Source: Candidatus Heimdallarchaeota archaeon
GTDB taxonomy: Archaea; Asgardarchaeota; Heimdallarchaeia; Heimdallarchaeales; Heimdallarchaeaceae
Reading direction: 5' to 3'
Assembly: GCA_019057815.1 (NCBI GenBank)
Contig: JAHLWR010000004.1
Span: 96,001-160,000 of the forward strand
DNA: 64,000 nucleotides
The stretch's first letter is position 1. Each line of letters begins with the position of its first letter. Below, in pieces: positions 1-64,000 of this stretch. A model generated the notes under the pieces. It worked only from the letters and a program-made list of their open reading frames with translations, was not told where the DNA came from and did no database searches. The position numbers were made by a program, and so were the translations under genes.

Positions 1-156
1 CTTAGAGTAGTAGGTGAATGATGTACTATTTGAGGGGAAGTCACCATTAAAAAAGGTATAATCTTCATGTTTGTCTGAGACAAAGACAACTATAAGAGTA
101 ATAGTTGCACCGATAACTATCAAGCCTATTAATGTTAAAGCTAAGAACTTTTTCAC
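1..156 (-). CDS. Partial secreted or membrane-anchored protein (runs off the window start)
   Basis: Hand translation from GTG 156: VKKFLALTLIGLIVIGATITLIVVFVSDKHEDYTFFNGDFPSNSTSFTYYSK, open to position 1; basic N-terminus followed by a hydrophobic helix. Confidence 0.5.
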   Translation of the reverse strand, partial: MKKFLALTLIGLIVIGATITLIVVFVSDKHEDYTFFNGDFPSNSTSFTYYSK

Positions 157-480
157 ATATAAATTGAAAAATGATGGTTTATATAACTTCTCAAAAGTCA
201 AAATTATCCTTCTTCTTCATCTTCGGAACAAGAATTGATTTTTTCAAACCAAGATGGTTTTTAACTGAAAACTATCTAAATAATTGAAAAGGTATATTTG
301 TCAATCTAAACTGAAATTACAAACATTCGAAAGTCTTTTTATATCAAAATGCTTTGAAATTACAGAGAAGAATGACGACTATTAAGCTTGAAAAATCAGA
401 AGTTGAAGAACTGATCAATTATAAATTAAGGAATCTACATAAAGAAATTCAGAATATCCTAGACAGATGGAATGAAACTT

Positions 481-1875
481 CTATGAGCTAAGTTCTTTGT
501 ACAAGGACTTATTTTGGTTTAAACGGAACTATGTTGAGGAACAACAGAGCGACGTGAAGGTCGACTCAGACAACCACTACCACCTATCTTCTCAAGTGAA
601 GACTCAGGGGCTACTTTTTTGAGGATGTTTAATGCACCATTAATATCAGCATTCAAAACTAATCCACAGTTAGAGCAAACGTATAATCCTCGATATTTGC
701 GATTGGCTTTTCTTCGCTGACCACATTGAGAACAGGTCTGAGAGGTGTAGGCTTCATCAACTTCCTTATAATCAATTCCATGAAATTCACTCTTCGTTCG
801 CAATTTATGCTTGAATAAACTGTAAGTAATGTAGTGAAAATTCTGTGTAGTTCTCTTACCCAACCTACAATTCTTTTTAATGTTTTTCATTTCCCCAATG
901 ACTATGGTGCCAATATTGTTTATTTTACAATGTTTGATTATCTCGTTTACTGCTTGAGACATGAAGTTACGCAAATAATACTTTCTTTTTCTGTCTAATT
1001 GCATCATTTTGGTGCCAGTTTTGATCTCTTTCTTATCATATTTTTTTTGTAATTCTGCTTTCTTCTTATTCCACCAACGATTAAAAGATTTTATTCCACG
1101 TCCTTCGATTATGAAGGCTGTCCCGTCAGTGTCAACTATTGTTGCGAAATTATCTAACCCTAGGTCAATTCCCAGATATTTAGTTTCGTCAATATTGATA
1201 CTTTCTTTCTCCTTATAATAAACAAACACTATTTCGAAATACATCCCATAACTGCGAGGAAGAATTCTAACTTCTTTCACTTTTTCCGCTCTAAGATGAC
1301 TAGGGAAGCTAAATCTCAAGAACCGTTTATTAAGATTTTTTGTTATCCACTTTCCAAGTGAGAGTCTGATTGTTTTCCCTTGCACTTTAAAATAATCAGG
1401 AGTAAAGGAAAGGTGAAAGAATCCTTCTTTTGGTAAGTACCATGGTTCTCTAACCATTTCGGTGTATTTTCCTTGTTTTTTAGCTTTCATTAAGCTAAAA
1501 AAGGATTTGTAAGCTTGTTCGGCTCTTCTAGCGGTTTGTTGTGCTATTTGCGCTGGTAGACGCTGATAATACTCATTTATTTTTATCTTTGGATAGGCTT
1601 TTTTATATGATAGAAATCTTTTCTTCTTCATCCATTCCTCTTTCATTAACCACAGCGTGTGATTATAGACATTCTTTGACCATCGGGAAAGTTTCTTCAG
1701 TATCCAGTACTCTTCTTTCGATAAAGCTCTAAGATGGTTTTGTTGTACCCGATACATCATTATTCTATTCTTATTTTCCTATTTAAACCCCCGTAAGACT
1801 CTTGACTGAAAGTATTCTCTTCTCCCTTTTTTCTTAGAAAGATTTTTCTATCCTTGTACAAAAAAGAGAACCTAT
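481..1875 (-). mobile_element. TnpB-only (non-autonomous) insertion element with terminal inverted repeats
   Basis: CTAT direct repeat at 481-484 and 1872-1875; ungapped 25-bp inverted repeat 483-507 vs 1851-1875 (18/25, inner 12 bp TTTGTACAAGGA perfect); interrupts a host ORF; no tnpA inside. Confidence 0.9.
519..1760 (-). CDS. tnpB: RNA-guided endonuclease TnpB
   Basis: RuvC-I GIDLG, IVIGE, DEAYTSQ, Zn finger CSQC...CSNC, RuvC-III NADING. Confidence 0.95.
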   Translation of the reverse strand: MMYRVQQNHLRALSKEEYWILKKLSRWSKNVYNHTLWLMKEEWMKKKRFLSYKKAYPKIKINEYYQRLPAQIAQQTARRAEQAYKSFFSLMKAKKQGKYTEMVREPWYLPKEGFFHLSFTPDYFKVQGKTIRLSLGKWITKNLNKRFLRFSFPSHLRAEKVKEVRILPRSYGMYFEIVFVYYKEKESINIDETKYLGIDLGLDNFATIVDTDGTAFIIEGRGIKSFNRWWNKKKAELQKKYDKKEIKTGTKMMQLDRKRKYYLRNFMSQAVNEIIKHCKINNIGTIVIGEMKNIKKNCRLGKRTTQNFHYITYSLFKHKLRTKSEFHGIDYKEVDEAYTSQTCSQCGQRRKANRKYRGLYVCSNCGLVLNADINGALNILKKVAPESSLEKIGGSGCLSRPSRRSVVPQHSSV

Positions 1876-1996
1876 AGATAATTTTGTAGAAAAAGCTCGT
1901 AATGGCACCTATGAGGAAGCTGAGAATGATGCAATTGATATTCGACAACTAGTTTTAGAACAGAAAAAACTACAAGAATTGCAAGAAAAATTGTAG

Positions 1997-2188
1997 TTGA
2001 TTAAAATGAATGCAGATGCAAAGATATTCACTGCTCTGAAGTTTATACAGAATACATTTACAAGAAATATAACTAGTTTTAAAAAAGATGAGGATAGACC
2101 AGTAATAAGCAACTATTTCGATATTGGGATTAATCTTAACAATTTCATAACTCAGAGAAAAATTTTAAAAAGAGAACTAATATGTTAA
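1997..2188 (+). CDS. Short hypothetical ORF, possibly a truncated partner of the interrupted gene
   Basis: Starts immediately after the stop of the reconstructed gene; no recognisable motif. Confidence 0.3.
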   Translation: MIKMNADAKIFTALKFIQNTFTRNITSFKKDEDRPVISNYFDIGINLNNFITQRKILKRELIC

Positions 2189-2983
2189 CTCCCTTTTTTG
2201 AAAAATCCACAGTGATGCAACAAGTGCAACAATCCCCACACCTAGAAGCACAAAGAAATCAACTACTGGAAATACTCCTGATTCTAGAATATTACCTGCT
2301 GCCATATAGTTGAAAATTGAAAAATATTTCAGTATTTTAAGGGATTCAACTATACCTCCAATTCTCACAATTATATACATAGCTAATATCACAAATGCTG
2401 ATACTCCTAAAGCTTTACGTGACTCTAAAAACAATGCACCACAAAGCAAAGAAATAGCCCCAAGAGCAAAGAAAAGCATCCAAATACCAATCAGAGAGTA
2501 AGTGAGAATGGTATAATCCATTTGCTCTCCCATTAAAGAGGTACTTAAATAGGAAACGAACAAAATTATGATTGGATACAACAAGTTGTATGTTAAATAA
2601 ACTAAGAATTTTTCCAACAAAAACCTCCATCGAGGGATAGGTAGGCTAAGCATCATATCAAGAGTTTTTTTGTCAACCTCTGTAGTAATTATTCTTGATG
2701 GAAAGAAGATAACAAGAAACACCAAAATCATTTCTAACCAGAGGAAGATATACATATAGTACATTCCCATCCAAGTGGAAAAGTCACTGATTCCTAAATG
2801 TCCGAGAAAACCAGCATAAATTGGACTCTCCAGAATCTCTTTAAACATTGCTGAAGCTTTCTGTAATTCAGGCCAGATAGCAGAAATCATCGGGACCATC
2901 ATAACAATAAATAGAGGAGGAAATATCCCGCTCTTCCAGTTCTTTAACAGATTTTTTAGATATACTTGTACCATTGCCTTCAA
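2177..2983 (-). CDS. ABC-2 type transporter permease
   Basis: About 6 TM helices, EVDKKTLDMMLSLPIPR motif, adjacent to the ATPase. Confidence 0.9.
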   Translation of the reverse strand: MKAMVQVYLKNLLKNWKSGIFPPLFIVMMVPMISAIWPELQKASAMFKEILESPIYAGFLGHLGISDFSTWMGMYYMYIFLWLEMILVFLVIFFPSRIITTEVDKKTLDMMLSLPIPRWRFLLEKFLVYLTYNLLYPIIILFVSYLSTSLMGEQMDYTILTYSLIGIWMLFFALGAISLLCGALFLESRKALGVSAFVILAMYIIVRIGGIVESLKILKYFSIFNYMAAGNILESGVFPVVDFFVLLGVGIVALVASLWIFQKRELTY

Positions 2984-3913
2984 CTACTCGTAATAATGCA
3001 AGAAAATCTCTTCGAGAGATGCATCTTCAATTGTTATTCTTTCAACATCATAATCGGTGAGCCATGAAAGGAGTTCATCAATATTTCCTTTAATTTTCAA
3101 TCTATATGCATTTTTATTTGATTTTTCAAATGATACAATTGATTGAACAGATTTGAAATCCTTCTCATTAGGGCTATTATTAGACGAAAAAACAATCTTA
3201 ATATTTTGAAGGAATTTATTTTTCAAATCTTCAATCTTCTCTACAAGGATTATTTTACCATCCTTGATAATAGCTACTCTATCACATACAGCTTGAACTT
3301 CGGAAAGATCATGCGAACTGAGAAAGATGGTTATACCTTCAGATTTGAGTTGTTTTATTATTCTATGAAATCTGGAGGTAATTAAAGGGTCTAAACCTGA
3401 CGTAGGTTCGTCTAGAAGGAGAAATGTAGGTTTTGATGCTAGAGCTAATATGATTCCCACTTGTTTTTTATTTCCGGATGAGAGAGTTCTGATTTTTTTA
3501 GTTAAATCAACTGTAAAATTATCTTTAAGTTCTTTTAGAAATTCTTCCTTATGAGGTTTAAATTTGTTGAAATATTTGATTAATTCAGCACCAGTGAAAT
3601 TATCGTATAAAGCTAATTCTCCAGGTATGTATCCTATCTTTTTTCTAATCTCGATATAATCTTTTTTGTGATCAAAACCAAGAACAGTTATTTCACCTGT
3701 TTGAATATGAAGATAGTTTAGAATTGCTCTCATAGTTGTTGTTTTACCTGCACCATTAGGTCCCAGAAAACCAAAAATTTCACCTTTATAGACAGTAAAA
3801 CTAACTTCTTGGGCTCCAATGACTTCCCTTCCAAATTTCTTAAACCTAAGATTAATTTCACGTCCGTAGATTTTTGTTAAATTATCAACTCTAAGTATGA
3901 CTTCACTGGACAT
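2984..3913 (-). CDS. ABC transporter ATP-binding protein
   Basis: Walker A GPNGAGKT, signature LSSGN, Walker B LLLDEPT, SSH switch. Confidence 0.95.
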   Translation of the reverse strand: MSSEVILRVDNLTKIYGREINLRFKKFGREVIGAQEVSFTVYKGEIFGFLGPNGAGKTTTMRAILNYLHIQTGEITVLGFDHKKDYIEIRKKIGYIPGELALYDNFTGAELIKYFNKFKPHKEEFLKELKDNFTVDLTKKIRTLSSGNKKQVGIILALASKPTFLLLDEPTSGLDPLITSRFHRIIKQLKSEGITIFLSSHDLSEVQAVCDRVAIIKDGKIILVEKIEDLKNKFLQNIKIVFSSNNSPNEKDFKSVQSIVSFEKSNKNAYRLKIKGNIDELLSWLTDYDVERITIEDASLEEIFLHYYE

Positions 3914-4036
3914 TTCTTTCGACTGTCGAATAAAAGGTTAATTTATAAACTTATCACTTTTTTCAGCAAATTCCTTCGGTTAGCAACAGTTTCAGTAGAT
4001 TTAACATCTTATTTTCCTTTTTTTATATCTTTTTTT

Positions 4037-5068
4037 TCATCCAGCTTTAAGTAACAAAGCCCAGATCCAATCAATAAGTGTGTGCAGTAACATAGCAGAA
4101 AACAATCCACCAAATATCCAGCAAACACCATAAATAACTCCTGCAATTGCTGCTAGAAGTATATATACCCAGATAAATTCAGGGGAAGTGTTATTCCAAT
4201 GCGTTACTGCAAAAGCAATGGATGCTATAACAACTGCTACCCATCTCCAATAAGGATATATTCTACTCTTTTTTTTCACAATTTTTTCAGTCAATTGATG
4301 TTGTATAATGCCTCTCGCAATTGTTTCCTCGGGTAAAGCTATCGTAAGCCATATTCCTATAAAACTTACAACAAACATCCCAAAACCTGACCATTCAGGA
4401 GACCAAACTAAGAAATCAGTTATTAAACCGATAGGGATAGCTATTACACAAAGAATTAACAATCCTATGAATGGAATGAAGAGTTTCTTCAGAGTGATTT
4501 TCCAGTTGAATTTTTCAGTAAACTCTTCTAATTGAATGGAAAAGAGAAGAAGAATCAAAGCAGACATCCATAAAGCATTAAATTCATACTTCATCTCATC
4601 GAAACCATTAATCACGTCGTAAGTGTATCTATTATCAAACCCTATAGCAAAAATTACTACAGCTGAGATGTGGAAGATAAAATCTATCCTTTTTATGTGA
4701 CGATGCTTAATTATTACAGGAAGAATCATAAGAGCTGTGGGAAGGATATACCAAAGAAGATAGGAATATAGAGCTGAAACAATATCTTGTGAAAATATCC
4801 ATGAAAGTAGAGGAAGAAATAATACTAGGGATATTACTCCCCAATAGAACCATTTCTTTGAATTCAGTAACTCGATAATCTTAACATTCGTTAATGGAAT
4901 AAGAAGGAAAAAAATAACACTTGCTAGAATAAACATGAGAATTGCAAAAAAAACCGATTGAACTGGTGTTCCTTGTGGTTCGACTAGTACAACTGTTACA
5001 GTAAGTATCAAAGATATTATTGCATTAAAGATTGAACAAAATATGAACTTCTTGTTTTCTGGTTCCAT
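4037..5068 (-). CDS. CPBP (CAAX protease/Abi) family intramembrane protease
   Basis: EETIARG (EExxxR), FAVTH and HTLID motifs; multiple TM helices. Confidence 0.9.
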   Translation of the reverse strand: MEPENKKFIFCSIFNAIISLILTVTVVLVEPQGTPVQSVFFAILMFILASVIFFLLIPLTNVKIIELLNSKKWFYWGVISLVLFLPLLSWIFSQDIVSALYSYLLWYILPTALMILPVIIKHRHIKRIDFIFHISAVVIFAIGFDNRYTYDVINGFDEMKYEFNALWMSALILLLFSIQLEEFTEKFNWKITLKKLFIPFIGLLILCVIAIPIGLITDFLVWSPEWSGFGMFVVSFIGIWLTIALPEETIARGIIQHQLTEKIVKKKSRIYPYWRWVAVVIASIAFAVTHWNNTSPEFIWVYILLAAIAGVIYGVCWIFGGLFSAMLLHTLIDWIWALLLKAG

Positions 5069-5159
5069 ATATTTACTAAAATTATGTACTTTTAAATTAC
5101 ACTCTCACTTTTTATTGGTTATTTTTACCTTGAAATTCAAGGAGAAATAGAGATGTCAA

Positions 5160-5618
5160 GTGACAAATACTTTTATTTCAAGAATTATAGTTGAAACCAT
5201 GGCTCGAAAGGTTATGATTTTGATTTTAGGATGTTTTGTTGCAGCTGCAGGTATGTTCTTTGTACTTTCAGCTACTGCTTTTCCAAAACTAGCAGAAGTT
5301 AGCATTTTTCTATCACCCAAATACTCTGTAGCAGACTTAGGTGAAACAGGAATGATTTTTGTTCGTAGTCTATCAGCAGTGTTAGGAGGACTAATGATTG
5401 GATGGGGGATAACAATAATGTATTTTGCTTATCATTTCACTAGAAAAGCAAGGTTATTTCTGTTAATAGCTATTGTAACATGGTTTACAACGGATAGTAT
5501 TGGATCATTATTAAATGACCTCCATTACAATGTTATATTAAATGCTGTTTTTCTTATCTTTGGTTTGACAGTTCTCTTCTTATCAAAAACGGAAGAACAG
5601 TTAGAAGAAAAGGTTTAA
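5160..5618 (+). CDS. 4-TM membrane protein
   Basis: Hydrophobic ORF with GGLMIGWG and WFTTDS; real start is probably the ATG at 5199. Confidence 0.7.
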   Translation: MTNTFISRIIVETMARKVMILILGCFVAAAGMFFVLSATAFPKLAEVSIFLSPKYSVADLGETGMIFVRSLSAVLGGLMIGWGITIMYFAYHFTRKARLFLLIAIVTWFTTDSIGSLLNDLHYNVILNAVFLIFGLTVLFLSKTEEQLEEKV

Positions 5619-5880
5619 AACCATTTTTACTCTTTCTGATAAGGTTTGTCTCGCAATTTTTCTTTAGTATCTATCTGTTCTGTCCATTGAATCCTGCTAT
5701 TATTAGCGAAGGGGACATATTCATGTAAATCGAATGGGTTTCAAAAGATATCTTACTGAAAAATGTTAACAATAAACGAAAGAGAAATGCAACTTAGTTT
5801 TGATAATGAAATGAAAGAAGGGGATTTGATGCGAAATTGGAAAGGGTTAGAAATAGAAAAAGAATTAAGTTGAGAAAATC

Positions 5881-5982
5881 CTCTCCTCCCTACGATAACT
5901 TTTCTATTCTTAGGCTTTGGAATAGTGGCGCAACAACGAAGAAAGAGTGAATAGGTACCTTTTCTTCTTTCTTTATTTCTTC
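5881..5982 (+). repeat. Orphan copy of the 3' end and terminator of the NosD-type gene
   Basis: 5881-5940 matches 8301-8360 at 53/60; similarity continues into the T-rich terminator. Confidence 0.85.
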
Positions 5983-6124
5983 TTACATTTTTTTAGTATA
6001 TCATAGAACTGTCTAATCACTTTGAAGATAGGTCACTCTTTATAGGTTTCCTTCTACCTCTAACAGAAGTATTATATTTCCTAAAGTAGATTGTTATAAG
6101 AATTTAAATCTTTGTTGATGAAAT

Positions 6125-8371
6125 ATGAAAAGACAATCAAAACAGTCTAAAATTACAATTACAAGCGTTCTATGTGTTTTATTGATAATTGGTGGAATAA
6201 GTACGTTCTCAAGTATGAGCGTAAATGCTACAACTGTATCCTATGAACCCCCCTCTCACTTCTCACTGATTCCACATGATTCTATTGAAGTTGCTTCTGA
6301 TAGTGACTTTGAGGTTTTTCCAGGCTCTGGAACAGCTGAAGATCCTTATGTTATTGAAGGGTATAATATTACAACATCAAGTTCAAGTGGAATTTATATT
6401 TATGGTACAACCAAATTTTTCATTGTTCGAAACTGTTATGTTGACGCAGAAAACTATGGAATTTTAATCTGGAATGTAACTTATGGAACTGTAACTATTG
6501 AGAATAACACGTTCAGCAACAACGGATGGGGTATCTATCTAGAAAATGATGGTTCTACCGTTTCCGACAACACTTGCAGCTACAACAACCACTATGGCAT
6601 CTATCTTTGGTATTCTTCTGGTTCTACTGTTGCCAACAACACTTGCAGCTACAACAACTGGAGAGGCATCATGTTTGAGACTTCTGGTAGTTCTACAGTG
6701 GTAAACAACACATGCAATAACAATGGTGGTGAAGGCATCACTCTTTCCTCTTCTGGTAGTTCGACGGTGGCAAACAACACATGCAATAACAATGGCGGGA
6801 AAAGCGTCTATCTTTACTATTCTGATAGTTCAACTGTTGCTAACAACACGTGTAGCTACAACGACTATGGTATCTGGCTTGAGGATTCTAATTCTTCAAC
6901 CGTTGCCAACAACACGTGTAATAACAACTACTACCATGGTATCTATCTAGACTCTGCTGATTCTTCTACTGTTGCCAACAACACGTGTAATAACAACTAC
7001 TACTATGGTATCTGGCTTGAGGGTTCTAGTTTTTGTGTTGTTACTTACAACCTTCTACAAGAAAATGGAGAATATGGAATATATTTACACTCTTATTCTG
7101 ATAACACTCTTATTCACCATAATAACCTTGTAGACAATAATCTAGGAGGAACATCACAAGCGTATGACGATGGAAATAGTAATACTTGGCATGATATTGA
7201 AACACTTGAAGGTAACTATTGGTCTGACTGGTCTGGAACAGATTCTTATGCTATTGATGGTGCTGGTGGTGCAAACGATCTTTATCCTCTTGATGAACCA
7301 ACTTTTTACCTTGGTTCTCCTGTTATTACAGAAATTATCCACTCTCCCTCTTCTCCGACAGAACTCGATACTGTTATTATTAATGCTATTGTAACTAACC
7401 CTCATGGTGTTCAAAGTGTTACTCTACACTACAGAGTCATTAGTGAAATATGGATAGAAGTTAGTATGACTCTTGTGAGTGGTGATCTCTATAATGTAGC
7501 TATAGGTCCTTTTGCAGTTAGCGACACAGTTGAATATTATATCACTGCAGTAGACAACTCTATTCACCACAATGAAGCTACAGGGGATAACTCAGGCTTA
7601 TATTATTCTTTTACAATCGATTCTTCTGACAATACTGGTCCTGCAATTAACGATATCGTACACTCTCCCTCTTCTCCGACAGAACTCAATACTATTAGTA
7701 TAAATGCTACAGTTACAGACGCTTCTAGTGTTCAAAGTGTTACTCTTCATTACAGAGTCAATAGTGGGACTTGGATAGAAGCTAGTATGACTATTAAAAG
7801 TGGTGATATTTATTCTGTGACTATTGGTTCCTTTGCAGTGAGTGATACTATCGAATATTACATTAGTGCCATAGATAACTCTGTTAATCATAATGAAGCT
7901 CTAGAAAATAATAACAGGCAATACTATAACCTATTCGTAGGTTCTTCTGATGTTATTGGTCCAAATATTACTAGTATTATTCATTCTCCCTCTTCTCCGA
8001 CAGAACTCGATACTGTCAATATCAATGCTACTGTTATTAGCCCTTATGGTGTGCATTCAGTTACTCTCCGCTATAGAATCAATAGTGGAACCTGGCAGAC
8101 AATCAGTATGGCGCGTATAAGTGGTGATTTTTACAGCGTAACTATCGGTTCCTTTGCAGTGAGTGATACTATCGAATATTACATTAGTGCACTAGATAAC
8201 TCTATCAGTCATAATTTGGCAATCAACGATAATTCTGGAGAGTATTACTCATTTACTATACTTTCTTATGAGGATGAAACAAGGACTGTAATGTTCCCTC
8301 TTCTCCTACCCGCGATAACTTCTCTATTCTTGGGCTTTGGAATAGTGGTGCAACAACGAAGAAAGAAATAA
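6125..8371 (+). CDS. Cell-surface protein: parallel beta-helix (NosD/CASH) repeats, three Ig-like domains, C-terminal TM anchor
   Basis: Signal peptide, GSGTAEDPYVIEG, repeated TVANNTC..N..GI.L, GNYWSDW, 3x HSPSSPTE domain, TM plus QQRRKK. Confidence 0.9.
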   Translation: MKRQSKQSKITITSVLCVLLIIGGISTFSSMSVNATTVSYEPPSHFSLIPHDSIEVASDSDFEVFPGSGTAEDPYVIEGYNITTSSSSGIYIYGTTKFFIVRNCYVDAENYGILIWNVTYGTVTIENNTFSNNGWGIYLENDGSTVSDNTCSYNNHYGIYLWYSSGSTVANNTCSYNNWRGIMFETSGSSTVVNNTCNNNGGEGITLSSSGSSTVANNTCNNNGGKSVYLYYSDSSTVANNTCSYNDYGIWLEDSNSSTVANNTCNNNYYHGIYLDSADSSTVANNTCNNNYYYGIWLEGSSFCVVTYNLLQENGEYGIYLHSYSDNTLIHHNNLVDNNLGGTSQAYDDGNSNTWHDIETLEGNYWSDWSGTDSYAIDGAGGANDLYPLDEPTFYLGSPVITEIIHSPSSPTELDTVIINAIVTNPHGVQSVTLHYRVISEIWIEVSMTLVSGDLYNVAIGPFAVSDTVEYYITAVDNSIHHNEATGDNSGLYYSFTIDSSDNTGPAINDIVHSPSSPTELNTISINATVTDASSVQSVTLHYRVNSGTWIEASMTIKSGDIYSVTIGSFAVSDTIEYYISAIDNSVNHNEALENNNRQYYNLFVGSSDVIGPNITSIIHSPSSPTELDTVNINATVISPYGVHSVTLRYRINSGTWQTISMARISGDFYSVTIGSFAVSDTIEYYISALDNSISHNLAINDNSGEYYSFTILSYEDETRTVMFPLLLPAITSLFLGFGIVVQQRRKK

Positions 8372-8770
8372 TTTCTTCCTTTCTTCTTTCTTTATTTCTT
8401 CCTTCTCAATGCTAAGAATGTAAAGATAGCTAATATTATCTGGAATCCTTCAACAATACCAGCAAGGATAATTATTTCTCCAAACTCAATGTTCTGGAAT
8501 ATACCTGTATTATTTTCATCTCCGTTTCTTACAATTATGATTATTTGAAAGATTTTTGAAGGGATGAACATTTTAGGGGTCTATTTAGGTCGTTCTAGAA
8601 CAAGAATTTGAACTGGTGATAGCACTTATACTGTGGCATTAGTAGCAGTATTAAGCAACAAAGCCAAGCTGCAACGGTAGTAAAGAAAAAGGAAACAATG
8701 GAATAAAGAAAACAAAGCTAAAACACTTTTTTTCTATTCTATTTCAAGAATAATAATCAATAATTCTTAT

Positions 8771-9250
8771 ATGACCACAAGAAAGATAAGATATATGATA
8801 AGAAAAGCTGTTGGAGCTATTGTAAAATATAATGATAAATTTCTTTTAATTCACAAGGTCAAAATAATGGATGCAGGAGACGCACCAATAGAAATTGAAG
8901 GAGAGTGGGATTTTCCTAAGGGAGGAATAAAATTAGATGATCTTGACTTAAAGAAAGCGATTTTGCGTGAACTAAAGGAAGAAACAGGTTCAAATCAATA
9001 CTTAATCATCAAAGAATTCAAAGAAAAAATCACTTTTACGTTTCCACCAGCTATAAGGGACAAATCAGGTTATCAAAGCCAAGAAACAACAATGTTCTTG
9101 GTTGAGTATGTAGGGGACATAAATGATTTAAACCCACAAGATGAAGAAATAGATGAAATCTATTTTATCTCAAAAGAGGAAGTTATGAAGAAATTACATC
9201 ATCAAGAAATGAAAGACTTCTTTTTAAAAATCAGTTCGTTTCTAGACTGA
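8771..9250 (+). CDS. NUDIX hydrolase
   Basis: Nudix box GGIKLDDLDLKKAILRELKEETG. Confidence 0.9.
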   Translation: MTTRKIRYMIRKAVGAIVKYNDKFLLIHKVKIMDAGDAPIEIEGEWDFPKGGIKLDDLDLKKAILRELKEETGSNQYLIIKEFKEKITFTFPPAIRDKSGYQSQETTMFLVEYVGDINDLNPQDEEIDEIYFISKEEVMKKLHHQEMKDFFLKISSFLD

Positions 9251-9421
9251 TTTTAAAAAGCTTGGTAGAAACTCGTCTAATAGTGCATTCTTATGTTGTA
9301 TACTCAAAGAAGTATGGTTCCAGTGATTACAGAATGAAAATAACTTTTCTAGATTTCATCTTGATAACACTATTTGGTGGAATAAGTCTAACTTGAAAAA
9401 GAGAAAAATTATATTGTAATC

Positions 9422-9675
9422 CTATGACTTTATTTTTTTACAAATTCTTTAGAAGTGCTTGGGCACATCATGGGGACGTTACATCCCCTCTTACACCACC
9501 CACACCCTCTTACAAGGATGCTTACGGTTCGCTTTTGGTTTTTTATTAGATGCAGACCTGAGGATTATAATGAAGTTAATGCATAGCTACAACCCTTTGA
9601 AGGATAATCTATATGACACTATATAGAATTCATTGATTAATACCATAATTTAAAATATATAAAAATTCCATCTAT
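9422..9675 (-). mobile_element. MITE A, TnpB-derived, omegaRNA-like
   Basis: Reverse-complement homologue of 12352-12557; CTAT at 9422-9425 and 9672-9675; right end ...GTCAT; intergenic. Confidence 0.75.
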
Positions 9676-9714
9676 TGGTAGAAACAACCAATCAAATAGT
9701 AAGGAGAAAAAACT

Positions 9715-10008
9715 ATGATAAGCAAATCTACAATAATTAATACCTTAAAACAAGAATTTTCATATCTTAAATCAAAGTATTATGTAAAAAAAATAGGTAT
9801 TTTTGGTTCATTTGCAAGGGATGAACAAAGAGAAACAAGTGATGTTGATATTATTGTAGATTTTAACCGACCAATTGGATTTTTCATATTTCTACAGTTG
9901 GAAGATTATATTAGTGAAAAACTTGGTATAAAAGTAGATTTAGTTACACCTGAAGCCTTGAAACCATTACTCAAGGAAGAAATATTAGAGGAGACAATCT
10001 ATGTCTAA
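9715..10008 (+). CDS. mntA: Minimal nucleotidyltransferase (MNT) antitoxin
   Basis: FGSFARDE...SDVDI and VDLVT motifs; overlaps the HEPN gene. Confidence 0.93.
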   Translation: MISKSTIINTLKQEFSYLKSKYYVKKIGIFGSFARDEQRETSDVDIIVDFNRPIGFFIFLQLEDYISEKLGIKVDLVTPEALKPLLKEEILEETIYV

Positions 10009-10345
10009 CAAAAGAGTAAGACTCTATCTACAAGATATAGAAGAATCAATTAACAAAATCCAATCATTCATTGAAGGAATGGGATATGATGATTTTTATT
10101 ATGACGAAAAGACAAAAGCAGCTGTAATTAGAATGCTCGAGATTATCGGTGAAGCTGTAAAAAATATTCCTAATGAAATTAGAATAAAATATGATAATGT
10201 CCCCTGGAAACCAATAGCAAGAATGAGAGATAAGCTAATTCACGCATATTTTGGAGTAAGTTATAAAATTGTGTGGGAAACAATTCAAAATGATCTTCCA
10301 CGTCTATCACAAACAATAAAAGCTATTCTAGAAGATGGAGTTTAA
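10001..10345 (+). CDS. hepT: HEPN (DUF86) RNase toxin
   Basis: IIGEA and RDKLIHAY (Rx4HxY) motifs. Confidence 0.93.
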   Translation: MSNKRVRLYLQDIEESINKIQSFIEGMGYDDFYYDEKTKAAVIRMLEIIGEAVKNIPNEIRIKYDNVPWKPIARMRDKLIHAYFGVSYKIVWETIQNDLPRLSQTIKAILEDGV

Positions 10346-10503
10346 AAATCATCCACGTACTAGGAAGTGTATTATTTCCAAGTAATTGAAAATAACTTCT
10401 CTTATACATCACTTGTTTTTCAAGTTTTGGTTAAACCAATCTAATGTCTCTTTAACAATTTCTAGGACATTCTTTAACACAGATTTTGCATGTAATACAA
10501 TCT

Positions 10504-11940
10504 TCATGATGAGTTTTTGTCCTGTTGTCTTATACGACAGACAGAGGTGAGTGTATTTATTAGAGGTCAAGATATAGCGCACAGGAGATACTCTATACTC
10601 ACTCTAAGCGGATACATCACGTATCCTCCTACCCCGTTCACCTTACATTTAGGTAAAGCTTTCGGATCGCTTTTTTTCAAGATATTGTAGGCAGCATTGA
10701 CATCAGCGTTGATCAGATGACCATGAGAGGATCTAAACAAGCCTCGAGTTATCCGTTTTCCAGCATAGTGCTTCCTAGCTTCTGGGAATTCGTTATCAAG
10801 GAAACTACATTTAGAGGTATACTTTTCGGGGATGGTCTCCACGTTTATCCCTCTCTCTGCTGCTTTGTAGCGTAAGATGTCGATGATTCGCATGAAGGGG
10901 ATGGTGACAAACATTTGGGTTATCTTCTTCCAGAAATGCATCCCTTGTTTCCATTTCTTGTTGTAGCCGATAATCACCTCATGTAGCCCTCGTTCTACCC
11001 ACAAGTCTACCAAGTAACAAGTGAGCTGGTGGATAGCTTCTTTAAGTTTCCTTCGCCACTTCTCCTTAAGCTTGTAGTAGGCTTGCCCATAACTGAGCCT
11101 AGTGTTTCCTTTCAGTAGCTGCCTTTGCTGTTGAGCATATTGGATCTGTAATTGTTTCTGTTTTTTCAAATAGAATTGTGTTATACTCTTTATTCCTTTC
11201 CCTGCATCCTTGATAACAATCGGTTGGTTCCCGAGGTTATCCACAAAGGTGGCAAGGTTGACCATCCCTAAATCTACCGCTCCCTTCCGTATCATCCGTT
11301 TCTGAACTTTAGGTAAGGTTTTCTGATACACAAGTTCAAGAGTATAGCCTACTCTTCGGGGGATGATTCGCACTTCTCTTAGCTTTGTAACGGAGGTCAA
11401 TCGTGTCTTGTAATTGTATCCCACTTTCTTTGGAAGCACTAACCACTCGTTGACGATTCTTGCTTGCTGATTGGTGAAAATCGCTACCACTTCCCCGTTC
11501 TTAGGTTTGTAATTCGGTGGCTTGGGCATAGCGAAGAACTGCTCAGGATTGCTTTTCCACTCCTTTAACGCTTGAAAAAATCCTTTCCAGTTTCTGCACA
11601 GGAGTTTGAGTGTGTGTTGTGCGGTGTGCGCAGGAAGCACGCGGTAACACTCTTCATGCTTAAGTAGCTTATTCAAGTCGTTATAGAATAGAAGTTTCTT
11701 CTCTTTGTTTAATGATCTTTTTATCAGAAAGTTTGCTCGATTATAGAGATTCTTTACTTGATGACACAGTGTGCTTAACGCTGGATGATAGTTCACTTCT
11801 ATACATTCCACTCTCAGCACTGTTGTCATCGCTTCTTTATCTAGATATTCTTATAAAAACTCTCTCAATATCTGCGCTAAACTATCCATTTAAACTGATT
11901 CATCTGTAGTTAATAGTACACCAAGACAAAAACCCATCAT
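10504..11940 (-). mobile_element. TnpB-only insertion element with terminal inverted repeats
   Basis: 16-bp inverted repeat ATGATGAGTTTTTGTC (10506-10521) vs GACAAAAACCCATCAT (11925-11940), 15/16; TCAT direct repeat at 10504-10507 and 11937-11940. Confidence 0.8.
10567..11829 (-). CDS. tnpB: TnpB with rearranged RuvC-II and no zinc finger
   Basis: AVDLG; IIGYN at the canonical Glu position; PEKYTSKCSFLD; RGLF; NADVNAAYNI. Confidence 0.93.
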   Translation of the reverse strand: MTTVLRVECIEVNYHPALSTLCHQVKNLYNRANFLIKRSLNKEKKLLFYNDLNKLLKHEECYRVLPAHTAQHTLKLLCRNWKGFFQALKEWKSNPEQFFAMPKPPNYKPKNGEVVAIFTNQQARIVNEWLVLPKKVGYNYKTRLTSVTKLREVRIIPRRVGYTLELVYQKTLPKVQKRMIRKGAVDLGMVNLATFVDNLGNQPIVIKDAGKGIKSITQFYLKKQKQLQIQYAQQQRQLLKGNTRLSYGQAYYKLKEKWRRKLKEAIHQLTCYLVDLWVERGLHEVIIGYNKKWKQGMHFWKKITQMFVTIPFMRIIDILRYKAAERGINVETIPEKYTSKCSFLDNEFPEARKHYAGKRITRGLFRSSHGHLINADVNAAYNILKKSDPKALPKCKVNGVGGYVMYPLRVSIEYLLCAIS

Positions 11941-12066
11941 AAAACCAACTAATAACATCTTCAGTACCTATAAAAGCTTTTTCTAAGTCTGGATTTTGGA
12001 CTACTAGTATATCTAAACATAGGACTATCCAAAAGTACTTACTAAATAAAGTGGTCAAAGAAAAAC

Positions 12067-12122
12067 ATGAAGAGTTTTTGTCTTCTTATCTCATAAAACG
12101 AGGTGAAAAAAACTCATTATGA
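12067..12122 (+). mobile_element. 56-bp mini-element made only of TnpB2-type ends
   Basis: ATGAAGAGTTTTTGTC ... GAAAAAAACTCATTATGA; ATGA at both junctions; both ends resemble the termini of 10504-11940. Confidence 0.55.
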
Positions 12123-12162
12123 TTTCAACAATTAGCCAAAGTATTTTTAAAACAAAATCACT

Positions 12163-12591
12163 ATGTTAGTTTTAGTATTCAATCAGATAGATAACGGTGA
12201 TGGTTATACTGACGGAGAAAAAGTAGATCGTGAGATAGATCCAACAGATCCTATTGATTATCCTATGGTACCAGAATTCTCGAGTTTATCTCTACTCATG
12301 TTATTACCTCTCCTAACAGTTATAAGCAGTTTTTTGTACATTTTTGTGGTGTTTATATAAGGTAGTATAAATTATCCTTTGAAGGATTGTAGATATGCAT
12401 CAACTTCATGGTGATCCTCAGGTCTACATCCAACAAAAACCCAAAAGCGAAACCGTAAGCATATTCGTGAGAAGATGTGGGCGGTGTAGGAGGGTATGTG
12501 GCGTACCCATGATGTGCTGAAGGCACTTCTAAAGGATTTGTACAAAATTCATGTCATAACTCTAGTTTTACGTAAAAGAAAGGAAGATTAA
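12163..12591 (+). pseudogene. 3' remnant of a surface protein (Asp-rich Ca-binding-type repeat, VPEF, TM, basic tail) split by MITE B
   Basis: DGYTDGE...DPTDPIDYP-VPEF; removing MITE B restores ...LLPLLTV|ITLVLRKRKED*. Confidence 0.75.
12322..12559 (+). mobile_element. MITE B, TnpB-derived, omegaRNA-like
   Basis: ATAA at 12322-12325 and 12556-12559; ends read inward ATAAGCAGTTTTTTGTACA and ATGACATGAATTTTGTACA; encodes GVGGYVAYP, matching the TnpB2 C-terminus GVGGYVMYP. Confidence 0.88.
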
Positions 12592-12815
12592 CTTCTTCCT
12601 CTTTTATTTCTTTTTTTCAAATACTAATTTGACCATTCCGTTTTTAAGTGGAAAGCAATTTTAGTTGATTTATAAAGAATGTCTATGACAAAAAAATCAT
12701 ATTCGTTCTTCAGAATTTGTTTTAACCTCCGAATACTATTTTCATCAACTTTAAGAAACGTACTTTAGAAAGATATTTATTACAGAATGATATTATTCCA
12801 CAAAGCTGTATTAAG

Positions 12816-13586
12816 ATGTATTATGATATAAATGGTATTAAAATGAACATAGTTTCTTTTGGTGATGGAGAAGAAACATTCCTTGGAGTTTCAGGTTTTA
12901 TTGCTAACTGGACCGTGTGGGGTTTTATTTTTGAGATAATGAGTAAAAAATGGAAATGTGTATCTTATAGTCCTCGTGGAAGTGGAGAGAGTCCTGCTCC
13001 AATTGAAACATTTTCACTACAAGCAGTAATTGATGATTTATTTGGTGTGATGGATGCTTTGGAGATTGAGAAGTGTTATCTCGGAGGAGAATCTCTGGGT
13101 GGCTCTATTGCTCTTTTAGCTGCTATGCAACAACCTGAGCGATTTAAAGGTCTTATAATTGTTAATACTTCGGGTCCAAATGTGAGACCACTTAGTGAAG
13201 AAATGAAACAGTTTATGGATTTAATAAGTACAGATCAAAAAGCAGCAATAAGTACATGTGTCGAATCAATTTTCCCAGAACCTGATATTGAACACATTAA
13301 AAACAATGCGCTTCATTCCATGCTCCATGCTGATCCAGAAACAACCATCCGTGTACTTAAATTACTTAATGAAGGAGAAACAAATGTTCCTGTTCAGAAT
13401 ATCAATATACCAACTCTAATTATCTATGGAGATTTAGATGGGCCATATACAATAGAAAATTGTAAATATCTGGCAAGAACAATACCAAATGCAGAACTGG
13501 AAGTGATTAAAGGAGCGGGGCATGTGCCATTAATCACCTATCCTAAAGAAGTCGTTGAAGCAATAGAAAGAAGATTTTCAATCTAA
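12816..13586 (+). CDS. Alpha/beta hydrolase
   Basis: Nucleophile elbow GESLGG, YGDLD, GAGH. Confidence 0.92.
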   Translation: MYYDINGIKMNIVSFGDGEETFLGVSGFIANWTVWGFIFEIMSKKWKCVSYSPRGSGESPAPIETFSLQAVIDDLFGVMDALEIEKCYLGGESLGGSIALLAAMQQPERFKGLIIVNTSGPNVRPLSEEMKQFMDLISTDQKAAISTCVESIFPEPDIEHIKNNALHSMLHADPETTIRVLKLLNEGETNVPVQNINIPTLIIYGDLDGPYTIENCKYLARTIPNAELEVIKGAGHVPLITYPKEVVEAIERRFSI

Positions 13587-13650
13587 AAAATTTATTCTTT
13601 CTTTCCTTGATTTGTAGTTAAGAATAACATCTTCATTAACATTAAGAAAC

Positions 13651-14481
13651 ATGCATGAGAAAGATTTTTATGTAGAATATTGCTTTTCTACAAGGTGTAC
13701 TAGGATGTTTTACGATATAAATGGAATTAAGATAAACACTGTTTCTTTTGGTTCAGGAGAAGAAACCTTTCTAGGTATAAGTGGTTTTGTTGCAGATTGG
13801 CATGTTTGGATGCATGTTTTCGAGCTTTTAAGCACTAAAATGCGCTGTATTGGTTATGATCATCGTGGTGCAGGAGAAAGTACAGCACATCCTGAATCAA
13901 TTACAAAACAATCATATGTTGATGATTTGATAGGAGTAATGGATCAATTAGGTGTTGACCAATGTATTCTAGGAGGAGAGTCTTTTGGTGGTACCGTTGC
14001 TATTCTAGCAGCTTTACAACATCCTGAACGTTTCAAAGGTTTAGTAATCGTTAATACTTCTAGCTCAAGCGCAACACCACTTAATGAAGGAGAAAAACAA
14101 TTCATAAATCTAATAAGAACAAATCACTTATTAGCCATGGAACAGTTCATTGAAAATGTCTTCCCAGAACCAAATATTGAACACCTTAAACGCTGGGGAG
14201 TTCACATCTGTATGAAACCTAAACCTGAAGTTGCTGTTCGTTGTATTGAATTAGGAGCTGAAGGTGACACTAATGTACCAGTTCAAGATATTAAGATTCC
14301 AACACTTGTTGTTTATGGAGATAAAGATTCTGAAGCAGCAATAAAACATTGTACTTATCTGGCTAAGACTATCCCTAATGCAACGCTAAAAGTAGTTGGA
14401 GGAGCAGGACATGTTCCAATACTTACTCGACCATATGAGGTTGTAGAAACAATAGAAAAACTATTTCCTGAAATAAAATAA
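13651..14481 (+). CDS. Alpha/beta hydrolase, tandem paralog (likely start 13705)
   Basis: YDHRGAGES, GESFGG, YGDKD, GAGH; aligns end to end with the preceding gene from MFYDINGIK. Confidence 0.92.
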   Translation: MHEKDFYVEYCFSTRCTRMFYDINGIKINTVSFGSGEETFLGISGFVADWHVWMHVFELLSTKMRCIGYDHRGAGESTAHPESITKQSYVDDLIGVMDQLGVDQCILGGESFGGTVAILAALQHPERFKGLVIVNTSSSSATPLNEGEKQFINLIRTNHLLAMEQFIENVFPEPNIEHLKRWGVHICMKPKPEVAVRCIELGAEGDTNVPVQDIKIPTLVVYGDKDSEAAIKHCTYLAKTIPNATLKVVGGAGHVPILTRPYEVVETIEKLFPEIK

Positions 14482-14932
14482 GTTCCCTTAAATCATTTTT
14501 TCATAACTAATTTAACTAAACCTTTTATCTTCTTTTTTAAGTAAATTACCTAGTTTCATTTTGACATGTTTATTTGTCTGAATATTATCTGTAGTCACAT
14601 TATTGGAGCGTTTTAGTAATTTATAAATTATTGTAATTAAATATTATCTTCATAGAAGAAGTGAGAAAAAATGGAATGAGAATTATATACTCTATATATC
14701 ATATTCTGCTGAAGAGAGTTAATAATATGAAAAAAATAAACACTTTGTTTACAAGAATATCAACATTCTGAAAGAATTTAAAGAAAGTGAAGATGTAAAA
14801 AAATTACTTGTAACAGCTTTTGAGGAAGTAAAACAGAATAAATTGATTACTATTCTTGAAACTTGTTCTACATTCCAAAGAGATTGGGAATTCTGGGGGA
14901 ATAGGAGCTGAGATTTCATATGAAGAAGAAGT

Positions 14933-16753
14933 TTAGTCTTCTAGAAATTTCCTTTTAAAGAAATCTAAAGTAAGTGTATATTCACGGATTAGTGAATCTT
15001 GACCAATCAAGAGATGTCCTTTTCCTGAATCTTCTAGATATTCAAAATCTTCACCTTCATTCTTACCAATTTTAAGCAGTTTTTCTTTGAAATTTCTAGC
15101 TTCTTCTACAGGGCATCTCATATCATTTATTGCTTGAATAATTAGGATTGGAGCTCTAATATTTTCAACAAAATTAAGTGGACTTCTATCTTCATACAAT
15201 TCTTTATTTTCTTCGTAGGTACCAAATAAATATTCTATGAACATTTTGAATCCTGGAACACTTTTATCATACATGTTTTTCCAATGGGTTATTCCAACTG
15301 AGGAAGCACCAGCATTCCACCCAGCCTCTGCATATTTAGTTAGCTGCAAATTAGTCATATACCCACCATATGATCCACCGAAAATCCCTATTTTATTTGA
15401 ATCGACAAAATCTAATGATTCCAAATATTTCTTTGCATAGACGTAGTCTTTCCCATCTATTCCTCCAATATCTTTGATAATTGTTTCTCTGAATTCTCGA
15501 CCATATCCATAAGAACCTCGAATGTGTGGTGACATCACTACAAATCCTTCAGAGACCAAGACTTGTCCAAAACCGTAGAAACTCAATGTAAGTCTTCCTC
15601 CTGGACCTCCTGGTGCAAGAATTACTGCAGGATATTTCTTTCCTGATTCTATCTCTGGTTTGTATAGAACTGCATTTAATTTCTCACCATCAAATGTTTT
15701 ATACTGTACCTTTTCAGCCTTAACAAAATCTTCTTCTGTAAAACCTGCAAATTCTTTGATTATAGGTATCTCTTTTTTGTTTTCTAAATCATATAATGCT
15801 AGAATCCCTGGTGATGTTGGATCTGATCGGCTATAGATTAGATATTTATCATTATAGCAGAATTTTGTCGAGTAAATTTCTCCTTCTAATTCAGGAATTT
15901 CTTCATCTCCTGTTTCAATATCATATATCACAATATATCGTCTAAAAGGTGAATCTCTTAGAGCTAATATTTTCCTTTTATCTAAACTAATATTTACGGG
16001 AATCTCATCATATTCTGTTTTGCTAAGCCAAGTCAATTCTTCTTTTGTTGTATTATATAGACCTATCTTGGTTGTTCCTTCAACATCTGAAGATAATAAT
16101 AGCAATTCTCCATCTCGAGATGTTTCATATAACAGATCTGCTGAATCTGAAGATAACGAGATTATTTTTCTTTGTTCAGTTCCATCACTTTTTATCTCAT
16201 AAATATCTCTATTCTTTCTGTTCTCAGTATCATTTGAATGATAATAAACTAGCCCATTTTCACACCAAAAACCCTCACCACAAGGATATTTGTGGAAAGT
16301 TATCTGTTTCTTTTCTTTTGTTTCAACATTGAGAGTATAGAGATCACTAGGACCATTCTGATCTGATAATATTAGTAATGATTCTTTATTTGGACTAATA
16401 TCGCTAATAAAATCTATTGATTTTTCATTTTCAATCAGAGTTGTTTCTGTTTGTTCTTTTGTGTTATAGAGATATACATTGAAACGTTCATCCCCATCTT
16501 TATCTTTGTTAACAATCATTTCTTCCCCTTTCTTCCACCATCTAAAACTTGTACTAGTTGTTAGATTAGGAACAGTTGTGTATTCTTGATATTCCAAAGT
16601 TTCAAGATTAATTTGATAAACTTTTGAGGGTCCATCCTTATCGCTTGCAAAAAAAATCTCTTCTCTACCTAAATAGCAATAAAAAGTGTATGAAGGAATT
16701 TTAGCTATCTGTTCGATAGGTATTTTTTTCATACAGCGTATTTCGTCTATCAA
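14933..16753 (-). CDS. S9 family peptidase (acylaminoacyl-peptidase-like)
   Basis: Beta-propeller N-terminus, GGPG, RGSYGYG, GGSYGG, NDMRC, GH. Confidence 0.93.
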   Translation of the reverse strand: MIDEIRCMKKIPIEQIAKIPSYTFYCYLGREEIFFASDKDGPSKVYQINLETLEYQEYTTVPNLTTSTSFRWWKKGEEMIVNKDKDGDERFNVYLYNTKEQTETTLIENEKSIDFISDISPNKESLLILSDQNGPSDLYTLNVETKEKKQITFHKYPCGEGFWCENGLVYYHSNDTENRKNRDIYEIKSDGTEQRKIISLSSDSADLLYETSRDGELLLLSSDVEGTTKIGLYNTTKEELTWLSKTEYDEIPVNISLDKRKILALRDSPFRRYIVIYDIETGDEEIPELEGEIYSTKFCYNDKYLIYSRSDPTSPGILALYDLENKKEIPIIKEFAGFTEEDFVKAEKVQYKTFDGEKLNAVLYKPEIESGKKYPAVILAPGGPGGRLTLSFYGFGQVLVSEGFVVMSPHIRGSYGYGREFRETIIKDIGGIDGKDYVYAKKYLESLDFVDSNKIGIFGGSYGGYMTNLQLTKYAEAGWNAGASSVGITHWKNMYDKSVPGFKMFIEYLFGTYEENKELYEDRSPLNFVENIRAPILIIQAINDMRCPVEEARNFKEKLLKIGKNEGEDFEYLEDSGKGHLLIGQDSLIREYTLTLDFFKRKFLED

Positions 16754-16879
16754 TATTTAAATCTAGAACATATATCTCTAATGTGAATCACAAAATTGAA
16801 GATTCCCAAACATACTAAACACACCCACTTTCGACTTATCTTACAAAAGAACTCTATAGATATTTTGACAACATTTAAT

Positions 16880-16897
16880 TATAAGTAATCACTTATA
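16880..16897. promoter_or_regulatory. Putative ArsR operator 1
   Basis: TATAAGTAATCACTTATA just upstream of the arsR start; 17/18 identical to the centre of operator 2. Confidence 0.7.
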
Positions 16898-16903
16898 CTC
16901 TTA

Positions 16904-17275
16904 ATGTCAATGAAGAAGGAGATACTTGAGGTTTCAGAGATTTTCAAAGCGTTATCGGATCCTACAAGGTTAAGATTGATCAGATTACTTGCGTCCAATA
17001 TGGAAGAAAAATTGTGCGTTGTGGATTTAGCAGTCAAACTTGGTGTATCACAACCCGCTACATCACAACACCTAAAAGTTCTAAAGACTGTTAAAATCCT
17101 CTATTCAGAAAAAGAAAGACCCAAGATATACTATTTCCTGAATCTTGTTGAGTTCAGAAGACAGAAGAAACTTGTTGATAAAATGTATGATTTTGCGTTC
17201 ACTAGATGTTCTCAAGGAGGACTGTGTGAAGATTGTCCATTTAGAGATGACTGTGAGGACGTCTCTATTGAATAA
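16904..17275 (+). CDS. ArsR/SmtB transcriptional regulator with C-terminal 4-Cys tail
   Basis: FKALSDPTRLRLI, LCVVDL, SQPATSQHLKVL; tail CSQGGLCEDCPFRDDC. Confidence 0.93.
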   Translation: MSMKKEILEVSEIFKALSDPTRLRLIRLLASNMEEKLCVVDLAVKLGVSQPATSQHLKVLKTVKILYSEKERPKIYYFLNLVEFRRQKKLVDKMYDFAFTRCSQGGLCEDCPFRDDCEDVSIE

Positions 17276-17331
17276 ATCAATTTAATGTTAGCTTCGAAAA
17301 ACCTGAATCGAAGCGAGATGCAGATTAGGAA

Positions 17332-17363
17332 ATAAGTATATAAGTAATTACTTATATACTTAT
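17332..17363. promoter_or_regulatory. Perfect 32-bp palindrome, putative ArsR operator 2
   Basis: ATAAGTATATAAGTAATTACTTATATACTTAT. Confidence 0.75.
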
Positions 17364-17385
17364 AGCGCCTAATGAATTTAAGAAA

Positions 17386-18153
17386 GTGGATAATATGAAC
17401 AAGGCTGTAGATATGAAAAATGAAACAGAAATGAAGTATAATTGGAGAAGTATAATTACTTGGAGTTTTTTGGGGTTGGTTTTTGTGTTAATAGTAATTA
17501 TGACTTTTATGAGAACCCCTGAACAAATAACGAACAAACTTACAATAATCAGTAGTCAATTGAAGTACTATTTCCTTGCAATGCATATTGTAATTTTTCT
17601 TTTACTGGGAACTGGAATGGTATGGAAAAGATATAGGAATCAGATCTTCTTTACAATAATACTTATTCTTTCGCTATCTAGCACTATTGTTTCAAGTATC
17701 TATGTAGTTATACCAAATATCATCTTCTTTGGGGTCATAACAGTCATAATCCTTATTTCGTTTATATCAAAGAAATTAAAATTTGATTTAGAGAATGCTA
17801 AGATTATTGATTGGATATTTTCTAGTATTGGATTAATTATTGGTTTTTGGTATCTACATTGGGTTGAGGGTCCAATAGCTTTGAATGCTCTTCTTTATTC
17901 GCCCTTAGGTGGAGTAAATTGCCCTACTTTAGTCATGATAACAGCTGTATTGATACTTGCAAAGAAACCAAGGCCTATCATGTTGACAACATTTGTTGGA
18001 GCATTAACAATTTATTTTGGGTTTTTCGGTATGATACTGCTTGGTGCTTATGTAGACATAGCTTTAATTTTGTGTGGGGCGTATCTGATAATCAAAGTTA
18101 TGATCAGCAGAGTTTATACAAGAAGAGACAATGGAAAGATTAGTACTAGTTAG
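17386..18153 (+). CDS. Multi-pass membrane protein, likely ArsR-regulated
   Basis: 7-8 TM helices, SPLGGVNCPT motif. Confidence 0.8.
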   Translation: MDNMNKAVDMKNETEMKYNWRSIITWSFLGLVFVLIVIMTFMRTPEQITNKLTIISSQLKYYFLAMHIVIFLLLGTGMVWKRYRNQIFFTIILILSLSSTIVSSIYVVIPNIIFFGVITVIILISFISKKLKFDLENAKIIDWIFSSIGLIIGFWYLHWVEGPIALNALLYSPLGGVNCPTLVMITAVLILAKKPRPIMLTTFVGALTIYFGFFGMILLGAYVDIALILCGAYLIIKVMISRVYTRRDNGKISTS

Positions 18154-18202
18154 TGCAAAAATTTCAACTTAACATTATTAGAAAAGTATTATTTCAAAGG
18201 AT

Positions 18203-18850
18203 TTGGAATCAGCTTCCCTAACATTTTTATTTGTTTTGATTGAATTCTGGTTTATGAACATCTTCCTTGTCAGACATGGTGAAACAGATTACGGAAAAAA
18301 ACATTTCACAACAGGGCACATTGATATTCCTTTAAATGAGACTGGAAAAAAAGAAGCGCAAGCTACAGCTAAATTTCTAAAAGGAAGAAATATAGTAAAA
18401 ATACTCTCTTCAAGTTTGAGTAGAGCAAGTGAAACAGCTGAAATTATAGCATCAGAACTTAATCTGCCAATTGTAGAATATGATGAGCTCATAGAACATA
18501 CTTCAGGGAAACTTGACGGTGTATCACTCAAAGTATTCTTAGATAAGTTGAAGAGCGTCGGGGATTTTAATAAGATGGTTCTACAGTCAGGAGGGGAACG
18601 TTGGAGTGTATTCACAGAACGAGTATGGAATAAGTTTCTTGATATTGTGAAAGAAAATAAAGATGATGGTAACATCTTAATTGTAACTCATGGAGGAGTT
18701 ACTCGTACAATTATTTCTGAAATATTTGGATCTCCTTACCTTAAAGCACTTTCGCAGGGAAGTTGCTGTATAAACGTCATTAGTTACGATAAAGAAAAAG
18801 AAAATAAGTTCCGTGTGGAACTTGTTAACTACACATACCATATGATATGA
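18203..18850 (+). CDS. Histidine phosphatase family protein (likely start 18254)
   Basis: RHGET, SSLSRASETA and VTHGG motifs. Confidence 0.93.
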   Translation: MESASLTFLFVLIEFWFMNIFLVRHGETDYGKKHFTTGHIDIPLNETGKKEAQATAKFLKGRNIVKILSSSLSRASETAEIIASELNLPIVEYDELIEHTSGKLDGVSLKVFLDKLKSVGDFNKMVLQSGGERWSVFTERVWNKFLDIVKENKDDGNILIVTHGGVTRTIISEIFGSPYLKALSQGSCCINVISYDKEKENKFRVELVNYTYHMI

Positions 18851-18915
18851 ATTTTGTATAGATTCTTTAGAAGTGCCTACAGCACATCATGGGAACGCCA
18901 CATACCCTCTTACAC
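18840..18915 (-). mobile_element. MITE C, right-end portion; left end unresolved
   Basis: Reverse complement GTGTAAGAGGGTATGTGGCGTTCCCATGATGTGCTGTAGGCACTTCTAAAGAATCTATACAAAATTCATATCAT aligns with 12485-12557. Confidence 0.8.
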
Positions 18916-19051
18916 TTTCTCATTTCTCTAAAATTCATGTTTCTTGGCTTCTAAAACCGCATGTAACATAGTAGTATACAATAAGGTATCTTATAGTAAT
19001 GCTCGTCTTTCTTGGAAGATGAGTGTCTTTGCAGTAAAATGAAAATTATAT

Positions 19052-20854
19052 TTAATCCACTATTAGATTGCAGATTTTATCAGCTTCTGATTCTTTTCCT
19101 ATCCATCTTAGAATCTCTTCTAATCCTCTCAAGCTTAGTGTATTTGTTCGAACATCACTTGGTGATTCTTTAGTCAATCTTATAATCTTCTCAACATCAA
19201 GATCCTCTTTTACCCAAATTGAGCTGGACATTAACATTCTATCTTTTTCAAAGACAACGTCTTGCCCATCAGCTGTAAAGAAAATATTATCTCGAAATTC
19301 ATTTAATCTGAAATCTTTAGATCCCATTGAGGTTAATAGATGTAAATATCCCTTCTTGATTATTGCATATGAATAGAAACAGAAAGAACTAAAATCGAAT
19401 CTATAAAGGTTAGAAAACTTCTTCCATTCTTCCTTATTAGGTCCTTTTTCATCTAAGGGACCACCATCATAATCTAATATTACAATCCTTCCAGTTGAAT
19501 CAATTGCCTTTAGCTTTATTGGTCTTCCATCTTCATCTTTGAAAAATTCGATAATTGGAAAAACTTTAGTGGAGAAAATGCTTTCTGAGTGAGATTCTAG
19601 ATTGATTTCTTCTCCTTTATAGTTGAATATAAGGTTTTGATCTTTTAATTCAATATTAATGTCCATCATCATTCTAGATATGTATTTTCCCTGTAATCGT
19701 TCTAGCTTTTCAATATCCAATTTTATTGTAGGTGGTAATTGAACTTTATCATTGATTGTTACATCTTCAGGTACTTCTCCTAGTTTTTCTTTCACTAGTC
19801 CTGACATGATTTTTTCTGCCATTTCTGCAATGAAAGGCATAGTATCTACAATCTGATTACATTCTAACAAAAGACCGATTCCTAGCTCTGGAATAAAACG
19901 ATGTCCACAGAAACAACCATCTCCATCCCCAAAAAATGATAACATTAGTTTTCCATCATATTTGTTTTTTACAACTCCAAGCCCCATACCTATTGTAGAG
20001 AGTTCATATTCTTCTGCAAAAGGGATAGTATATACTTCTTCCAGTAATTCCTGTTTCAGAAATACTTTTCCATCAACAATTCCATTATTAAGATGCATTT
20101 TAATAAATTTGGACATATCATTCACAGACGAATAATGACCTGCTGCACCAATAAAGGGACTGATAAATTTTGCAGAATCAAATTCACTATCATTTTCATG
20201 CCCTTTTGCCCAATTTGCATTTCCTAGTACGTTAGCTGTTCCTATTATACTTCTAGACATCCCCAAAGGCTCGTAAATTTTCTTCTTAACATAGTCGCTA
20301 AATTTCATACATGTTATTCTTTGTAAAACAAAAGGAATCAGGTCATATCCTGCATTAGAATAGGAATAAGAATGTCTCTCTCCTACTAGAAATTTCTGCC
20401 AACTATCATTTATCTTGCTAATGTATTTTTCAAAGGAAAAAAGTCCTTCTGCTCCTGGTTCTGTTGTTTGAGTAAAATGCTGTAATCCTGATCTGTGAGT
20501 CAATAAATGTCGAAGAGTAATTTTCTCCCTTTCCTTAACTCCAAATCGAGTGTTCCAATTAAATTCAGGATAATGCTTTACGAGAGGATCATCTAGATTG
20601 ACTAAACCATCTTGAACTGCTAGAAGGAAAGCTGTAGTCGTATAAGCTTTTGCTAAAGAACCAATCCAAAATAAAGTGTCAGAATTAACTTCTCTAGTTT
20701 TGTTTCTGTCAATGAAACCAAAACCTTCAGTCCAAACAATTCCATCCTTTGAAACTAGAGCCACTGACATTCCCGGTATATTGTATTTCTTCATACCAGC
20801 AACAATGTCATCTTTAATTTCGTTAATGAGAGTAGAAAGATTTTCTTTTTGCAT
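19052..20854 (-). CDS. Serine hydrolase, beta-lactamase class C/PBP family
   Basis: SLAK (SxxK), LLTHRSG, YSN. Confidence 0.9.
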   Translation of the reverse strand: MQKENLSTLINEIKDDIVAGMKKYNIPGMSVALVSKDGIVWTEGFGFIDRNKTREVNSDTLFWIGSLAKAYTTTAFLLAVQDGLVNLDDPLVKHYPEFNWNTRFGVKEREKITLRHLLTHRSGLQHFTQTTEPGAEGLFSFEKYISKINDSWQKFLVGERHSYSYSNAGYDLIPFVLQRITCMKFSDYVKKKIYEPLGMSRSIIGTANVLGNANWAKGHENDSEFDSAKFISPFIGAAGHYSSVNDMSKFIKMHLNNGIVDGKVFLKQELLEEVYTIPFAEEYELSTIGMGLGVVKNKYDGKLMLSFFGDGDGCFCGHRFIPELGIGLLLECNQIVDTMPFIAEMAEKIMSGLVKEKLGEVPEDVTINDKVQLPPTIKLDIEKLERLQGKYISRMMMDINIELKDQNLIFNYKGEEINLESHSESIFSTKVFPIIEFFKDEDGRPIKLKAIDSTGRIVILDYDGGPLDEKGPNKEEWKKFSNLYRFDFSSFCFYSYAIIKKGYLHLLTSMGSKDFRLNEFRDNIFFTADGQDVVFEKDRMLMSSSIWVKEDLDVEKIIRLTKESPSDVRTNTLSLRGLEEILRWIGKESEADKICNLIVD

Positions 20855-21016
20855 AAATTTCAGCTGAAGAGATTAGTTATTTTATATATATCTATCTCAA
20901 ACAATAATGTAAAATCTTGTTGTACTTCTTGTGTTGATAATATTGGGACTAAATCAACTTAGATAGTTTCCACAAATTTAGAAAAAGGTTATAACGTAAT
21001 AACGGAAAGTTTAACC

Positions 21017-22681
21017 ATGGCTAATTGGGATTATACAACAGATGTATTAGTAGTAGGATCGGGAGGAGGGGGTATGACAGCAGCTCTTGTGGCAAAGAAA
21101 GCTGGTTTGGATGTTATTGTTATTGAAAAAACACAATATTATGGAGGTTCCACTGCTCTCTCTGGAGGAGGTGTATGGATACCAAATAACTATCTTCTAG
21201 AAAAGAATGGAATTAATGATTCAATGGAAAAAGCTAGAACTTACATGGATAATACTGTTGGAGATCGTGTTCCTTCAGAATTCAAAGAAGCTTATTTGGT
21301 TAATGCTCCTAAAATGATTGATTGGTTGAGAGAAAATACTAAACTTAAATTTCTTTATATTCCAAATTACTCGGATTATCATCCAGAAAGACCTGGTGGA
21401 ATTCCTCAAGGTCGAGCTTTAGAAGCTAAACCGTTCAATGGTAGTAAACTAAAGAAAGATTTGAAACATCTTAATGCATTACCATATGATGTTCCACTTG
21501 GAATTAGTTTTACAATCACTGAGTATCATAATTTAGGAATGATAATGTCAACTTGGATTGGAAAATGGACTGCTCTTAAAGCTGGGATACGTGCTATCAT
21601 TGGTTTATTGATCCGCTATAGACACCTCACTTTAGGGAATGCACTAATTGGTAGGTTGAGAAAATCTATGCAAGATATTAACATTCCTCTTTGGCTTAAC
21701 ACCCCCTTTGAAGATCTAATATTGGAAGAAGAAAAAGTAGTTGGTGTCATTGCTAAGAAAGAAGGTTCTGAAATAAGAATAAAAGCTGAACATAGTGTAA
21801 TTCTCGCAGCTGGAGGTTTTCCACATAACCTGGAAATGAGAGAAAAATATCATCCAAAGCCTATAACAACTGAATGGACATCAGCACATTTTGGGAATAC
21901 TGGAGACGCGATTTTATCAGGAATGAAACATGGTGCTGCTGTTGATCTTATGGATGATGCTTGGTGGGGACCTTCATCTACTCCACCTGAAGATCCACCT
22001 TTCTTCCATGTTGGAGAACGAGGTTACCCTGGAGGAATTATGGTTAACAAAGCAGGTAAGCGTTTTACCAATGAATCTGCTAGTTATGTAGTGGTTGTAC
22101 ATGATATGTATGAAAAACATTCAGAAGAAATACCTCATGTCCCATGTTATTTTATTTTTGATCAACGTTTCAAATCGAAATATATGTTTGGATTGGTTTT
22201 CCCAGGGATGAAGTTTCCTGAGAAATATATTGAGAGTGGGTATATCAAAACTGCAGAAACACTGGAAGAGCTAGCTAAGAAAATTGATGTTAATGCACAA
22301 AATCTTAGTGATACAGTTAAAAGCTTTAACGACTTTGCTAGAAAAGGAAAGGATCAAGATTATGGTAGGGGAGATAGTGCATATGACCATTATTTTGGAG
22401 ATCCAAAAGTTAAACCCAATCCAAATCTGTTTCCTTTAGAAAAACCAACATTTTATGCCGTAAATTTTGTTCCTGGAGATTTGGGAACTAAAGGAGGTCT
22501 TGTTACTAACGAACATGCTCAAGTTTTGCGAAAAGATGGAACAATAATTGAGGGATTATATGCTGTTGGTAACAGCTCTTCCTCTGTTATGGGAAATAGT
22601 TATCCTGGACCTGGTGCGACTGTAGGACCTACAATGACTTTTGGCTATGTTGCAGCAAAACACATATCGAAGAAGAAATGA
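21017..22681 (+). CDS. kstD: FAD-dependent oxidoreductase, 3-ketosteroid delta1-dehydrogenase-like
   Basis: GSGGGG, GGSTALSGGGVW, YSDYHPE, GDLGTKGG, YPGPGATVG. Confidence 0.8.
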   Translation: MANWDYTTDVLVVGSGGGGMTAALVAKKAGLDVIVIEKTQYYGGSTALSGGGVWIPNNYLLEKNGINDSMEKARTYMDNTVGDRVPSEFKEAYLVNAPKMIDWLRENTKLKFLYIPNYSDYHPERPGGIPQGRALEAKPFNGSKLKKDLKHLNALPYDVPLGISFTITEYHNLGMIMSTWIGKWTALKAGIRAIIGLLIRYRHLTLGNALIGRLRKSMQDINIPLWLNTPFEDLILEEEKVVGVIAKKEGSEIRIKAEHSVILAAGGFPHNLEMREKYHPKPITTEWTSAHFGNTGDAILSGMKHGAAVDLMDDAWWGPSSTPPEDPPFFHVGERGYPGGIMVNKAGKRFTNESASYVVVVHDMYEKHSEEIPHVPCYFIFDQRFKSKYMFGLVFPGMKFPEKYIESGYIKTAETLEELAKKIDVNAQNLSDTVKSFNDFARKGKDQDYGRGDSAYDHYFGDPKVKPNPNLFPLEKPTFYAVNFVPGDLGTKGGLVTNEHAQVLRKDGTIIEGLYAVGNSSSSVMGNSYPGPGATVGPTMTFGYVAAKHISKKK

Positions 22682-22776
22682 CAGTGTAAGATTCAGAAAC
22701 TTACTCTCTCATATTCTTTTCCCTCTTCTTCTACCCATTTCATATAATTAAAACTCAACATAGACTGATTGGAAAA

Positions 22777-23736
22777 ATGATCTTGAATCTGGCAATATTT
22801 AACAGCTTATTTATATCTAGACATATTCATTGTGTACCAATGAAGTCTTCAAGAGGAGTTAAAATCAATTACAGTTTTGTAAATCTTGTATTAGAGTATT
22901 TCACAAATCCATCAGAGGATAAATTATTCCAAATTAGTGAACACGCTGCAGCAAGAAAAGTCCTCTTAAATGCTCAGATTTCTAATCCTAGTCTCAAAGA
23001 TATTGTGGAATTTTGGGAGAAAATATTAGAAAAGGAGAGAAATAAAGAAAAAGAATATATTTCTGGAATTAAATCTTGCATTGCATACATTGAGGATAAC
23101 ATTGAAGATTTATTTGAATATTCTAAAGAGCTTTACAGTTATCTTCCTGATGGTTTTGTATTTGACTGTACTCTCTATCTTCACATAGGATATGATATTG
23201 GAATTGTAGCTGAAGGTGATGCATTATTGAATGTTGGTCATAAAATCTTCCATCAGAACAAAAGAGAATTAATCTATTTTGCACTTCATGAATTACATCA
23301 TGTAGGATTTACTCGTTATTATAATCCAATGAGATCTTTGTCAAAAATACATACAAAATCTGATTTAATCAAATTAATTGAAGGACTCACACATCTCGAG
23401 GGTACAGCAACCTATGCAATTAAAGAGTTAAGAGAAAGGGAGAATCAACTTGCGTTTTTTGATTATAAAGTATTAAACGATAAAACAAGAAGGAAAGAAA
23501 CAGTGGATGAGTATTTCGACATATACGACAAATACAAATATGCGCAAAGTATTCCAATTGAAGATGGAGTTGTTGATATACTTGAGGTAATGTCTGGGAA
23601 GAACAAACGTTTATGGTATGTAACAGGAGCCCATATAGCTGAAGAAATAGACAAAAATTTTGGCAGAGAGGAGCTCAATCAGACTATTGTTAATGGTTCA
23701 GAAGCATTCTTTGAGAAATATAATAGTCTATTCTAA
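22777..23736 (+). CDS. Putative Zn-dependent protease (gluzincin-like)
   Basis: HELHH with a downstream EGTA motif. Confidence 0.7.
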   Translation: MILNLAIFNSLFISRHIHCVPMKSSRGVKINYSFVNLVLEYFTNPSEDKLFQISEHAAARKVLLNAQISNPSLKDIVEFWEKILEKERNKEKEYISGIKSCIAYIEDNIEDLFEYSKELYSYLPDGFVFDCTLYLHIGYDIGIVAEGDALLNVGHKIFHQNKRELIYFALHELHHVGFTRYYNPMRSLSKIHTKSDLIKLIEGLTHLEGTATYAIKELRERENQLAFFDYKVLNDKTRRKETVDEYFDIYDKYKYAQSIPIEDGVVDILEVMSGKNKRLWYVTGAHIAEEIDKNFGREELNQTIVNGSEAFFEKYNSLF

Positions 23737-23958
23737 TCTTGACTGGATTTTAAGATTTGAACATAATCTTGGTAAACCTTGCTATTCAAGAAATTCCGAT
23801 GAAATTGGTGAAATAGCTCAACTCTTTCCAAATCGGTAGTTGTAGATTTTACTATTTTGGCTAATATTGAATCAATCTCTGGATCTCTTTTGCTTAAGTC
23901 TTCCATCAAACCTTCTTGCGTGAATCCATTAAACTATTATGTTTGTAGATTATACAAT

Positions 23959-24550
23959 TTAAACAATTACTCTTTTAATCTGTTGCACTATCTTTTGAAC
24001 AACAGTAGATTCAAATTCGTCTGCAAGAATGTCCATAAAAATAACGTCATATTTTTCGTTACCTAAGATTCTTGCTTGTCTTCTGCTGCCTATTATCTTG
24101 AATCCAACCTTTTCATAACAGTTAATAGCTCGCTCATTAAATGAAAAAGTTCCTAACATGATACTGTTTAGATTAAGTAGGTTAAAACCATAATCTAAGG
24201 TTAATATTGTTGCTTCGTACCCATACCTTATCCCAGAACTCCTTTCTTCCTATAGCTATTCCAAATCTAGCAGTTCTATTAACAAGGTCAACAGCTAAAA
24301 GCATTGAACGTCCAATAACAGCATCAGTTTCCTTATCACATATGCTAAAAACATGAACATCGTTTTTTATCATACTACTAATAAGTTCTTTTTGATTTTC
24401 AAGAGTAATGATAGTATAAGCTTCATCACCAAGAGGGATAGTTACTTCTAAATCATTCATCCATTCTGCCCACAATTTAGCATGGTCTAAACTAATTGGT
24501 GATAGATAACATTTTTCTCCTATTAGTTTTTTAGCTAACATAAATTTCAT
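23959..24550 (-). pseudogene. RimJ/RimL-type GNAT acetyltransferase, frameshifted
   Basis: FWDK|YGYEATILTLDYGFNLLNLNSIMLGTFSFNERAINCYEKVGF is continuous after a frame change near 24226. Confidence 0.85.
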
Positions 24551-24718
24551 GGTTTTGATAGTTGTTAGGTTTATATCTTTTACTTTGTAGCCTTTCTCTG
24601 TCTGTTGTTAATTACTTTGTCAGTCAAAAATAAGGGAAGGATTCTTGAAAGTCTCATTTTTCTTATTTTACTTCTTTTACTTAAATCCAAAATATAACAC
24701 TAGTTAGTTTTTCTGATA

Positions 24719-24776
24719 GTTCCCACTGTTCTTTCTAGAAGAGTATTTACTCGTGTTGTCTGCAACAAAATGAAAA
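24719..24776 (+). repeat. Dispersed intergenic repeat, copy 1
   Basis: GTTCCCACTGTTCTTT identical at 24719 and 28285; AAGAGTA and TTGTCT...AAAATGAAA also shared. Confidence 0.6.
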
Positions 24777-24811
24777 TATAGTTTTATAGGTCTCAGAGTT
24801 TCTTTGAAGAA

Positions 24812-25096
24812 TTAATAGAAACCTTTCCTGTCTGAAATCTCCGTAAAATCTAATTTCCTCGCTTTTTTATTTATTTTATATTTGATTCTATACTTTCCAA
24901 AACGAATGCGATAACAATCTTTTTCTAATTTAATTGGTTTTATGTCATACCTTTCAATCAAAGGCAATAAAGAAGGAGACTCTTTAAGTTCTTTTACAAA
25001 TTCTTTTAGCTTGTCTTTAATGTGTTTAGGGATTTTATTCCGTTTATCTTTCATTTGTTTTTGAAAGGAGTCAGTAAAATTGATGTCGTAGGTGAT
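24812..25096 (-). CDS. relE: RelE/ParE family toxin; N-terminus extends to an ATC codon at 25096
   Basis: IKPIK...YRIRFGKYRIKY...ISDRKGFY; in-frame upstream xTYDINFTDSFQKQ resembles the RelE beta1-alpha1. Confidence 0.8.
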   Translation of the reverse strand: MTYDINFTDSFQKQMKDKRNKIPKHIKDKLKEFVKELKESPSLLPLIERYDIKPIKLEKDCYRIRFGKYRIKYKINKKARKLDFTEISDRKGFY

Positions 25097-25111
25097 TTAG
25101 ACCCACTCCGC

Positions 25112-25630
25112 TTATTCCCACATTTCCCTGTCATCACTTAAGTCTTCCCAGCTTTTTACTTTACCTTTTTTACTCTCTTTGAGTCCCTTTTTGAATCTTT
25201 TCAGTTCCTCTTTGCTCATCTCCTCTTCTTCTGGAGGTAATAAATCCAGTGCCTGTATAAATTCTTCGAATTTGTTATATAGTTCAAATATTAATTTTCC
25301 TTTTTCTACCTTGATATTGATAATATCAAGGACATCCCACTCTAATTTGTTAATGATTTCAATGGGCAGTTTTACACTATTTTCATGAGAAATGAAGGTT
25401 TGATTCTTATTTAGAAGATTTAGAAGAATTTTCAATTTATCTTGTTTTTCAGTTCTTTGTACAGGTAGTATTTTATATTCAGGGAATTTCTCATAACCTA
25501 TATTTTCTTTATATGATTTATACTCACAATCTTTAGTATATAGAAACTTTTTTTCTTCTTTTTTTTCTTCAAATTTTTCTAGTTTCTCTGTTTCATATTT
25601 TTTCAGTATAGTATTACTCATCCCTATCAC
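25112..25630 (-). CDS. Putative antitoxin (AbrB-like segment plus acidic/basic C-terminal helix)
   Basis: SVKLPIEIINKLEW...INIKVEKGKLI; EELKRFKKGLKESKKGKVKSWEDL; directly upstream of RelE. Confidence 0.65.
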   Translation of the reverse strand: MIGMSNTILKKYETEKLEKFEEKKEEKKFLYTKDCEYKSYKENIGYEKFPEYKILPVQRTEKQDKLKILLNLLNKNQTFISHENSVKLPIEIINKLEWDVLDIINIKVEKGKLIFELYNKFEEFIQALDLLPPEEEEMSKEELKRFKKGLKESKKGKVKSWEDLSDDREMWE

Positions 25631-26231
25631 CTACTACCTCTCTTCTAATTTTTTTGAGTTTTTCTATTAGTTTCTCTATCTCTAATTTTGATAATACCAG
25701 ATTGCAGTTTTCATTTTTATAATTCGGTGTAGTATATTCAAAGTTTAGATTCACAAGCTGCACTTCAAAACTATCATCATGAGACTTAATTGCCTTTTTT
25801 AAAATTTCATGTTTGATTCTATATAATGAATTTAAGTTACTTTCTAGATATGATATTATGTACTGTTTAGTGTCCTTATCAATGAAATCAACTATTTTAT
25901 TAAGTTTCTCACTTGCTTCAGTATCAATATTATCAATTTCTTGTATTTTACCAGTTTTGAATATGTCATAGATGGATGGTAATAAGGTTGCTAATATAAG
26001 ATGGGCTTCATCATCGTTTAAGCCTAGATCTTTTTCAAGATCAGATATTTTACGTAATCTTACTCCAAAACCACTTTCAGATTTTTGAATTAAAATGTCT
26101 TCATCTATAATAGCTTCTCTAAATAAGCTTGCGATTATTTTTGAGGATTTTTCATCAATATTAGATAATGCTTTTACAAGTTTCTTTTCTTTTTCTAAAT
26201 CTGGTTCTATCTGATTTATATCATCTGACAT
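25614..26231 (-). CDS. Hypothetical protein, COMMD-like (helical N-domain plus COMM-like C-domain)
   Basis: 205 aa; C-terminal three-strand plus helix pattern SLYRIKHEI...VQLVNLNFEY...ENCNLVLSKLEIEKLIEKLKKI. Confidence 0.5.
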   Translation of the reverse strand: MSDDINQIEPDLEKEKKLVKALSNIDEKSSKIIASLFREAIIDEDILIQKSESGFGVRLRKISDLEKDLGLNDDEAHLILATLLPSIYDIFKTGKIQEIDNIDTEASEKLNKIVDFIDKDTKQYIISYLESNLNSLYRIKHEILKKAIKSHDDSFEVQLVNLNFEYTTPNYKNENCNLVLSKLEIEKLIEKLKKIRREVVGDRDE

Positions 26232-26412
26232 TTATTCACTTATCCTAAAATCCTTAATAAGGATTTTTCATATACAATGATAAATATTCGTATATTTGTT
26301 TCTAAAAAACTATAAAAACATATATTGTTTAGATTTTTCAAGAAAAACAGAATTCCATGTTTGTTTCATATCTATCTTGTGTTTATCTTAATATGTTGAA
26401 ATTTCTTTGAAT

Positions 26413-26680
26413 AGGAGATAAAAGAAAGAGAGAATCAACTGTCATTCTTTGACTATGATGCTCTGAATAACAAAAAAAGCGTGCAGAATCAGTAGAAGAG
26501 TATTTTGAGATATATAATAAATATAAAACTGCTAAAAATCTTCCAGTAGAAGACAGTGATTTTGAAATACTTGAGGTAATATCCAGGAAGAACAAACGTT
26601 TATGGTATGTCACAGCTCATATGGCTGAAGAAATAGATGTGAAACTTGAAGAGATGAGCTTAACAAAACAATCATTAAAG
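26413..26680 (+). pseudogene. Decayed 3' fragment of a paralog of 22777-23736
   Basis: 26569-26610 matches 23580-23621 at 39/42; frameshifts; 5' part absent. Confidence 0.85.
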
Positions 26681-26694
26681 TTTGTTATTTGTAG

Positions 26695-28001
26695 CTAATC
26701 TAATTCAAAATATTTCAGAGTTTTTGCCTTTGATTCTGATATAATTTCTTCAGGAAGTTCATCAAAAGCAAAGTCAAAAATACTTATATTCCCTGAGTTT
26801 AGTTCGATAACTTGTTCATTGTCACTTGGTTGTGAAATTTGCAATTCTGTAGCATTATTTAATAGAATATATTGAATATTATCCACATATTCTAACAAAG
26901 AACTAACCTCTGTATAACTTTGCCTTTTAGATGGTTTAAGTCGGAATCCTACAATTGAATTCTTCAATTTTTCAGAATCATATTCATCAAATGAATGAAT
27001 TGGGAAATTATTGATCATTCCTCCGTTTACCATAAGATTTACGGAATTAAAATCCTTCGTAACAGATTGAATTTCTTTTTCAGTTTGTTTTAATAGAACT
27101 GGTTTGAATAAAAATGGAATACCAACCGACATTCTTACTGCATCTGCCACGCAAAGATCTTGCCACTTCTCATTATTCCTGAAATAGAACACTTTTTTTG
27201 TATTTATACAAACAGCAGTAATAACTAAATCTACATTAAACTCTTTAACAAACATCTCAAAAGTACAATTTTTTATTCCAGATTTTTTTTCTATCCAGTC
27301 ATCAAACATATTTCTTAATGTATCACCCAAGAATAGTCCATTTCATATTTTAAACTGTTAAAAGAATGTAAAGGTTCTTTTAAAACATGAGTTAGTGCAG
27401 GACTAATTGTTTCTGATTTTACTAATTCTTTGATAAGAGAATTAGCAGAATTATCAAAATGCTTTTTTTTTGTTTTTCTTGCTTCGTAACTTAAATACCC
27501 TCGTAATAGAAAAGAAAAAAATTGTAAACTACTTCGTTTGAAAACATTTTTTGGTAACCCTAATAAGTTTTTGATTTTTTTGTCTTCAGATTTCAGATAA
27601 TTTGACCATGAGGATTTAATATATTTATCAACATTCTTGAATCTTGGGTCTTGAATAATGATATCTGTATTTTTCTTTGTGTATATCGTAGGCATCTTCC
27701 CAAATTCTACATTATCAAGGACATTTTTACCTATATTTTGTGAAAAAATTTCTCGAAGTTCTTCAGGAGTATAACAACATGCTACAAGTAAAGCGGACAT
27801 AGAACCAGCTGAAGTCCCAGACACACCGAGAATTTTATTTGGGTTTAATCTTATTGAGGTTTGTCCATTAACTTCTTTTTTAATATATGATAAAATTCCT
27901 AACTCTTCTAAAGCTTGAAGAGCACCAATATATGCAATCCCTTTACCCCCTCCACCCTCAAAAGCCAAATATCTGACATCTTCTTTAGAAATTTTTACCA
28001 T
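26695..28001 (-). pseudogene. Patatin-like phospholipase, frameshifted
   Basis: EGGGGKG and GTSAG in the 5' ORF; AVRMSVGIPFLF and NGG (for DGG) in the 3' ORF; frame break near 27341 (KYE|GLFLGD). Confidence 0.85.
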
Positions 28002-28284
28002 AAAAACACCAAATTCGATTCCAATCTAGATATAAAAATAGAATATTGTTTTTAGTGTTTTTGATAGATGATATCCAGTAGATGCTATGTTTTCAAAACT
28101 ATGAATATGATTTACAAAAAAAAGTACTGAATAAAAGATAAGCATCTTATATACAAATTACATGACCAAAAACATTAAAAGAAATCTTAATGTTAAATTA
28201 TCAAAACCAAACTTATATACTTGTCATTTTTTTCTTCAATAAAATGTAAGAAATGAATAATTGGGGGGATGGTTTTGCTTGGTG

Positions 28285-28342
28285 GTTCCCACTGTTCTTT
28301 TTAAAGAGTAGTTATTTTTTTTGTCTTTGAAATAAAATGAAA
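28285..28342 (+). repeat. Dispersed intergenic repeat, copy 2
   Basis: Matches 24719-24776. Confidence 0.6.
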
Positions 28343-28407
28343 TCCTAGAAAAATATTAGTAAATCAGTAAGGAAAACCTTTTTGTATATTTTTGAAACTA
28401 TTTTTCT

Positions 28408-29232
28408 ATGCATTGGGAAAAGGAGCGAGATATCGTGAAGAGAACAGATATTCCAATCACTCAAAAAAGTTTATCCAAGTATTTACGAGAAACTGGACTA
28501 GGTATAGGAGATACTGTCATAGTACATAGTTCTATGAGTAAGATTGGATGGGTTGTTGGAGGTCCTGTATCTGTTACTAATGCTCTAATGGATGTTCTTA
28601 CAACTAAAGGGACCTTAGTTATGCCTACTTTTTCAACAGATAATACTAACCCAAAAAATTGGGGGTCTCCTCCTGTTCCTGAAAGCTGGTGGCTCATAAT
28701 AAGAGAGAATATGCCAGCTTATAAAGAAGAAATTAGTCCAACTCGAGGAATGGGTAGAGTTCCTGAAACATTTCGAAACTATCCTACTGTTAAACGATCA
28801 CCTCATCCTCAGTGTTCTTTTACAGCTTGGGGGAAAGACAAAGAGCTTATATGTACAACTCATCCATTATTTCCAGTATTTGGGGATAACTCTCCTTTAG
28901 AACGATTATATCATCTAAACGCAAAAATTTTACTTCTAGGAGTAGATCATAGTAGTAACACTTCACTTCATTATTCTGAATGGAAAGCAAAACTACACAA
29001 CCACCCATTTGAAGATCAAGGAGCTTCAGTGATGAAGAATGGAAAACAGACTTGGGAAGCATGGAAAGATATTAAATATTCCGATGAAGATTTTTATAAA
29101 GTAGGAAAAGAGTTTGAAGAAACTTATGATATACCAACTTTCTTCGTTGGTCAAGCAAGAACCAAATTGCTTTCTATGCAAGAATTAGTCGATTTTACAA
29201 TCCCCTGGTTTCAGAAAAATCGTAAATATTGA
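28408..29232 (+). CDS. AAC(3)/YokD family N-acetyltransferase
   Basis: VHSSMSKIGWV, MPTF, RSPHP, LLGV...NTSLH. Confidence 0.92.
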   Translation: MHWEKERDIVKRTDIPITQKSLSKYLRETGLGIGDTVIVHSSMSKIGWVVGGPVSVTNALMDVLTTKGTLVMPTFSTDNTNPKNWGSPPVPESWWLIIRENMPAYKEEISPTRGMGRVPETFRNYPTVKRSPHPQCSFTAWGKDKELICTTHPLFPVFGDNSPLERLYHLNAKILLLGVDHSSNTSLHYSEWKAKLHNHPFEDQGASVMKNGKQTWEAWKDIKYSDEDFYKVGKEFEETYDIPTFFVGQARTKLLSMQELVDFTIPWFQKNRKY

Positions 29233-29408
29233 AAATAGTAATAAGTAATATTTGTTAATCCAAATCATTATTTCTCGTCTTGTGGTCAACCTCTAACCAC
29301 TCTTATATAGAGATAAAATTCGTTTTGAAGGACAAATCTTATACTTTAGAAGTTGTAAGATAATTGAAAAATAGGGAATAAGGGAAATATAAATTCCCAG
29401 AAAGACTG

Positions 29409-32027
29409 CTATATACTTTTTTTCTTAATAGAACCGATATAAGCGATTACAAGGATATATAATGGAACAAATAATAGCGAAATCGAAGACTGAGTCACTT
29501 CAGGAATGTTGAGCAAAACAGTTACAATAACAATATCAATAGCATAGTTATCTGCAAAATCATAGACAATTATTGTAATATTGTAAATACCAGCAGTTAA
29601 ATAGTCAATGTTCCATGAAATAGGAGATGAAGAATCCCACGAGTTACTAGTTTTTAAAGTTCCATTTTGATATATTTCATAGTATGATGGATTTGTATCA
29701 TCAGCTATCCAACTTAAAATATTTCCTGCAGTGTCTTCCACCATTTGAAAATCACTTAAAGGGGATAAGGAGGGGGATTCTTGATCAAGTATATGAATAA
29801 TGATAATGTCATAGAAGTTGTTCCTTGCTTTATCAAAAACAACTAAAGTGAAATTATATGTGCCATGATGTAGTTCTGATAAATCGATAACAATAGGTGA
29901 ACCAGAAATCCATTCATTTTGCATGTAAGAACTACCATTCTTTAAGACCTGATAATAATCAGTGTTTACATCCTCAGCAATCCATGTAATATTTATATCA
30001 ACTGCACCTTCAAGATAAGTTTCTTCATCAGGGTGATTATAAAACCTAAAAATCGTTGGTATTGTTGTATCAATAGTAAACAATGAATATGTTGTAAAAT
30101 TCTGTCCTTCAAAAGTCACTTGAACTGTTAAATTATAATCCCCATCTTCAAGATTTGCGATAGAAGATCCACTAGGTAAATTACCAAGTGAGATATTGTT
30201 TAAGAATACTGTTGCAATACCTATACTGGTTGAATAATCTAGTATTACAGTGTCACTTGCATAATATACATTATCTAAGGGAGAGTTTATCTGAATGATT
30301 GGAGGATAAAAATAGACAATGAAACTGTAGTGGTCGTAGTCACTAGAATCGCATCGTAGAGATAGGTAGTAAGTACCTGCTAAAGGAACAGAAACGTTCA
30401 ACCATCCAGAACTGTAAGAACTTCCGATGGCCTTGCTACCAAAACTCGAATCAACACTTAAAATGGAGGTACCAAGCCAGCTTGTACCACTATGTTCTAT
30501 ATAGACGCTAATGTTACCAGCATCAGGGACAGCGAAAGCATAACAATCATGGTAGTCAACTTCATTGTCATATGTAAAGTACCCTTGACCCATAGACCCA
30601 TAATACAAAACGTTCATGGATATTTCTAGAGCTGTCAAAGTTGTTTCCCCAGCATCAGTACCAGAACCAGCATCGTTTTGTCCATGTGAAAACCAATAAA
30701 CATATGAAATGGTGAAACTGTAATGATCGTAATCACTAGGATCGCAACGGAGAGATAGGTAGTAAGTACCTGCTAAAGGAACAGAAACGTTCAACCATCC
30801 AGAACTGTAAGAACTTCCGATGGCCTTGCTACCAAAACTCGAATCAACACTTAAAATGGAGGTACCAAGCCAGCTTGTACCACTATGTTCTATATAGACG
30901 CTAATGTTACCAGCATCAGTAACGGTGAAAGCATAGCAATCTTTAGCATCAACTTCATAGTTATCATTATAAAAACCCTGTCCCATGGTTCCAGAATATT
31001 GTGTATCATATTGCACAACAATGGCTGTTAAAGTTGTTTCCCCAGCATCAGTACCAGAACCAGCATCGTTTTGACTAGGAAAAGCCCAATAAACATATGA
31101 AATGGTGAAACTGTAATGATCGTAATCACTAGGATCGCAACGGAGAGATAGGTAGTAAGTACCTGCTAAAGGAACAGAAACGTTCAACCATCCAGAACTG
31201 TAAGAACTTCCGATGGCCTTGCTACCAAAACTCGAATCAACACTTAAAATGGAGGTACCAAGCCAGCTTGTACCACTATGTTCTATATAGACGCTAATGT
31301 TACCAGCATCAGGGACAGCGAAAGCATAACAATCATGATAGTCAACTTCATTGTCATACGTAAAGTATCCTTGACCCATAGACCCATAATACAAAGCGTT
31401 CATGGATATTTCTAGAGCTGTCAAAGTAGTTTCCCCAGTATCAGTACCAGAACCAGCATCGTTTTGACTAGGAAAAGCCCAATAAACATATGAAATGGTG
31501 AAACTGTAATGATCGTAATCACTAGGATCGCAACGGAGAGATAGGTAGTAAGTACCTGCTAAAGGAACAGAAACGTTCAACCATCCAGAACTGTAAGAAC
31601 TTCCGATGGCCTTGCTACCAAAACTCGAATCAACACTTAAAATGGAGGTACCAAGCCAGCTTGTACCACTATGTTCTATATAGACGCTAATGTTACCAGC
31701 ATCAGGGACAGCGAAAGCATAACAATCATGATAGTCAACTTCATTGTCATATGTAAAGTACCCTTGACCCATATCCCCGAAATAAAGGATGTCCAAATCC
31801 ACTATAACAGCTGTAGATGTAGTTTCCCCCGCATCACCACCAGAGTTAGCATCATTTTGAGTAGAATCAACAATCATTGATTGTGAAAAAGGATTATTGG
31901 AGGATTTTTGAAAGGAAATTTGTTTATCATCAAAAATTTGTCTTGGTTCTAGTACGCTAATAGAGGATAATAAAATCGTTAACAAAAATAACGATGACAC
32001 AATTGCTTTATTTTTTACATTCAACAT
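29409..32027 (-). CDS. Surface protein with four tandem PPC-like (QNDAGSG) domains, Ig-like domains and a C-terminal TM anchor
   Basis: Signal peptide; 4 x 131-aa repeats; IPEV-TM-KKK tail. Confidence 0.88.
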   Translation of the reverse strand: MLNVKNKAIVSSLFLLTILLSSISVLEPRQIFDDKQISFQKSSNNPFSQSMIVDSTQNDANSGGDAGETTSTAVIVDLDILYFGDMGQGYFTYDNEVDYHDCYAFAVPDAGNISVYIEHSGTSWLGTSILSVDSSFGSKAIGSSYSSGWLNVSVPLAGTYYLSLRCDPSDYDHYSFTISYVYWAFPSQNDAGSGTDTGETTLTALEISMNALYYGSMGQGYFTYDNEVDYHDCYAFAVPDAGNISVYIEHSGTSWLGTSILSVDSSFGSKAIGSSYSSGWLNVSVPLAGTYYLSLRCDPSDYDHYSFTISYVYWAFPSQNDAGSGTDAGETTLTAIVVQYDTQYSGTMGQGFYNDNYEVDAKDCYAFTVTDAGNISVYIEHSGTSWLGTSILSVDSSFGSKAIGSSYSSGWLNVSVPLAGTYYLSLRCDPSDYDHYSFTISYVYWFSHGQNDAGSGTDAGETTLTALEISMNVLYYGSMGQGYFTYDNEVDYHDCYAFAVPDAGNISVYIEHSGTSWLGTSILSVDSSFGSKAIGSSYSSGWLNVSVPLAGTYYLSLRCDSSDYDHYSFIVYFYPPIIQINSPLDNVYYASDTVILDYSTSIGIATVFLNNISLGNLPSGSSIANLEDGDYNLTVQVTFEGQNFTTYSLFTIDTTIPTIFRFYNHPDEETYLEGAVDINITWIAEDVNTDYYQVLKNGSSYMQNEWISGSPIVIDLSELHHGTYNFTLVVFDKARNNFYDIIIIHILDQESPSLSPLSDFQMVEDTAGNILSWIADDTNPSYYEIYQNGTLKTSNSWDSSSPISWNIDYLTAGIYNITIIVYDFADNYAIDIVIVTVLLNIPEVTQSSISLLFVPLYILVIAYIGSIKKKSI
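30320..31865. repeat. Four tandem 393-bp intragenic repeats
   Basis: GATAGGTAGTAAGTACCTGCTAAAGG recurs at 30361, 30754, 31147 and 31540. Confidence 0.97.
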
Positions 32028-32319
32028 TCAAATCAACCAATTAATTGCTAAAATATATTGATGTGAATATATTAAGATTTCTTAAAATTTTGAAAAAATC
32101 ATTGGAAAGAGAAATAATAGCATCTAATGCAAAATAACCATCTTTCCCTTAAACTACATCAAGCTATGTTGTGTCTTATAATCTAAAGATATGCTTATTT
32201 TAATTTTTTTTCGATTATCATTACTTCTGCAATATAATTTGAAATAAATCATATAATCTTAAGTTATTATGAAAACTAAAGCTTATTTGTAGGATTTAAA
32301 CTGAAAAATTTGTCATTCT

Positions 32320-33141
32320 TTGTTTCCTTCGATAAAGCATAAAAAATATAGAGTAAGCATAAAATTATTAAACTGTCTAATATTTATTGAATCGATGGTT
32401 ACTATAGTTTGTGGAGACACTAAGTATAAAGATTCTGAAATAATCTGTTTTGATAAGGATGGTACACTGCTCAATTTCAGTATGTATGTTCCTGTTATGA
32501 AAAGAAGAGCTGAAGTTCTGGCAGAAAAATATGACCTACCTGAAATGAGTCATAATGAAATTCTAGAATTGATGGGAGTTGATCCTAACACTGGTTCTGT
32601 TATAATGGGTGGTTCAATTCATCTTCCAAGAATAGACAACATTAAAAGAACTATCGAATACTTGCGAAAATATTCAATTAACGCTTCTATTGAAGAAACA
32701 TCCTTACTTTTTGATGAGGTTGATGACCAAGTGGATTTTTCAGCATATATTGAAACTTACTCAGGAGTTAAGGAACTTCTTGAAAATCTTAAAAAGACAG
32801 AAATCAAGATTGTAATTTTCACTCACGATAGCACGTTAGCAGCTGAAAAGCATCTGAAAAATGCAGGAATTAAAAGCTACTTCGACCTCATTCTAGGTAT
32901 TGATTCTAATTCCACATATCACAAAAAACCTGCACCCGATATGATTCAGTATGCGTGTAAAATACTTGAAGTCAATGTTAATACAGCTGTTGTCATAGGT
33001 GATCAAGAAACAGATATGCTTGCTGGTAAGAATGCAGGAGTTCTAGGTTGTATCGGTGTTCTAACTGGTAAGTCTGAAGAAAAAGACCTTGAAAACGCAG
33101 ATATTATAATACAATCTGTTGGAGATATTGTAGTCAAATAA
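32320..33141 (+). CDS. HAD family hydrolase (likely start 32395)
   Basis: FDKDGTL, KKPAP, IGDQETD. Confidence 0.92.
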   Translation: MFPSIKHKKYRVSIKLLNCLIFIESMVTIVCGDTKYKDSEIICFDKDGTLLNFSMYVPVMKRRAEVLAEKYDLPEMSHNEILELMGVDPNTGSVIMGGSIHLPRIDNIKRTIEYLRKYSINASIEETSLLFDEVDDQVDFSAYIETYSGVKELLENLKKTEIKIVIFTHDSTLAAEKHLKNAGIKSYFDLILGIDSNSTYHKKPAPDMIQYACKILEVNVNTAVVIGDQETDMLAGKNAGVLGCIGVLTGKSEEKDLENADIIIQSVGDIVVK

Positions 33142-33216
33142 CCTTCAGAGTATTTTTACATTCCTTTTGCATTACAGTTATATTTTTTAATCTAAGGTTT
33201 TTTCTAAAGAATAACC

Positions 33217-34398
33217 ATGAAAACAAAGGTTTCTATTGTCAAAATAGAAAACGGTGATATCGAGACTGCTGTTCGTCAAGCTGTTGAACTAGCGGGTGGA
33301 ATAGAAGAAAATCATGAAAACAGTAAACCTATTCTCATTAAACCCAATGCTTTGACATCCAAAAAAACCTGGGAAGCTCAACTAGCGGTAACTACTCATC
33401 CTGAAGTTATAAGAGCTCTAATTAGATTATTAAAAGAAAAAGGGCACGAAATTGTTGTAGGGGATAGTTCAGGAGGAGGAACTAATACTCAAGTTGTAAT
33501 GGAAAAAGCAGGATTCAAAAAATTGGAAAAAGAAGAAAACGTTCCTGTGGTAAGTTTAACATCAGGCGCTGAAAAAGTCTACATAGAGAATCACGAAAAA
33601 CTCACCTATGTAGCGCTTGCAGGACTAGCACTAACATCAGATATAATTAATGTCCCCAAAATGAAGACTCATGCGCTTACACGTGTAACTCTTGCTATCA
33701 AGAACCTTTTTGGTTGCGTTGTTGGAATGGAAAAGAAGAGAGTGCATGGTGTATCTAATACAGCTAAAAGTTTCAGTCAATGTTTAGTTGATATTTATTC
33801 TGTTTTGAAAGATAACATCATAATGAATGTTCTAGATGCAACTATAGCAATGGAAGGATTCGGCCCATCAGATGGTAATCCCAAAGAGATGAATCTAATT
33901 TTGGCAAGTAAAGACGCAGTTGCCCTTGATTCAATTGCTACAATGGTTATGGGTGAAAAACCCTTATCTGTTCACACAACAAAAAATGCTATGCAGAGAG
34001 GGTTAGGAGTTGCAAATCTTGAAGATATAGAAATTGTTGGGGAGAAAATAGAAGATGTAAAAAGTAAATTTTCTATACCTTTGCGAGTAATTTCGTGGTT
34101 ACCTATCGGTAAATTTTGGGCATTACGCGCCAAACAACCTAAATATGTGGGGGAAGGATGCAAAGCTTGTCTGAAGTGTCAAAAGGTTTGTCCTGCAAGT
34201 GCTATTGTTGTTGACAAGGAAAATAAAGAACCAGTGTTTGATTACAAGAAGTGTATCTCCTGTTTATGTTGTTACGAACTTTGTCCTGAACATGCGATTT
34301 ATATGGGACATATGAAATACGGTAAAGCCATTAACGGAATCATAGCTCTAGTTACAATTTCAATAATAACAGGAGTATTACTAGCTATATTCCTTTGA
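33217..34398 (+). CDS. DUF362 protein with 2x[4Fe-4S] ferredoxin domain and C-terminal TM
   Basis: IKPN, TTHP, PKMKTH, KNLFG, MEGFGP; CxxCxxCxxxCP twice. Confidence 0.92.
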   Translation: MKTKVSIVKIENGDIETAVRQAVELAGGIEENHENSKPILIKPNALTSKKTWEAQLAVTTHPEVIRALIRLLKEKGHEIVVGDSSGGGTNTQVVMEKAGFKKLEKEENVPVVSLTSGAEKVYIENHEKLTYVALAGLALTSDIINVPKMKTHALTRVTLAIKNLFGCVVGMEKKRVHGVSNTAKSFSQCLVDIYSVLKDNIIMNVLDATIAMEGFGPSDGNPKEMNLILASKDAVALDSIATMVMGEKPLSVHTTKNAMQRGLGVANLEDIEIVGEKIEDVKSKFSIPLRVISWLPIGKFWALRAKQPKYVGEGCKACLKCQKVCPASAIVVDKENKEPVFDYKKCISCLCCYELCPEHAIYMGHMKYGKAINGIIALVTISIITGVLLAIFL

Positions 34399-34513
34399 AA
34401 ATTAGGATATGGAATTAGTTAGATAACGTGATAGATAGATAAAACTGTACATTTATTAGAATAATTCTTTTCTTTCTATTTATCAATTATAAAAATATGG
34501 GATCAACATGAGG

Positions 34514-36058
34514 TTATATTAGTTCTTTAATTGGTGGTTTCATTTCTTTTGCTTTAACCTTATTTGCTAAATAGGAATCAAGCTGAGGAGCATACAATAA
34601 CCCTCTACGAGTGCTTTCATAAAGAACCTTAGAATCTAAAACTGATCCAATAGATTCTATTGCATTAAATATAACCATTGCTCTTTTCATTAGCTCTTGC
34701 TTTCTTTTAAGAACATAGGGGTCCCAAATCATTTCTGGTTGACCCTCAAGGCATTTTGCTATTACTTGTTTTACTATCTTACAACTCTCAATAACATTCT
34801 CAGGAGTTGCTGCATGATTGGCTTCACTATAACTTACAACATGAACAATATGAGGATTAAGTTGCATTTGCAGCATTGTCGATTGAGCAAGTTGTCCTTT
34901 AGCCATATCTATGTCGACAGGATAGCTAAATAATCCAGTTCTTGTTTGCGTATAAACTGTAAAATTATCATCTTGTAAAGATCCAATCAATTCTTTTTGC
35001 GCTAGCATTTTTGCTAAATCATCTCTTTGATTTATTTGAGGGGGTGTATTAAACATATACTGTGAAATAAATGTTCTAACTCCCAATTCTTTGCATATGA
35101 ATGCTCCTAGAAATCCTGCTGCTACTGCAACTTCATCTTTTGAATCTCTCAGCGACCAATGATGTGATTCAAGAATCTCAACAGGGATATTTCTTTCTGC
35201 ATGCCATCTTATTGCATCAAGATGAGCTTTAATTGAAGATACTACATCCATTGGACCTCTACCATCCATTTGATTGAACCAAAAGATAGGTATTGCTGCC
35301 CATGCATTATCTATCGAATCAACATAAAGCTGAGCTAAATCGATCAAATCATCAGTTCCTGCATAAGTCCTTAATAAAGGGAAATTTCCTGTTCTTGAAG
35401 CTTGATAAAGTTGTTCAAAATCTTCTTTTGTTCTAACAGGGACGCCGCCTGCACCAATCCCAATACTCATTCTTTCTGGATGGAAGAAATGTGCTTGTGC
35501 ATTTTGATCAGTTCCCAAAGATATAATATCCAGACATCTGCTGTTAGCAATCTTCTTGATTCCTTCAATTGTTTCGTCTAAAGAAGGTAAACCAAAATGA
35601 TGCCTTAAAACAGGAAAAGGTTTCTTAACATCTATTCTTTCTATGATTTGTTGAGGAAATACTAAATCTTTATCTTCTATTGCTTCTCCTCTAAGATAAG
35701 CTGTTGCTCGTTCTATGTCATCTCCTTGAAAATAAGCATTAAAAAAACCACTCTGTTTTTCTCTCTGAACGAATTCTGGTAATCCTCCTAAAATAAATTC
35801 TCTTTCACCCAACCCTTCTTCCACAATTCTTCTTTTCAAATCTCTTAGTACTTTAATTCCAACATCAGGAGTAAGTCTATAGCTAAAACCTACAATATCT
35901 GGATTATGTTCCTTAATCGCATCAATAATCCGTTCAATATCTACTGCAGGACCTAAAAAAACTGTTTCATAATCTAGTCTTTTAGATAATTGTAAAAACC
36001 TGTGAATTCCTGCAATATGAACACAATCTCCAATACAAGCTCCTAGAATTTTTTTCAT
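34514..36058 (-). CDS. Cobalamin-binding domain protein with C-terminal catalytic domain
   Basis: N-terminal GDCVHIAG (DxHxxG-like), LG.AV, GFSYRL; RHHFG, HHWSLR, HIVHVV. Confidence 0.85.
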   Translation of the reverse strand: MKKILGACIGDCVHIAGIHRFLQLSKRLDYETVFLGPAVDIERIIDAIKEHNPDIVGFSYRLTPDVGIKVLRDLKRRIVEEGLGEREFILGGLPEFVQREKQSGFFNAYFQGDDIERATAYLRGEAIEDKDLVFPQQIIERIDVKKPFPVLRHHFGLPSLDETIEGIKKIANSRCLDIISLGTDQNAQAHFFHPERMSIGIGAGGVPVRTKEDFEQLYQASRTGNFPLLRTYAGTDDLIDLAQLYVDSIDNAWAAIPIFWFNQMDGRGPMDVVSSIKAHLDAIRWHAERNIPVEILESHHWSLRDSKDEVAVAAGFLGAFICKELGVRTFISQYMFNTPPQINQRDDLAKMLAQKELIGSLQDDNFTVYTQTRTGLFSYPVDIDMAKGQLAQSTMLQMQLNPHIVHVVSYSEANHAATPENVIESCKIVKQVIAKCLEGQPEMIWDPYVLKRKQELMKRAMVIFNAIESIGSVLDSKVLYESTRRGLLYAPQLDSYLANKVKAKEMKPPIKELI

Positions 36059-36073
36059 TTTAATTAATTCCTC

Positions 36074-37183
36074 TTAATAGCTATATTCTGTTAATGTTTC
36101 AAGTTGAGATACTCTATTCAAATCTTCAAATATTGTTTTTGGGTTAAGTCCTAACTTATATAGATTCCTTCCTTTGCTACGAAAATCAATACTCAATTCA
36201 CTTGAAGCAATATCTATCAATTCATCAATATAACTTGTTTCAACTCCAACTGTTTTACCAAGTTCAGAAAAAGGAACAAGACCCGTAGGAATGTCCTCGG
36301 TTAAATATCTCATATTGAGAGTTGAAGGAGCTAATAAACCTCCATAAGAAGGATTGTTATGCAACGCATCATAAAGATTATTTTCTTGAAGATCGTATCT
36401 TTCACATAACCATTCTCTTAAGGATTGAACTTCTACACCAAATTTTCGTGCAATATTTCTTCTCTCTTCGTCAACATGATTCATATATTCAACTACTTCT
36501 TTTGTTGCGCCATCTCTGTAAAAATCAAATGATTCTTGATTTTTTATTCTATCTCTATTTAACAAAGCTATTGCTGGATGGAACACTGCACCAATATTTC
36601 CTAAACTCGTAGTAAGAAAGTTTTTTGCTGCATAAAATTGAGGATAGTTTTCATTTAACAGAGAGATTACATGAGAAGTGCGATGGGTAGGAAGAACTGA
36701 TACTGAAATAGTTTTCTTAACGCCTTTGATGTCACTTACACCAGGTTGTGTGATTCTTGTAGCATAAATCAAAGTATTAGCTTCAGCTACATTAACATCT
36801 ACTTCTAAACCACCTTCTAAAAGAGTATTCATAAATTCCAGACTGCCAAAAGTTCTACCAGGATTTAAAACAACTGACTGACCTTCTTGAAGACAAGGAG
36901 CTAATGCCTTAGCAATGTCATAATGTCCAGTAGCTGTAGTTACGACCATAATTAAATCTGTTCCATTAATAGCTTCTGAAATATCAGTGGTTACTAGATT
37001 TAACTTCCCTTTTGATTGAATTTGACCTTGTAATTGAATTTCCTTTGTATTCAAAAGATGCTGAATTCTTTCAGGGGATCTATTGTATAGGTTGACTTTG
37101 TTTCCTTTACTAGCAAGAAAACCTGCAATTGCTTGGCCACCACACCCAGCACCTACGATGGCAATGTTCATCTGGTAAACCAC
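36074..37183 (-). CDS. NAD/NADP opine (octopine/nopaline) dehydrogenase family protein
   Basis: GAGCGG, LNPGRTFG, NIGAVFHP, DEER, RYLTEDIPTGL. Confidence 0.92.
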   Translation of the reverse strand: MVYQMNIAIVGAGCGGQAIAGFLASKGNKVNLYNRSPERIQHLLNTKEIQLQGQIQSKGKLNLVTTDISEAINGTDLIMVVTTATGHYDIAKALAPCLQEGQSVVLNPGRTFGSLEFMNTLLEGGLEVDVNVAEANTLIYATRITQPGVSDIKGVKKTISVSVLPTHRTSHVISLLNENYPQFYAAKNFLTTSLGNIGAVFHPAIALLNRDRIKNQESFDFYRDGATKEVVEYMNHVDEERRNIARKFGVEVQSLREWLCERYDLQENNLYDALHNNPSYGGLLAPSTLNMRYLTEDIPTGLVPFSELGKTVGVETSYIDELIDIASSELSIDFRSKGRNLYKLGLNPKTIFEDLNRVSQLETLTEYSY

Positions 37184-37610
37184 CTCTTAATCAAGAGAGG
37201 TGATTCAGAGGTATACATAGCATTTTTTGAAAAAAAGTTAGATTTATGCATATATTCTTGGCTATTAGCCTTCATAAATACATTTGTACCCATAATGTCT
37301 CATTAATATATTCACTCGACAATAAATAAACATTCCTATAAAAAAGCCGATTTATAAGAATGACCTTACACTCTGAAACGTTCGATTTATCGAAAAATAC
37401 TCCCTAGAGAAGATAAATGTTCATCATGAACTAAATTTTATCTTTTAAATCATCTGGAACATTCAAAAATACTATTGTACAAGCGTATAATATAGAAACT
37501 TCTTGTTCATTTTTTATAAAGGTTTTAGAGTAATTGTCTTTTTCCTCGATGAAAGATCTAAAATTCCTAAAACATGCTATTAGGTATCTATCACTTTTGA
37601 AGGTTAAATT

Positions 37611-38807
37611 ATGAAAAAGCAATCAAAACAATCGAAAGTTTCAATTAGAAGAGTTTTATATGTTTCAATTTTAATTATTGGAATAAGTACGTTCTCTAGT
37701 ATGAGAGTAAATGCTACAAATGTCTCTTATGACTCACCATCTTATTCCTCATTAACACCTCATGATCCAATATCCATTACTTCTGATAACAATTTCACCG
37801 ATTACAGTTTTCCAGGAACAGGAACGGAAGAAGATCCTTATGTTATTGAAGGATATAACATTACAACAACGAGTAATAGAGGCATTTACATTACTGATAC
37901 AACAAAAAATTTTACTGTTCGTAACTGCTATGTTAAAGCAGGAGAGTATGGAATTTATATCAGAAATGTAGCTGGTGGTACAGCGACTGTCATTAATAGC
38001 ATGTGCACCAATAACAACAACATAGGTATCTATCTTTACTCTTCTGGTAGTTCTACTGTTGCCAACAACACATTCAACAATAACTTCTATGGCATCTTTT
38101 TTTACTCTTCTGATTTTTGTGTCTTTACTTACAATGTTCTACAAGAAAATGAAGACTATGGAATCAGGTTATATTCTGATTGTGATAATAATATCATTCA
38201 CCATAATACCTTTGTAGACAATAATCCAGGAGGAACTTCACAAGCTCTTGATGCAGGATCTAACAACTTTTGGTATGACTCTACAACACTTGAAGGCAAC
38301 TATTGGTCCGATTGGTCAGGAACTGGTTCTTATTCTATTGATGGTGCTGCTGGAGCAATCGACCTATATCCGCTTGATGAACCTGTAGACATTGGTCCTC
38401 CACTAATTGTTAATATTATCCACTCACCCTCTACACCTACAGAACTAGATACTGTCAGTATCAATGCTACTGTTACAGACTATTCTGGTGTTAAATCAGT
38501 TACTCTCCATTACAGGATCAATGATGGAACTTTGATAGAAGTTAGTATGACTCTTGTAAGTGGTGATCTTTACAGCGTAACTATTGGTCCTTTTGCGGTT
38601 AGTGATATTATAGAATATTATGTCAGTGCTGAAGATAATTCTTTTAACAACAATGAAGCCATCAATGACAACACTGGTCTATATTACTCATTTACTGTTT
38701 CTGAGGCTATATCAGAATTTCAAACGCTCTCTCCTCTTCTCTCCCTTACGATAATTCTTCTATTCTTGGGTTTCAGTTTCGTATTGCTAAAACGAAGAAA
38801 GAAATGA
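37611..38807 (+). CDS. Short NosD/beta-helix surface protein, paralog of 6125-8371
   Basis: Near-identical leader MKKQSKQSK, GTEEDPYVIEG, GNYWSDW, one HSPSTPTE domain, ISEF-TM-KRRKK. Confidence 0.9.
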   Translation: MKKQSKQSKVSIRRVLYVSILIIGISTFSSMRVNATNVSYDSPSYSSLTPHDPISITSDNNFTDYSFPGTGTEEDPYVIEGYNITTTSNRGIYITDTTKNFTVRNCYVKAGEYGIYIRNVAGGTATVINSMCTNNNNIGIYLYSSGSSTVANNTFNNNFYGIFFYSSDFCVFTYNVLQENEDYGIRLYSDCDNNIIHHNTFVDNNPGGTSQALDAGSNNFWYDSTTLEGNYWSDWSGTGSYSIDGAAGAIDLYPLDEPVDIGPPLIVNIIHSPSTPTELDTVSINATVTDYSGVKSVTLHYRINDGTLIEVSMTLVSGDLYSVTIGPFAVSDIIEYYVSAEDNSFNNNEAINDNTGLYYSFTVSEAISEFQTLSPLLSLTIILLFLGFSFVLLKRRKK

Positions 38808-38944
38808 TTTTTTACTTCCCTTTTTTTTTCCTTTTCTTTAAACATTTTAACCTGATTTTATGTCATAGTTAAACATAACAAAATTTGTATAAAAAAATCT
38901 CTCATGAAATTGTGCCCTTTTGTTAACAAAGCAGCAGCAGTATT

Positions 38945-39709
38945 TTACTTTCTAGGAGCATTTCTATGATTTGATTCTATTACTCTAAAAATTAAGACAA
39001 AAAGTGCAAAAATCTGGTATGAGAGAGAAAATGGGAGAAGTTGCAGGTCCTTCGCTATTACTACTGCACTAATATGCAAGATTAGATTGATAGATAGACC
39101 ACTAATAAACAAATAGCAAGTTTTGGTATTTTCTATTTTTATCCCTAATGCTAACCAAACTAGTAATAGACTTAGGAAAAGGGTGAAATAAAATGTGTTC
39201 ATTGGTGAAAAAAGGAGTCCTATTTCAACAAACCCTAAAGCTAGAATGATTATAGTAAGAAAACTCATTGATAACAAAAGAACTAGACGAATCGATTTTC
39301 TCCATCCGGATATATTATCTTGCCACTCCATTCTTTCAATAATTCGACTTACAAATTTTCTCTTTCTAATTTTCTCGGATATTGTATTATCTTTTTTATC
39401 AAGGAGTACAAATATGTTGACTATAAGAATAACGATAATTGTTAAGGCATAGCTTATATAGAACATGAAAGGAAATAGCCTTATTGCAGGGTCATAAATG
39501 TCCGCTGGACTATCTATAAAAAATGAAAACTTCTCTATAAACAAACTAGGATTTATTAAAGCAAAAGCAGCTATAAAGAGGGTTCCAGACAAGAAGAAGA
39601 GAAAAATCAAAATTTGAAATATTAAAGCTCCAACAAAAATCTCTGTTTTTCTTTTCTCAAAGAATGAAAAATTCATAATAGTATTTAAGATTTCAGAATT
39701 CTTAAGCAT
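38945..39709 (-). CDS. Multi-pass membrane protein
   Basis: About 6 hydrophobic helices. Confidence 0.65.
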   Translation of the reverse strand: MLKNSEILNTIMNFSFFEKRKTEIFVGALIFQILIFLFFLSGTLFIAAFALINPSLFIEKFSFFIDSPADIYDPAIRLFPFMFYISYALTIIVILIVNIFVLLDKKDNTISEKIRKRKFVSRIIERMEWQDNISGWRKSIRLVLLLSMSFLTIIILALGFVEIGLLFSPMNTFYFTLFLSLLLVWLALGIKIENTKTCYLFISGLSINLILHISAVVIAKDLQLLPFSLSYQIFALFVLIFRVIESNHRNAPRK

Positions 39710-39865
39710 TATCCATGGGTATTCGATTCAAAGCCCTTTTAACTACTCGTTTTCTTATAAATATTGGGTTACTAGTCGGGTTCATATTATCTCATTTACC
39801 CACTGTAACCCCTCTTATTTAAGTGTCAACAATGTGGTTTTAGTTAATAAGAACTTCTTTATTAA

Positions 39866-40156
39866 TTAATTCTTTAAATACTCCGCAAAGAAAGACATAA
39901 TGGAAAATATTCCAATAAAACCTAACACAAACAAAAAAATTACTGCAGATACATACTCTATTCCATACTCATTTGCAAGCGCAATTCCTCCTCCAAAACC
40001 CGCACCAGCGAATCCTATTCCTAAAAATGCAAGTATCATCGAAGTTATTTTTATTTTATTTTCTCTTCTTTCCTTGTTTCTTTCAACTTTAGTGTTTGAA
40101 TCTTTACTCATTTCAATCAGATAATTAATGTCTATAGTTTTTAATAAACTTTTCAA
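39866..40156 (-). CDS. Small 2-TM hypothetical protein or gene fragment
   Basis: Gly-rich TM pair; TTG start; uncertain. Confidence 0.35.
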   Translation of the reverse strand: MKSLLKTIDINYLIEMSKDSNTKVERNKERRENKIKITSMILAFLGIGFAGAGFGGGIALANEYGIEYVSAVIFLFVLGFIGIFSIMSFFAEYLKN

Positions 40157-40564
40157 TCACATACTCTTCCTATTATGATGTTATAATAGAAGTTTAATAA
40201 TTTCACTGATAATTGAGAACTGTTAACAAAACCTGATTATTTTCACAAAACAGGAAGTGAAGGAATTATTTCAAATCCAGTGATTCGGGAACTTTCTAAA
40301 GGTACAATAATTCTTGTAGCGTTTAATACGAAGGATTTTTTTAACTTCAAATAGTGTAATCAGTTTTTTCAAAAGAAGTGAGTCTTGTAAGAAGTTCTTT
40401 TGCGTGTCTTTTAATAATTAATTAGGAATAATCTAACTAAATCAGTATCTTTTTTATTTCTTTTATTGATATATAAGAATAAAGTTGAGGGGCGTGTAAT
40501 AATTCTTAATCATGTTCTTAATATGAATGTTAAGATCTGATACTAATTCAATTGATTTTATGTT

Positions 40565-42223
40565 TCATTCTCTGATGACCAGAATTTTTCCTTCCAGTCC
40601 TAGCTTCTCCTTTCCTCCGCCTATTTTTTCCAACCATTCATCGTACTTCCCATCCTCAAATCTATCTCCTTCGAATATTCTTCGGAATAAAGCAATCACC
40701 ACATGAGATCCAAATCCCGCAGCTAATCTTAAAGCATAATCTACTTGCTTTGATTCTCCTCTTGAAAAATACAAATCGTTTAATTCATCATCGAGTTCCG
40801 CTAAGTTTGCAATAGGCGGGATTAATCCCTTCTCCAGAGCTTTAATTGCAACTCCATCCTCAATGTTCGCACCCATTAGGTGGCCAGTAAAACCCTTAGT
40901 ATTCGTTATAATGATATTACTCACTTTAGAGCCAAAGGTTGACCTCAGTGATCCAATTTCTGCTGCAGTTCCCCCTCCTCTTGCCGGTGTGTAGGATTCA
41001 TGAGACATAAATAGCATCGAATTGGCCATATCCTCTCTTTTTAATCTATACTCTTTTTCAATAGATGAGAAAAACTTCTCCATTTCTTTTGATATATGAT
41101 TTTTATCCATTCTTGTCCCAGTGTAAGCCGAGTTAGACACTCTAGTGCCCATCAATTCAACAATAGGTATAATTCCTCTTTTATTTGCTTCTGCTACATC
41201 TTCCATAACTAATGCAACTGATCCTGCTCCCAGTATCATCCCTTCTCTTCTTTTATCAAAAGGTAAAGCAGCATCTTCTACTTTTTCCTTAATGGAAGCT
41301 GCACCAATGGCTAAGAAACCTGTACCTATCCATTCCATCGTTTGATCACTAGTTGGATCATCTGCTCCTAAAATAATTACTCGCTTGCATCTTCCTCTTT
41401 TTATCCAATCCTCTGCAATGGATATAGCTTGGGTAGTTGACGCACAAGCTGAATTGATTTGAGTATTTGGTCCTCTTGCACCAATTATCTGAGCAAATTG
41501 AGAATTAGCCATAACCAAAGTTTTCAGCAGAAATTTACGATTGAACTCAAACTCTTCATTATTCGGTTTTTCTTTTTTAAGTAGTTCTTCAATTTTTTCT
41601 CTCTCTGAGGGATCAGAAACGAGCTCCTTCAACTCCTTAAACAATATATTTTGATTTTCCCTCATTTCTCTTCTTGTTTTATCAGAAACATAAGAAGAAA
41701 CTTCCTCAATTAAGCTATTGAAACAAGGGAAGGCAGAGGCAAAGATTACTCCTGTTTCATCCTTCATTTCTTCTGGTAACAACCAGCTGACAACTATTTC
41801 TCCATTTTTCTCTTTTTGAGGAATCAGAGGAATGTGCGCATCCTTAAGTGCTTCAAAACCAGCTCCTATTGCCAACTGTGAAGCTATGTCAAGAACCTTA
41901 AGCATGTTTTCACTTATACCATAATCTCGTACTAAGTCCATTTTCCCTATTTGAGAAGCTAATTTAACTGACTTGGATACATCTTCAATAGCTATCTTGC
42001 TTTTTTTCCCATTTACTAGTTTTACTTGACTAACTTTTTTATCACAGATTGCTTCTTGAATCTTTATAGGGATTTGTTCGATGAAATTTTTTCCATTTAA
42101 TATTGCATCAAAGTTATGATGATCAAAAACAAATCTCTCTCTACCTGGAAGGCCAATTCCGACACCTGTAATTCCTATCTTACTAGTTAGCTCATTTAGT
42201 TTCGAACCCTCTATTTTGCCCAT
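40565..42223 (-). CDS. Stand-alone beta-ketoacyl synthase (KS) domain protein
   Basis: Cys-His-His triad NSACAS / SHES / KGFTGH; PFD.RREG; AAGFGS. Confidence 0.88.
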   Translation of the reverse strand: MGKIEGSKLNELTSKIGITGVGIGLPGRERFVFDHHNFDAILNGKNFIEQIPIKIQEAICDKKVSQVKLVNGKKSKIAIEDVSKSVKLASQIGKMDLVRDYGISENMLKVLDIASQLAIGAGFEALKDAHIPLIPQKEKNGEIVVSWLLPEEMKDETGVIFASAFPCFNSLIEEVSSYVSDKTRREMRENQNILFKELKELVSDPSEREKIEELLKKEKPNNEEFEFNRKFLLKTLVMANSQFAQIIGARGPNTQINSACASTTQAISIAEDWIKRGRCKRVIILGADDPTSDQTMEWIGTGFLAIGAASIKEKVEDAALPFDKRREGMILGAGSVALVMEDVAEANKRGIIPIVELMGTRVSNSAYTGTRMDKNHISKEMEKFFSSIEKEYRLKREDMANSMLFMSHESYTPARGGGTAAEIGSLRSTFGSKVSNIIITNTKGFTGHLMGANIEDGVAIKALEKGLIPPIANLAELDDELNDLYFSRGESKQVDYALRLAAGFGSHVVIALFRRIFEGDRFEDGKYDEWLEKIGGGKEKLGLEGKILVIRE

Positions 42224-42465
42224 TTAAAATTCCTCTATCACTATTTAGTTTTGGTACATGTTGAACCATGAAATCTACTGGTTTTCAAAAATAGCTACAA
42301 TAGGTAATATATAGATAAGAGTATAAGATGATTTTATTTTTGTTTATAAAAAGATTTTGTCATCTAGCTATATTGTGAATCATAGTAAATTAAGTAAGAA
42401 ATATCAAGATAAATTGAAGGTAAAAGCAGATTTACTTATTGATGTATGGAAAATAATCATTCGAT

Positions 42466-42735
42466 TTGAATATATTTATTAGAATTAAAGCAAAAAGTAC
42501 TTTGATAGATATGCAAAAACTGGATGAAGAAACAGTAAAAAAACTCTGTTTACATATGAGAAACGGAAAAGCTAAAGGTATATGGAAGCTACAATGCTAT
42601 TTCTGCAACAAATTTGCACAGAAGAATCCAAAAAATTATTGTTTTTATAGCAAAGAAGATTTTACAGGCTGTAACATAATAAATGGATACATCAGGAAAC
42701 AGGAAGCAAAGGGCTTATCAATTTTTGAAAACTAA
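42466..42735 (+). CDS. Small Cys-containing protein (likely start 42511)
   Basis: LC...QCYFC...YC...GC pattern. Confidence 0.6.
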   Translation: MNIFIRIKAKSTLIDMQKLDEETVKKLCLHMRNGKAKGIWKLQCYFCNKFAQKNPKNYCFYSKEDFTGCNIINGYIRKQEAKGLSIFEN

Positions 42736-42841
42736 GGGAAAATGAATAAGTTAGTGGAAGTAAGTAAATTTTTTTCACACAAAACAGTTAAATTATATCT
42801 TCTTCAATTCTAATTTGGAATAGTCTGTAAAACGTGATTTT

Positions 42842-43954
42842 ATGACAGATGATGAAGTAAAACCAGATCCAAAAATTAGTTTTTTCTTAAAAAATATTGG
42901 CATACTAATTAAAATGAAAAGAGCGAATAGAAAAAGAATATTGAAGTTTGTAAATAATACACCTAATCTTAAAGAACCACTTATACCAAAATATGAGGGT
43001 AATGCTGGTCCTATGGAGGAGGGGATGATTTATGTTATGTTTAATTCTGAAGGTAAAACTTCATCCTCAGAAATTGATACTGTATATAGATTCTTTTGGG
43101 TGGATGCACCAGATCTTAGATTTTCAGTTATTGATGGTTTTTTAATCTCAGAGAAGTTTAAAGATGAACATTGGGAAACATTATATCCAAGAGGGATTTT
43201 AAAGAATAAGACTAAAGATAGATACCATCAAGAAGCGTTTGAAGAAGAAGTAGAAAAGTTAATCGATGGAACATGGGAAGAAGGTTATACATTTAATTTC
43301 AATGACAAGAAAATAGGTGTATCTGCTAAACTAAAATATGAACCTTTATCAAAAAGTGTTTTAACATATTATGGTGGAAAACTGGCTGTTTGCCCAACAT
43401 TAGCTCAAAGATTCTATGATATGTTTGCATTCAAAGTAACAGGAGAAATAGATGTAAGAGGAGAAAAGATTATACTAGAAAATGGTCGAGGAATAATTGA
43501 GCATGGGACAGGGATATTTTCAAATCTAAGCATATATGATTGGCGATGGTTGAATCTTCAGTTTCCAAACGGTGCAATTCATATTTTTTACCATTCTCTG
43601 GACTTAAAAGAAGGCATCATTGAGGGAGGTGAAGGTGCTTTAGTAATTGATGGGGAATGGTATCATTTTCAAAGAGGAGATTTTCAAGTAGACGAAGTAA
43701 AATATAGTGAAGATGAAAATATACCCTCAAAAGTTGCGACAGAGTGGAGAGTAACGGGAGGGAAAGACGTAGAAAGCAACCCCCTACTAGATTTGAAAGT
43801 TACTTCTACTGCAAAGATTTCGTGGCTTGGAACGCATGGAAAAGAAAATCAAACGTTAACAAACTATGTCATAGAAGCAGAAGGAACTTGGAAAAAGAAA
43901 GAAATCAAAGGGAAAGGAACGATGGAAAATCAACAGCACAGAATAATAGAGTAA
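42842..43954 (+). CDS. Hypothetical beta-barrel protein, CrtC/AttH/tocopherol-cyclase-like
   Basis: VTGEI...GRGIIEH.TG...WRWLNLQF...GKGTMEN two-barrel pattern. Confidence 0.5.
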   Translation: MTDDEVKPDPKISFFLKNIGILIKMKRANRKRILKFVNNTPNLKEPLIPKYEGNAGPMEEGMIYVMFNSEGKTSSSEIDTVYRFFWVDAPDLRFSVIDGFLISEKFKDEHWETLYPRGILKNKTKDRYHQEAFEEEVEKLIDGTWEEGYTFNFNDKKIGVSAKLKYEPLSKSVLTYYGGKLAVCPTLAQRFYDMFAFKVTGEIDVRGEKIILENGRGIIEHGTGIFSNLSIYDWRWLNLQFPNGAIHIFYHSLDLKEGIIEGGEGALVIDGEWYHFQRGDFQVDEVKYSEDENIPSKVATEWRVTGGKDVESNPLLDLKVTSTAKISWLGTHGKENQTLTNYVIEAEGTWKKKEIKGKGTMENQQHRIIE

Positions 43955-44167
43955 AAAGTGCTTTCATTGATGTAATAACAGTAGGAGTTCAACTAATATT
44001 CTTCTTATCACTTACTCCATGTTAGCAAGCAAAAAACAAACTTCTAGTGTTTCAAAAAAAGGAGGAAAAATAGTTTTCTCTCATCTTTTGTTTTTCATAC
44101 TGATTTTTTATGCTTAGAAAAGGACAAAAATTTTTATGCTTTTATCTTTTTCATTTTAAACAAGGAA

Positions 44168-44875
44168 ATGGAAACTGCTCAAATAACAATATTACTGATG
44201 TTTGGTATTGTTTCATTAATTCATTTGATTGGAGAATTTTTGCACAATAAAAACATCATAAAAGTTGAGATAATTCGATATATTACAAAACCTCTTCTTA
44301 TGCCTTTGTTAATGTTGTTTTATACAATAAAGAATCCATCTATTAACTGGTGGATTGTAATTGCTTTGATTGGAGGTTTTTTTGGGGATGTATCTCTAAT
44401 GCTTCCAGATCCCAAGAAAACAAAAAAATGGTTGAAGATTGGTTTGATATCTTTCTTATTAGGGCATATTTTCTATATCGTGGCCTTTGTAATAGAAGCA
44501 GAAGGTTTTACAGAGTATAAATTGTGGAGCATATTTATAGCCTTTCCTTTTGTCATAGCTGGTTCAATCATCCATCCAAAACTAACTAAACATACTGGAG
44601 AAATGACTCTAGCAGTATCGATCTATGTTTTAGTTATTACAGCTATGGGAATAAGCACAACATTCCTTTTTGGAGTTGGGGATTTAAATAGTGTTTTAAT
44701 GGTGTTTTTTGGAGCATGGTTTTTTGCGGTTTCTGATACAATTAATGCGTATGTTAAATTTGTAAAGCAATTTAAGTATGAAAGAACCATTATAATGTTA
44801 ACTTATATCACTGGACAATTCTTGATAATTCTTGGGATAATGATTATCAATTCAGCTATTGTTTTTCCAATATGA
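44168..44875 (+). CDS. Lysoplasmalogenase (YhhN/TMEM86) family
   Basis: KPLLMP, GDVSL, FLLGHIFY, FAVSD, TYITGQ. Confidence 0.92.
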   Translation: METAQITILLMFGIVSLIHLIGEFLHNKNIIKVEIIRYITKPLLMPLLMLFYTIKNPSINWWIVIALIGGFFGDVSLMLPDPKKTKKWLKIGLISFLLGHIFYIVAFVIEAEGFTEYKLWSIFIAFPFVIAGSIIHPKLTKHTGEMTLAVSIYVLVITAMGISTTFLFGVGDLNSVLMVFFGAWFFAVSDTINAYVKFVKQFKYERTIIMLTYITGQFLIILGIMIINSAIVFPI

Positions 44876-45003
44876 AATAAATGCATTGATTTGCTCTTCT
44901 CCAAGATTGGTTTAACTTTAAAGGATTTGACATTTTTGACAAATCAAATCATCACTCTTCTTTCTTGTAAGAGTTTTTAAATAAACATTTAGTATCCTCT
45001 ATT

Positions 45004-45498
45004 TTAGCGAGAATGCCTATCTCTACCAAAATATTCCTCTATTTGAACTGCATGACCTCCTTCGTGACCAAGTCCCCTGTATCTATATTCAAAGAGAGAT
45101 TCAACAGTTATTTTGCTTCCGTCTTTCCATGTAAAACCTGAATCGTGTTCCCATTTTTGACAAGTGAAAGATTCTAATTTTTTAATCAGTTTGTTGAAAG
45201 ATGACTTCCATTCGTCAATAACTTCTTGTAAAGTGTAAGATTTTCTAGAGTTGACTTGTATTTTATTGAATTCTTCTTCATTCTTAGTTCGAAACCATAA
45301 ATCTTCATTTTTTAGAACTACATCAATTGATTTTCCAATCTCGAAATTCCATGCAGTTAAATGAGCAAGAATATCCTTAATATTCCAAGCTTTTACAATC
45401 TGATGTTGTAACATTTCTTCTTTGTGCAGAGAGTTTACAATGAATTCCATTTTTTGATGATTTTCATTCAGAAATTCGATTGTTTTATTCTTATTCAT
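45004..45498 (-). CDS. DinB/ClbS-like four-helix bundle protein
   Basis: WNIKDILAHLTAW, HEGGH. Confidence 0.85.
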   Translation of the reverse strand: MNKNKTIEFLNENHQKMEFIVNSLHKEEMLQHQIVKAWNIKDILAHLTAWNFEIGKSIDVVLKNEDLWFRTKNEEEFNKIQVNSRKSYTLQEVIDEWKSSFNKLIKKLESFTCQKWEHDSGFTWKDGSKITVESLFEYRYRGLGHEGGHAVQIEEYFGRDRHSR

Positions 45499-45647
45499 TT
45501 CAAGTTTATCTTATTAAACAAATTCTTTATCTTTATGGTTTGAATTAAGATCATCTTTTTGCGATGTTTGTCTTCAATCTTACTTATTTAATAGGGAAAT
45601 ATTATTTAAAAGTAAGAAAAATAAAAAAGAAAGAACAATACTTTGTT

Positions 45648-46622
45648 TTAGCTTTCACTGAACCAATCCAAGGTATCTTTTATCGCTACTCTATGAGCTG
45701 TATGTTCTGTTGTATTGAATGTTGAAGCGTATTTTGTTCCATCAATTATAAATGGAAATTTCCATTCATAAGCTAGCTCTTTAAGTTCCTTCACAATAGG
45801 TACGAATAGTCCCAAAAATTTAATTGAATTTTCACTCAAAACTTTCATTTTAGGTTCTTGATTCAATTCTTGAAAGATCATTGAAATGAATTCCCGTCCT
45901 GTAACAGGTTCAGCTCCTTCAATATGCCAAATTTGTCCATAGGAATTGGGATTATTGGCAACTGTTACTATCCCTTCTGCAGCATCACGAATATACATCA
46001 TTGAATGTTTTTTATCTAAATCCAACAACCATGTGGCTGGTTTATCTTTGACTGGATTTTCAAGTAGAGGTTTAGTAAAACCATTGACTACATTAGGTCC
46101 ATAGAAATCTCCAAATCGAGCGATAACAGCTTTGATTTCTCCCTTATTATGAGCATTTAAAATCTGCTCAGCTAAACGTTTACGGAGCTCTCCTTTCTTA
46201 CCTTTGGCACTTAAGGGATGTGCTTCAGATATTTTATCATTATGCATTTTACCATACATGTACAAGTTATCGGCATAAACTAGATTAGCTTCAGTTGTTT
46301 TAACAGCTGAAAGAATGTTGTTATTAATAATAGGGAACTCCTTTAACCATTTAGTATATGGAACATTAACACAATGATAAACAATTTTTGCACCTTTAAC
46401 AGCTTCCAAAGTTTGTTTTTTATCCATCATATCTGCAGTTCTGATTTCTACATCAAAGCCATCGAAAATTTTCTTAGCTTTTTGGTAATTTCTTGTTACC
46501 GCAACTACTCGTATTCCTTTCTTTGCAAGTTCAATAACCACAGCTGATCCTAGACCACCTGTAGCACCTAACACTACTGAAATTTCATCGGTATTTATCT
46601 TACTTTGACTTCCTTCACTCAT
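45648..46622 (-). CDS. NAD-dependent epimerase/dehydratase (atypical SDR)
   Basis: GATGGLG, DNLYMYG, KGELR, RFGDFYGP; start moved to 46622 because the extension overlaps the operators. Confidence 0.9.
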   Translation of the reverse strand: MSEGSQSKINTDEISVVLGATGGLGSAVVIELAKKGIRVVAVTRNYQKAKKIFDGFDVEIRTADMMDKKQTLEAVKGAKIVYHCVNVPYTKWLKEFPIINNNILSAVKTTEANLVYADNLYMYGKMHNDKISEAHPLSAKGKKGELRKRLAEQILNAHNKGEIKAVIARFGDFYGPNVVNGFTKPLLENPVKDKPATWLLDLDKKHSMMYIRDAAEGIVTVANNPNSYGQIWHIEGAEPVTGREFISMIFQELNQEPKMKVLSENSIKFLGLFVPIVKELKELAYEWKFPFIIDGTKYASTFNTTEHTAHRVAIKDTLDWFSES

Positions 46623-46638
46623 TTTTATCACATTCCTT

Positions 46639-46706
46639 ATCGAACGGTGTTCGTTTAACTTTTGTTCGCCAGACATTTAAATGTTTCTAAACGAACACTG
46701 TTCGGT
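46639..46706. promoter_or_regulatory. TetR operator pair in a divergent promoter
   Basis: CGAACGGTGTTCG (46641-46653), CGAACACTGTTCG (46692-46704) and half-site TGTTCG (46663-46668). Confidence 0.8.
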
Positions 46707-46744
46707 TATGCAAAACTTAATAAGGGGATAGGAGAAGTGGGTGT

Positions 46745-47392
46745 ATGGATAAAACAAAGAAAAAGAGAGCACGTTCAGAAGAAGCAAAAGAGAAACAATT
46801 TAAACGGATAGTTGATGCAGGAAGGGAATTATTTCTAGAATATGGCCCAGAAGGTGTAAGTATGCGTTCATTAGCAAAGAAGCTAAACATGGGTCAGGCG
46901 AGTCTCTATACTTACATTCCAAGTAAAAGGGAGCTGTGGTTTGCAATAATGAGAAATGATTTCAGCATATTTGAGAATGGGATGGGAGAAATCATGCAAT
47001 CTCACAGGGGTAATAACATAGAATTATTGGAAAAAATCGCCAAATATTATCTGAAGTTTGCTCAAGAAGATGAACGAAGATATAGGATGATGTTTCAAAC
47101 CCCAGCACCATCTTCTAAAAATACAGGACCATTCGAGCTTCAATATGATTCGCATTCGATCTATTATTTAAAAGAAATAGTTCAAAAAGCCGTTGAAGCT
47201 GGAGAAATCAAAGAAAAAGATGTAGGTAAGCTTTCATTTTTCATTTGGGGAATAGTGCATGGAACTGTAAGTGTTATCCATACAGAATTCTTCGGTGAAA
47301 GGGCAAAAATACCTGATGTTGGAAGTATAGAAGAGTATCACAGTTTTATTCTGAAATATATAAAAAAAATACTTAATGATCTACTAAGTTGA
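46745..47392 (+). CDS. TetR/AcrR family regulator (WHG-like C-domain)
   Basis: SMRSLAKKLNMGQASLYTYIPSKREL; WGIVHG. Confidence 0.93.
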   Translation: MDKTKKKRARSEEAKEKQFKRIVDAGRELFLEYGPEGVSMRSLAKKLNMGQASLYTYIPSKRELWFAIMRNDFSIFENGMGEIMQSHRGNNIELLEKIAKYYLKFAQEDERRYRMMFQTPAPSSKNTGPFELQYDSHSIYYLKEIVQKAVEAGEIKEKDVGKLSFFIWGIVHGTVSVIHTEFFGERAKIPDVGSIEEYHSFILKYIKKILNDLLS

Positions 47393-47527
47393 TGATTATA
47401 TGGAAACCTTTTCTAGAAACCCTTTCTCCATATTTGACTGTTAAATTAATTAGAGAAACAAAAACCATTAGCTTGTCAAACTTCAATAGAAAAAATTAAT
47501 AATTTAAGACCTATTTCTGAATTACTA

Positions 47528-48682
47528 ATGGGAAAAGATTTCGCAAATCTCAAGATGTTCGTGCTGATTTTCATACTTATTATCTTGGGTAATTTAAACT
47601 ATCATATAATTGGAGCTAGCTCTTTTGAGAAAAATGATATTTCACATCTACTGTCCTTTAATAGTTTTGATTTAGAATTTAATGAAACAAATGCTTATGA
47701 TCATATCTCAACTCAGCTAGGATTTGGTTTTCGTGTTCCTGGAAATTCTGCACACACAAATTGCTCAAATTGGATAATAAGTCAAATACAATCTACTACA
47801 AGCTTGGTTTCAACTCATGAATTTACTATACAAAAAGAAGGCGAACCTAGTTATAACTGTCAAAACATTCTCGGAAAGATTAACCCAGACAGAGAAAACA
47901 TAGTTATTTTTGGAGCACATTGGGATTCTCGAAATGTATCCGAGAAGGCTTTAACAAATAGAGAAAAACCAATACCTGGAGCTAATGATGGCGGTTCAGG
48001 TGTAGGAGTTTTGATTGAATTAGCAAGAGTTCTTTCTCTTTACCAAAGCAATCTTGATAGCCAAATCTGGTTTCTTTTTATTGATGCAGAAGATCAAGGA
48101 TATACTCAAGGAATGTATGGAATACAAGGATGGGATTATTGTGAAGGTTCTAGAGTGTTTGTGGAAGATATAGATGATTTCTATGATTCGTCTTCTGAGA
48201 GTTTTGAATGTTTTATTTTGTTGGATATGGTAGGTGGAACTAACCTTGAATTCATTAAGGAATCGAGATCAGATGATGATCTGCATGAGAGTATATTCAA
48301 TGAAGGAAGAGCTCTAGGTTATAACCAATCATTTCCTGGCGAAGCCAAAACTATGGCAATTAAGGATGATCATCTTGCTTTTATGAATATTGGAATGCCA
48401 GTTATAGATTTAATTATTGATTTTATTTATGGTGAATGGACATATCATCATACAATCTCTGATGACCTAAGTAACATAGATTCGGAAAGTCTAAAAATAA
48501 CCGGAAGAACACTTGAATCATTTATTAAAAACTACTATTCAATAGGTACAGAACAGAACTGGAGAGATGAGTTTCCAAAATGGTTATACATTTCATTATT
48601 TGTTGGTTCAGGGCTATTGTTGGTTATTGTTGGAATTGTTCTCAAAAAGAGAATATGGCCTGGTAATTCGATCTTAAAATGA
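47528..48682 (+). CDS. Membrane-anchored M28 peptidase, glutaminyl-cyclase-like
   Basis: AHWDSR, GANDGGSG, DAED, LDMVG, DDH, HHT; C-terminal TM. Confidence 0.92.
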   Translation: MGKDFANLKMFVLIFILIILGNLNYHIIGASSFEKNDISHLLSFNSFDLEFNETNAYDHISTQLGFGFRVPGNSAHTNCSNWIISQIQSTTSLVSTHEFTIQKEGEPSYNCQNILGKINPDRENIVIFGAHWDSRNVSEKALTNREKPIPGANDGGSGVGVLIELARVLSLYQSNLDSQIWFLFIDAEDQGYTQGMYGIQGWDYCEGSRVFVEDIDDFYDSSSESFECFILLDMVGGTNLEFIKESRSDDDLHESIFNEGRALGYNQSFPGEAKTMAIKDDHLAFMNIGMPVIDLIIDFIYGEWTYHHTISDDLSNIDSESLKITGRTLESFIKNYYSIGTEQNWRDEFPKWLYISLFVGSGLLLVIVGIVLKKRIWPGNSILK

Positions 48683-48754
48683 AAAAGAAATAGTTTCTTA
48701 TATAGCGCAAGATGGGATAAAGTTAGAATATTAACTATTTCTTTGTTTTTCTTT

Positions 48755-50554
48755 TTAGTTACCAATCTCTTCTGATTTTTCTTCTTGCTCACCAACTGTT
48801 TCAACTTCGTCCTTGATTTGATAGTCTGTATCTATTAGATAATCACAATGAAGGTTGAATGGTAAGTATACAAGTTCTTCATATCCCTCTTTCTTTGCTA
48901 GCTTATTAATTTCTGGGATGAAAATTGAATATGGATCATTGAACTTTGGAGAAAGTAATCTATTCATATCAAATTGAGCAAGCTCTCCATCAAGTGCTAG
49001 AGAAAGATTTGTTAAGTATATTTCTATTTCAGTTGATAGTTTTGGAGGAAATATTAGCAATTTTTCTTCTAGAATTTCTCCCATTGTCTGTTTAAATTGT
49101 TCTTTAGTAATTTGACCCATGAACAAGCTTAACAGATATCCCATAAGGGAGAAAGCAAAAGCTTTTCTTGGCTCGTATTTGGCATATCCAGAGAGTAAAA
49201 TCAAATTATTGGCATATTTTGCAATATTATCAAAAATGTTATTATTAATTTCCAAAGTTAATTTAAGCATTGTATACAGACCATTGACTCTTGGATATCT
49301 TTTCATCGCTTCATCTGTGAAGAATGTAGAGTACTCACTTTCAACACGTTTCAAAGGTTCTGTAATCCTCCCTTTTACAGCTAACACTCCTGAATAGAAA
49401 ACAAGTTCCTCCAACATCAATGCTATCCCATCAGCTATTCTACTATCCAGGAAATTGGGGTCTTCCATCATTGGCTTGTATTTTTCTAGATACTTGAAAA
49501 GATCAGGCATAACAGTTTTATTCAATATGTTAAGTTCTGACATGTTTTCTTCTCGTATCACTCTGAACACTGTATACATTGCTTGAACATATACTTTTGT
49601 GACTTGTATCTCTTCTATTGTCTCTTTAATTGTAGGATCGTTTAAAGGATCGTCATTAATATCAAAGAAACCATTTTTCACATGTTCTTTAAAGTCTGAA
49701 ATATAAAACTGAACTTGTTCTAGAATTCTTTCTATCATGTTGAAATATTCATCTTCATTGTAAATATTGAATAACTCTTTATTTACTTCAACTTCAAGGG
49801 AATCGTCAAAAAAGAACCTAGCTAATTCCATCAGATATGTCAAAATGTAATCAATACCAATGAAACTGGCATAATAGACAGAATAGTTAGGTTTGGGTTC
49901 TTTGCGATATTTCTTATCTAGTTCAATATTTTTTTGGACATTCCAAAAGTGGTCAACATATCGAAGATATTGTTCGCTAGCTTTCAAAGCTTCAGTTAAC
50001 CAATGCTCTAAATCGCTTTTATAAATGAAATGCAAAGAATCACAAAGAGTGAAAAAGAAAGTATAAGCAGAATTGAGATAGTTAAGGATTAATTTACGTC
50101 TTTTTGAAAACTCTGGATGATCCCACTCAACCATGAGGTTTTTTACGTCTAATGTTTGGATACCTATCAAAGCATTAGCTAGAGCCTGAGCCGTTCCAGC
50201 GACTTTTAATTCTCCACCATGACCATAAGTATTAGCATACATTGAAGCATATGAGAGTCTAAAGAGTTCTAACTCATACCATTGTAATATCAAATCATCT
50301 TGACTCATATTATTCATAATATCATTAATTCTACTCAGGAATTTTTCAAAAAAGTTTGTAGCTTCAATGGATTTGCGTAGATAAATAGCTTCATCAGGTA
50401 TCTCGCTTTGAATGTGCTTTAAAGCATCAAGTTTCTGGGTTATTAAAATACCTACACGAGTTTTAGAATACGTTCTCCAATTTGTATTATCCACTATAGT
50501 TTTAATTTCGTCCATTATATCTAGGATATCTTGGAATACGTATTTATCGGACAT
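48755..50554 (-). CDS. Large helical hypothetical protein
   Basis: 599-aa ORF, no motif recognised. Confidence 0.75.
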   Translation of the reverse strand: MSDKYVFQDILDIMDEIKTIVDNTNWRTYSKTRVGILITQKLDALKHIQSEIPDEAIYLRKSIEATNFFEKFLSRINDIMNNMSQDDLILQWYELELFRLSYASMYANTYGHGGELKVAGTAQALANALIGIQTLDVKNLMVEWDHPEFSKRRKLILNYLNSAYTFFFTLCDSLHFIYKSDLEHWLTEALKASEQYLRYVDHFWNVQKNIELDKKYRKEPKPNYSVYYASFIGIDYILTYLMELARFFFDDSLEVEVNKELFNIYNEDEYFNMIERILEQVQFYISDFKEHVKNGFFDINDDPLNDPTIKETIEEIQVTKVYVQAMYTVFRVIREENMSELNILNKTVMPDLFKYLEKYKPMMEDPNFLDSRIADGIALMLEELVFYSGVLAVKGRITEPLKRVESEYSTFFTDEAMKRYPRVNGLYTMLKLTLEINNNIFDNIAKYANNLILLSGYAKYEPRKAFAFSLMGYLLSLFMGQITKEQFKQTMGEILEEKLLIFPPKLSTEIEIYLTNLSLALDGELAQFDMNRLLSPKFNDPYSIFIPEINKLAKKEGYEELVYLPFNLHCDYLIDTDYQIKDEVETVGEQEEKSEEIGN

Positions 50555-50750
50555 TTAAGTGACCTTCAAGAGGTTGTTCTATTTTCTACTAATCATTCTT
50601 GGAAGTTAAGTGGTTTCTTTTAAACTTAATCAATAATTCTTTTCTATTATTTCAAGCTTATTCTTAAGGTAATGAAATAAATTAGAAAATATCTCAAAAT
50701 AGAACTAAAATTCAATAATGATCTTTAGCTCAGAAAGGAAGAAAACAAAT

Positions 50751-51218
50751 TCATGTAGTGGATACTGGTCTTTTTTTATTGTATTCTATTTGAAATTTGA
50801 TTATATGTTGGAGCAAAAAACTTTGGAAATCCTCAGTTATGTAGTATACACCTTCATTTATCATGCTATCAAGATTTAAGGATAAAATTTCTTCTTCAAG
50901 AGTTTTAAGAAAACTCTTAATAGCTCTTTTTCTCACTCTTGGAGGAACCCCAACAACATAGAAGAAAGATCCTACATCTTTGAAATAATATAGAATGTCA
51001 GCCATTTGTATACTATAGAGCTCTGTCCCAAGTTCTCTTGCAAAGGCTATTATAGCTGCACTAAAACCAGAAAAAAGGATCTCATCCATTCGGCTTTCTT
51101 CGAAGCGACGATGAAATATAATTATCCCACTTTGCTCTACAATAGAAAATTGAAGAATAGGTGTGATAGGTTTCCGTTTTCTAGTTCGTGTAGATGTAAA
51201 TTTCTCTCTTTTACTCAT
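50751..51218 (-). CDS. Longin-like domain protein
   Basis: FSIVEQSGIIIFHRRF...DEILFSGFSAAIIAFAREL..ELYSIQM pattern. Confidence 0.7.
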   Translation of the reverse strand: MSKREKFTSTRTRKRKPITPILQFSIVEQSGIIIFHRRFEESRMDEILFSGFSAAIIAFARELGTELYSIQMADILYYFKDVGSFFYVVGVPPRVRKRAIKSFLKTLEEEILSLNLDSMINEGVYYITEDFQSFLLQHIIKFQIEYNKKRPVSTT

Positions 51219-51287
51219 TGCAAGATAATCTCCAAGTAACCACTAACATTCTAATTAGCACTACACAATAATAAGCGTTTTCCCTTT

Positions 51288-51433
51288 ATAGTCTTAATTT
51301 TTGTACGTTTTTATTGTACAGCAATCTTGCGCTTCAAGAACCCCTTCGAGGGGGAAACAATCATCGCGCCATTGAAGATGGACTATAACACCTTAGCCAC
51401 AGACACTGGAGAAGACAAGCTTCTTCCGCTCAT
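51288..51433. other. GC-rich structured segment at the glgP 3' end (MITE remnant or 3' RNA element)
   Basis: Stems CCCCT/AGGGG, GCGC/GCGC, ATCTT/AAGAT, TTATAGTC/GACTATAA; ends resemble the local MITE termini. Confidence 0.45.
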
Positions 51434-53574
51434 GTGTTTTCTTGTTGAAGTGGATTATAGACTCGAGTGATGTATTCTTTCACCATTCTTCGAGTAGAAA
51501 AGTAGCTTATAGTGCTCTTAATACTTTCTCTAACGACATCTAACCAATTTCGAGGAATACCTTCATTATCTCGATAATAATACAAAGGGATGATTTCATT
51601 TTCTAGAACACTATAAAGTGAGTTAACATCAAATTTATCTTGTTCTTCATGATTATCAAACACTTTATCTGAAGAACCTATAGTCCAACCGTTTTTACCA
51701 TTATATCCTTCTTCCCACCAACCATCAAGAACAGAGAAATTAGGTACACCGTTAATTGCAGCTTTTTGACCACTTGTACCAGAAGCTTCAAGAGGTCTAC
51801 GAGGGTTATTAAGCCATATATCAACACCTTGAGTTAGGAATCTTGCTACATTGAGACCATAGTCCTCAAGGAAAACAATCCTACCAGAAAATTCACGGTT
51901 TAATGTATGTTTATAAATTTCTTGAATCATATCTATGCCAGCATAGTTTGCTGGATGACTTTTCCCTGCAAAAATGATTTGAACCGGTCTGTAGGGGTTA
52001 TTAACAATACTTTTCAACCTTTCAATGTCTTTGAAGATTAATGTTGCTCGTTTATATGGAGCTAATCTTCTAGCAAAACCTATTGTTAGCGTGTCTGGAT
52101 CCAATAGAACACCAGAACTCAAAGTTTGTTCTGCGCTTAATTTACTTTTTCTCCATTTATGACGAGCTCTATCTCTAATGTAGTTGATGAGTTTGTTCTT
52201 CAAATGACGTCTAATATCCCAAAGAATTCTATCTGGAATATCATATATTCTCTCCCAGATAATTGGATCGTCTTGAGTGTCCATCCAATTTGTTCCGATA
52301 TATCGATTGAAGACGTTATCGAATTTCCCAGCAATCCAGGTTGGTATATGGACACCGTTGGTAATTCCAATAATAGGAGGTTCAGAGTAAACTTTAGACC
52401 AGATTGGTTTTAATTGTTTATTCATAACTTTGGCATTTAACTGACTTACTCCATTAATAACGCTAGTCAAGTTGGTCGCAAGCATTGTCATATTGAAAGG
52501 ACTATTACTTTTTTCAATCATTCCAAGTTGTAGAAATTCTTGTTTTGAGATTCCCAATTCCTTCCAGACAGGTTCGAAATATTTCTCAATCAAGAATACG
52601 TCGAATTCTTCATGTCCTGCAGGAATAGGAGTATGAGTCGTAAAAGCAGAATGTTTTTTAACGAATTCTTTAGCATCCACAAAAGCATATCCTTCAGCAA
52701 CTTTTTCTCTGATTAATTCAACTAGCGCAAACGATGAGTGTCCTTCATTCAAATGCCAGACAGAGGGGTGAATATCTAGAGCTCTTAAAACCCTTACACT
52801 ACCCATACCTGCTACAATCTCTTGTCTAAGTCTCAAATCCCGATCAGTATCGTATAATCTGTAGCTTAATTCTCTGTCCTCAGGTTGATTTTGCTCTAAA
52901 TCGGTGTCCATTAGAAAGAGATCTGTTTTTCCAATCTGAAGATGCCACACTTTGACAGTAATAATACGATCACCTAAAGGAACACTAACAAGAAAATCAT
53001 TATCTTCTTTACCAGTAAAGACTGGATGTAAAGCTGTCTCATCGAAATTGATAGTCTCATAGCTGGCTTGTTGTCTCCCTTCAGGAGATATTGATTGAGT
53101 GAAATAACCTTGGGAATACATGAAACCAACAGATACAAAAGAAAGACCAAGATCACTAGCTTCTTTGCAATGGTCACCGGAAAGCACACCAAGACCTCCA
53201 CTGTAAATAGGAAGACTGTGATGAACAGCAAATTCCATAGAAAGATAAGCTATAGTTTCATTCTTAAATTGAGGATAGGACTTTGAAAACCAGTGACTAT
53301 TGTTTGTCTTAGCAGATTTTAAATCATGTATAACTGAATCATATAGTAGAAGGATACTGGGATTTTTTGATACTTTTTCCAACCTTTCTTTCGAAATAAG
53401 ATGAAGCATGTGAACTGGATTATGGTTGGTTTGACGCCATAGAGGTAAATCTAAAGCTCTCCATAATTCGCGAGATTTCCTATTCCAACTCCATTGTAAA
53501 TCGTAAGCTAGTTCCTCTAACTTAGATAATCTTTTGGGGATTTTATCAGAGAAGATTGCTGGTATTCGAGTCAT
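51430..53574 (-). CDS. glgP: Alpha-glucan (glycogen/maltodextrin) phosphorylase
   Basis: YSGGLGVL, HLNEGH, FTTHTP, FARRLAPYKR, EASGTSGQK (PLP lysine). Confidence 0.97.
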   Translation of the reverse strand: MTRIPAIFSDKIPKRLSKLEELAYDLQWSWNRKSRELWRALDLPLWRQTNHNPVHMLHLISKERLEKVSKNPSILLLYDSVIHDLKSAKTNNSHWFSKSYPQFKNETIAYLSMEFAVHHSLPIYSGGLGVLSGDHCKEASDLGLSFVSVGFMYSQGYFTQSISPEGRQQASYETINFDETALHPVFTGKEDNDFLVSVPLGDRIITVKVWHLQIGKTDLFLMDTDLEQNQPEDRELSYRLYDTDRDLRLRQEIVAGMGSVRVLRALDIHPSVWHLNEGHSSFALVELIREKVAEGYAFVDAKEFVKKHSAFTTHTPIPAGHEEFDVFLIEKYFEPVWKELGISKQEFLQLGMIEKSNSPFNMTMLATNLTSVINGVSQLNAKVMNKQLKPIWSKVYSEPPIIGITNGVHIPTWIAGKFDNVFNRYIGTNWMDTQDDPIIWERIYDIPDRILWDIRRHLKNKLINYIRDRARHKWRKSKLSAEQTLSSGVLLDPDTLTIGFARRLAPYKRATLIFKDIERLKSIVNNPYRPVQIIFAGKSHPANYAGIDMIQEIYKHTLNREFSGRIVFLEDYGLNVARFLTQGVDIWLNNPRRPLEASGTSGQKAAINGVPNFSVLDGWWEEGYNGKNGWTIGSSDKVFDNHEEQDKFDVNSLYSVLENEIIPLYYYRDNEGIPRNWLDVVRESIKSTISYFSTRRMVKEYITRVYNPLQQENT

Positions 53575-53577
53575 GAG

Positions 53578-53856
53578 TTATTTTTCCCACTTTCCCCACT
53601 TAAGGGTAGTGGTATATAATTTTGAGGACTCTTCCCAACCCAAGAACGTTTAAGGTCGCATCGCATCAAGCAGTAGCTTAGGGAGTTTCAAGCTCTGGGA
53701 TTACACCTCCAACACACAGTGTTAGCGGAAGTGAGCGGGTTCATCTCCTCCCCGGGACTCATTACTGAAGACTATATTATTGAGAACCTTAGGCTCTCAC
53801 TCCAGCTCCGGGTGTAAGCAGATGATTCTGCTTTGTCTTCGCCATTGGCTTAAGAC
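53578..53856 (-). ncRNA. Unidentified structured RNA or long 5' leader of glgP
   Basis: GC-enriched, no long ORF, multiple stems whose G-U wobbles work only on the minus strand; TTTTTATA box about 25 nt upstream. Confidence 0.55.
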
Positions 53857-54262
53857 ATTATTTATATTAGAATTTCCTATAAAAAGCTAACAGAAATATG
53901 GTAAAAATGGGGAAAAATTATCATGCATTAGAATCTCGGCAAGCAATCTAGTTTATTTGTTTTGTCTTATATAGCAAGGGAAAAGATAACTGTAAAAAAA
54001 CAAAAATTATCTCTAAATATAAAGCTGAGTTATTTATTCTGATTATTATATTGCACTGATTCTTTTGATGTCTGTAATTAGTACTTCTATGATCATTATT
54101 ATTAGAAAAACAGAATAGAATCACCCTCTCCTTTTATTTATTAGTAGTTTAGCCAAAATTTTAAATATCCCTTTTTCAATCTTGAATATAAATGTTGAAT
54201 AGTAAAGTTTATTAATATTATTTTTTCTGAATATCTGAAAATGAAAATCTGTATGTATTTTA

Positions 54263-55312
54263 TTGTTAACACTAAAATGGATATGGAATAGCAAGGGATA
54301 TCTGATGAGTATAAAGAGGGAAAAAGTGAAAGATATAAAAAAACACACTCTAGAATCTGAAGCAACTAAATTTGAAGAAAAACTAGCTAGGAAATTAGGT
54401 GAAGTAGCTATTTTACTGCATTTATCTCGTTTTCCAGACGGTTCACATGCATACGAAATGCGTTCAAAGGTTTCAGAAATTTTATTTAATAAACAAAAGA
54501 AAGGTTTAGAATTTCTCCAGTATCATTACGATGCATTATGTCTCTTCAAAAATTTCATTGAAAACTATGAACCTGATTCAGAAGATTATGATTATAAGCA
54601 TCAAAAAGTAGTAGAATCTATAGAAAAACACCCAATATTCAAGTTTAATCCACACATACAAAATCTATTGCATCGTAAAAACATCGAGAAGACGGAGGAA
54701 GACTTTGAACATTTAAATGATATGTTAAACTCTTTCGAAAAAACGATAAAGGATATGAAAGGTCATACGACAGTTTGGAGCAATATCAGTGGTATTTACC
54801 CTGCTATAGATTCACTCGAAAATAGTAGTCTAATTAAGCTTTCTAGAGAAGATTCTGAAGGTGGTAGACTGAAGAAAATCTACGAAATAACAGAACTAGG
54901 AAGAAGAACAGTAACACGAGTGATTTTATCCATAGTCGATTTAACAGGATTCATTTTTAGCCTTGATAATCAGCTTTTAACATTGGAAGGAAAAAGAAAG
55001 ATTCCTCTTTTGAATCCAATTAGAGATCTCATGCATAAAATAACTGAAGACTTACCAAGTGAAATGAGAAAAAAATTATTAATGCGCAAAGGGAAAAAAC
55101 ACCATTCTTTCGCTCGAAAAATTATGGAACACGGACTCCCACTGCCTAACCCGCGGTTTCTGGTTCATAATCCTCATTTAATTAAACAACATTTGAAAAA
55201 TGTAGAAAACGAAAATGAAAGAAAATTAGCAAAAGATTTTCTCAAGGAAATGCTTTTGAGTCACAAAGAAAAAATAGAGAAAGCTTTGAAGGAGCTAAAA
55301 GAAAGTGACTAG
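54263..55312 (+). CDS. PadR-like regulator with a large internal insertion (likely start 54304)
   Basis: ILLHLS...HAYEM [~100 aa] SGIYPAIDSLE...GRLKKIYEITELG. Confidence 0.75.
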   Translation: MLTLKWIWNSKGYLMSIKREKVKDIKKHTLESEATKFEEKLARKLGEVAILLHLSRFPDGSHAYEMRSKVSEILFNKQKKGLEFLQYHYDALCLFKNFIENYEPDSEDYDYKHQKVVESIEKHPIFKFNPHIQNLLHRKNIEKTEEDFEHLNDMLNSFEKTIKDMKGHTTVWSNISGIYPAIDSLENSSLIKLSREDSEGGRLKKIYEITELGRRTVTRVILSIVDLTGFIFSLDNQLLTLEGKRKIPLLNPIRDLMHKITEDLPSEMRKKLLMRKGKKHHSFARKIMEHGLPLPNPRFLVHNPHLIKQHLKNVENENERKLAKDFLKEMLLSHKEKIEKALKELKESD

Positions 55313-55362
55313 TAAATTGTCCCAAGTTAAAGATTATAAATGAAATATGGAGATTACACAAG

Positions 55363-57192
55363 ATGGCGGTAATAACAGACAAAAAAGCAACTAGCATGTA
55401 TAATATTGATATTCAGTATGAACTACTAAAGAAGTACAAATCCGCAAATGGGTGGTTCTGGTCCGCGTTTAAGCGTTATCCACTTATGTATCTTTTTGGA
55501 ATAATAGTGTTTGGAGCCAGTACTTATCTTGCTACAAAAACTACTGCATTGATAGGTGAAGCATTAGATCATTTATTGGTTGAAGGTTTTTCGACTAATT
55601 TCAACAAAACTATAGGTCTAATGATTATTTATGTAATAATAAGCTGGGGTTGTTTAAGTTCTGGAGCTTATGTCTGGTCAATAGCATCTTTTCGCGTTCA
55701 GAGAGATATGAGGCAAGAATTTTATGAAGTGATTCAAGCTCATTCAATGGCTTTCTTTGATGTAAATGATTCTGGGGTTATATTGTCAATGGGAATGAAT
55801 GAAATTAATCAAATCCGTATGGCAATACATCCTTCCATCAGGATGCTTATGACTTCGATATTCTCAATAGTGATAACAACAATTTTTCTATGGCAGTACA
55901 ATCTCACCATTGGAGTTACTGTAGCTGTAAGTTTTGTTGTGTACTTAATTATAGCATGGATTTATGCATCGAAAGTTGGCCCGATAAGAAGAAAACTTGC
56001 CAAAGATTTAGCTGATTTATCAGCAACCTCGCAGGAAATGTTTAGAGGTATAGATGTTGTAAGATCTTTTGATAATCACGACAAAGAAATTAATAAGTTC
56101 GGGCATATAAGTAATGAATACGCTCTCGATATGAAAAAAGAAGGATACTTAAGCGCATTTTATTGGCCTGCATTAATTACGATTGTTTTTACTGCAGCTT
56201 CTTTTGGCTATGGTATTTGGCTTGTCATTGAGGGTAATTTTAGTATAGGTGTTTTTATATCTGTTTTAGCACTATTGATGGCTCTTTCTAGACAGAACTT
56301 CATGATTCCCATGCGATTAATCATGCTTCAAGCAGGTCTACAAAATTCCAAACGCCTATGGGATTCTATGGCATTCAAAGATCCTTTAACGCAACCAGAT
56401 AACCCAGTGGAGAGTGAATGGAATAAAAAGGTATCATTCAATAATATCTCTTTTGCTTACCCTAGTACAGATAAGAAAGTCTTAGATAACATCTCTTTCC
56501 AGATTCCAGCAGGAGCTAGAGTTGCATTAATAGGTGGTCCAGGATCTGGGAAATCAACAATTTTGAAATTGTTACTTAGATTATATGATCCCACTGAAGG
56601 TGATATTTTAATTAATGGTGTTGCTATGAGTTCCATGCATACTAGTCATGTAAGGTCCAATGTTACAATGGTGGAACAGGATATTTTTCTCTTCTCAGAT
56701 ACCCTCAAAGCTAATATTTCATTTGCAAAATCAGATGCAACAGATGAAGAAATAAGAAAAGCCGCTGAGAGAGCTCAAATATCTCAATTCATCGAATCAC
56801 TCCCGAATCAATATGATACTGTTATAGGAGAAAGGGGAGTTACACTGTCTGGAGGACAAAGACAAAGAGTTGCAATAGCACGAGCTTTGCTCTCCAATCC
56901 AAAATTATTGCTACTAGATGACAGTACAAGTGCTGTTGATATTAAGACAGAGCTCAGACTACGAAAAGCAATGGACGAATTGATGAAAGATAGGACAAGC
57001 ATTGTAGTTACTCAAAGATTAACAACTTTGGTAGCAGCTGATATGATTATTCTTATGAAAAAAGGTCGTATAGTTGATATTGGAAACCACACAGAACTTC
57101 TAGAACGATGCCAAGATTACCAATTCATGTATCAACACTTGCCAATAACCAATGGATCTGTAGCTCGTAATGATGTTGGAGGTAGAAACTAA
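55363..57192 (+). CDS. ABC exporter half-transporter (TMD-NBD), degenerate site
   Basis: GGPGSGKST, LSGGQ, LLLDD, TQR. Confidence 0.95.
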   Translation: MAVITDKKATSMYNIDIQYELLKKYKSANGWFWSAFKRYPLMYLFGIIVFGASTYLATKTTALIGEALDHLLVEGFSTNFNKTIGLMIIYVIISWGCLSSGAYVWSIASFRVQRDMRQEFYEVIQAHSMAFFDVNDSGVILSMGMNEINQIRMAIHPSIRMLMTSIFSIVITTIFLWQYNLTIGVTVAVSFVVYLIIAWIYASKVGPIRRKLAKDLADLSATSQEMFRGIDVVRSFDNHDKEINKFGHISNEYALDMKKEGYLSAFYWPALITIVFTAASFGYGIWLVIEGNFSIGVFISVLALLMALSRQNFMIPMRLIMLQAGLQNSKRLWDSMAFKDPLTQPDNPVESEWNKKVSFNNISFAYPSTDKKVLDNISFQIPAGARVALIGGPGSGKSTILKLLLRLYDPTEGDILINGVAMSSMHTSHVRSNVTMVEQDIFLFSDTLKANISFAKSDATDEEIRKAAERAQISQFIESLPNQYDTVIGERGVTLSGGQRQRVAIARALLSNPKLLLLDDSTSAVDIKTELRLRKAMDELMKDRTSIVVTQRLTTLVAADMIILMKKGRIVDIGNHTELLERCQDYQFMYQHLPITNGSVARNDVGGRN

Positions 57193-59222
57193 TGGCTCAT
57201 GGTAGTGGTCGTGGTCCAGGACGAGCTTTTGATACGATTAAGTATAAACGAGCTAGATCTACAAAAGTACTAGTTTCTAGCTTATGGAAATACTTGAAAA
57301 GATACATTTGGCCTATAATATTTTCAACAGGATTCATTCTACTCTATTCATTAACCTCACTATTAACTCCATTTATAGCTAAGCTAGGAATTGACAAGGT
57401 TACTGGAACTTCTGAAACGTTCAGTGCTCTGATACCATTAACTATACTATTTCTAGTACTAACAGCTGTAGGTTGGGTTTTTCATTCAATTTCAGTAAGA
57501 ATTATGTCTAAAATGAATTCAAAAATGCTTCATGAAGTTAGGATGGATCTTTACGAAAAATTAAGTTTTTCTGACATGTCTTATCTTAAGAAAGAGCAAT
57601 CAGGAAACATCACAGCTAGAGTCACTGCAGATACTGGAGAATTAGCTACAGGAGTTCAGCTCTCAACATCCATTTTGTCACAAGTGTTGCTGATAATAGG
57701 TTCTTTTATTCTTCTTGTAACAACCAATTGGATTATAGCGTTAATCTCTTTAGCAGCTATACCTGTTGCATTCTTAATTGCTGGAGTTTTAAGCTATTTC
57801 GGAAGGAGAATAATTCTAAGAGTTCGAAGAGCATTTGGTTTTGTTTCTGGAAAGATGGCTGAAGGTTTGAGTGGCATTGCAGTCGCTAAATCATTTAATC
57901 GTGAAGAAGAACTATCAACAGAATTAAGGGAGTTAAACCAAAAACACTACAACTATTCTAAGCAATTTGGTATGTTAATGATGTTTGTAATGCCATCTGT
58001 TAGTGCCTTAAGTTATCTGTTATTTACAATGATTATTTATGTAAGTGGATGGATAAATAAAACAACCACTGTTCTCTCACTAGGTGATATTTACCTTTCA
58101 GTTAACCTATCTCAACAATTCCTATTTCCAATAATTATGTTGGCAATGAGTTTTCCACAACTAGAAGCAGCTTTTGGAGCTATGGACAGGATTATAGATG
58201 TCTTCGAAGCGAAACGAGCTGTAGAAGATGTTCCTGGTGCTGTGAAAATACAAACAACTGATGATAGTGTTCATTTCAAGAACATCAGTTTTGCTTATGA
58301 AGAGGATAACTATGTTTTGAAAAATATTACTTTTTCAGTTAACCCTGGGGAACTTGTGGCAGTTGTTGGTCATACAGGAGCAGGAAAAACAACTCTTTTC
58401 TCTTCTCTCCTAACTAGATTTTACGATATAGAAGAAGGAACGATATCCATAGGTGATCAAGATATCAGTAAGGTTAAACAATCATCTTTACGAAAAACAA
58501 TAGGTTTAGTCACACAAGAACCCTTCCTCTTCACTGGAACTGTGATGGAAAATGTCCTGTACGGTGCTCCAAATGCAACAGAAGAAGATGTAAAAGAAAT
58601 CTGCAAAAAGATCAATGCTGATGAGTTTATCGATGCTCTACCTAATGGGTATGACACTTTAGTAGTTGAAGGCGGTAAAAAACTATCTTCAGGACAACGT
58701 CAAATTATTACAATTGCTAGAACAATGTTAGCTGACCCAAGAATCTTAGTTCTTGATGAAGCTACGAGCAGGTTAGATGCTTACACAGAGTCTTTAGTAC
58801 AAGCTGCTCAAAGAGAACTTTTCAAAGAGCGCACAACTTTTGTAATAGCACACAGATTATCAACAATAAGTGATGCGGAGAAAATAGTTGTTCTTGACCA
58901 TGGAGAATTAGTTGAAATAGGTTCTCATAGAGAGTTAATGGACTTAAATGGTATCTATGCTGATCTTTACAAAACTTACTATGTGCATCAAGGGTTAGCT
59001 GAAATAGATGTAGATATAGCAGATTTAGAACCGGAAGAACTAGAAGAACCGGCTAAAGCTGTTTCACCTCAAATGATGGGTATGACAAAGGGAGACCATA
59101 TGGGAAGTAAAAATGAATCTACTCTAAATAAAAAAGAGATGAGGAAACAACTAGAAAAAATGTCTCCTGAAGACAAACAGAAATTTATGCAAAGAATGAA
59201 AGAGCAGAAGAAGTTCAAGTAA
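57192..59222 (+). CDS. ABC exporter half-transporter (TMD-NBD), consensus site
   Basis: GHTGAGKT, LSSGQ, LDEAT, AHRL; heterodimer partner. Confidence 0.95.
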   Translation: MAHGSGRGPGRAFDTIKYKRARSTKVLVSSLWKYLKRYIWPIIFSTGFILLYSLTSLLTPFIAKLGIDKVTGTSETFSALIPLTILFLVLTAVGWVFHSISVRIMSKMNSKMLHEVRMDLYEKLSFSDMSYLKKEQSGNITARVTADTGELATGVQLSTSILSQVLLIIGSFILLVTTNWIIALISLAAIPVAFLIAGVLSYFGRRIILRVRRAFGFVSGKMAEGLSGIAVAKSFNREEELSTELRELNQKHYNYSKQFGMLMMFVMPSVSALSYLLFTMIIYVSGWINKTTTVLSLGDIYLSVNLSQQFLFPIIMLAMSFPQLEAAFGAMDRIIDVFEAKRAVEDVPGAVKIQTTDDSVHFKNISFAYEEDNYVLKNITFSVNPGELVAVVGHTGAGKTTLFSSLLTRFYDIEEGTISIGDQDISKVKQSSLRKTIGLVTQEPFLFTGTVMENVLYGAPNATEEDVKEICKKINADEFIDALPNGYDTLVVEGGKKLSSGQRQIITIARTMLADPRILVLDEATSRLDAYTESLVQAAQRELFKERTTFVIAHRLSTISDAEKIVVLDHGELVEIGSHRELMDLNGIYADLYKTYYVHQGLAEIDVDIADLEPEELEEPAKAVSPQMMGMTKGDHMGSKNESTLNKKEMRKQLEKMSPEDKQKFMQRMKEQKKFK

Positions 59223-59328
59223 TTCTTATATATTTTTTATTTAGCTAATTTAAAATACTCAAAGAGTCTATGTATTTCTGTAAAGATAATATTTAGGATT
59301 ATCAATAGAATGAGATGAGGATACAGTA

Positions 59329-60060
59329 ATGAGGAAAAAAAATAGTTTATTATTTTTATTAATTTTCATTGTACAATTATGCGTTCTAGGAGTAAATGCA
59401 GATCCAACAACAACAATTTCTGAAAATGAAACTTTAACAACAACAATAGTTGAAAGTGAAACTATTGATCTAGATTGGTATTATTTATATCAAGTAAATG
59501 AAGAAACACCAGTAAAAGATACTCAAGTAGTAGTCAATATCCTTTCTTCTGCTTCTATCGATTTCTTTGTAGCGGATGAGGGAGACACGGATGATTATTT
59601 AGACGGTGAATCAATTTACGTTTATATTGATGTGAGGAATATAACAGACGATACTCTTTCTTTTACTCTGGAAAGTAAACAGATGTACGAATTCGTTTTT
59701 GAGAACTCTGGAGATCATGGATTAGATGCTACTGTAACATTTTCTATAACCTTCATTTATGAATCAAGTTCTCTAGGGGATAAATATACCTGGATTATAT
59801 GGGTGATTATCGGTATTGCTGTAATAGGAATGATAGTCTTTTTCTCTAATAGAAGAAAAAGACAACAAATTTACAAACCTGCTTATCAACCCTATCAACC
59901 ATATGCTCCAACTCAACAAACTGTGGAGAGTAGTGGTTACAAACCAGCGCAAACACAAATTACCCAAGACACTCTGATGGCTAAATATTGCACGAATTGT
60001 GGAGCACAAAACGACGATAATGCAAGCTATTGCACGAGTTGTGGGTCAAGTATAAATTAA
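59329..60060 (+). CDS. Type I membrane protein with a cytoplasmic zinc ribbon
   Basis: Signal peptide, beta-sandwich-like ectodomain, TM plus RRKR, P/Q/Y linker, CTNCG...CTSCG. Confidence 0.85.
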   Translation: MRKKNSLLFLLIFIVQLCVLGVNADPTTTISENETLTTTIVESETIDLDWYYLYQVNEETPVKDTQVVVNILSSASIDFFVADEGDTDDYLDGESIYVYIDVRNITDDTLSFTLESKQMYEFVFENSGDHGLDATVTFSITFIYESSSLGDKYTWIIWVIIGIAVIGMIVFFSNRRKRQQIYKPAYQPYQPYAPTQQTVESSGYKPAQTQITQDTLMAKYCTNCGAQNDDNASYCTSCGSSIN

Positions 60061-60190
60061 AGCTAGGAAGCATTCAACAAATAATACTATTTTCTTGTTT
60101 TCTTTTTCTTATTAGCTTCCAGAGCTCTTTTTTTTGAAATAATAATTGTTATATAAAAAAATTTAATATCATAATTTTCTTTCCTAAAAC

Positions 60191-60409
60191 ATGGATATTG
60201 TTTTAGAAAGTACTATTAAGTGCCCTTTTTGCGGATTTGAGGAAAAAATAAAAATGCCTGAAGATAAATGTATGAGAACAATCATTTGTAACAATTGTAA
60301 GAGAGCAATTACTCCAAAAGAAGGAGATTGTTGCGTTTTTTGTAGTTATGCAGATGTTCCATGCCCTGCAATTCAACAAGAAAAAGATGATAGTAAGTTG
60401 TTTGTTTAA
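60191..60409 (+). CDS. GDCCVxC domain protein (Cys form)
   Basis: CPFCG...MP...CNNC...PKEGDCCVFCSY...CP. Confidence 0.92.
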   Translation: MDIVLESTIKCPFCGFEEKIKMPEDKCMRTIICNNCKRAITPKEGDCCVFCSYADVPCPAIQQEKDDSKLFV

Positions 60410-60443
60410 ATCGGAGTACTTAAGGTTTCATTTTATATTAAAT

Positions 60444-60938
60444 TCAAGAAAACTCTTTCTTTTTTTTCACGATTTTCTTCCACCACGATTTATATCGTGT
60501 CTTCAGTGGAATATCTTTCATTGCGCGTTTAGGAACCACACCTAACTCTAAGAGTGTATCTTCGAAGTTGTCAAAATCACTAACATTGATGTATCCTCTA
60601 CCAATTTTATCTCCATATAAATCAATAAACTTCTCAAGTGTCATATCTAATTGCTTTTCAACTTTTTCACTATCTTCAGATAATGGCGAAGTGAATACAA
60701 TAATCAATTCTTTCTCTTTGTCAATTCTAAAATGAAGCCTTAAATTACTAAAAACCACTGTTTGGATATCTTGTTGCCCAAAAGATTCTTTCGAAAAAGC
60801 GTACATCGCTGCAAAGAAACCTGTTTGGAGTGTATGATCAGGTTGCATTTTGCATGTTTCTCCTCCAAAGCATTTGCTATAATAAGGTAAACCAGAAGTA
60901 TCCATAACAAAAACATCATCAGCCACTGAAATCACCAA
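60444..60938 (-). CDS. Longin-like domain protein
   Basis: VFVMDTSGLPYYSKCF...DHTLQTGFFAAMYAFSKE...IQTVVF...KFIDLY. Confidence 0.75.
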   Translation of the reverse strand: MVISVADDVFVMDTSGLPYYSKCFGGETCKMQPDHTLQTGFFAAMYAFSKESFGQQDIQTVVFSNLRLHFRIDKEKELIIVFTSPLSEDSEKVEKQLDMTLEKFIDLYGDKIGRGYINVSDFDNFEDTLLELGVVPKRAMKDIPLKTRYKSWWKKIVKKKKEFS

Positions 60939-61060
60939 GATAATGTAATCGACTACTTGTTCTAAAACTTTTGGAAATTTAAAAAATAAATAAGTGATTT
61001 TTTGAAACTCTATGTTGTTTTTTCGATAAGTTTATTACAATCTCGCATAAAGCATGAGTA

Positions 61061-61372
61061 ATGACAGATAAACTCGAAAATGATGATACTGAACAGATAA
61101 GAAAAGCTCTTAAAACTCAAAATAGCCTATGGATAAAAAACAAATGGCTTTTTTGGACATGTATCATACTTTCTCCAGCAGCTTTTGTTTGGGGTTTCTT
61201 CATCCCTTTAGATAGTACATGGCAGCATTGGGTTCAGTCAATGATTTTCATAGTATCTGTTGGTTTCTTCATTGTTCCAATGTCATATCTGTTTAATCTC
61301 TTGTGGATGGCGTTTTTAGGGAAAAAATCTGCTGATATCGATGTCGATGAATCATCTGTTGATAGTAATTGA
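61061..61372 (+). CDS. Small 2-TM membrane protein
   Basis: Two hydrophobic helices. Confidence 0.65.
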   Translation: MTDKLENDDTEQIRKALKTQNSLWIKNKWLFWTCIILSPAAFVWGFFIPLDSTWQHWVQSMIFIVSVGFFIVPMSYLFNLLWMAFLGKKSADIDVDESSVDSN

Positions 61373-61530
61373 TTACTCCTTTAACAACTCAAAAAATGTG
61401 AAGATTAAGAAGTAGGGTAAAAAGCAATAAATTATGTTTATCTAATTTTTCCATCAGTTTTTCTTTGAACATTCATGAGTGTGGACATTTAAACAAAATA
61501 GCTTATAAATAACTTAATCTATCCCTTCGT

Positions 61531-64000
61531 ATGCGTAATGGAATGAAGAAACAGATAGTATTATTTTCTTTTCTCTTAATATTCATGTTCTCAAGCCTTA
61601 CAACAGCTACAAATAAAGCTCTGATAACAGAAAATGATGATATCCCACTATTGCTTACCCCACAAAAAGATATCAATTATGTGAGAAGTAACATCCAAAT
61701 AGATGATCATAATAGGATTCATACAATTTATTATATTAGTTATGAGAATGGTACAAGTGTTATTCTGCATCAAGTAGGTAGCAATCTTACTGAAATATAT
61801 GTTTTGTTTTATGAGTATCTCACAATTGATGAATTAATAGCCATACCTGATGGTATTGCATTAGCTTTTACTTCTCAAGAAGGTTTTAAGAATCAAAATA
61901 TATTCCTTTACACATGGCAAGGAGGTCTGTTTAACACTGAATTAGTTGAAACAGTTTCAATGTATTACGTTGATATTCGCGTGTTTTCAGATGAAGAAGC
62001 GATTCATATCTTACACTCAAATAGAGCAAGATACGGGGAAGATCTCTACATAAACCATTTTCAATATTTTTATGTGAATGGATCCTCAAGTTCAGAGATT
62101 TATGATACTTCTTTCCAAACGTCTTATCTGCGAGATTTCTATTGGAACAATAGCAGTTTATATCTCTTTTTTCAATATTGGCAGTGGTTTGATAACGGGA
62201 CAGATAAAAGTTACTTAATTTTAAATAGAGTAAGTAAAAATAGTTATGAAAATATCACAAATATTGTTTCTAGCAACTATTGGTATCAGGATTGGTTAAC
62301 CTTCTCTGGAGATGGAATGTTTGAACTTGTTATATTCTACGATGGAGATCTCTATAGCAAGAGATATACTACAGATGGAGAAACTACTGAAACACTTGAT
62401 TTAGGAACCTTTACACTTATACCTCTTGACATATATTATTTAGATTATCTTTATGTTATTAGTTACGAGAGTGTTTCATATTATGTTTACAAACAAAGTT
62501 ATTATTATTTTGAAGAATTGACATCTATAGATTCAGAGTATAGTCAGAAAGCTGTTGTAACAGCTATAACACTGGAAAATGGTACAGTCATAAAAGAATC
62601 AATTGAAATAGGCAGTTCAACGGATGATTATAGATACTTTTCATATTATCCTTACTATTTTGAAAATGGTTCGTATATACTTTCTTATACTACAAGAGCT
62701 GATTCTAATAATCTTGAAAATTTGATATTAAACGAAGATGAGATTATCTCATTCAGTCTCTATTCAAATTGTGTTATTAGTCCATTAGAAACACCTATTC
62801 TCTACGGTCTAAAAAGTTTAACACCTTTCCAATATTTCATTAAAAAGTACTGGGCTGCATTTGTTGTCCCCCTAGCTGTTTTAGCTATATTGTATGGAAT
62901 ATTCTACAAGAAGGTTAACAAATCATTAAGAAAATTAAAGAATTATCTGATTCGCCCTATTAAAGCTGACAAAAACAAAATACAACTGATTTTAATAAAT
63001 CTCAGTTTGTTCTTTATAAACTCATCTCAGATTATCTTTATATTGTGGAAAGCAAATAAAAAGAGATTAATAATTAGTATATTAGGATTAACAATTTTAG
63101 CAACAATAATCATTTCGAGTACAACACTTTACGATTCTAAACGCTCTGGCATGATTCTACAATTCGTCGATGGTTTGGATTTACAAAACAATGGTGACCC
63201 ATCTATAGAATACAACATCTTTTTTGATTCTTCAGGAGTTGAAGGTCCAGTATTAAATGAAAACTTGAGTAGATATGCAGTTAACGAAATCATGTATAGA
63301 ATTAACTCTAACACAACATACTTATCAAAAATAATCTCCAGCTATTTTCATTCACTATCAGCAGATGTTGTACTCTCAAACATTATAGAAGATGGTATTG
63401 CTTACTATAGCACATACATGGGTTTACAATCAAATTATAGTTACTTAATGTCTTCTCTACTTGATGAAGGTAGGCTTCCAAACAGAAAAAATGAAATCAT
63501 TGCAACTCAATACACTCTAGATATTTTCAACATTGGAATTGATGATTATGTGAAAATCAATGGTTCAATAGATTCATCTCTCAATACATCTGAGCATGTT
63601 GTACTCAAAGTAGTTGGAGTTTATACAACTCCAAGCTATACAAAATTAATGACTTTGTGTCAAGAATTGAATGTTTCATATGATATTATAAACAATCTTA
63701 TCTGGAAATTGAATTCACCAATTATCACTTTCGATGATTATTTTTATGATAACTTAGAGAATTTAACCAATTATAGATTTTATCTCAATGGGTTTATGCA
63801 ATTTGTTTATGATTTTTCGGATCAAACAGGCGATTTTATAGAAAATGTTGTTGACGAATGCAAGCAGCTTTCAAAGAGTAGTCCATACCACTTAACATTT
63901 GCTTCTAATTCGCAATGGTCTTTTGGTACAGAGTTGAATTATGTGTTTAACTATCTTGATGATATTATGATGCAGACGCAGTTTATGATGGTACTTATAG
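61531..64000 (+). CDS. Large FtsX/MacB-like ABC permease with N-terminal ectodomain (runs off the window; absent from the ORF track)
   Basis: Frame from ATG 61531 open in every line translated; signal peptide, TM helices near 62850 and 63070, EGRLPNRKNEII and LKVVGVY. Confidence 0.8.
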   Translation, partial: MRNGMKKQIVLFSFLLIFMFSSLTTATNKALITENDDIPLLLTPQKDINYVRSNIQIDDHNRIHTIYYISYENGTSVILHQVGSNLTEIYVLFYEYLTIDELIAIPDGIALAFTSQEGFKNQNIFLYTWQGGLFNTELVETVSMYYVDIRVFSDEEAIHILHSNRARYGEDLYINHFQYFYVNGSSSSEIYDTSFQTSYLRDFYWNNSSLYLFFQYWQWFDNGTDKSYLILNRVSKNSYENITNIVSSNYWYQDWLTFSGDGMFELVIFYDGDLYSKRYTTDGETTETLDLGTFTLIPLDIYYLDYLYVISYESVSYYVYKQSYYYFEELTSIDSEYSQKAVVTAITLENGTVIKESIEIGSSTDDYRYFSYYPYYFENGSYILSYTTRADSNNLENLILNEDEIISFSLYSNCVISPLETPILYGLKSLTPFQYFIKKYWAAFVVPLAVLAILYGIFYKKVNKSLRKLKNYLIRPIKADKNKIQLILINLSLFFINSSQIIFILWKANKKRLIISILGLTILATIIISSTTLYDSKRSGMILQFVDGLDLQNNGDPSIEYNIFFDSSGVEGPVLNENLSRYAVNEIMYRINSNTTYLSKIISSYFHSLSADVVLSNIIEDGIAYYSTYMGLQSNYSYLMSSLLDEGRLPNRKNEIIATQYTLDIFNIGIDDYVKINGSIDSSLNTSEHVVLKVVGVYTTPSYTKLMTLCQELNVSYDIINNLIWKLNSPIITFDDYFYDNLENLTNYRFYLNGFMQFVYDFSDQTGDFIENVVDECKQLSKSSPYHLTFASNSQWSFGTELNYVFNYLDDIMMQTQFMMVLI

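Follow-up and report, generated by a model that had tools for sequence, protein, structure and literature searches.

Transposase-less TnpB elements of a Heimdallarchaeal genome share inverted ends and a single AT junction: a possible case of IS607-like exchange

A 64,000-nt stretch of a Candidatus Heimdallarchaeota genome (GCA_019057815.1, JAHLWR010000004.1:96001-160000; hereafter the window) contains two families of TnpB-only elements, B1 and B2, together with a 52-bp mini-element and a family of MITEs. All of these are real, and none has a linked transposase gene; their content is tnpB alone or no gene at all, which supports the suggestion of the first-pass annotation that they are non-autonomous and mobilised in trans. 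The same annotation had described them as flanked by a duplicated ATNN tetranucleotide. Our essential finding corrects this tempting reading of a 4-bp target duplication: the constant AT is a shared junction sequence, the left NN is an invariant element tip (G or A, then A) and the right NN belongs to the host. The interpretation we prefer, to which we would give about an even chance of being right, is IS607-like: a palindromic TCAT|GA junction would be recombined conservatively at its central AT by a recombinase supplied in trans.

The B1 element (positions 483-1873, minus strand, 1391 nt) is delimited by an empty site in the sister genome G001 and by a second copy in this genome, at C12, that is 89% identical across the same span. 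Its left-end tip, AG, lies at 1873-1872, beside a host-side copy of AT at 1875-1874, and its right end, ..GCTCAT, stops at 483. The B2 element (10506-11938, minus strand, 1433 nt) is defined by three copies with 97% identity and different flanks; its left tip, GATGGGTT, is followed by TTTGTC, and its right end consists of a hairpin and GACAAAAACTCATCAT. The mini-element (12069-12120, plus strand, 52 nt) was read directly from the sequence and has a B2-like left tip, GAAGAGTT plus TTTGTC, and a right end terminating in AAAAACTCATTAT; it occurs once in the genome, its left flank is the non-consensus ACAT, and it is plausibly a terminal-only derivative of B2. MITE B (12324-12557, plus strand, 234 nt) is fixed by a G001 empty site and belongs to a family with eight full copies in the genome; it begins with AAGCAG plus TTTTTTGTAC and ends with TTTGTACAAAATTCATGTCAT. 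MITE A (9424-9675, minus strand) has a right end and a guide-RNA-like core homologous to this family, but only positions 51-253 align with the other copies by blastn; its first 50 nt or so lack both the TTTGTAC motif and any homology to the family left end, and its left boundary is therefore undefined. The five elements that had been credited with one architecture all exist and have inverted subterminal motifs, and the duplicated 4-mers listed for them are all present within 1-2 nt of where they had been placed, but the case is weaker for the mini-element and for the left end of MITE A.

Four element boundaries in this genome are fixed by empty sites in G001. B1 splits a host ORF (372-1996, plus strand) whose two halves, joined through a single ATA codon, keep one reading frame; the G001 homologue is intact (..RWNETS-I-DKFVEK..), with the empty site GAAACTTCTAT|AGATAA. 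MITE B splits another (12163-12591, plus strand), from which removal of 234 nt leaves the expected 64-codon frame; the empty site in G001 is CAGTTATAACTCTAG, and a joined form, with 12321 fused to 12556, is found in the contigs of another metagenome (run X3). The first-pass annotation had fixed these two boundaries by ORF restoration, and the G001 sites agree with it. A rearrangement of G001 between window positions 8880 and 12122 leaves MITE A, B2 and the mini-element without an empty site there; nor does G001 match the right flank of the MITE copy C30a.

Comparison with a related genome, which the annotation had proposed, bears directly on the duplication. Each of the four empty sites has a single AT, and each occupied site has two. 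Where a copy carries mismatched NN, as at C46 (empty site AATT-AT-AGAG) and C1b (TTTTT-AT-TAATC), the host has TTAT followed by its own NN with one AT, and the left NN is missing; hence, the left NN (GA) must come with the element. This genome (G000) and G001 carry different B2 subfamilies at one and the same host site, where the left side shows an ATGA-tip in one and an ATAA-tip in the other, while the right ATCG is identical. All curated copies have (T)TAT on the left, and AT is likewise present in all of them. Across at least 54 elements the constants are a left host flank of T(87%)-T-A-T, an R-A tip and a right end of (C)ATCAT; the right host flank is mildly biased (purine at +1 in 67%, A at +2 in 57%). 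Among the eight full MITEs the left side is ATAA without exception, and the right side is ATAA in four, ATAT in three and ATAG in one.

The statement that NN varies between copies yet matches within each of them is only partly true. In the TnpB copies of this genome 8 of 13 match, against 2.9 expected (p about 0.001); the right ends of the MITEs do not follow it throughout, and in 44 related elements the matches (6/44) do not exceed the 7.4 expected by permutation. Matching at chance level, which the first-pass annotation had named as a refutation, is thus seen in the relatives and not in this genome. We read the local excess as a preference for the near-palindromic target TTAT|RA, which explains it only loosely, and the same applies to the longer tip-to-flank matches (two of 5 nt in this genome and one of 7 nt in a relative). 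Taken together, the mismatched empty sites, the site shared by two subfamilies and the permutation result rule out a duplication of 4 bp or of NN, and the 'variable core after AT' is likewise unsupported, the left NN being element-borne and the right NN host sequence. Two apparent matches were also discarded. The left ATAG of MITE A lies in a non-homologous end and is not evidence of duplication, given that 27% of 60-nt stretches drawn at random from this genome contain that 4-mer; the ATGT/ATGT match at copy C24 is coincidental, since the 8-nt spacing of motifs from the tip puts the true boundary at TTAT|ATGTTGAG. From sequence alone, a 2-bp duplication of AT and a crossover at AT are indistinguishable.

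The ends themselves are arrays of inverted motifs, in line with the terminal inverted repeats of the first-pass annotation, and not pairs of IS605 hairpins. The left end has two TGTCA-type motifs at a fixed distance of 8 nt from the tip, with a mirror image at the right end, and this spacing holds in every B2 copy. TGTCA-type motifs characterise B2, and TTGTAC-type motifs, at a fixed distance from both tips, characterise B1 and the MITEs; common to B1 and B2 are T(T/C)AT junctions and an inverted architecture of a T-run plus GT(A/C). The inverted repeats extend to the tips (GATGGGTTTTTGTC and, in reverse complement, GATGAGTTTTTGTC). A hairpin 18 nt from the right tip shows compensatory changes in an alignment read by eye (TTGTC/GACAA, TTGGC/GCCAA and TTGAC/GTCAA). 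At the left end, alifold found no conserved hairpin, and inspection by eye reveals stems that are weak and variable at best; with DNA parameters, alifold gave no consensus structure for either end.

Both tnpB ORFs encode OrfB_IS605 and Cas12f1-like TNB domains, with the RuvC triad of D, E (in ExYTS) and D conserved in alignment; the two proteins are only 30% identical. B1 TnpB (519-1760, minus strand, 413 aa; Pfam PF01385 and PF07282) has a zinc finger and retains the canonical Glu of RuvC-II together with that of ExYTS; its closest relatives (50-55% identity) are of the IS605 type and have hairpin ends, with TTTAT as the target-adjacent motif (TAM). In B2 TnpB (10567-11829, minus strand, 420 aa; identified by domain matches and alignment) the canonical Glu of RuvC-II has given way to another residue (VIIGYN), PEKYTS contains a Glu and the CxxC finger is missing; a PDB sequence search returned no match. 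Relocation of the RuvC-II Glu marks the TnpB lineage related to IS607 and Fanzor (PMC10711439). The nearest B2 outgroups, at 42-45% identity, lie directly behind genes for 195-198-aa TnpA proteins with HTH and resolvase domains (P0244 and P0246) or behind an HTH remnant (P0242), and no Y1 gene adjoins any of them. We refer to B1 as of the IS605 lineage and to B2 as of the IS607 lineage. In the MITEs, the core matches the 3' region of tnpB, specifically that of a B2 subfamily in MITE B; this is a putative guide-RNA segment, for which Rfam gave no match.

An autonomous copy with the family ends, which the first-pass annotation had anticipated, was not found. Probing with the ends for longer elements recovered nothing beyond tnpB copies, MITEs and truncated remnants, a scan with looser regular expressions returned noise alone, and no other gene occurs between B1- or B2-type ends in this genome or at 80 related loci. 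More than 90 loci yielded no element-borne transposase; specifically, no resolvase match lies within 1.5-4 kb of 92 B2 loci (80 + 12). Three IS607-type TnpA lineages or copies reside in this genome, but their ends (GG|GGTGACC.. and ACCGTCGTCC..GTGCGT) are unrelated and none has matching end motifs; IS607-type TnpA was not found in several B2-rich relatives, which are incomplete MAGs. The two Y1 genes of this genome both lie in IS608-like elements with quite different hairpin ends, and Y1 was not found in 20 of 20 genomes of the sister genus g3, which carry up to 31 B2 copies. Genes of 240-285 aa with a resolvase domain are present in nearly all genomes of the family, one being syntenic between G000 and G001. 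There are four single-copy DDE_Tnp_1 genes and no match to DDE_3 or rve, and the repeat inventory includes no multi-copy DDE element. One DDE_Tnp_1 gene (C43, 177.48-178.75 kb) has TIRs that begin with TTTTTTGTAC, like the subterminal motif of B1 and the MITEs. The shared part is limited to a T-run plus GTAC, and we rejected this gene as the mover given that it occurs, as fragments, in one of 20 sister-genus genomes and was not found in G001, which has both MITEs and B2. No abutted right-end/left-end or circle junction was found in the genome sequences searched or in one exact-pattern scan of assembled metagenome contigs. A repeated 505-aa ORF without a Pfam match was also noted; by eye it is not transposase-like.

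We propose a model in which the mobile form of the elements would be double-stranded DNA and their movement a conservative, site-specific recombination like that of IS607. An element would excise as a circle, and its joined ends would form a near-palindromic crossover site, ..GACAAAAACTCATC-AT-GATGGGTTTTTGTC.., with the core TC-AT-GA. The circle would then recombine with a host site TT-AT-NN, probably by exchange at the central AT. After insertion, the left junction would consist of host TTAT and the element tip (R-A...) and the right junction of ..TCAT and host NN; the apparent ATNN duplication would be one shared AT plus a tip, GA or AA, that resembles the right half of the preferred target TTAT|RA. 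TTAT may double as the TAM of TnpB, and the recombinase, acting in trans, would most likely be a serine enzyme. The spread of transposase-less (IS1341-type) TnpB elements, which are more common than any other mobile element in these Asgard genomes, is a long-standing question. Exact ends, a single AT, a TTAT target and a near-palindromic joined site provide a defined substrate with which excision and integration could be assayed, with TTAT as the predicted TAM for the TnpB nucleases. An IS605-lineage TnpB able to sit between IS607-like ends bears on how TnpB and Fanzor switch transposon hosts.

Among the mechanisms that had been put forward, IS607-like exchange fits best, given the single AT of the empty sites, with the left NN absent in mismatched copies and element-specific at the shared G000/G001 site, the inverted ends, as in published IS607 elements, and the serine TnpA genes ahead of the nearest B2 outgroups. 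The relocated Glu of B2 and the constancy of TTAT, R-A tip and (C)ATCAT beside a loose right flank point the same way. The loosely explained NN excess, the unrelated ends of the resident IS607 enzymes, the failure to find such enzymes in several B2-rich, though incomplete, MAGs, the lack of serine TnpA within 4 kb of B2 and of any observed circle junction count against it, as do features that recall the peel-and-paste mechanism of IS200/IS605, in which a Y1 TnpA supplied in trans would place single-stranded DNA 3' of TTAT, with TCAT simply the terminus of the right end. T(T/C)AT at both cleavage points mirrors the TTAC/TCAA logic of IS608, the covarying right-end hairpin would be expected of an IS605 right end too, and the closest B1 relatives are IS605-type. 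Peel-and-paste would also suit the lack of a true duplication and the two resident Y1 genes. Nevertheless, we consider it very improbable: Y1 was not found in any of the 20 genus-g3 genomes, TGTCA motifs stand twice in direct orientation at the left end in place of a conserved hairpin, the ends are mirror images and not same-strand hairpin repeats, and the invariant R-A tip, palindromic with the right-end TC, is not needed by Y1. Moreover, family B3 and the IS608-like elements have ordinary hairpin ends in this same genome.

Inverted repeats reaching the tips, an AT found once in empty and twice in occupied sites, the four DDE_Tnp_1 genes and the C43 TIRs would also suit a cut-and-paste transposon (GA...TC) moved by a DDE transposase with a 2-bp AT target duplication. 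This is improbable, if a little less so than peel-and-paste, as no multi-copy DDE element and no DDE_3 or rve match was found, the C43 gene is rare in relatives, no similarly ended element carries another gene, and a symmetric duplication would not usually combine a strict TTAT on the left with a right flank this loose. Somewhat better, but still unlikely, is the same junction logic served by a host-encoded or unrecognised non-IS607 enzyme, such as a small chromosomal serine recombinase acting on unrelated TnpB cargos. That B1 and B2, of different lineages, share junctions and end architecture, and that no element-borne transposase was found in more than 90 loci, would be explained; the widespread 240-285-aa resolvase-domain genes are candidates, but they have no functional or sequence link to the ends and occur also where B2 was not found (G002 and G019), and the support amounts to absence of evidence from incomplete MAGs. 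Extending this reading, it is conceivable, though we doubt it, that Heimdallarchaeia have captured IS605-type B1 and IS607-type B2 tnpB genes each between like inverted ends, and that a non-IS recombinase, possibly a conserved chromosomal serine enzyme, crosses over at the palindromic TC-AT-GA. If true, the capture of Fanzors by foreign TIR transposons would have its prokaryotic counterpart in the very archaea that are most closely related to eukaryotes.

The structural features of these elements have analogues elsewhere. The IS607 family (IS607, IS1535, ISC1904/ISC1926 and the C. botulinum IStron) combines a serine TnpA with TnpB and a guide RNA at the right end. Short subterminal motifs are inverted between its two ends, and element tip and target have a dinucleotide in common (PMC6188088, PMC4058570; bioRxiv 10.1101/2023.11.20.567912); left junctions are reported to keep the donor dinucleotide and right junctions to take that of the target (bioRxiv 10.1101/2023.11.20.567912). 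Our elements likewise share one dinucleotide between left host flank and right tip, single when empty and with no further duplication, have inverted subterminal motifs, a predicted TAM overlapping the crossover site and MITE-like derivatives retaining only a putative guide RNA, and include a TnpB (B2) whose nearest outgroups are linked to serine TnpA. They differ in that the dinucleotide is AT, within TTAT and TCAT|GA, and not GG, that no copy has tnpA in or near it, that resident IS607 ends are unrelated and that the B1 cargo comes from an IS605-type clade. With the IS1341 group of IS200/IS605 and its PATE derivatives they share tnpB-only content, many diverged copies, terminal-only derivatives (a 52-bp example is known in Haloquadratum; PMC3119063) and insertion beside a T-rich tetranucleotide without duplication, (T)TAT on the left and host NN on the right; however, mirror-image arrays replace same-strand hairpins at both ends, and Y1 was not found in most genomes carrying the family.

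The parallel with eukaryotic Fanzor TIR transposons stands only as an analogy, because inverted subterminal motifs are already known from IS607 ends (PMC6188088; bioRxiv 10.1101/2023.11.20.567912). In both cases, the cargo of a transposase-less element with inverted ends is a nuclease of the TnpB type whose RuvC-II Glu is relocated, and one of the inverted ends is probably part of the guide-RNA scaffold. However, the elements described here are prokaryotic, 1.4 kb long and without a true target-site duplication, and we found no link to any eukaryote-type transposase. A further resemblance is to resolvase crossover sites: gamma-delta/Tn3 res site I has inverted half-sites around a central AT. 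Such sites resolve cointegrates and do not serve transposition, and no enzyme of this kind is linked to the elements here, but the TTATAA at their centre resembles the target TTAT|AA.

All five elements described by the first-pass annotation, together with the 4-mers quoted at their junctions, are found in the window, and the elements and most of their boundaries are real. B1 (483-1873; tnpB ORF 519-1760, minus strand) and B2 (10506-11938; ORF 10567-11829, minus strand) are tnpB-only elements whose products each combine an OrfB_IS605 domain with a Cas12f1-like TNB domain and are only about 30% identical to one another. The surrounding assembly (G000; 3.74 Mb, 32.8% GC), in which the window is C1:96001-160000, contains about 39 TnpB-domain matches, including two full copies of B1 and 11 of B2, the latter falling into three subfamilies, and it also holds eight full copies of a MITE whose core matches one of the B2 subfamilies in the 3' region. 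The claim that two boundaries had been fixed independently stands, since empty sites exist for B1 and for MITE B (12324-12557); the left end of MITE A (9424-9675) and the mini-element (12069-12120) have no empty-site support. In G001, a sister genome of the same genus, the empty site of B1 reads GAAACTTCTAT followed directly by AGATAA, and the ORF across it (..RWNETS-I-DKFVEK..) comprises exactly both halves seen in the window; that of MITE B reads CAGTTATAACTCTAG, and contigs of an unrelated cold-seep run that lack MITE B join 12321 to 12556. Homology between MITE A and its family is limited to the right 200 nt, the left 50 nt being unrelated, and the ATAG at its left end was dropped as evidence, this 4-mer being present in 27% of random 60-nt stretches. 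The mini-element, 52 nt long with B2-like tips, occurs once. The stretch 8880-12122 includes MITE A, B2, the mini-element and a nucleotidyltransferase/HepT gene pair (9715-10345). It is not represented in G001: the matches on either side of it are separated there by about 225 unrelated bases.

Read in tnpB sense, every left junction consists of host (T)TAT and an element tip beginning with G or A and then A; about six variable bases follow this R-A before the first TTTGTC-type motif, giving a tip of 8 nt. At every right junction, variable DNA comes after ..(C)ATCAT. The copy on contig C46 has AATT-AT-GA.. on its left and ..AATC-AT-AG on its right, with AATT-AT-AGAG at the empty site in G001; another copy, C1b, has TTTTT-AT-GA.. 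and ..CATC-AT-TA, with TTTTT-AT-TAATC at its empty site. The site of a third copy (G000:C31:17790-19160; host ..CTTTAT/CGTCTAAAAG.., the slash marking the junction) is also occupied in G001, there by a different B2 subfamily (L157, G001:C71:1372-2799); the left junction, ATGA in G000 and ATAA in G001, tracks the element, while the right is ATCG in both. MITE left junctions are ATAA in 8/8 copies, and right junctions are ATAA in four, ATAT in three and ATAG in one. Together, these observations show that the two bases after AT (NN) belong to the element on the left and to the host on the right, so that only AT is shared, present once in an empty site and twice in an occupied one; the earlier proposal of a duplicated ATNN target must be abandoned. 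The shared C31 site suggests that one site was targeted repeatedly or, alternatively, that one element replaced another at the left junction, a junction that again forms a TTAT/RA target.

The related observation, that NN agrees within each copy, survives in part. When the first bases of the tip were compared with the right flank against 20,000 re-pairings, there was an excess of matches among 13 TnpB copies of G000 (8, with 2.9 expected; p about 0.001), but none among 44 elements from other genomes (6, with 7.4 expected; p = 0.84) or the eight MITEs of G000 (4, with 4.0 expected). The right host flank shows a mild bias (purine at +1 in 67%, A at +2 in 57%) that echoes the tip's invariant R-A, and a preference for the near-palindromic target TTAT/RA might loosely explain the excess in G000. 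Some matches between tip and right flank are longer than NN. In L122 (JAAFKJ010000079.1), a B2-like relative, the 8-nt left tip AATGACTG and the right flank AATGACTA have 7 nt alike, far beyond the general pattern. Two copies of different B2 subfamilies, G000:C44:26306-27740 and G000:C37:8284-9652, match over AAATG, with which their tips begin; they have a non-consensus left flank, ATAT, and about 16 nt of common context, (T/A)AAATAT/AAATGTATC, the uninterrupted form of which was found nowhere else in G000.

The left end of B2 consists of the 8-nt tip, TTTGTCAT, 3-4 nt and (T)GTCAT. This order is mirrored at the right end, where the inner motif is one arm of a hairpin preserved by compensatory changes (TTGTC/GACAA, TTGGC/GCCAA, TTGAC/GTCAA). 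The ends of B1 and the MITEs are arranged likewise, with a T-run + GTAC(AA) motif. An internal control is provided by B3, a third tnpB family, and two IS608-like autonomous elements of G000, all of which have textbook same-strand hairpins with TTAC/...TCAA/ or TTTAA-type junctions. B3 is tnpB-only, with ordinary IS605 hairpin ends in ten copies (G000:C46:45701-47073 and nine others), and at the right end its hairpin is similar to the one in the IS608-like tnpA-tnpB elements at C4:62367-64164 and C8:9948-11744 (TTAC/...TCAA/).

Joined ends would read ..GACAAAAACTCATC-AT-GATGGGTTTTTGTC.., with two inverted half-sites flanking a central AT, and our best model, to which we give about an even chance of being correct, is an IS607-like exchange across this AT by a putative recombinase. 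For the TnpB nucleases of B1 and B2, the predicted target-adjacent motif is TTAT, and the guide would begin after ..TCAT. IS607 forms a double-stranded circle and exchanges at a dinucleotide common to the joined ends and the target, with no duplication (PMC4058570, PMC6188088), and its ends carry short inverted motifs required for excision (PMC6188088; bioRxiv 10.1101/2023.11.20.567912). When IS607 cores were altered, the left junction carried the donor's bases and the right junction the target's (bioRxiv 10.1101/2023.11.20.567912), which is the asymmetry seen at the junctions described above. These elements differ from IS607, however, in their AT/TTAT site, as opposed to GG/TGGG, and in having no cognate TnpA. 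Haloarchaea are already known to harbour IS1341-type elements that lack a transposase, as well as terminal-only derivatives of 52 bp (PMC3119063).

None of the IS607-type TnpA copies in G000 has ends that match B1 or B2. A pair encoding HTH and resolvase domains (G000:C9:67852-68603 and G000:C18:1-753; 197 and 204 aa, 94% identical) belongs to elements with a classic left end, GG/GGTGACC.., both of which break off at a contig edge at the same element position, so that their tnpB partner is unassembled. Another IS607-like family (G000:C27:145847-148591) combines a TnpA with in-frame stops and a 652-aa TnpB between ends ACCGTCGTCC...AACGTGCGT (..GTGCGT); it includes gene-less MITEs at C1:35373-35757, which sits inside a GTAC-type MITE, C20:11813-12187 and C8:42394-42767, plus several solo right ends. 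Among sister-genus genomes, IS607-type TnpA is seen in only some. An unrecognised or host-encoded recombinase would leave the junction logic unchanged, and we regard it as the strongest of the alternatives, if an unlikely one. Candidates in G000 would include three chromosomal genes with a resolvase domain (C1:82593-83315, C24:157167-157916 and C21:46262-47098). Less probable again is a DDE transposase producing a 2-bp AT duplication. G000 has four DDE_Tnp_1 genes, each single-copy, and one of these (G000:C43:177481-178745; 390 aa) lies between 22/25 TIRs, TTTTT(A/T)TGTACCAGTACTTGAACA, that begin TTTTTTGTAC and have the T-run and GTAC in common with B1 and MITE ends; however, this element is nearly absent from relatives, G001 included. 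No match to DDE_3 or rve was found, nor any multi-copy DDE element in G000. We consider a Y1 transposase the least probable: the two Y1 TnpA genes of G000 are both inside IS608-like elements, and Y1 was not found in 20/20 sister-genus genomes holding up to 31 B2 copies. No tnpA occurs within 1.5-4 kb of B2 at 92 loci from many genomes.

In B2 TnpB the canonical RuvC-II Glu is missing and a Glu is found in PEKYTS instead, a displacement that is the signature of a Fanzor-related IS607 TnpB lineage (PMC10711439). Its nearest non-family relatives in an exhaustive search have 42-45% identity; these outgroups include two proteins encoded directly behind genes for 195-198-aa HTH-plus-resolvase proteins and a third whose gene follows an HTH remnant, and none of the nearest is beside a Y1 gene. 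Relatives of B1 at 50-55% identity, among them Caldicellulosiruptor and another Heimdall genome, have IS605 hairpin ends, a left flank TTTAT and a right end, ..GTAGTTCAC, that falls just past the tnpB stop. The equivalent TAGTTC in B1 (483-560) is inside the end of the ORF, about 42 nt short of the right tip as it now stands, and this comparison indicates that a tnpB of IS605 lineage now lies between B2-like ends. With TAGTTC internal and some 42 nt added, the boundary between guide-RNA scaffold and guide would have had to shift; otherwise B1 would have a fixed, internal guide. B1's position within B2-like ends argues for one trans-acting enzyme serving unrelated cargos. Two metagenome contigs, L187 and L194, carry distant relatives of B2 (43-44% identity, one with an N-terminal extension of about 100 aa), and these tnpB-only insertions interrupt genes for a MASE3 histidine kinase and an N6/N4 methyltransferase.

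Follow-up and report, generated by a model that had tools for sequence, protein, structure and literature searches.

Heimdallarchaeota genomes harbor a gene-less mobile family of about 232 bp, represented by 10 full copies in the genome under study and by 61 copies, at 55 distinct insertion sites, in 14 genomes. These mini-elements are probably non-autonomous deletion derivatives of the Heimdallarchaeota tnpB-only elements and would work as stand-alone omegaRNA cassettes, the most likely use of which is the protection of their own insertion site via an enzyme made elsewhere. Three copies, designated A, B and C, had been flagged in the 64,000-nucleotide stretch analyzed here (the window) by an initial annotation which described each of them as a promoter, a scaffold and a unique guide. 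This description suits copy B and the family, is doubtful for copy A and does not apply to copy C.

Copies, insertion sites and mobilization

Copy B is an intact 234-bp gene-less element (12324-12557, forward strand; CM score 201 bits) displaying a left end, a TATA box, a structured scaffold of about 177 nt and a right end TCAT followed by host DNA. The empty site present in genome G001 joins its two flanks exactly. The host motif TTAT preceding B (12320-12323), whose AT is that of the right end, is the predicted TAM, and the 16 nt (length assumed) of host flank following B on the same strand (12558-12573), identical to the bases found after TTAT in the empty site, form its predicted guide. 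The guides quoted previously for the three copies were all found in the sequence. The combination of 3'-end pseudoknot, flank guide and left-end target motif is predicted in B, and in neither A nor C.

Copy A (9424-9627, reverse strand; CM 176 bits) is degraded: its scaffold (9424-9599) contains several broken pairs and a mismatched pseudoknot, its TATA box (9620-9627) carries a T-to-C change and its left end has diverged. Copy C (18842-18915, reverse strand) is a right-end remnant consisting of the last 74 nt (P5, P6 and the end) and overlaps the stop of a histidine-phosphatase gene (18203-18850). G001 contains a comparable remnant (L113) that shares this flank. The 3' segment of tnpB was said to be retained in all three copies, and these are indeed homologous to one another and to the tnpB 3' end; C is devoid of TATA box, 5' domain, P3 and P4, and the segment as a whole is therefore not retained there.

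Effector and transposase genes are lacking from the mini-elements, no ORF is conserved among the 61 copies, and a small internal ORF was rejected as a coding unit since its length is not conserved. The family is nevertheless mobile. Empty orthologous sites (n=3) reveal exact insertion after TTAT without duplication. This motif lies to the left of 43 of the 55 distinct sites (ATAT in 5 more) and at 44/56 scored sites of the tnpB elements. The right-end TCAT is followed by A in 52/55 sites, in agreement with the initial statement that homology stops at TCAT(A), and the same A already exists in the empty sites. The end motifs are short, symmetric and inverted, and an AT dinucleotide is common to both ends. 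This AT core, the inverted motifs and the exact empty sites conform to the geometry of IS607-type elements. Imperfect 19-nt terminal inverted repeats, as in classical MITEs of the DDE type, are present as well, and an AT duplication would be equivalent in sequence to an AT recombination core. A TA duplication (IS630-like) is ruled out by the empty sites. Membership of the PATEs (IS200/IS605) was also rejected, as the genome contains two Y1 elements with different ends, the left end of the mini-elements has no conserved hairpin and no Y1 gene was found beside the tnpB loci. Queries with IS607 and Y1 transposases detected none beside tnpB in about 150 loci. The IS607 TnpAs encountered in this family carry ends different from those of the mini-elements and, the genomes being incomplete, a matching enzyme is to be regarded as not found rather than absent.

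Predicted RNA structure and promoter

The predicted RNA of B combines a cassette-specific 5' domain (12384-12431), in which P1 (12384-12394/12422-12431) encloses P2 (12398-12402/12409-12413), with a tnpB-derived scaffold core (12452-12508, identified by nhmmer and covariation) containing P3/P4 (12452-12485) and the P5 stem (12492-12496/12504-12508). The P6 hairpin follows (12514-12526; 94.6% of cells paired), all of these features being on the forward strand. Its GTGC/GCAC stem with different loops is present as annotated. Across the family the pairing level of the structure is 95.9%, against 32-48% in slid controls and with none of 500 shuffles reaching this value, and the folding of B as a single sequence is unremarkable (z=-1.4). 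Alternative pairings are possible (35-40 with 110-115; 107-112 with 146-151), and no match near the gathering score was obtained in Rfam.

Double changes occurring on the same tree branch were counted within the mini-elements and compared to expectation. Excesses were obtained for P1 (4 versus 0.38 expected), P2 (5 versus 0.57) and P4 (8 versus 1.41); none of P3, P5 and P6 is individually significant (P6: 4 versus 1.8, p=0.09). When P1-P4 and P6 are pooled, 22 such changes are observed versus 4.75 expected, 17 of which keep the pair, tree-based statistics of this kind being weakened by recombination among copies (chimeras L072, L075 and L076). Changes creating G-U pairs exceed those creating A-C (39 versus 16, p=0.017), which points to an RNA made from the sense strand. 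Together with the pairing level, these counts point to selection on RNA structure after loss of the gene. The covariation check proposed in the initial annotation, performed on 52 mini-elements with an R-scape-like script of our own and a tree null, yielded no pair at E<0.05 (best E=1.85). Conservation at third positions is partly forced by the selection pattern and was not used as evidence. The peptide GVGGYVAYP can be read in B as stated previously; it is not conserved across the family, where GGVGGDVASP is commonest, so that the constraint acts on the RNA.

The three hairpins quoted as covarying all exist in the sequence. Their 7-bp reading is better replaced by a 5-bp stem, P5, whose loop (12498-12503 in B, forward strand) pairs with the last six bases of the element (12552-12557). 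Covariation of this hairpin is not apparent within the mini-elements (2 versus 1.2 expected, p=0.34); in a set of 89 tnpB ends a single pair of this stem does covary, as do pairs of P4. The resulting pseudoknot, overlooked earlier, adjoins the guide and is intact, with 6/6 pairs, in 48/52 copies. Between element classes the P5 loop and the element end change together, the pseudoknot having co-evolved with the element's own end. IS607 TnpB requires this pseudoknot for its activity (10.1101/2023.11.20.567912).

The TTTATATA box reported at 12352 is present and forms the archaeal TATA box of B (12352-12359, forward strand; predicted start near 12381). Its consensus TTTAWATA is maintained at a fixed distance across 54 copies despite a variable spacer, and the same box precedes the tnpB start codon by 27-30 nt in 61/79 loci. 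The prediction that the mini-elements keep a tnpB-type promoter is therefore well supported by this conserved box and its spacing.

These observations bear on the unlikely alternative of a passive MITE, the internal 180 nt of which would be a hitch-hiking relic or a DNA-only requirement for mobilization and would produce no working guide RNA. Such a view would account for the decay of two of the three flagged copies and for the lack of per-pair significance within the family, and a mobilizer yet to be found may have requirements at the DNA level. It is at odds with the compensatory changes and G-U tolerance, with a pseudoknot fitted to the element's own end and with the retention of the TATA box. 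Much shorter end-only or internally deleted derivatives also exist (C16, C43 and a 52-bp element-like unit at 12067-12118, reverse strand, with group 1 ends and no scaffold), which suggests that the ends can do without the interior.

The 5' domain has no homologue in the tnpB loci or match in viral contigs, and its derivation from tnpB coding sequence is not detectable (p=0.12). It recurs with different ends (L283, L072, L075 and L076). This recurrence, together with structural selection on a domain foreign to tnpB, could indicate another selfish role, the RNA acting as a TnpB-titrating decoy or regulator, or its 5' domain aiding mobilization or stability. This reading is considered quite improbable: a guide-adjacent pseudoknot and a TAM-compatible target are the exact needs of guided cutting, and nothing in the present data ties the 5' domain to a transposase. 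That P1/P2 gives a guide RNA a second job, in the control of TnpB loading or processing or as an aid to the AT-core recombinase, is an unlikely extension; if true, the family would represent a specialized RNA-only parasite and not simply a deletion derivative.

Candidate partner nucleases and the predicted use of the guides

Eleven full-length group 1/2 tnpB genes, all with RuvC-I and RuvC-III aspartates and sharing the TTAT motif, reside in the same genome. A search with the scaffold core using nhmmer matches every group 1/2 tnpB 3' end, best in group 2, and CM matches on these ends agree in indicating that the scaffold is homologous to the predicted omegaRNA of a co-resident effector. The tnpB-only element of the window (group 1; 10506-11938, reverse strand) contains a gene for 420 aa (10567-11829; NF040570 above cut-off) and encodes a candidate partner nuclease, not the closest one. 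Its residues D186/E335/D376 are in place, and the TnpBs, which keep the D-E-D residues, look catalytically intact. Its RuvC-II region reads IIGYN and then E335, a sequence pattern that fits the rearranged RuvC-II of TnpB2, where the canonical glutamate is lost and an alternative one lies about 45 residues downstream (PMC10530073). No sequence match was found in the PDB. For a group 3 TnpB (519-1760), whose TTGTACA end motifs are similar, the scaffold is a different one and a search at E<1e-60 brought up no relatives. A parent element with identical ends was not found, and TnpB compatibility is assumed, since the scaffold is unlike the native ones after P5 and bears a foreign 5' domain.

The proposed mechanism can be summarized as follows. 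A recombinase from elsewhere would insert the cassette between TTAT and A without duplication, a geometry that is observed for an enzyme that was not found. The tnpB-type promoter would then direct synthesis of an RNA of about 177 nt extended by 16-20 nt of host flank. The TnpB of an intact element, most likely of group 2, would bind this scaffold in trans, a mode of omegaRNA supply with which activity is shown for CboTnpB (10.1101/2023.11.20.567912) and Fanzor ghosts (PMC10432273). TTAT plus flank being a target only on a chromosome copy without the element, this copy would be cut, and repair from the occupied copy would restore or spread the element, by extension from IS605/IS607 work. Copies losing promoter or pseudoknot, such as A and C, would decay.

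Loading in trans was initially proposed to serve either homing or antisense regulation. A guide repertoire adopted by the host for antisense or transcriptional regulation could draw on the orientation of the sites: a convergent ORF comes next downstream at 18/27 of them, compared to 38% of the TTATA sites located in intergenic DNA (p=0.002), so that some guides face gene ends. This bias does not differ significantly from that of tnpB elements (p=0.10), and the guide of B has the sense orientation relative to the gene remnant that B split. The best non-self matches of the guides in the genome (14-15/16; 12-14/16 when TAM-adjacent) equal random controls, and B's guide has no second TAM-adjacent target above chance. 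Insertion sites are mostly strain-specific, and in four orthologous pairs the guides are no better conserved than the adjacent flank. Repressors of the TldR type, whose RuvC is nuclease-dead and whose guides correspond to conserved promoters, were rejected, the TnpBs having retained their catalytic residues and the guides having no match above chance. Host regulation is accordingly very improbable. Chance-level matches and conserved D-E-D residues fit self-retention, and loading in trans for homing or retention is the likely mechanism.

Comparison with known systems

The stand-alone mobilized omegaRNAs of OMEGA systems described by Altae-Tran 2021 were reportedly IscB-linked. As summarized in PMC10691335, they resemble the present elements in being mobile, in lacking effector or transposase genes while effector loci reside in the same genome, and in taking their guide from the flank; ours are of TnpB type and archaeal, with their own TATA box, an extra 5' domain and a function in trans that is predicted here. 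Stand-alone omegaRNAs, PATEs, Fanzor ghosts and the idea of a guide repertoire are already published (PMC10055086, PMC10691335, PMC10432273), and the present data do not amount to a new type of system. The new details are the cassette-specific 5' domain and a mobilizer that was not found. The family offers a natural data set on the role of stand-alone omegaRNAs: it numbers more than 60 copies with a predicted promoter of their own, its empty target sites are known, and its pseudoknot has co-evolved with the element end. It also supplies a compact scaffold with its own predicted promoter for an Asgard TnpB clade whose RuvC appears rearranged in a Fanzor-like pattern, and points to an AT-core mobilizer still missing.

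The PATEs of Geobacillus (Meers et al.) are likewise protein-less derivatives of tnpB elements, often encoding omegaRNAs that need TnpB in trans, and possess IS200/IS605 subterminal hairpins and rely on a Y1 transposase (PMC10055086); in our elements an AT dinucleotide common to both ends is surrounded by short motifs in inverted orientation, and these ends do not resemble the Y1 elements of the genome. The Fanzor 'ghost' loci of Spizellomyces punctatus, for which Saito et al. proposed a guide repertoire (PMC10432273), are eukaryotic, span about 550 nt and produce RNAs shown to be functional, whereas ours are archaeal, measure 232 nt and have a predicted function. Both are gene-less and flanked by inverted repeats, with distinct ends and altered stems, an extra conserved interior and no transposase found. 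The IS607 element CboIStron differs by its GG core, where ours is AT, by its intron and by a serine TnpA, none with matching ends having been found here; it shares with the mini-elements the short inverted end motifs, a core dinucleotide common to ends and target, insertion without duplication and a pseudoknot at the 3' end of the scaffold.

The mini-element family and its copies in the window

BLAST searches with the gene-less copies A (9424..9627, minus strand), B (12324..12557, plus strand) and C (18842..18915, minus strand) retrieved 10 copies of full length, plus three fragments of the right end, from the present genome (G000), with matches in 21 of the 30 genomes searched, all of the same family. 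The window corresponds to G000:C1:96001-160000, and the label Candidatus Heimdallarchaeota borne by relatives of its TnpB makes the host an Asgard archaeon. The region displayed no match in an Rfam search. The alignment of 61 near-full copies from 14 genomes defines a real and well-formed family of protein-less mini-elements, mostly 226-235 bp in length. The sequence details reported for the three copies in the initial annotation are accurate, but its reading of each as a full cassette holds for B alone (complete element, 12324-12557), because A is degraded and C consists only of the last 74 nt. Copy A keeps the scaffold, with a diverged left end, a T-to-C change in the TATA box and a mismatched pseudoknot. 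A remnant resembling C, with an identical flank, is present in the sister genome G001.

Copy B splits the sorting-signal-like C-terminal tail of a gene remnant (12262-12323 and 12558-12590), intact in G001. A toxin-antitoxin pair of MNT/HEPN (MntA-HepT) type (9715-10345) lies between copy A and the tnpB-only element (10506..11938, minus strand), which is adjoined by a 52-bp unit made of group 1 TnpB-type ends alone (12067-12118). The window also contains a 393-nt coding repeat in four copies (30320-31864) and beta-helix (NosD) surface-protein genes (6553-8249 and 37607-38829), which are duplicated and contain repeats of 69 and 321 nt.

Ends, empty sites and mobility

The mini-elements are mobile. 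The joined flanks of copy B match G001 exactly, and exact empty sites for two G001 copies were found in G000. A TA duplication at insertion is therefore ruled out, and the guide (the 16 nt assumed right of the terminal TCAT) is host DNA. The left end is preceded by TTAT in 43 of 55 distinct sites and by ATAT in 5, TTAT being the target motif common to mini-elements and tnpB elements. An A directly follows TCAT in 52/55 sites; it is seen in just 31 of 89 tnpB ends and is thus not common to tnpB elements.

AT is present at each end, together with short motifs that are inverted relative to one another. This layout resembles that of IS607 elements, whose recombination takes place at a core dinucleotide, GG in the IS607-family CboIStron (10.1101/2023.11.20.567912). 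The IS607 and Y1 transposases of G000 have ends differing from those of the mini-elements, and none adjoins the ~150 tnpB loci examined. End motifs at tnpB loci L097, L137, L145, L149 and L150 vary by subfamily, yet left always equals right; this comparison suggests several recombinase specificities. One tnpB element lies within an apparent peptidase gene (G000:C33:134700-136200, L105), whose frame is restored upon excision at TTAT. In six copies (L037, C30:7820, L018, L019, L039, L010) a divergent gene starts 25-35 nt from the left end, where the element end may rebuild a TATA box of the host that served as the TTATA target. A 315-nt gene-less insert with a left end like that of CCGT-type IS607 elements splits another mini-element (L021:1185-1500, G022:C81) and is possibly a second stand-alone omegaRNA element family.

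RNA structure and promoter

Helices P1-P6 were obtained by folding the consensus thermodynamically. Mapped onto a 52-copy tree, changes of both partners on the same branch exceed expectation in P1 (4 vs 0.38), P2 (5 vs 0.57) and P4 (8 vs 1.41; p ~0.001 or less), with no significant excess in P3, P5 and P6. The structure is under selection, and it is unlikely that the cassette is a passive relic. G-U-making changes outnumber A-C-making ones (39 vs 16, p=0.017). Paired cells amount to 95.9% against 32-48% in slid registers (0/500 shuffles), a control inflated by the relatedness of the copies. No single mini-element pair reaches E<0.05 in the all-pairs test, whose top-ranked pairs are nonetheless helix pairs.

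Among 89 tnpB ends, the E<0.05 level is reached by pairs of both P4 and P5. One long-range pair (E=0.15) led to a pseudoknot between the P5 loop and the terminal six bases. Loop and end change jointly (GTGATG/CATCAT in 55 tnpB ends, GTGRTT/AATCAT in 26, GTGRCR/TGTCAT in 45 mini-elements), and all 6/6 pairs are kept in 48 of 52 mini-element copies. The sequences of the 7-bp hairpin described earlier are present; since the six terminal bases pair with the loop, they are better read as a stem of 5 bp whose loop takes part in the pseudoknot. Such pseudoknots are general in TnpB and Cas12 guides (PMC10097598), and essential for CboTnpB.

The closest match to the scaffold core is with tnpB ends of group 2 (C46, C31, C24), the window's own TnpB2 matching more weakly. 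For the 5' domain (P1/P2) no tnpB homologue was detected, yet it is found again next to different ends, in a lineage of 282 bp and in chimeras. The divergent 282-bp cassette (L283:1416-1700, G013:C71) combines this domain with a group 1-type end and pseudoknot; in L072, L075 and L076 the cassette 5' part is fused to right or left ends of tnpB elements, and by this sequence evidence modules are exchangeable.

The promoter is conserved: TTTAWATA keeps a fixed distance across mini-elements while the spacer is more variable, and in copy B lies 29 nt upstream of the predicted start, 12381. A tnpB-type promoter appears to have been retained, because the same box precedes the start codon by 27-30 nt in 61 of 79 tnpB loci.

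Candidate nucleases, guides and precedent

Eleven full-length group 1/2 tnpB genes encode the aspartates of RuvC-I and of RuvC-III, and eight match the displaced-glutamate pattern (E335 in TnpB2, gene 10567-11829), the layout found in active TnpBs of the rearranged type (PMC10530073). A third TnpB group (519-1760, 413 aa), lacking close relatives among 30 family genomes, has TTGTACA end motifs resembling those of the mini-element and a different scaffold.

No second sites for the guides were found beyond chance, the best non-self matches (14-15/16; TAM-adjacent, 12-14/16) equalling random TTATA sites. Comparison of four orthologous pairs showed no greater conservation of the guide than of the flank that follows it. 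A convergent downstream gene occurs at 18/27 sites against a 38% background (p=0.002), a bias not different from that of tnpB elements (p=0.10), both with crude ORF calls. Host regulation is most improbable, and another selfish RNA role is about as doubtful as a relic. It is probable instead that the cassette would be transcribed and its RNA loaded onto TnpB in trans, which would cut empty alleles, recombination then restoring the element. A guide-position-2 mismatch at the paralogous empty site of one copy in the same genome is compatible with escape, as a single case.

Elements of this kind are already known. PATEs often encode omegaRNAs requiring TnpB in trans (PMC10055086), mobilised stand-alone omegaRNAs functioning in trans are described (PMC10691335), and functional Fanzor ghost loci were earlier proposed as a guide repertoire (PMC10432273).
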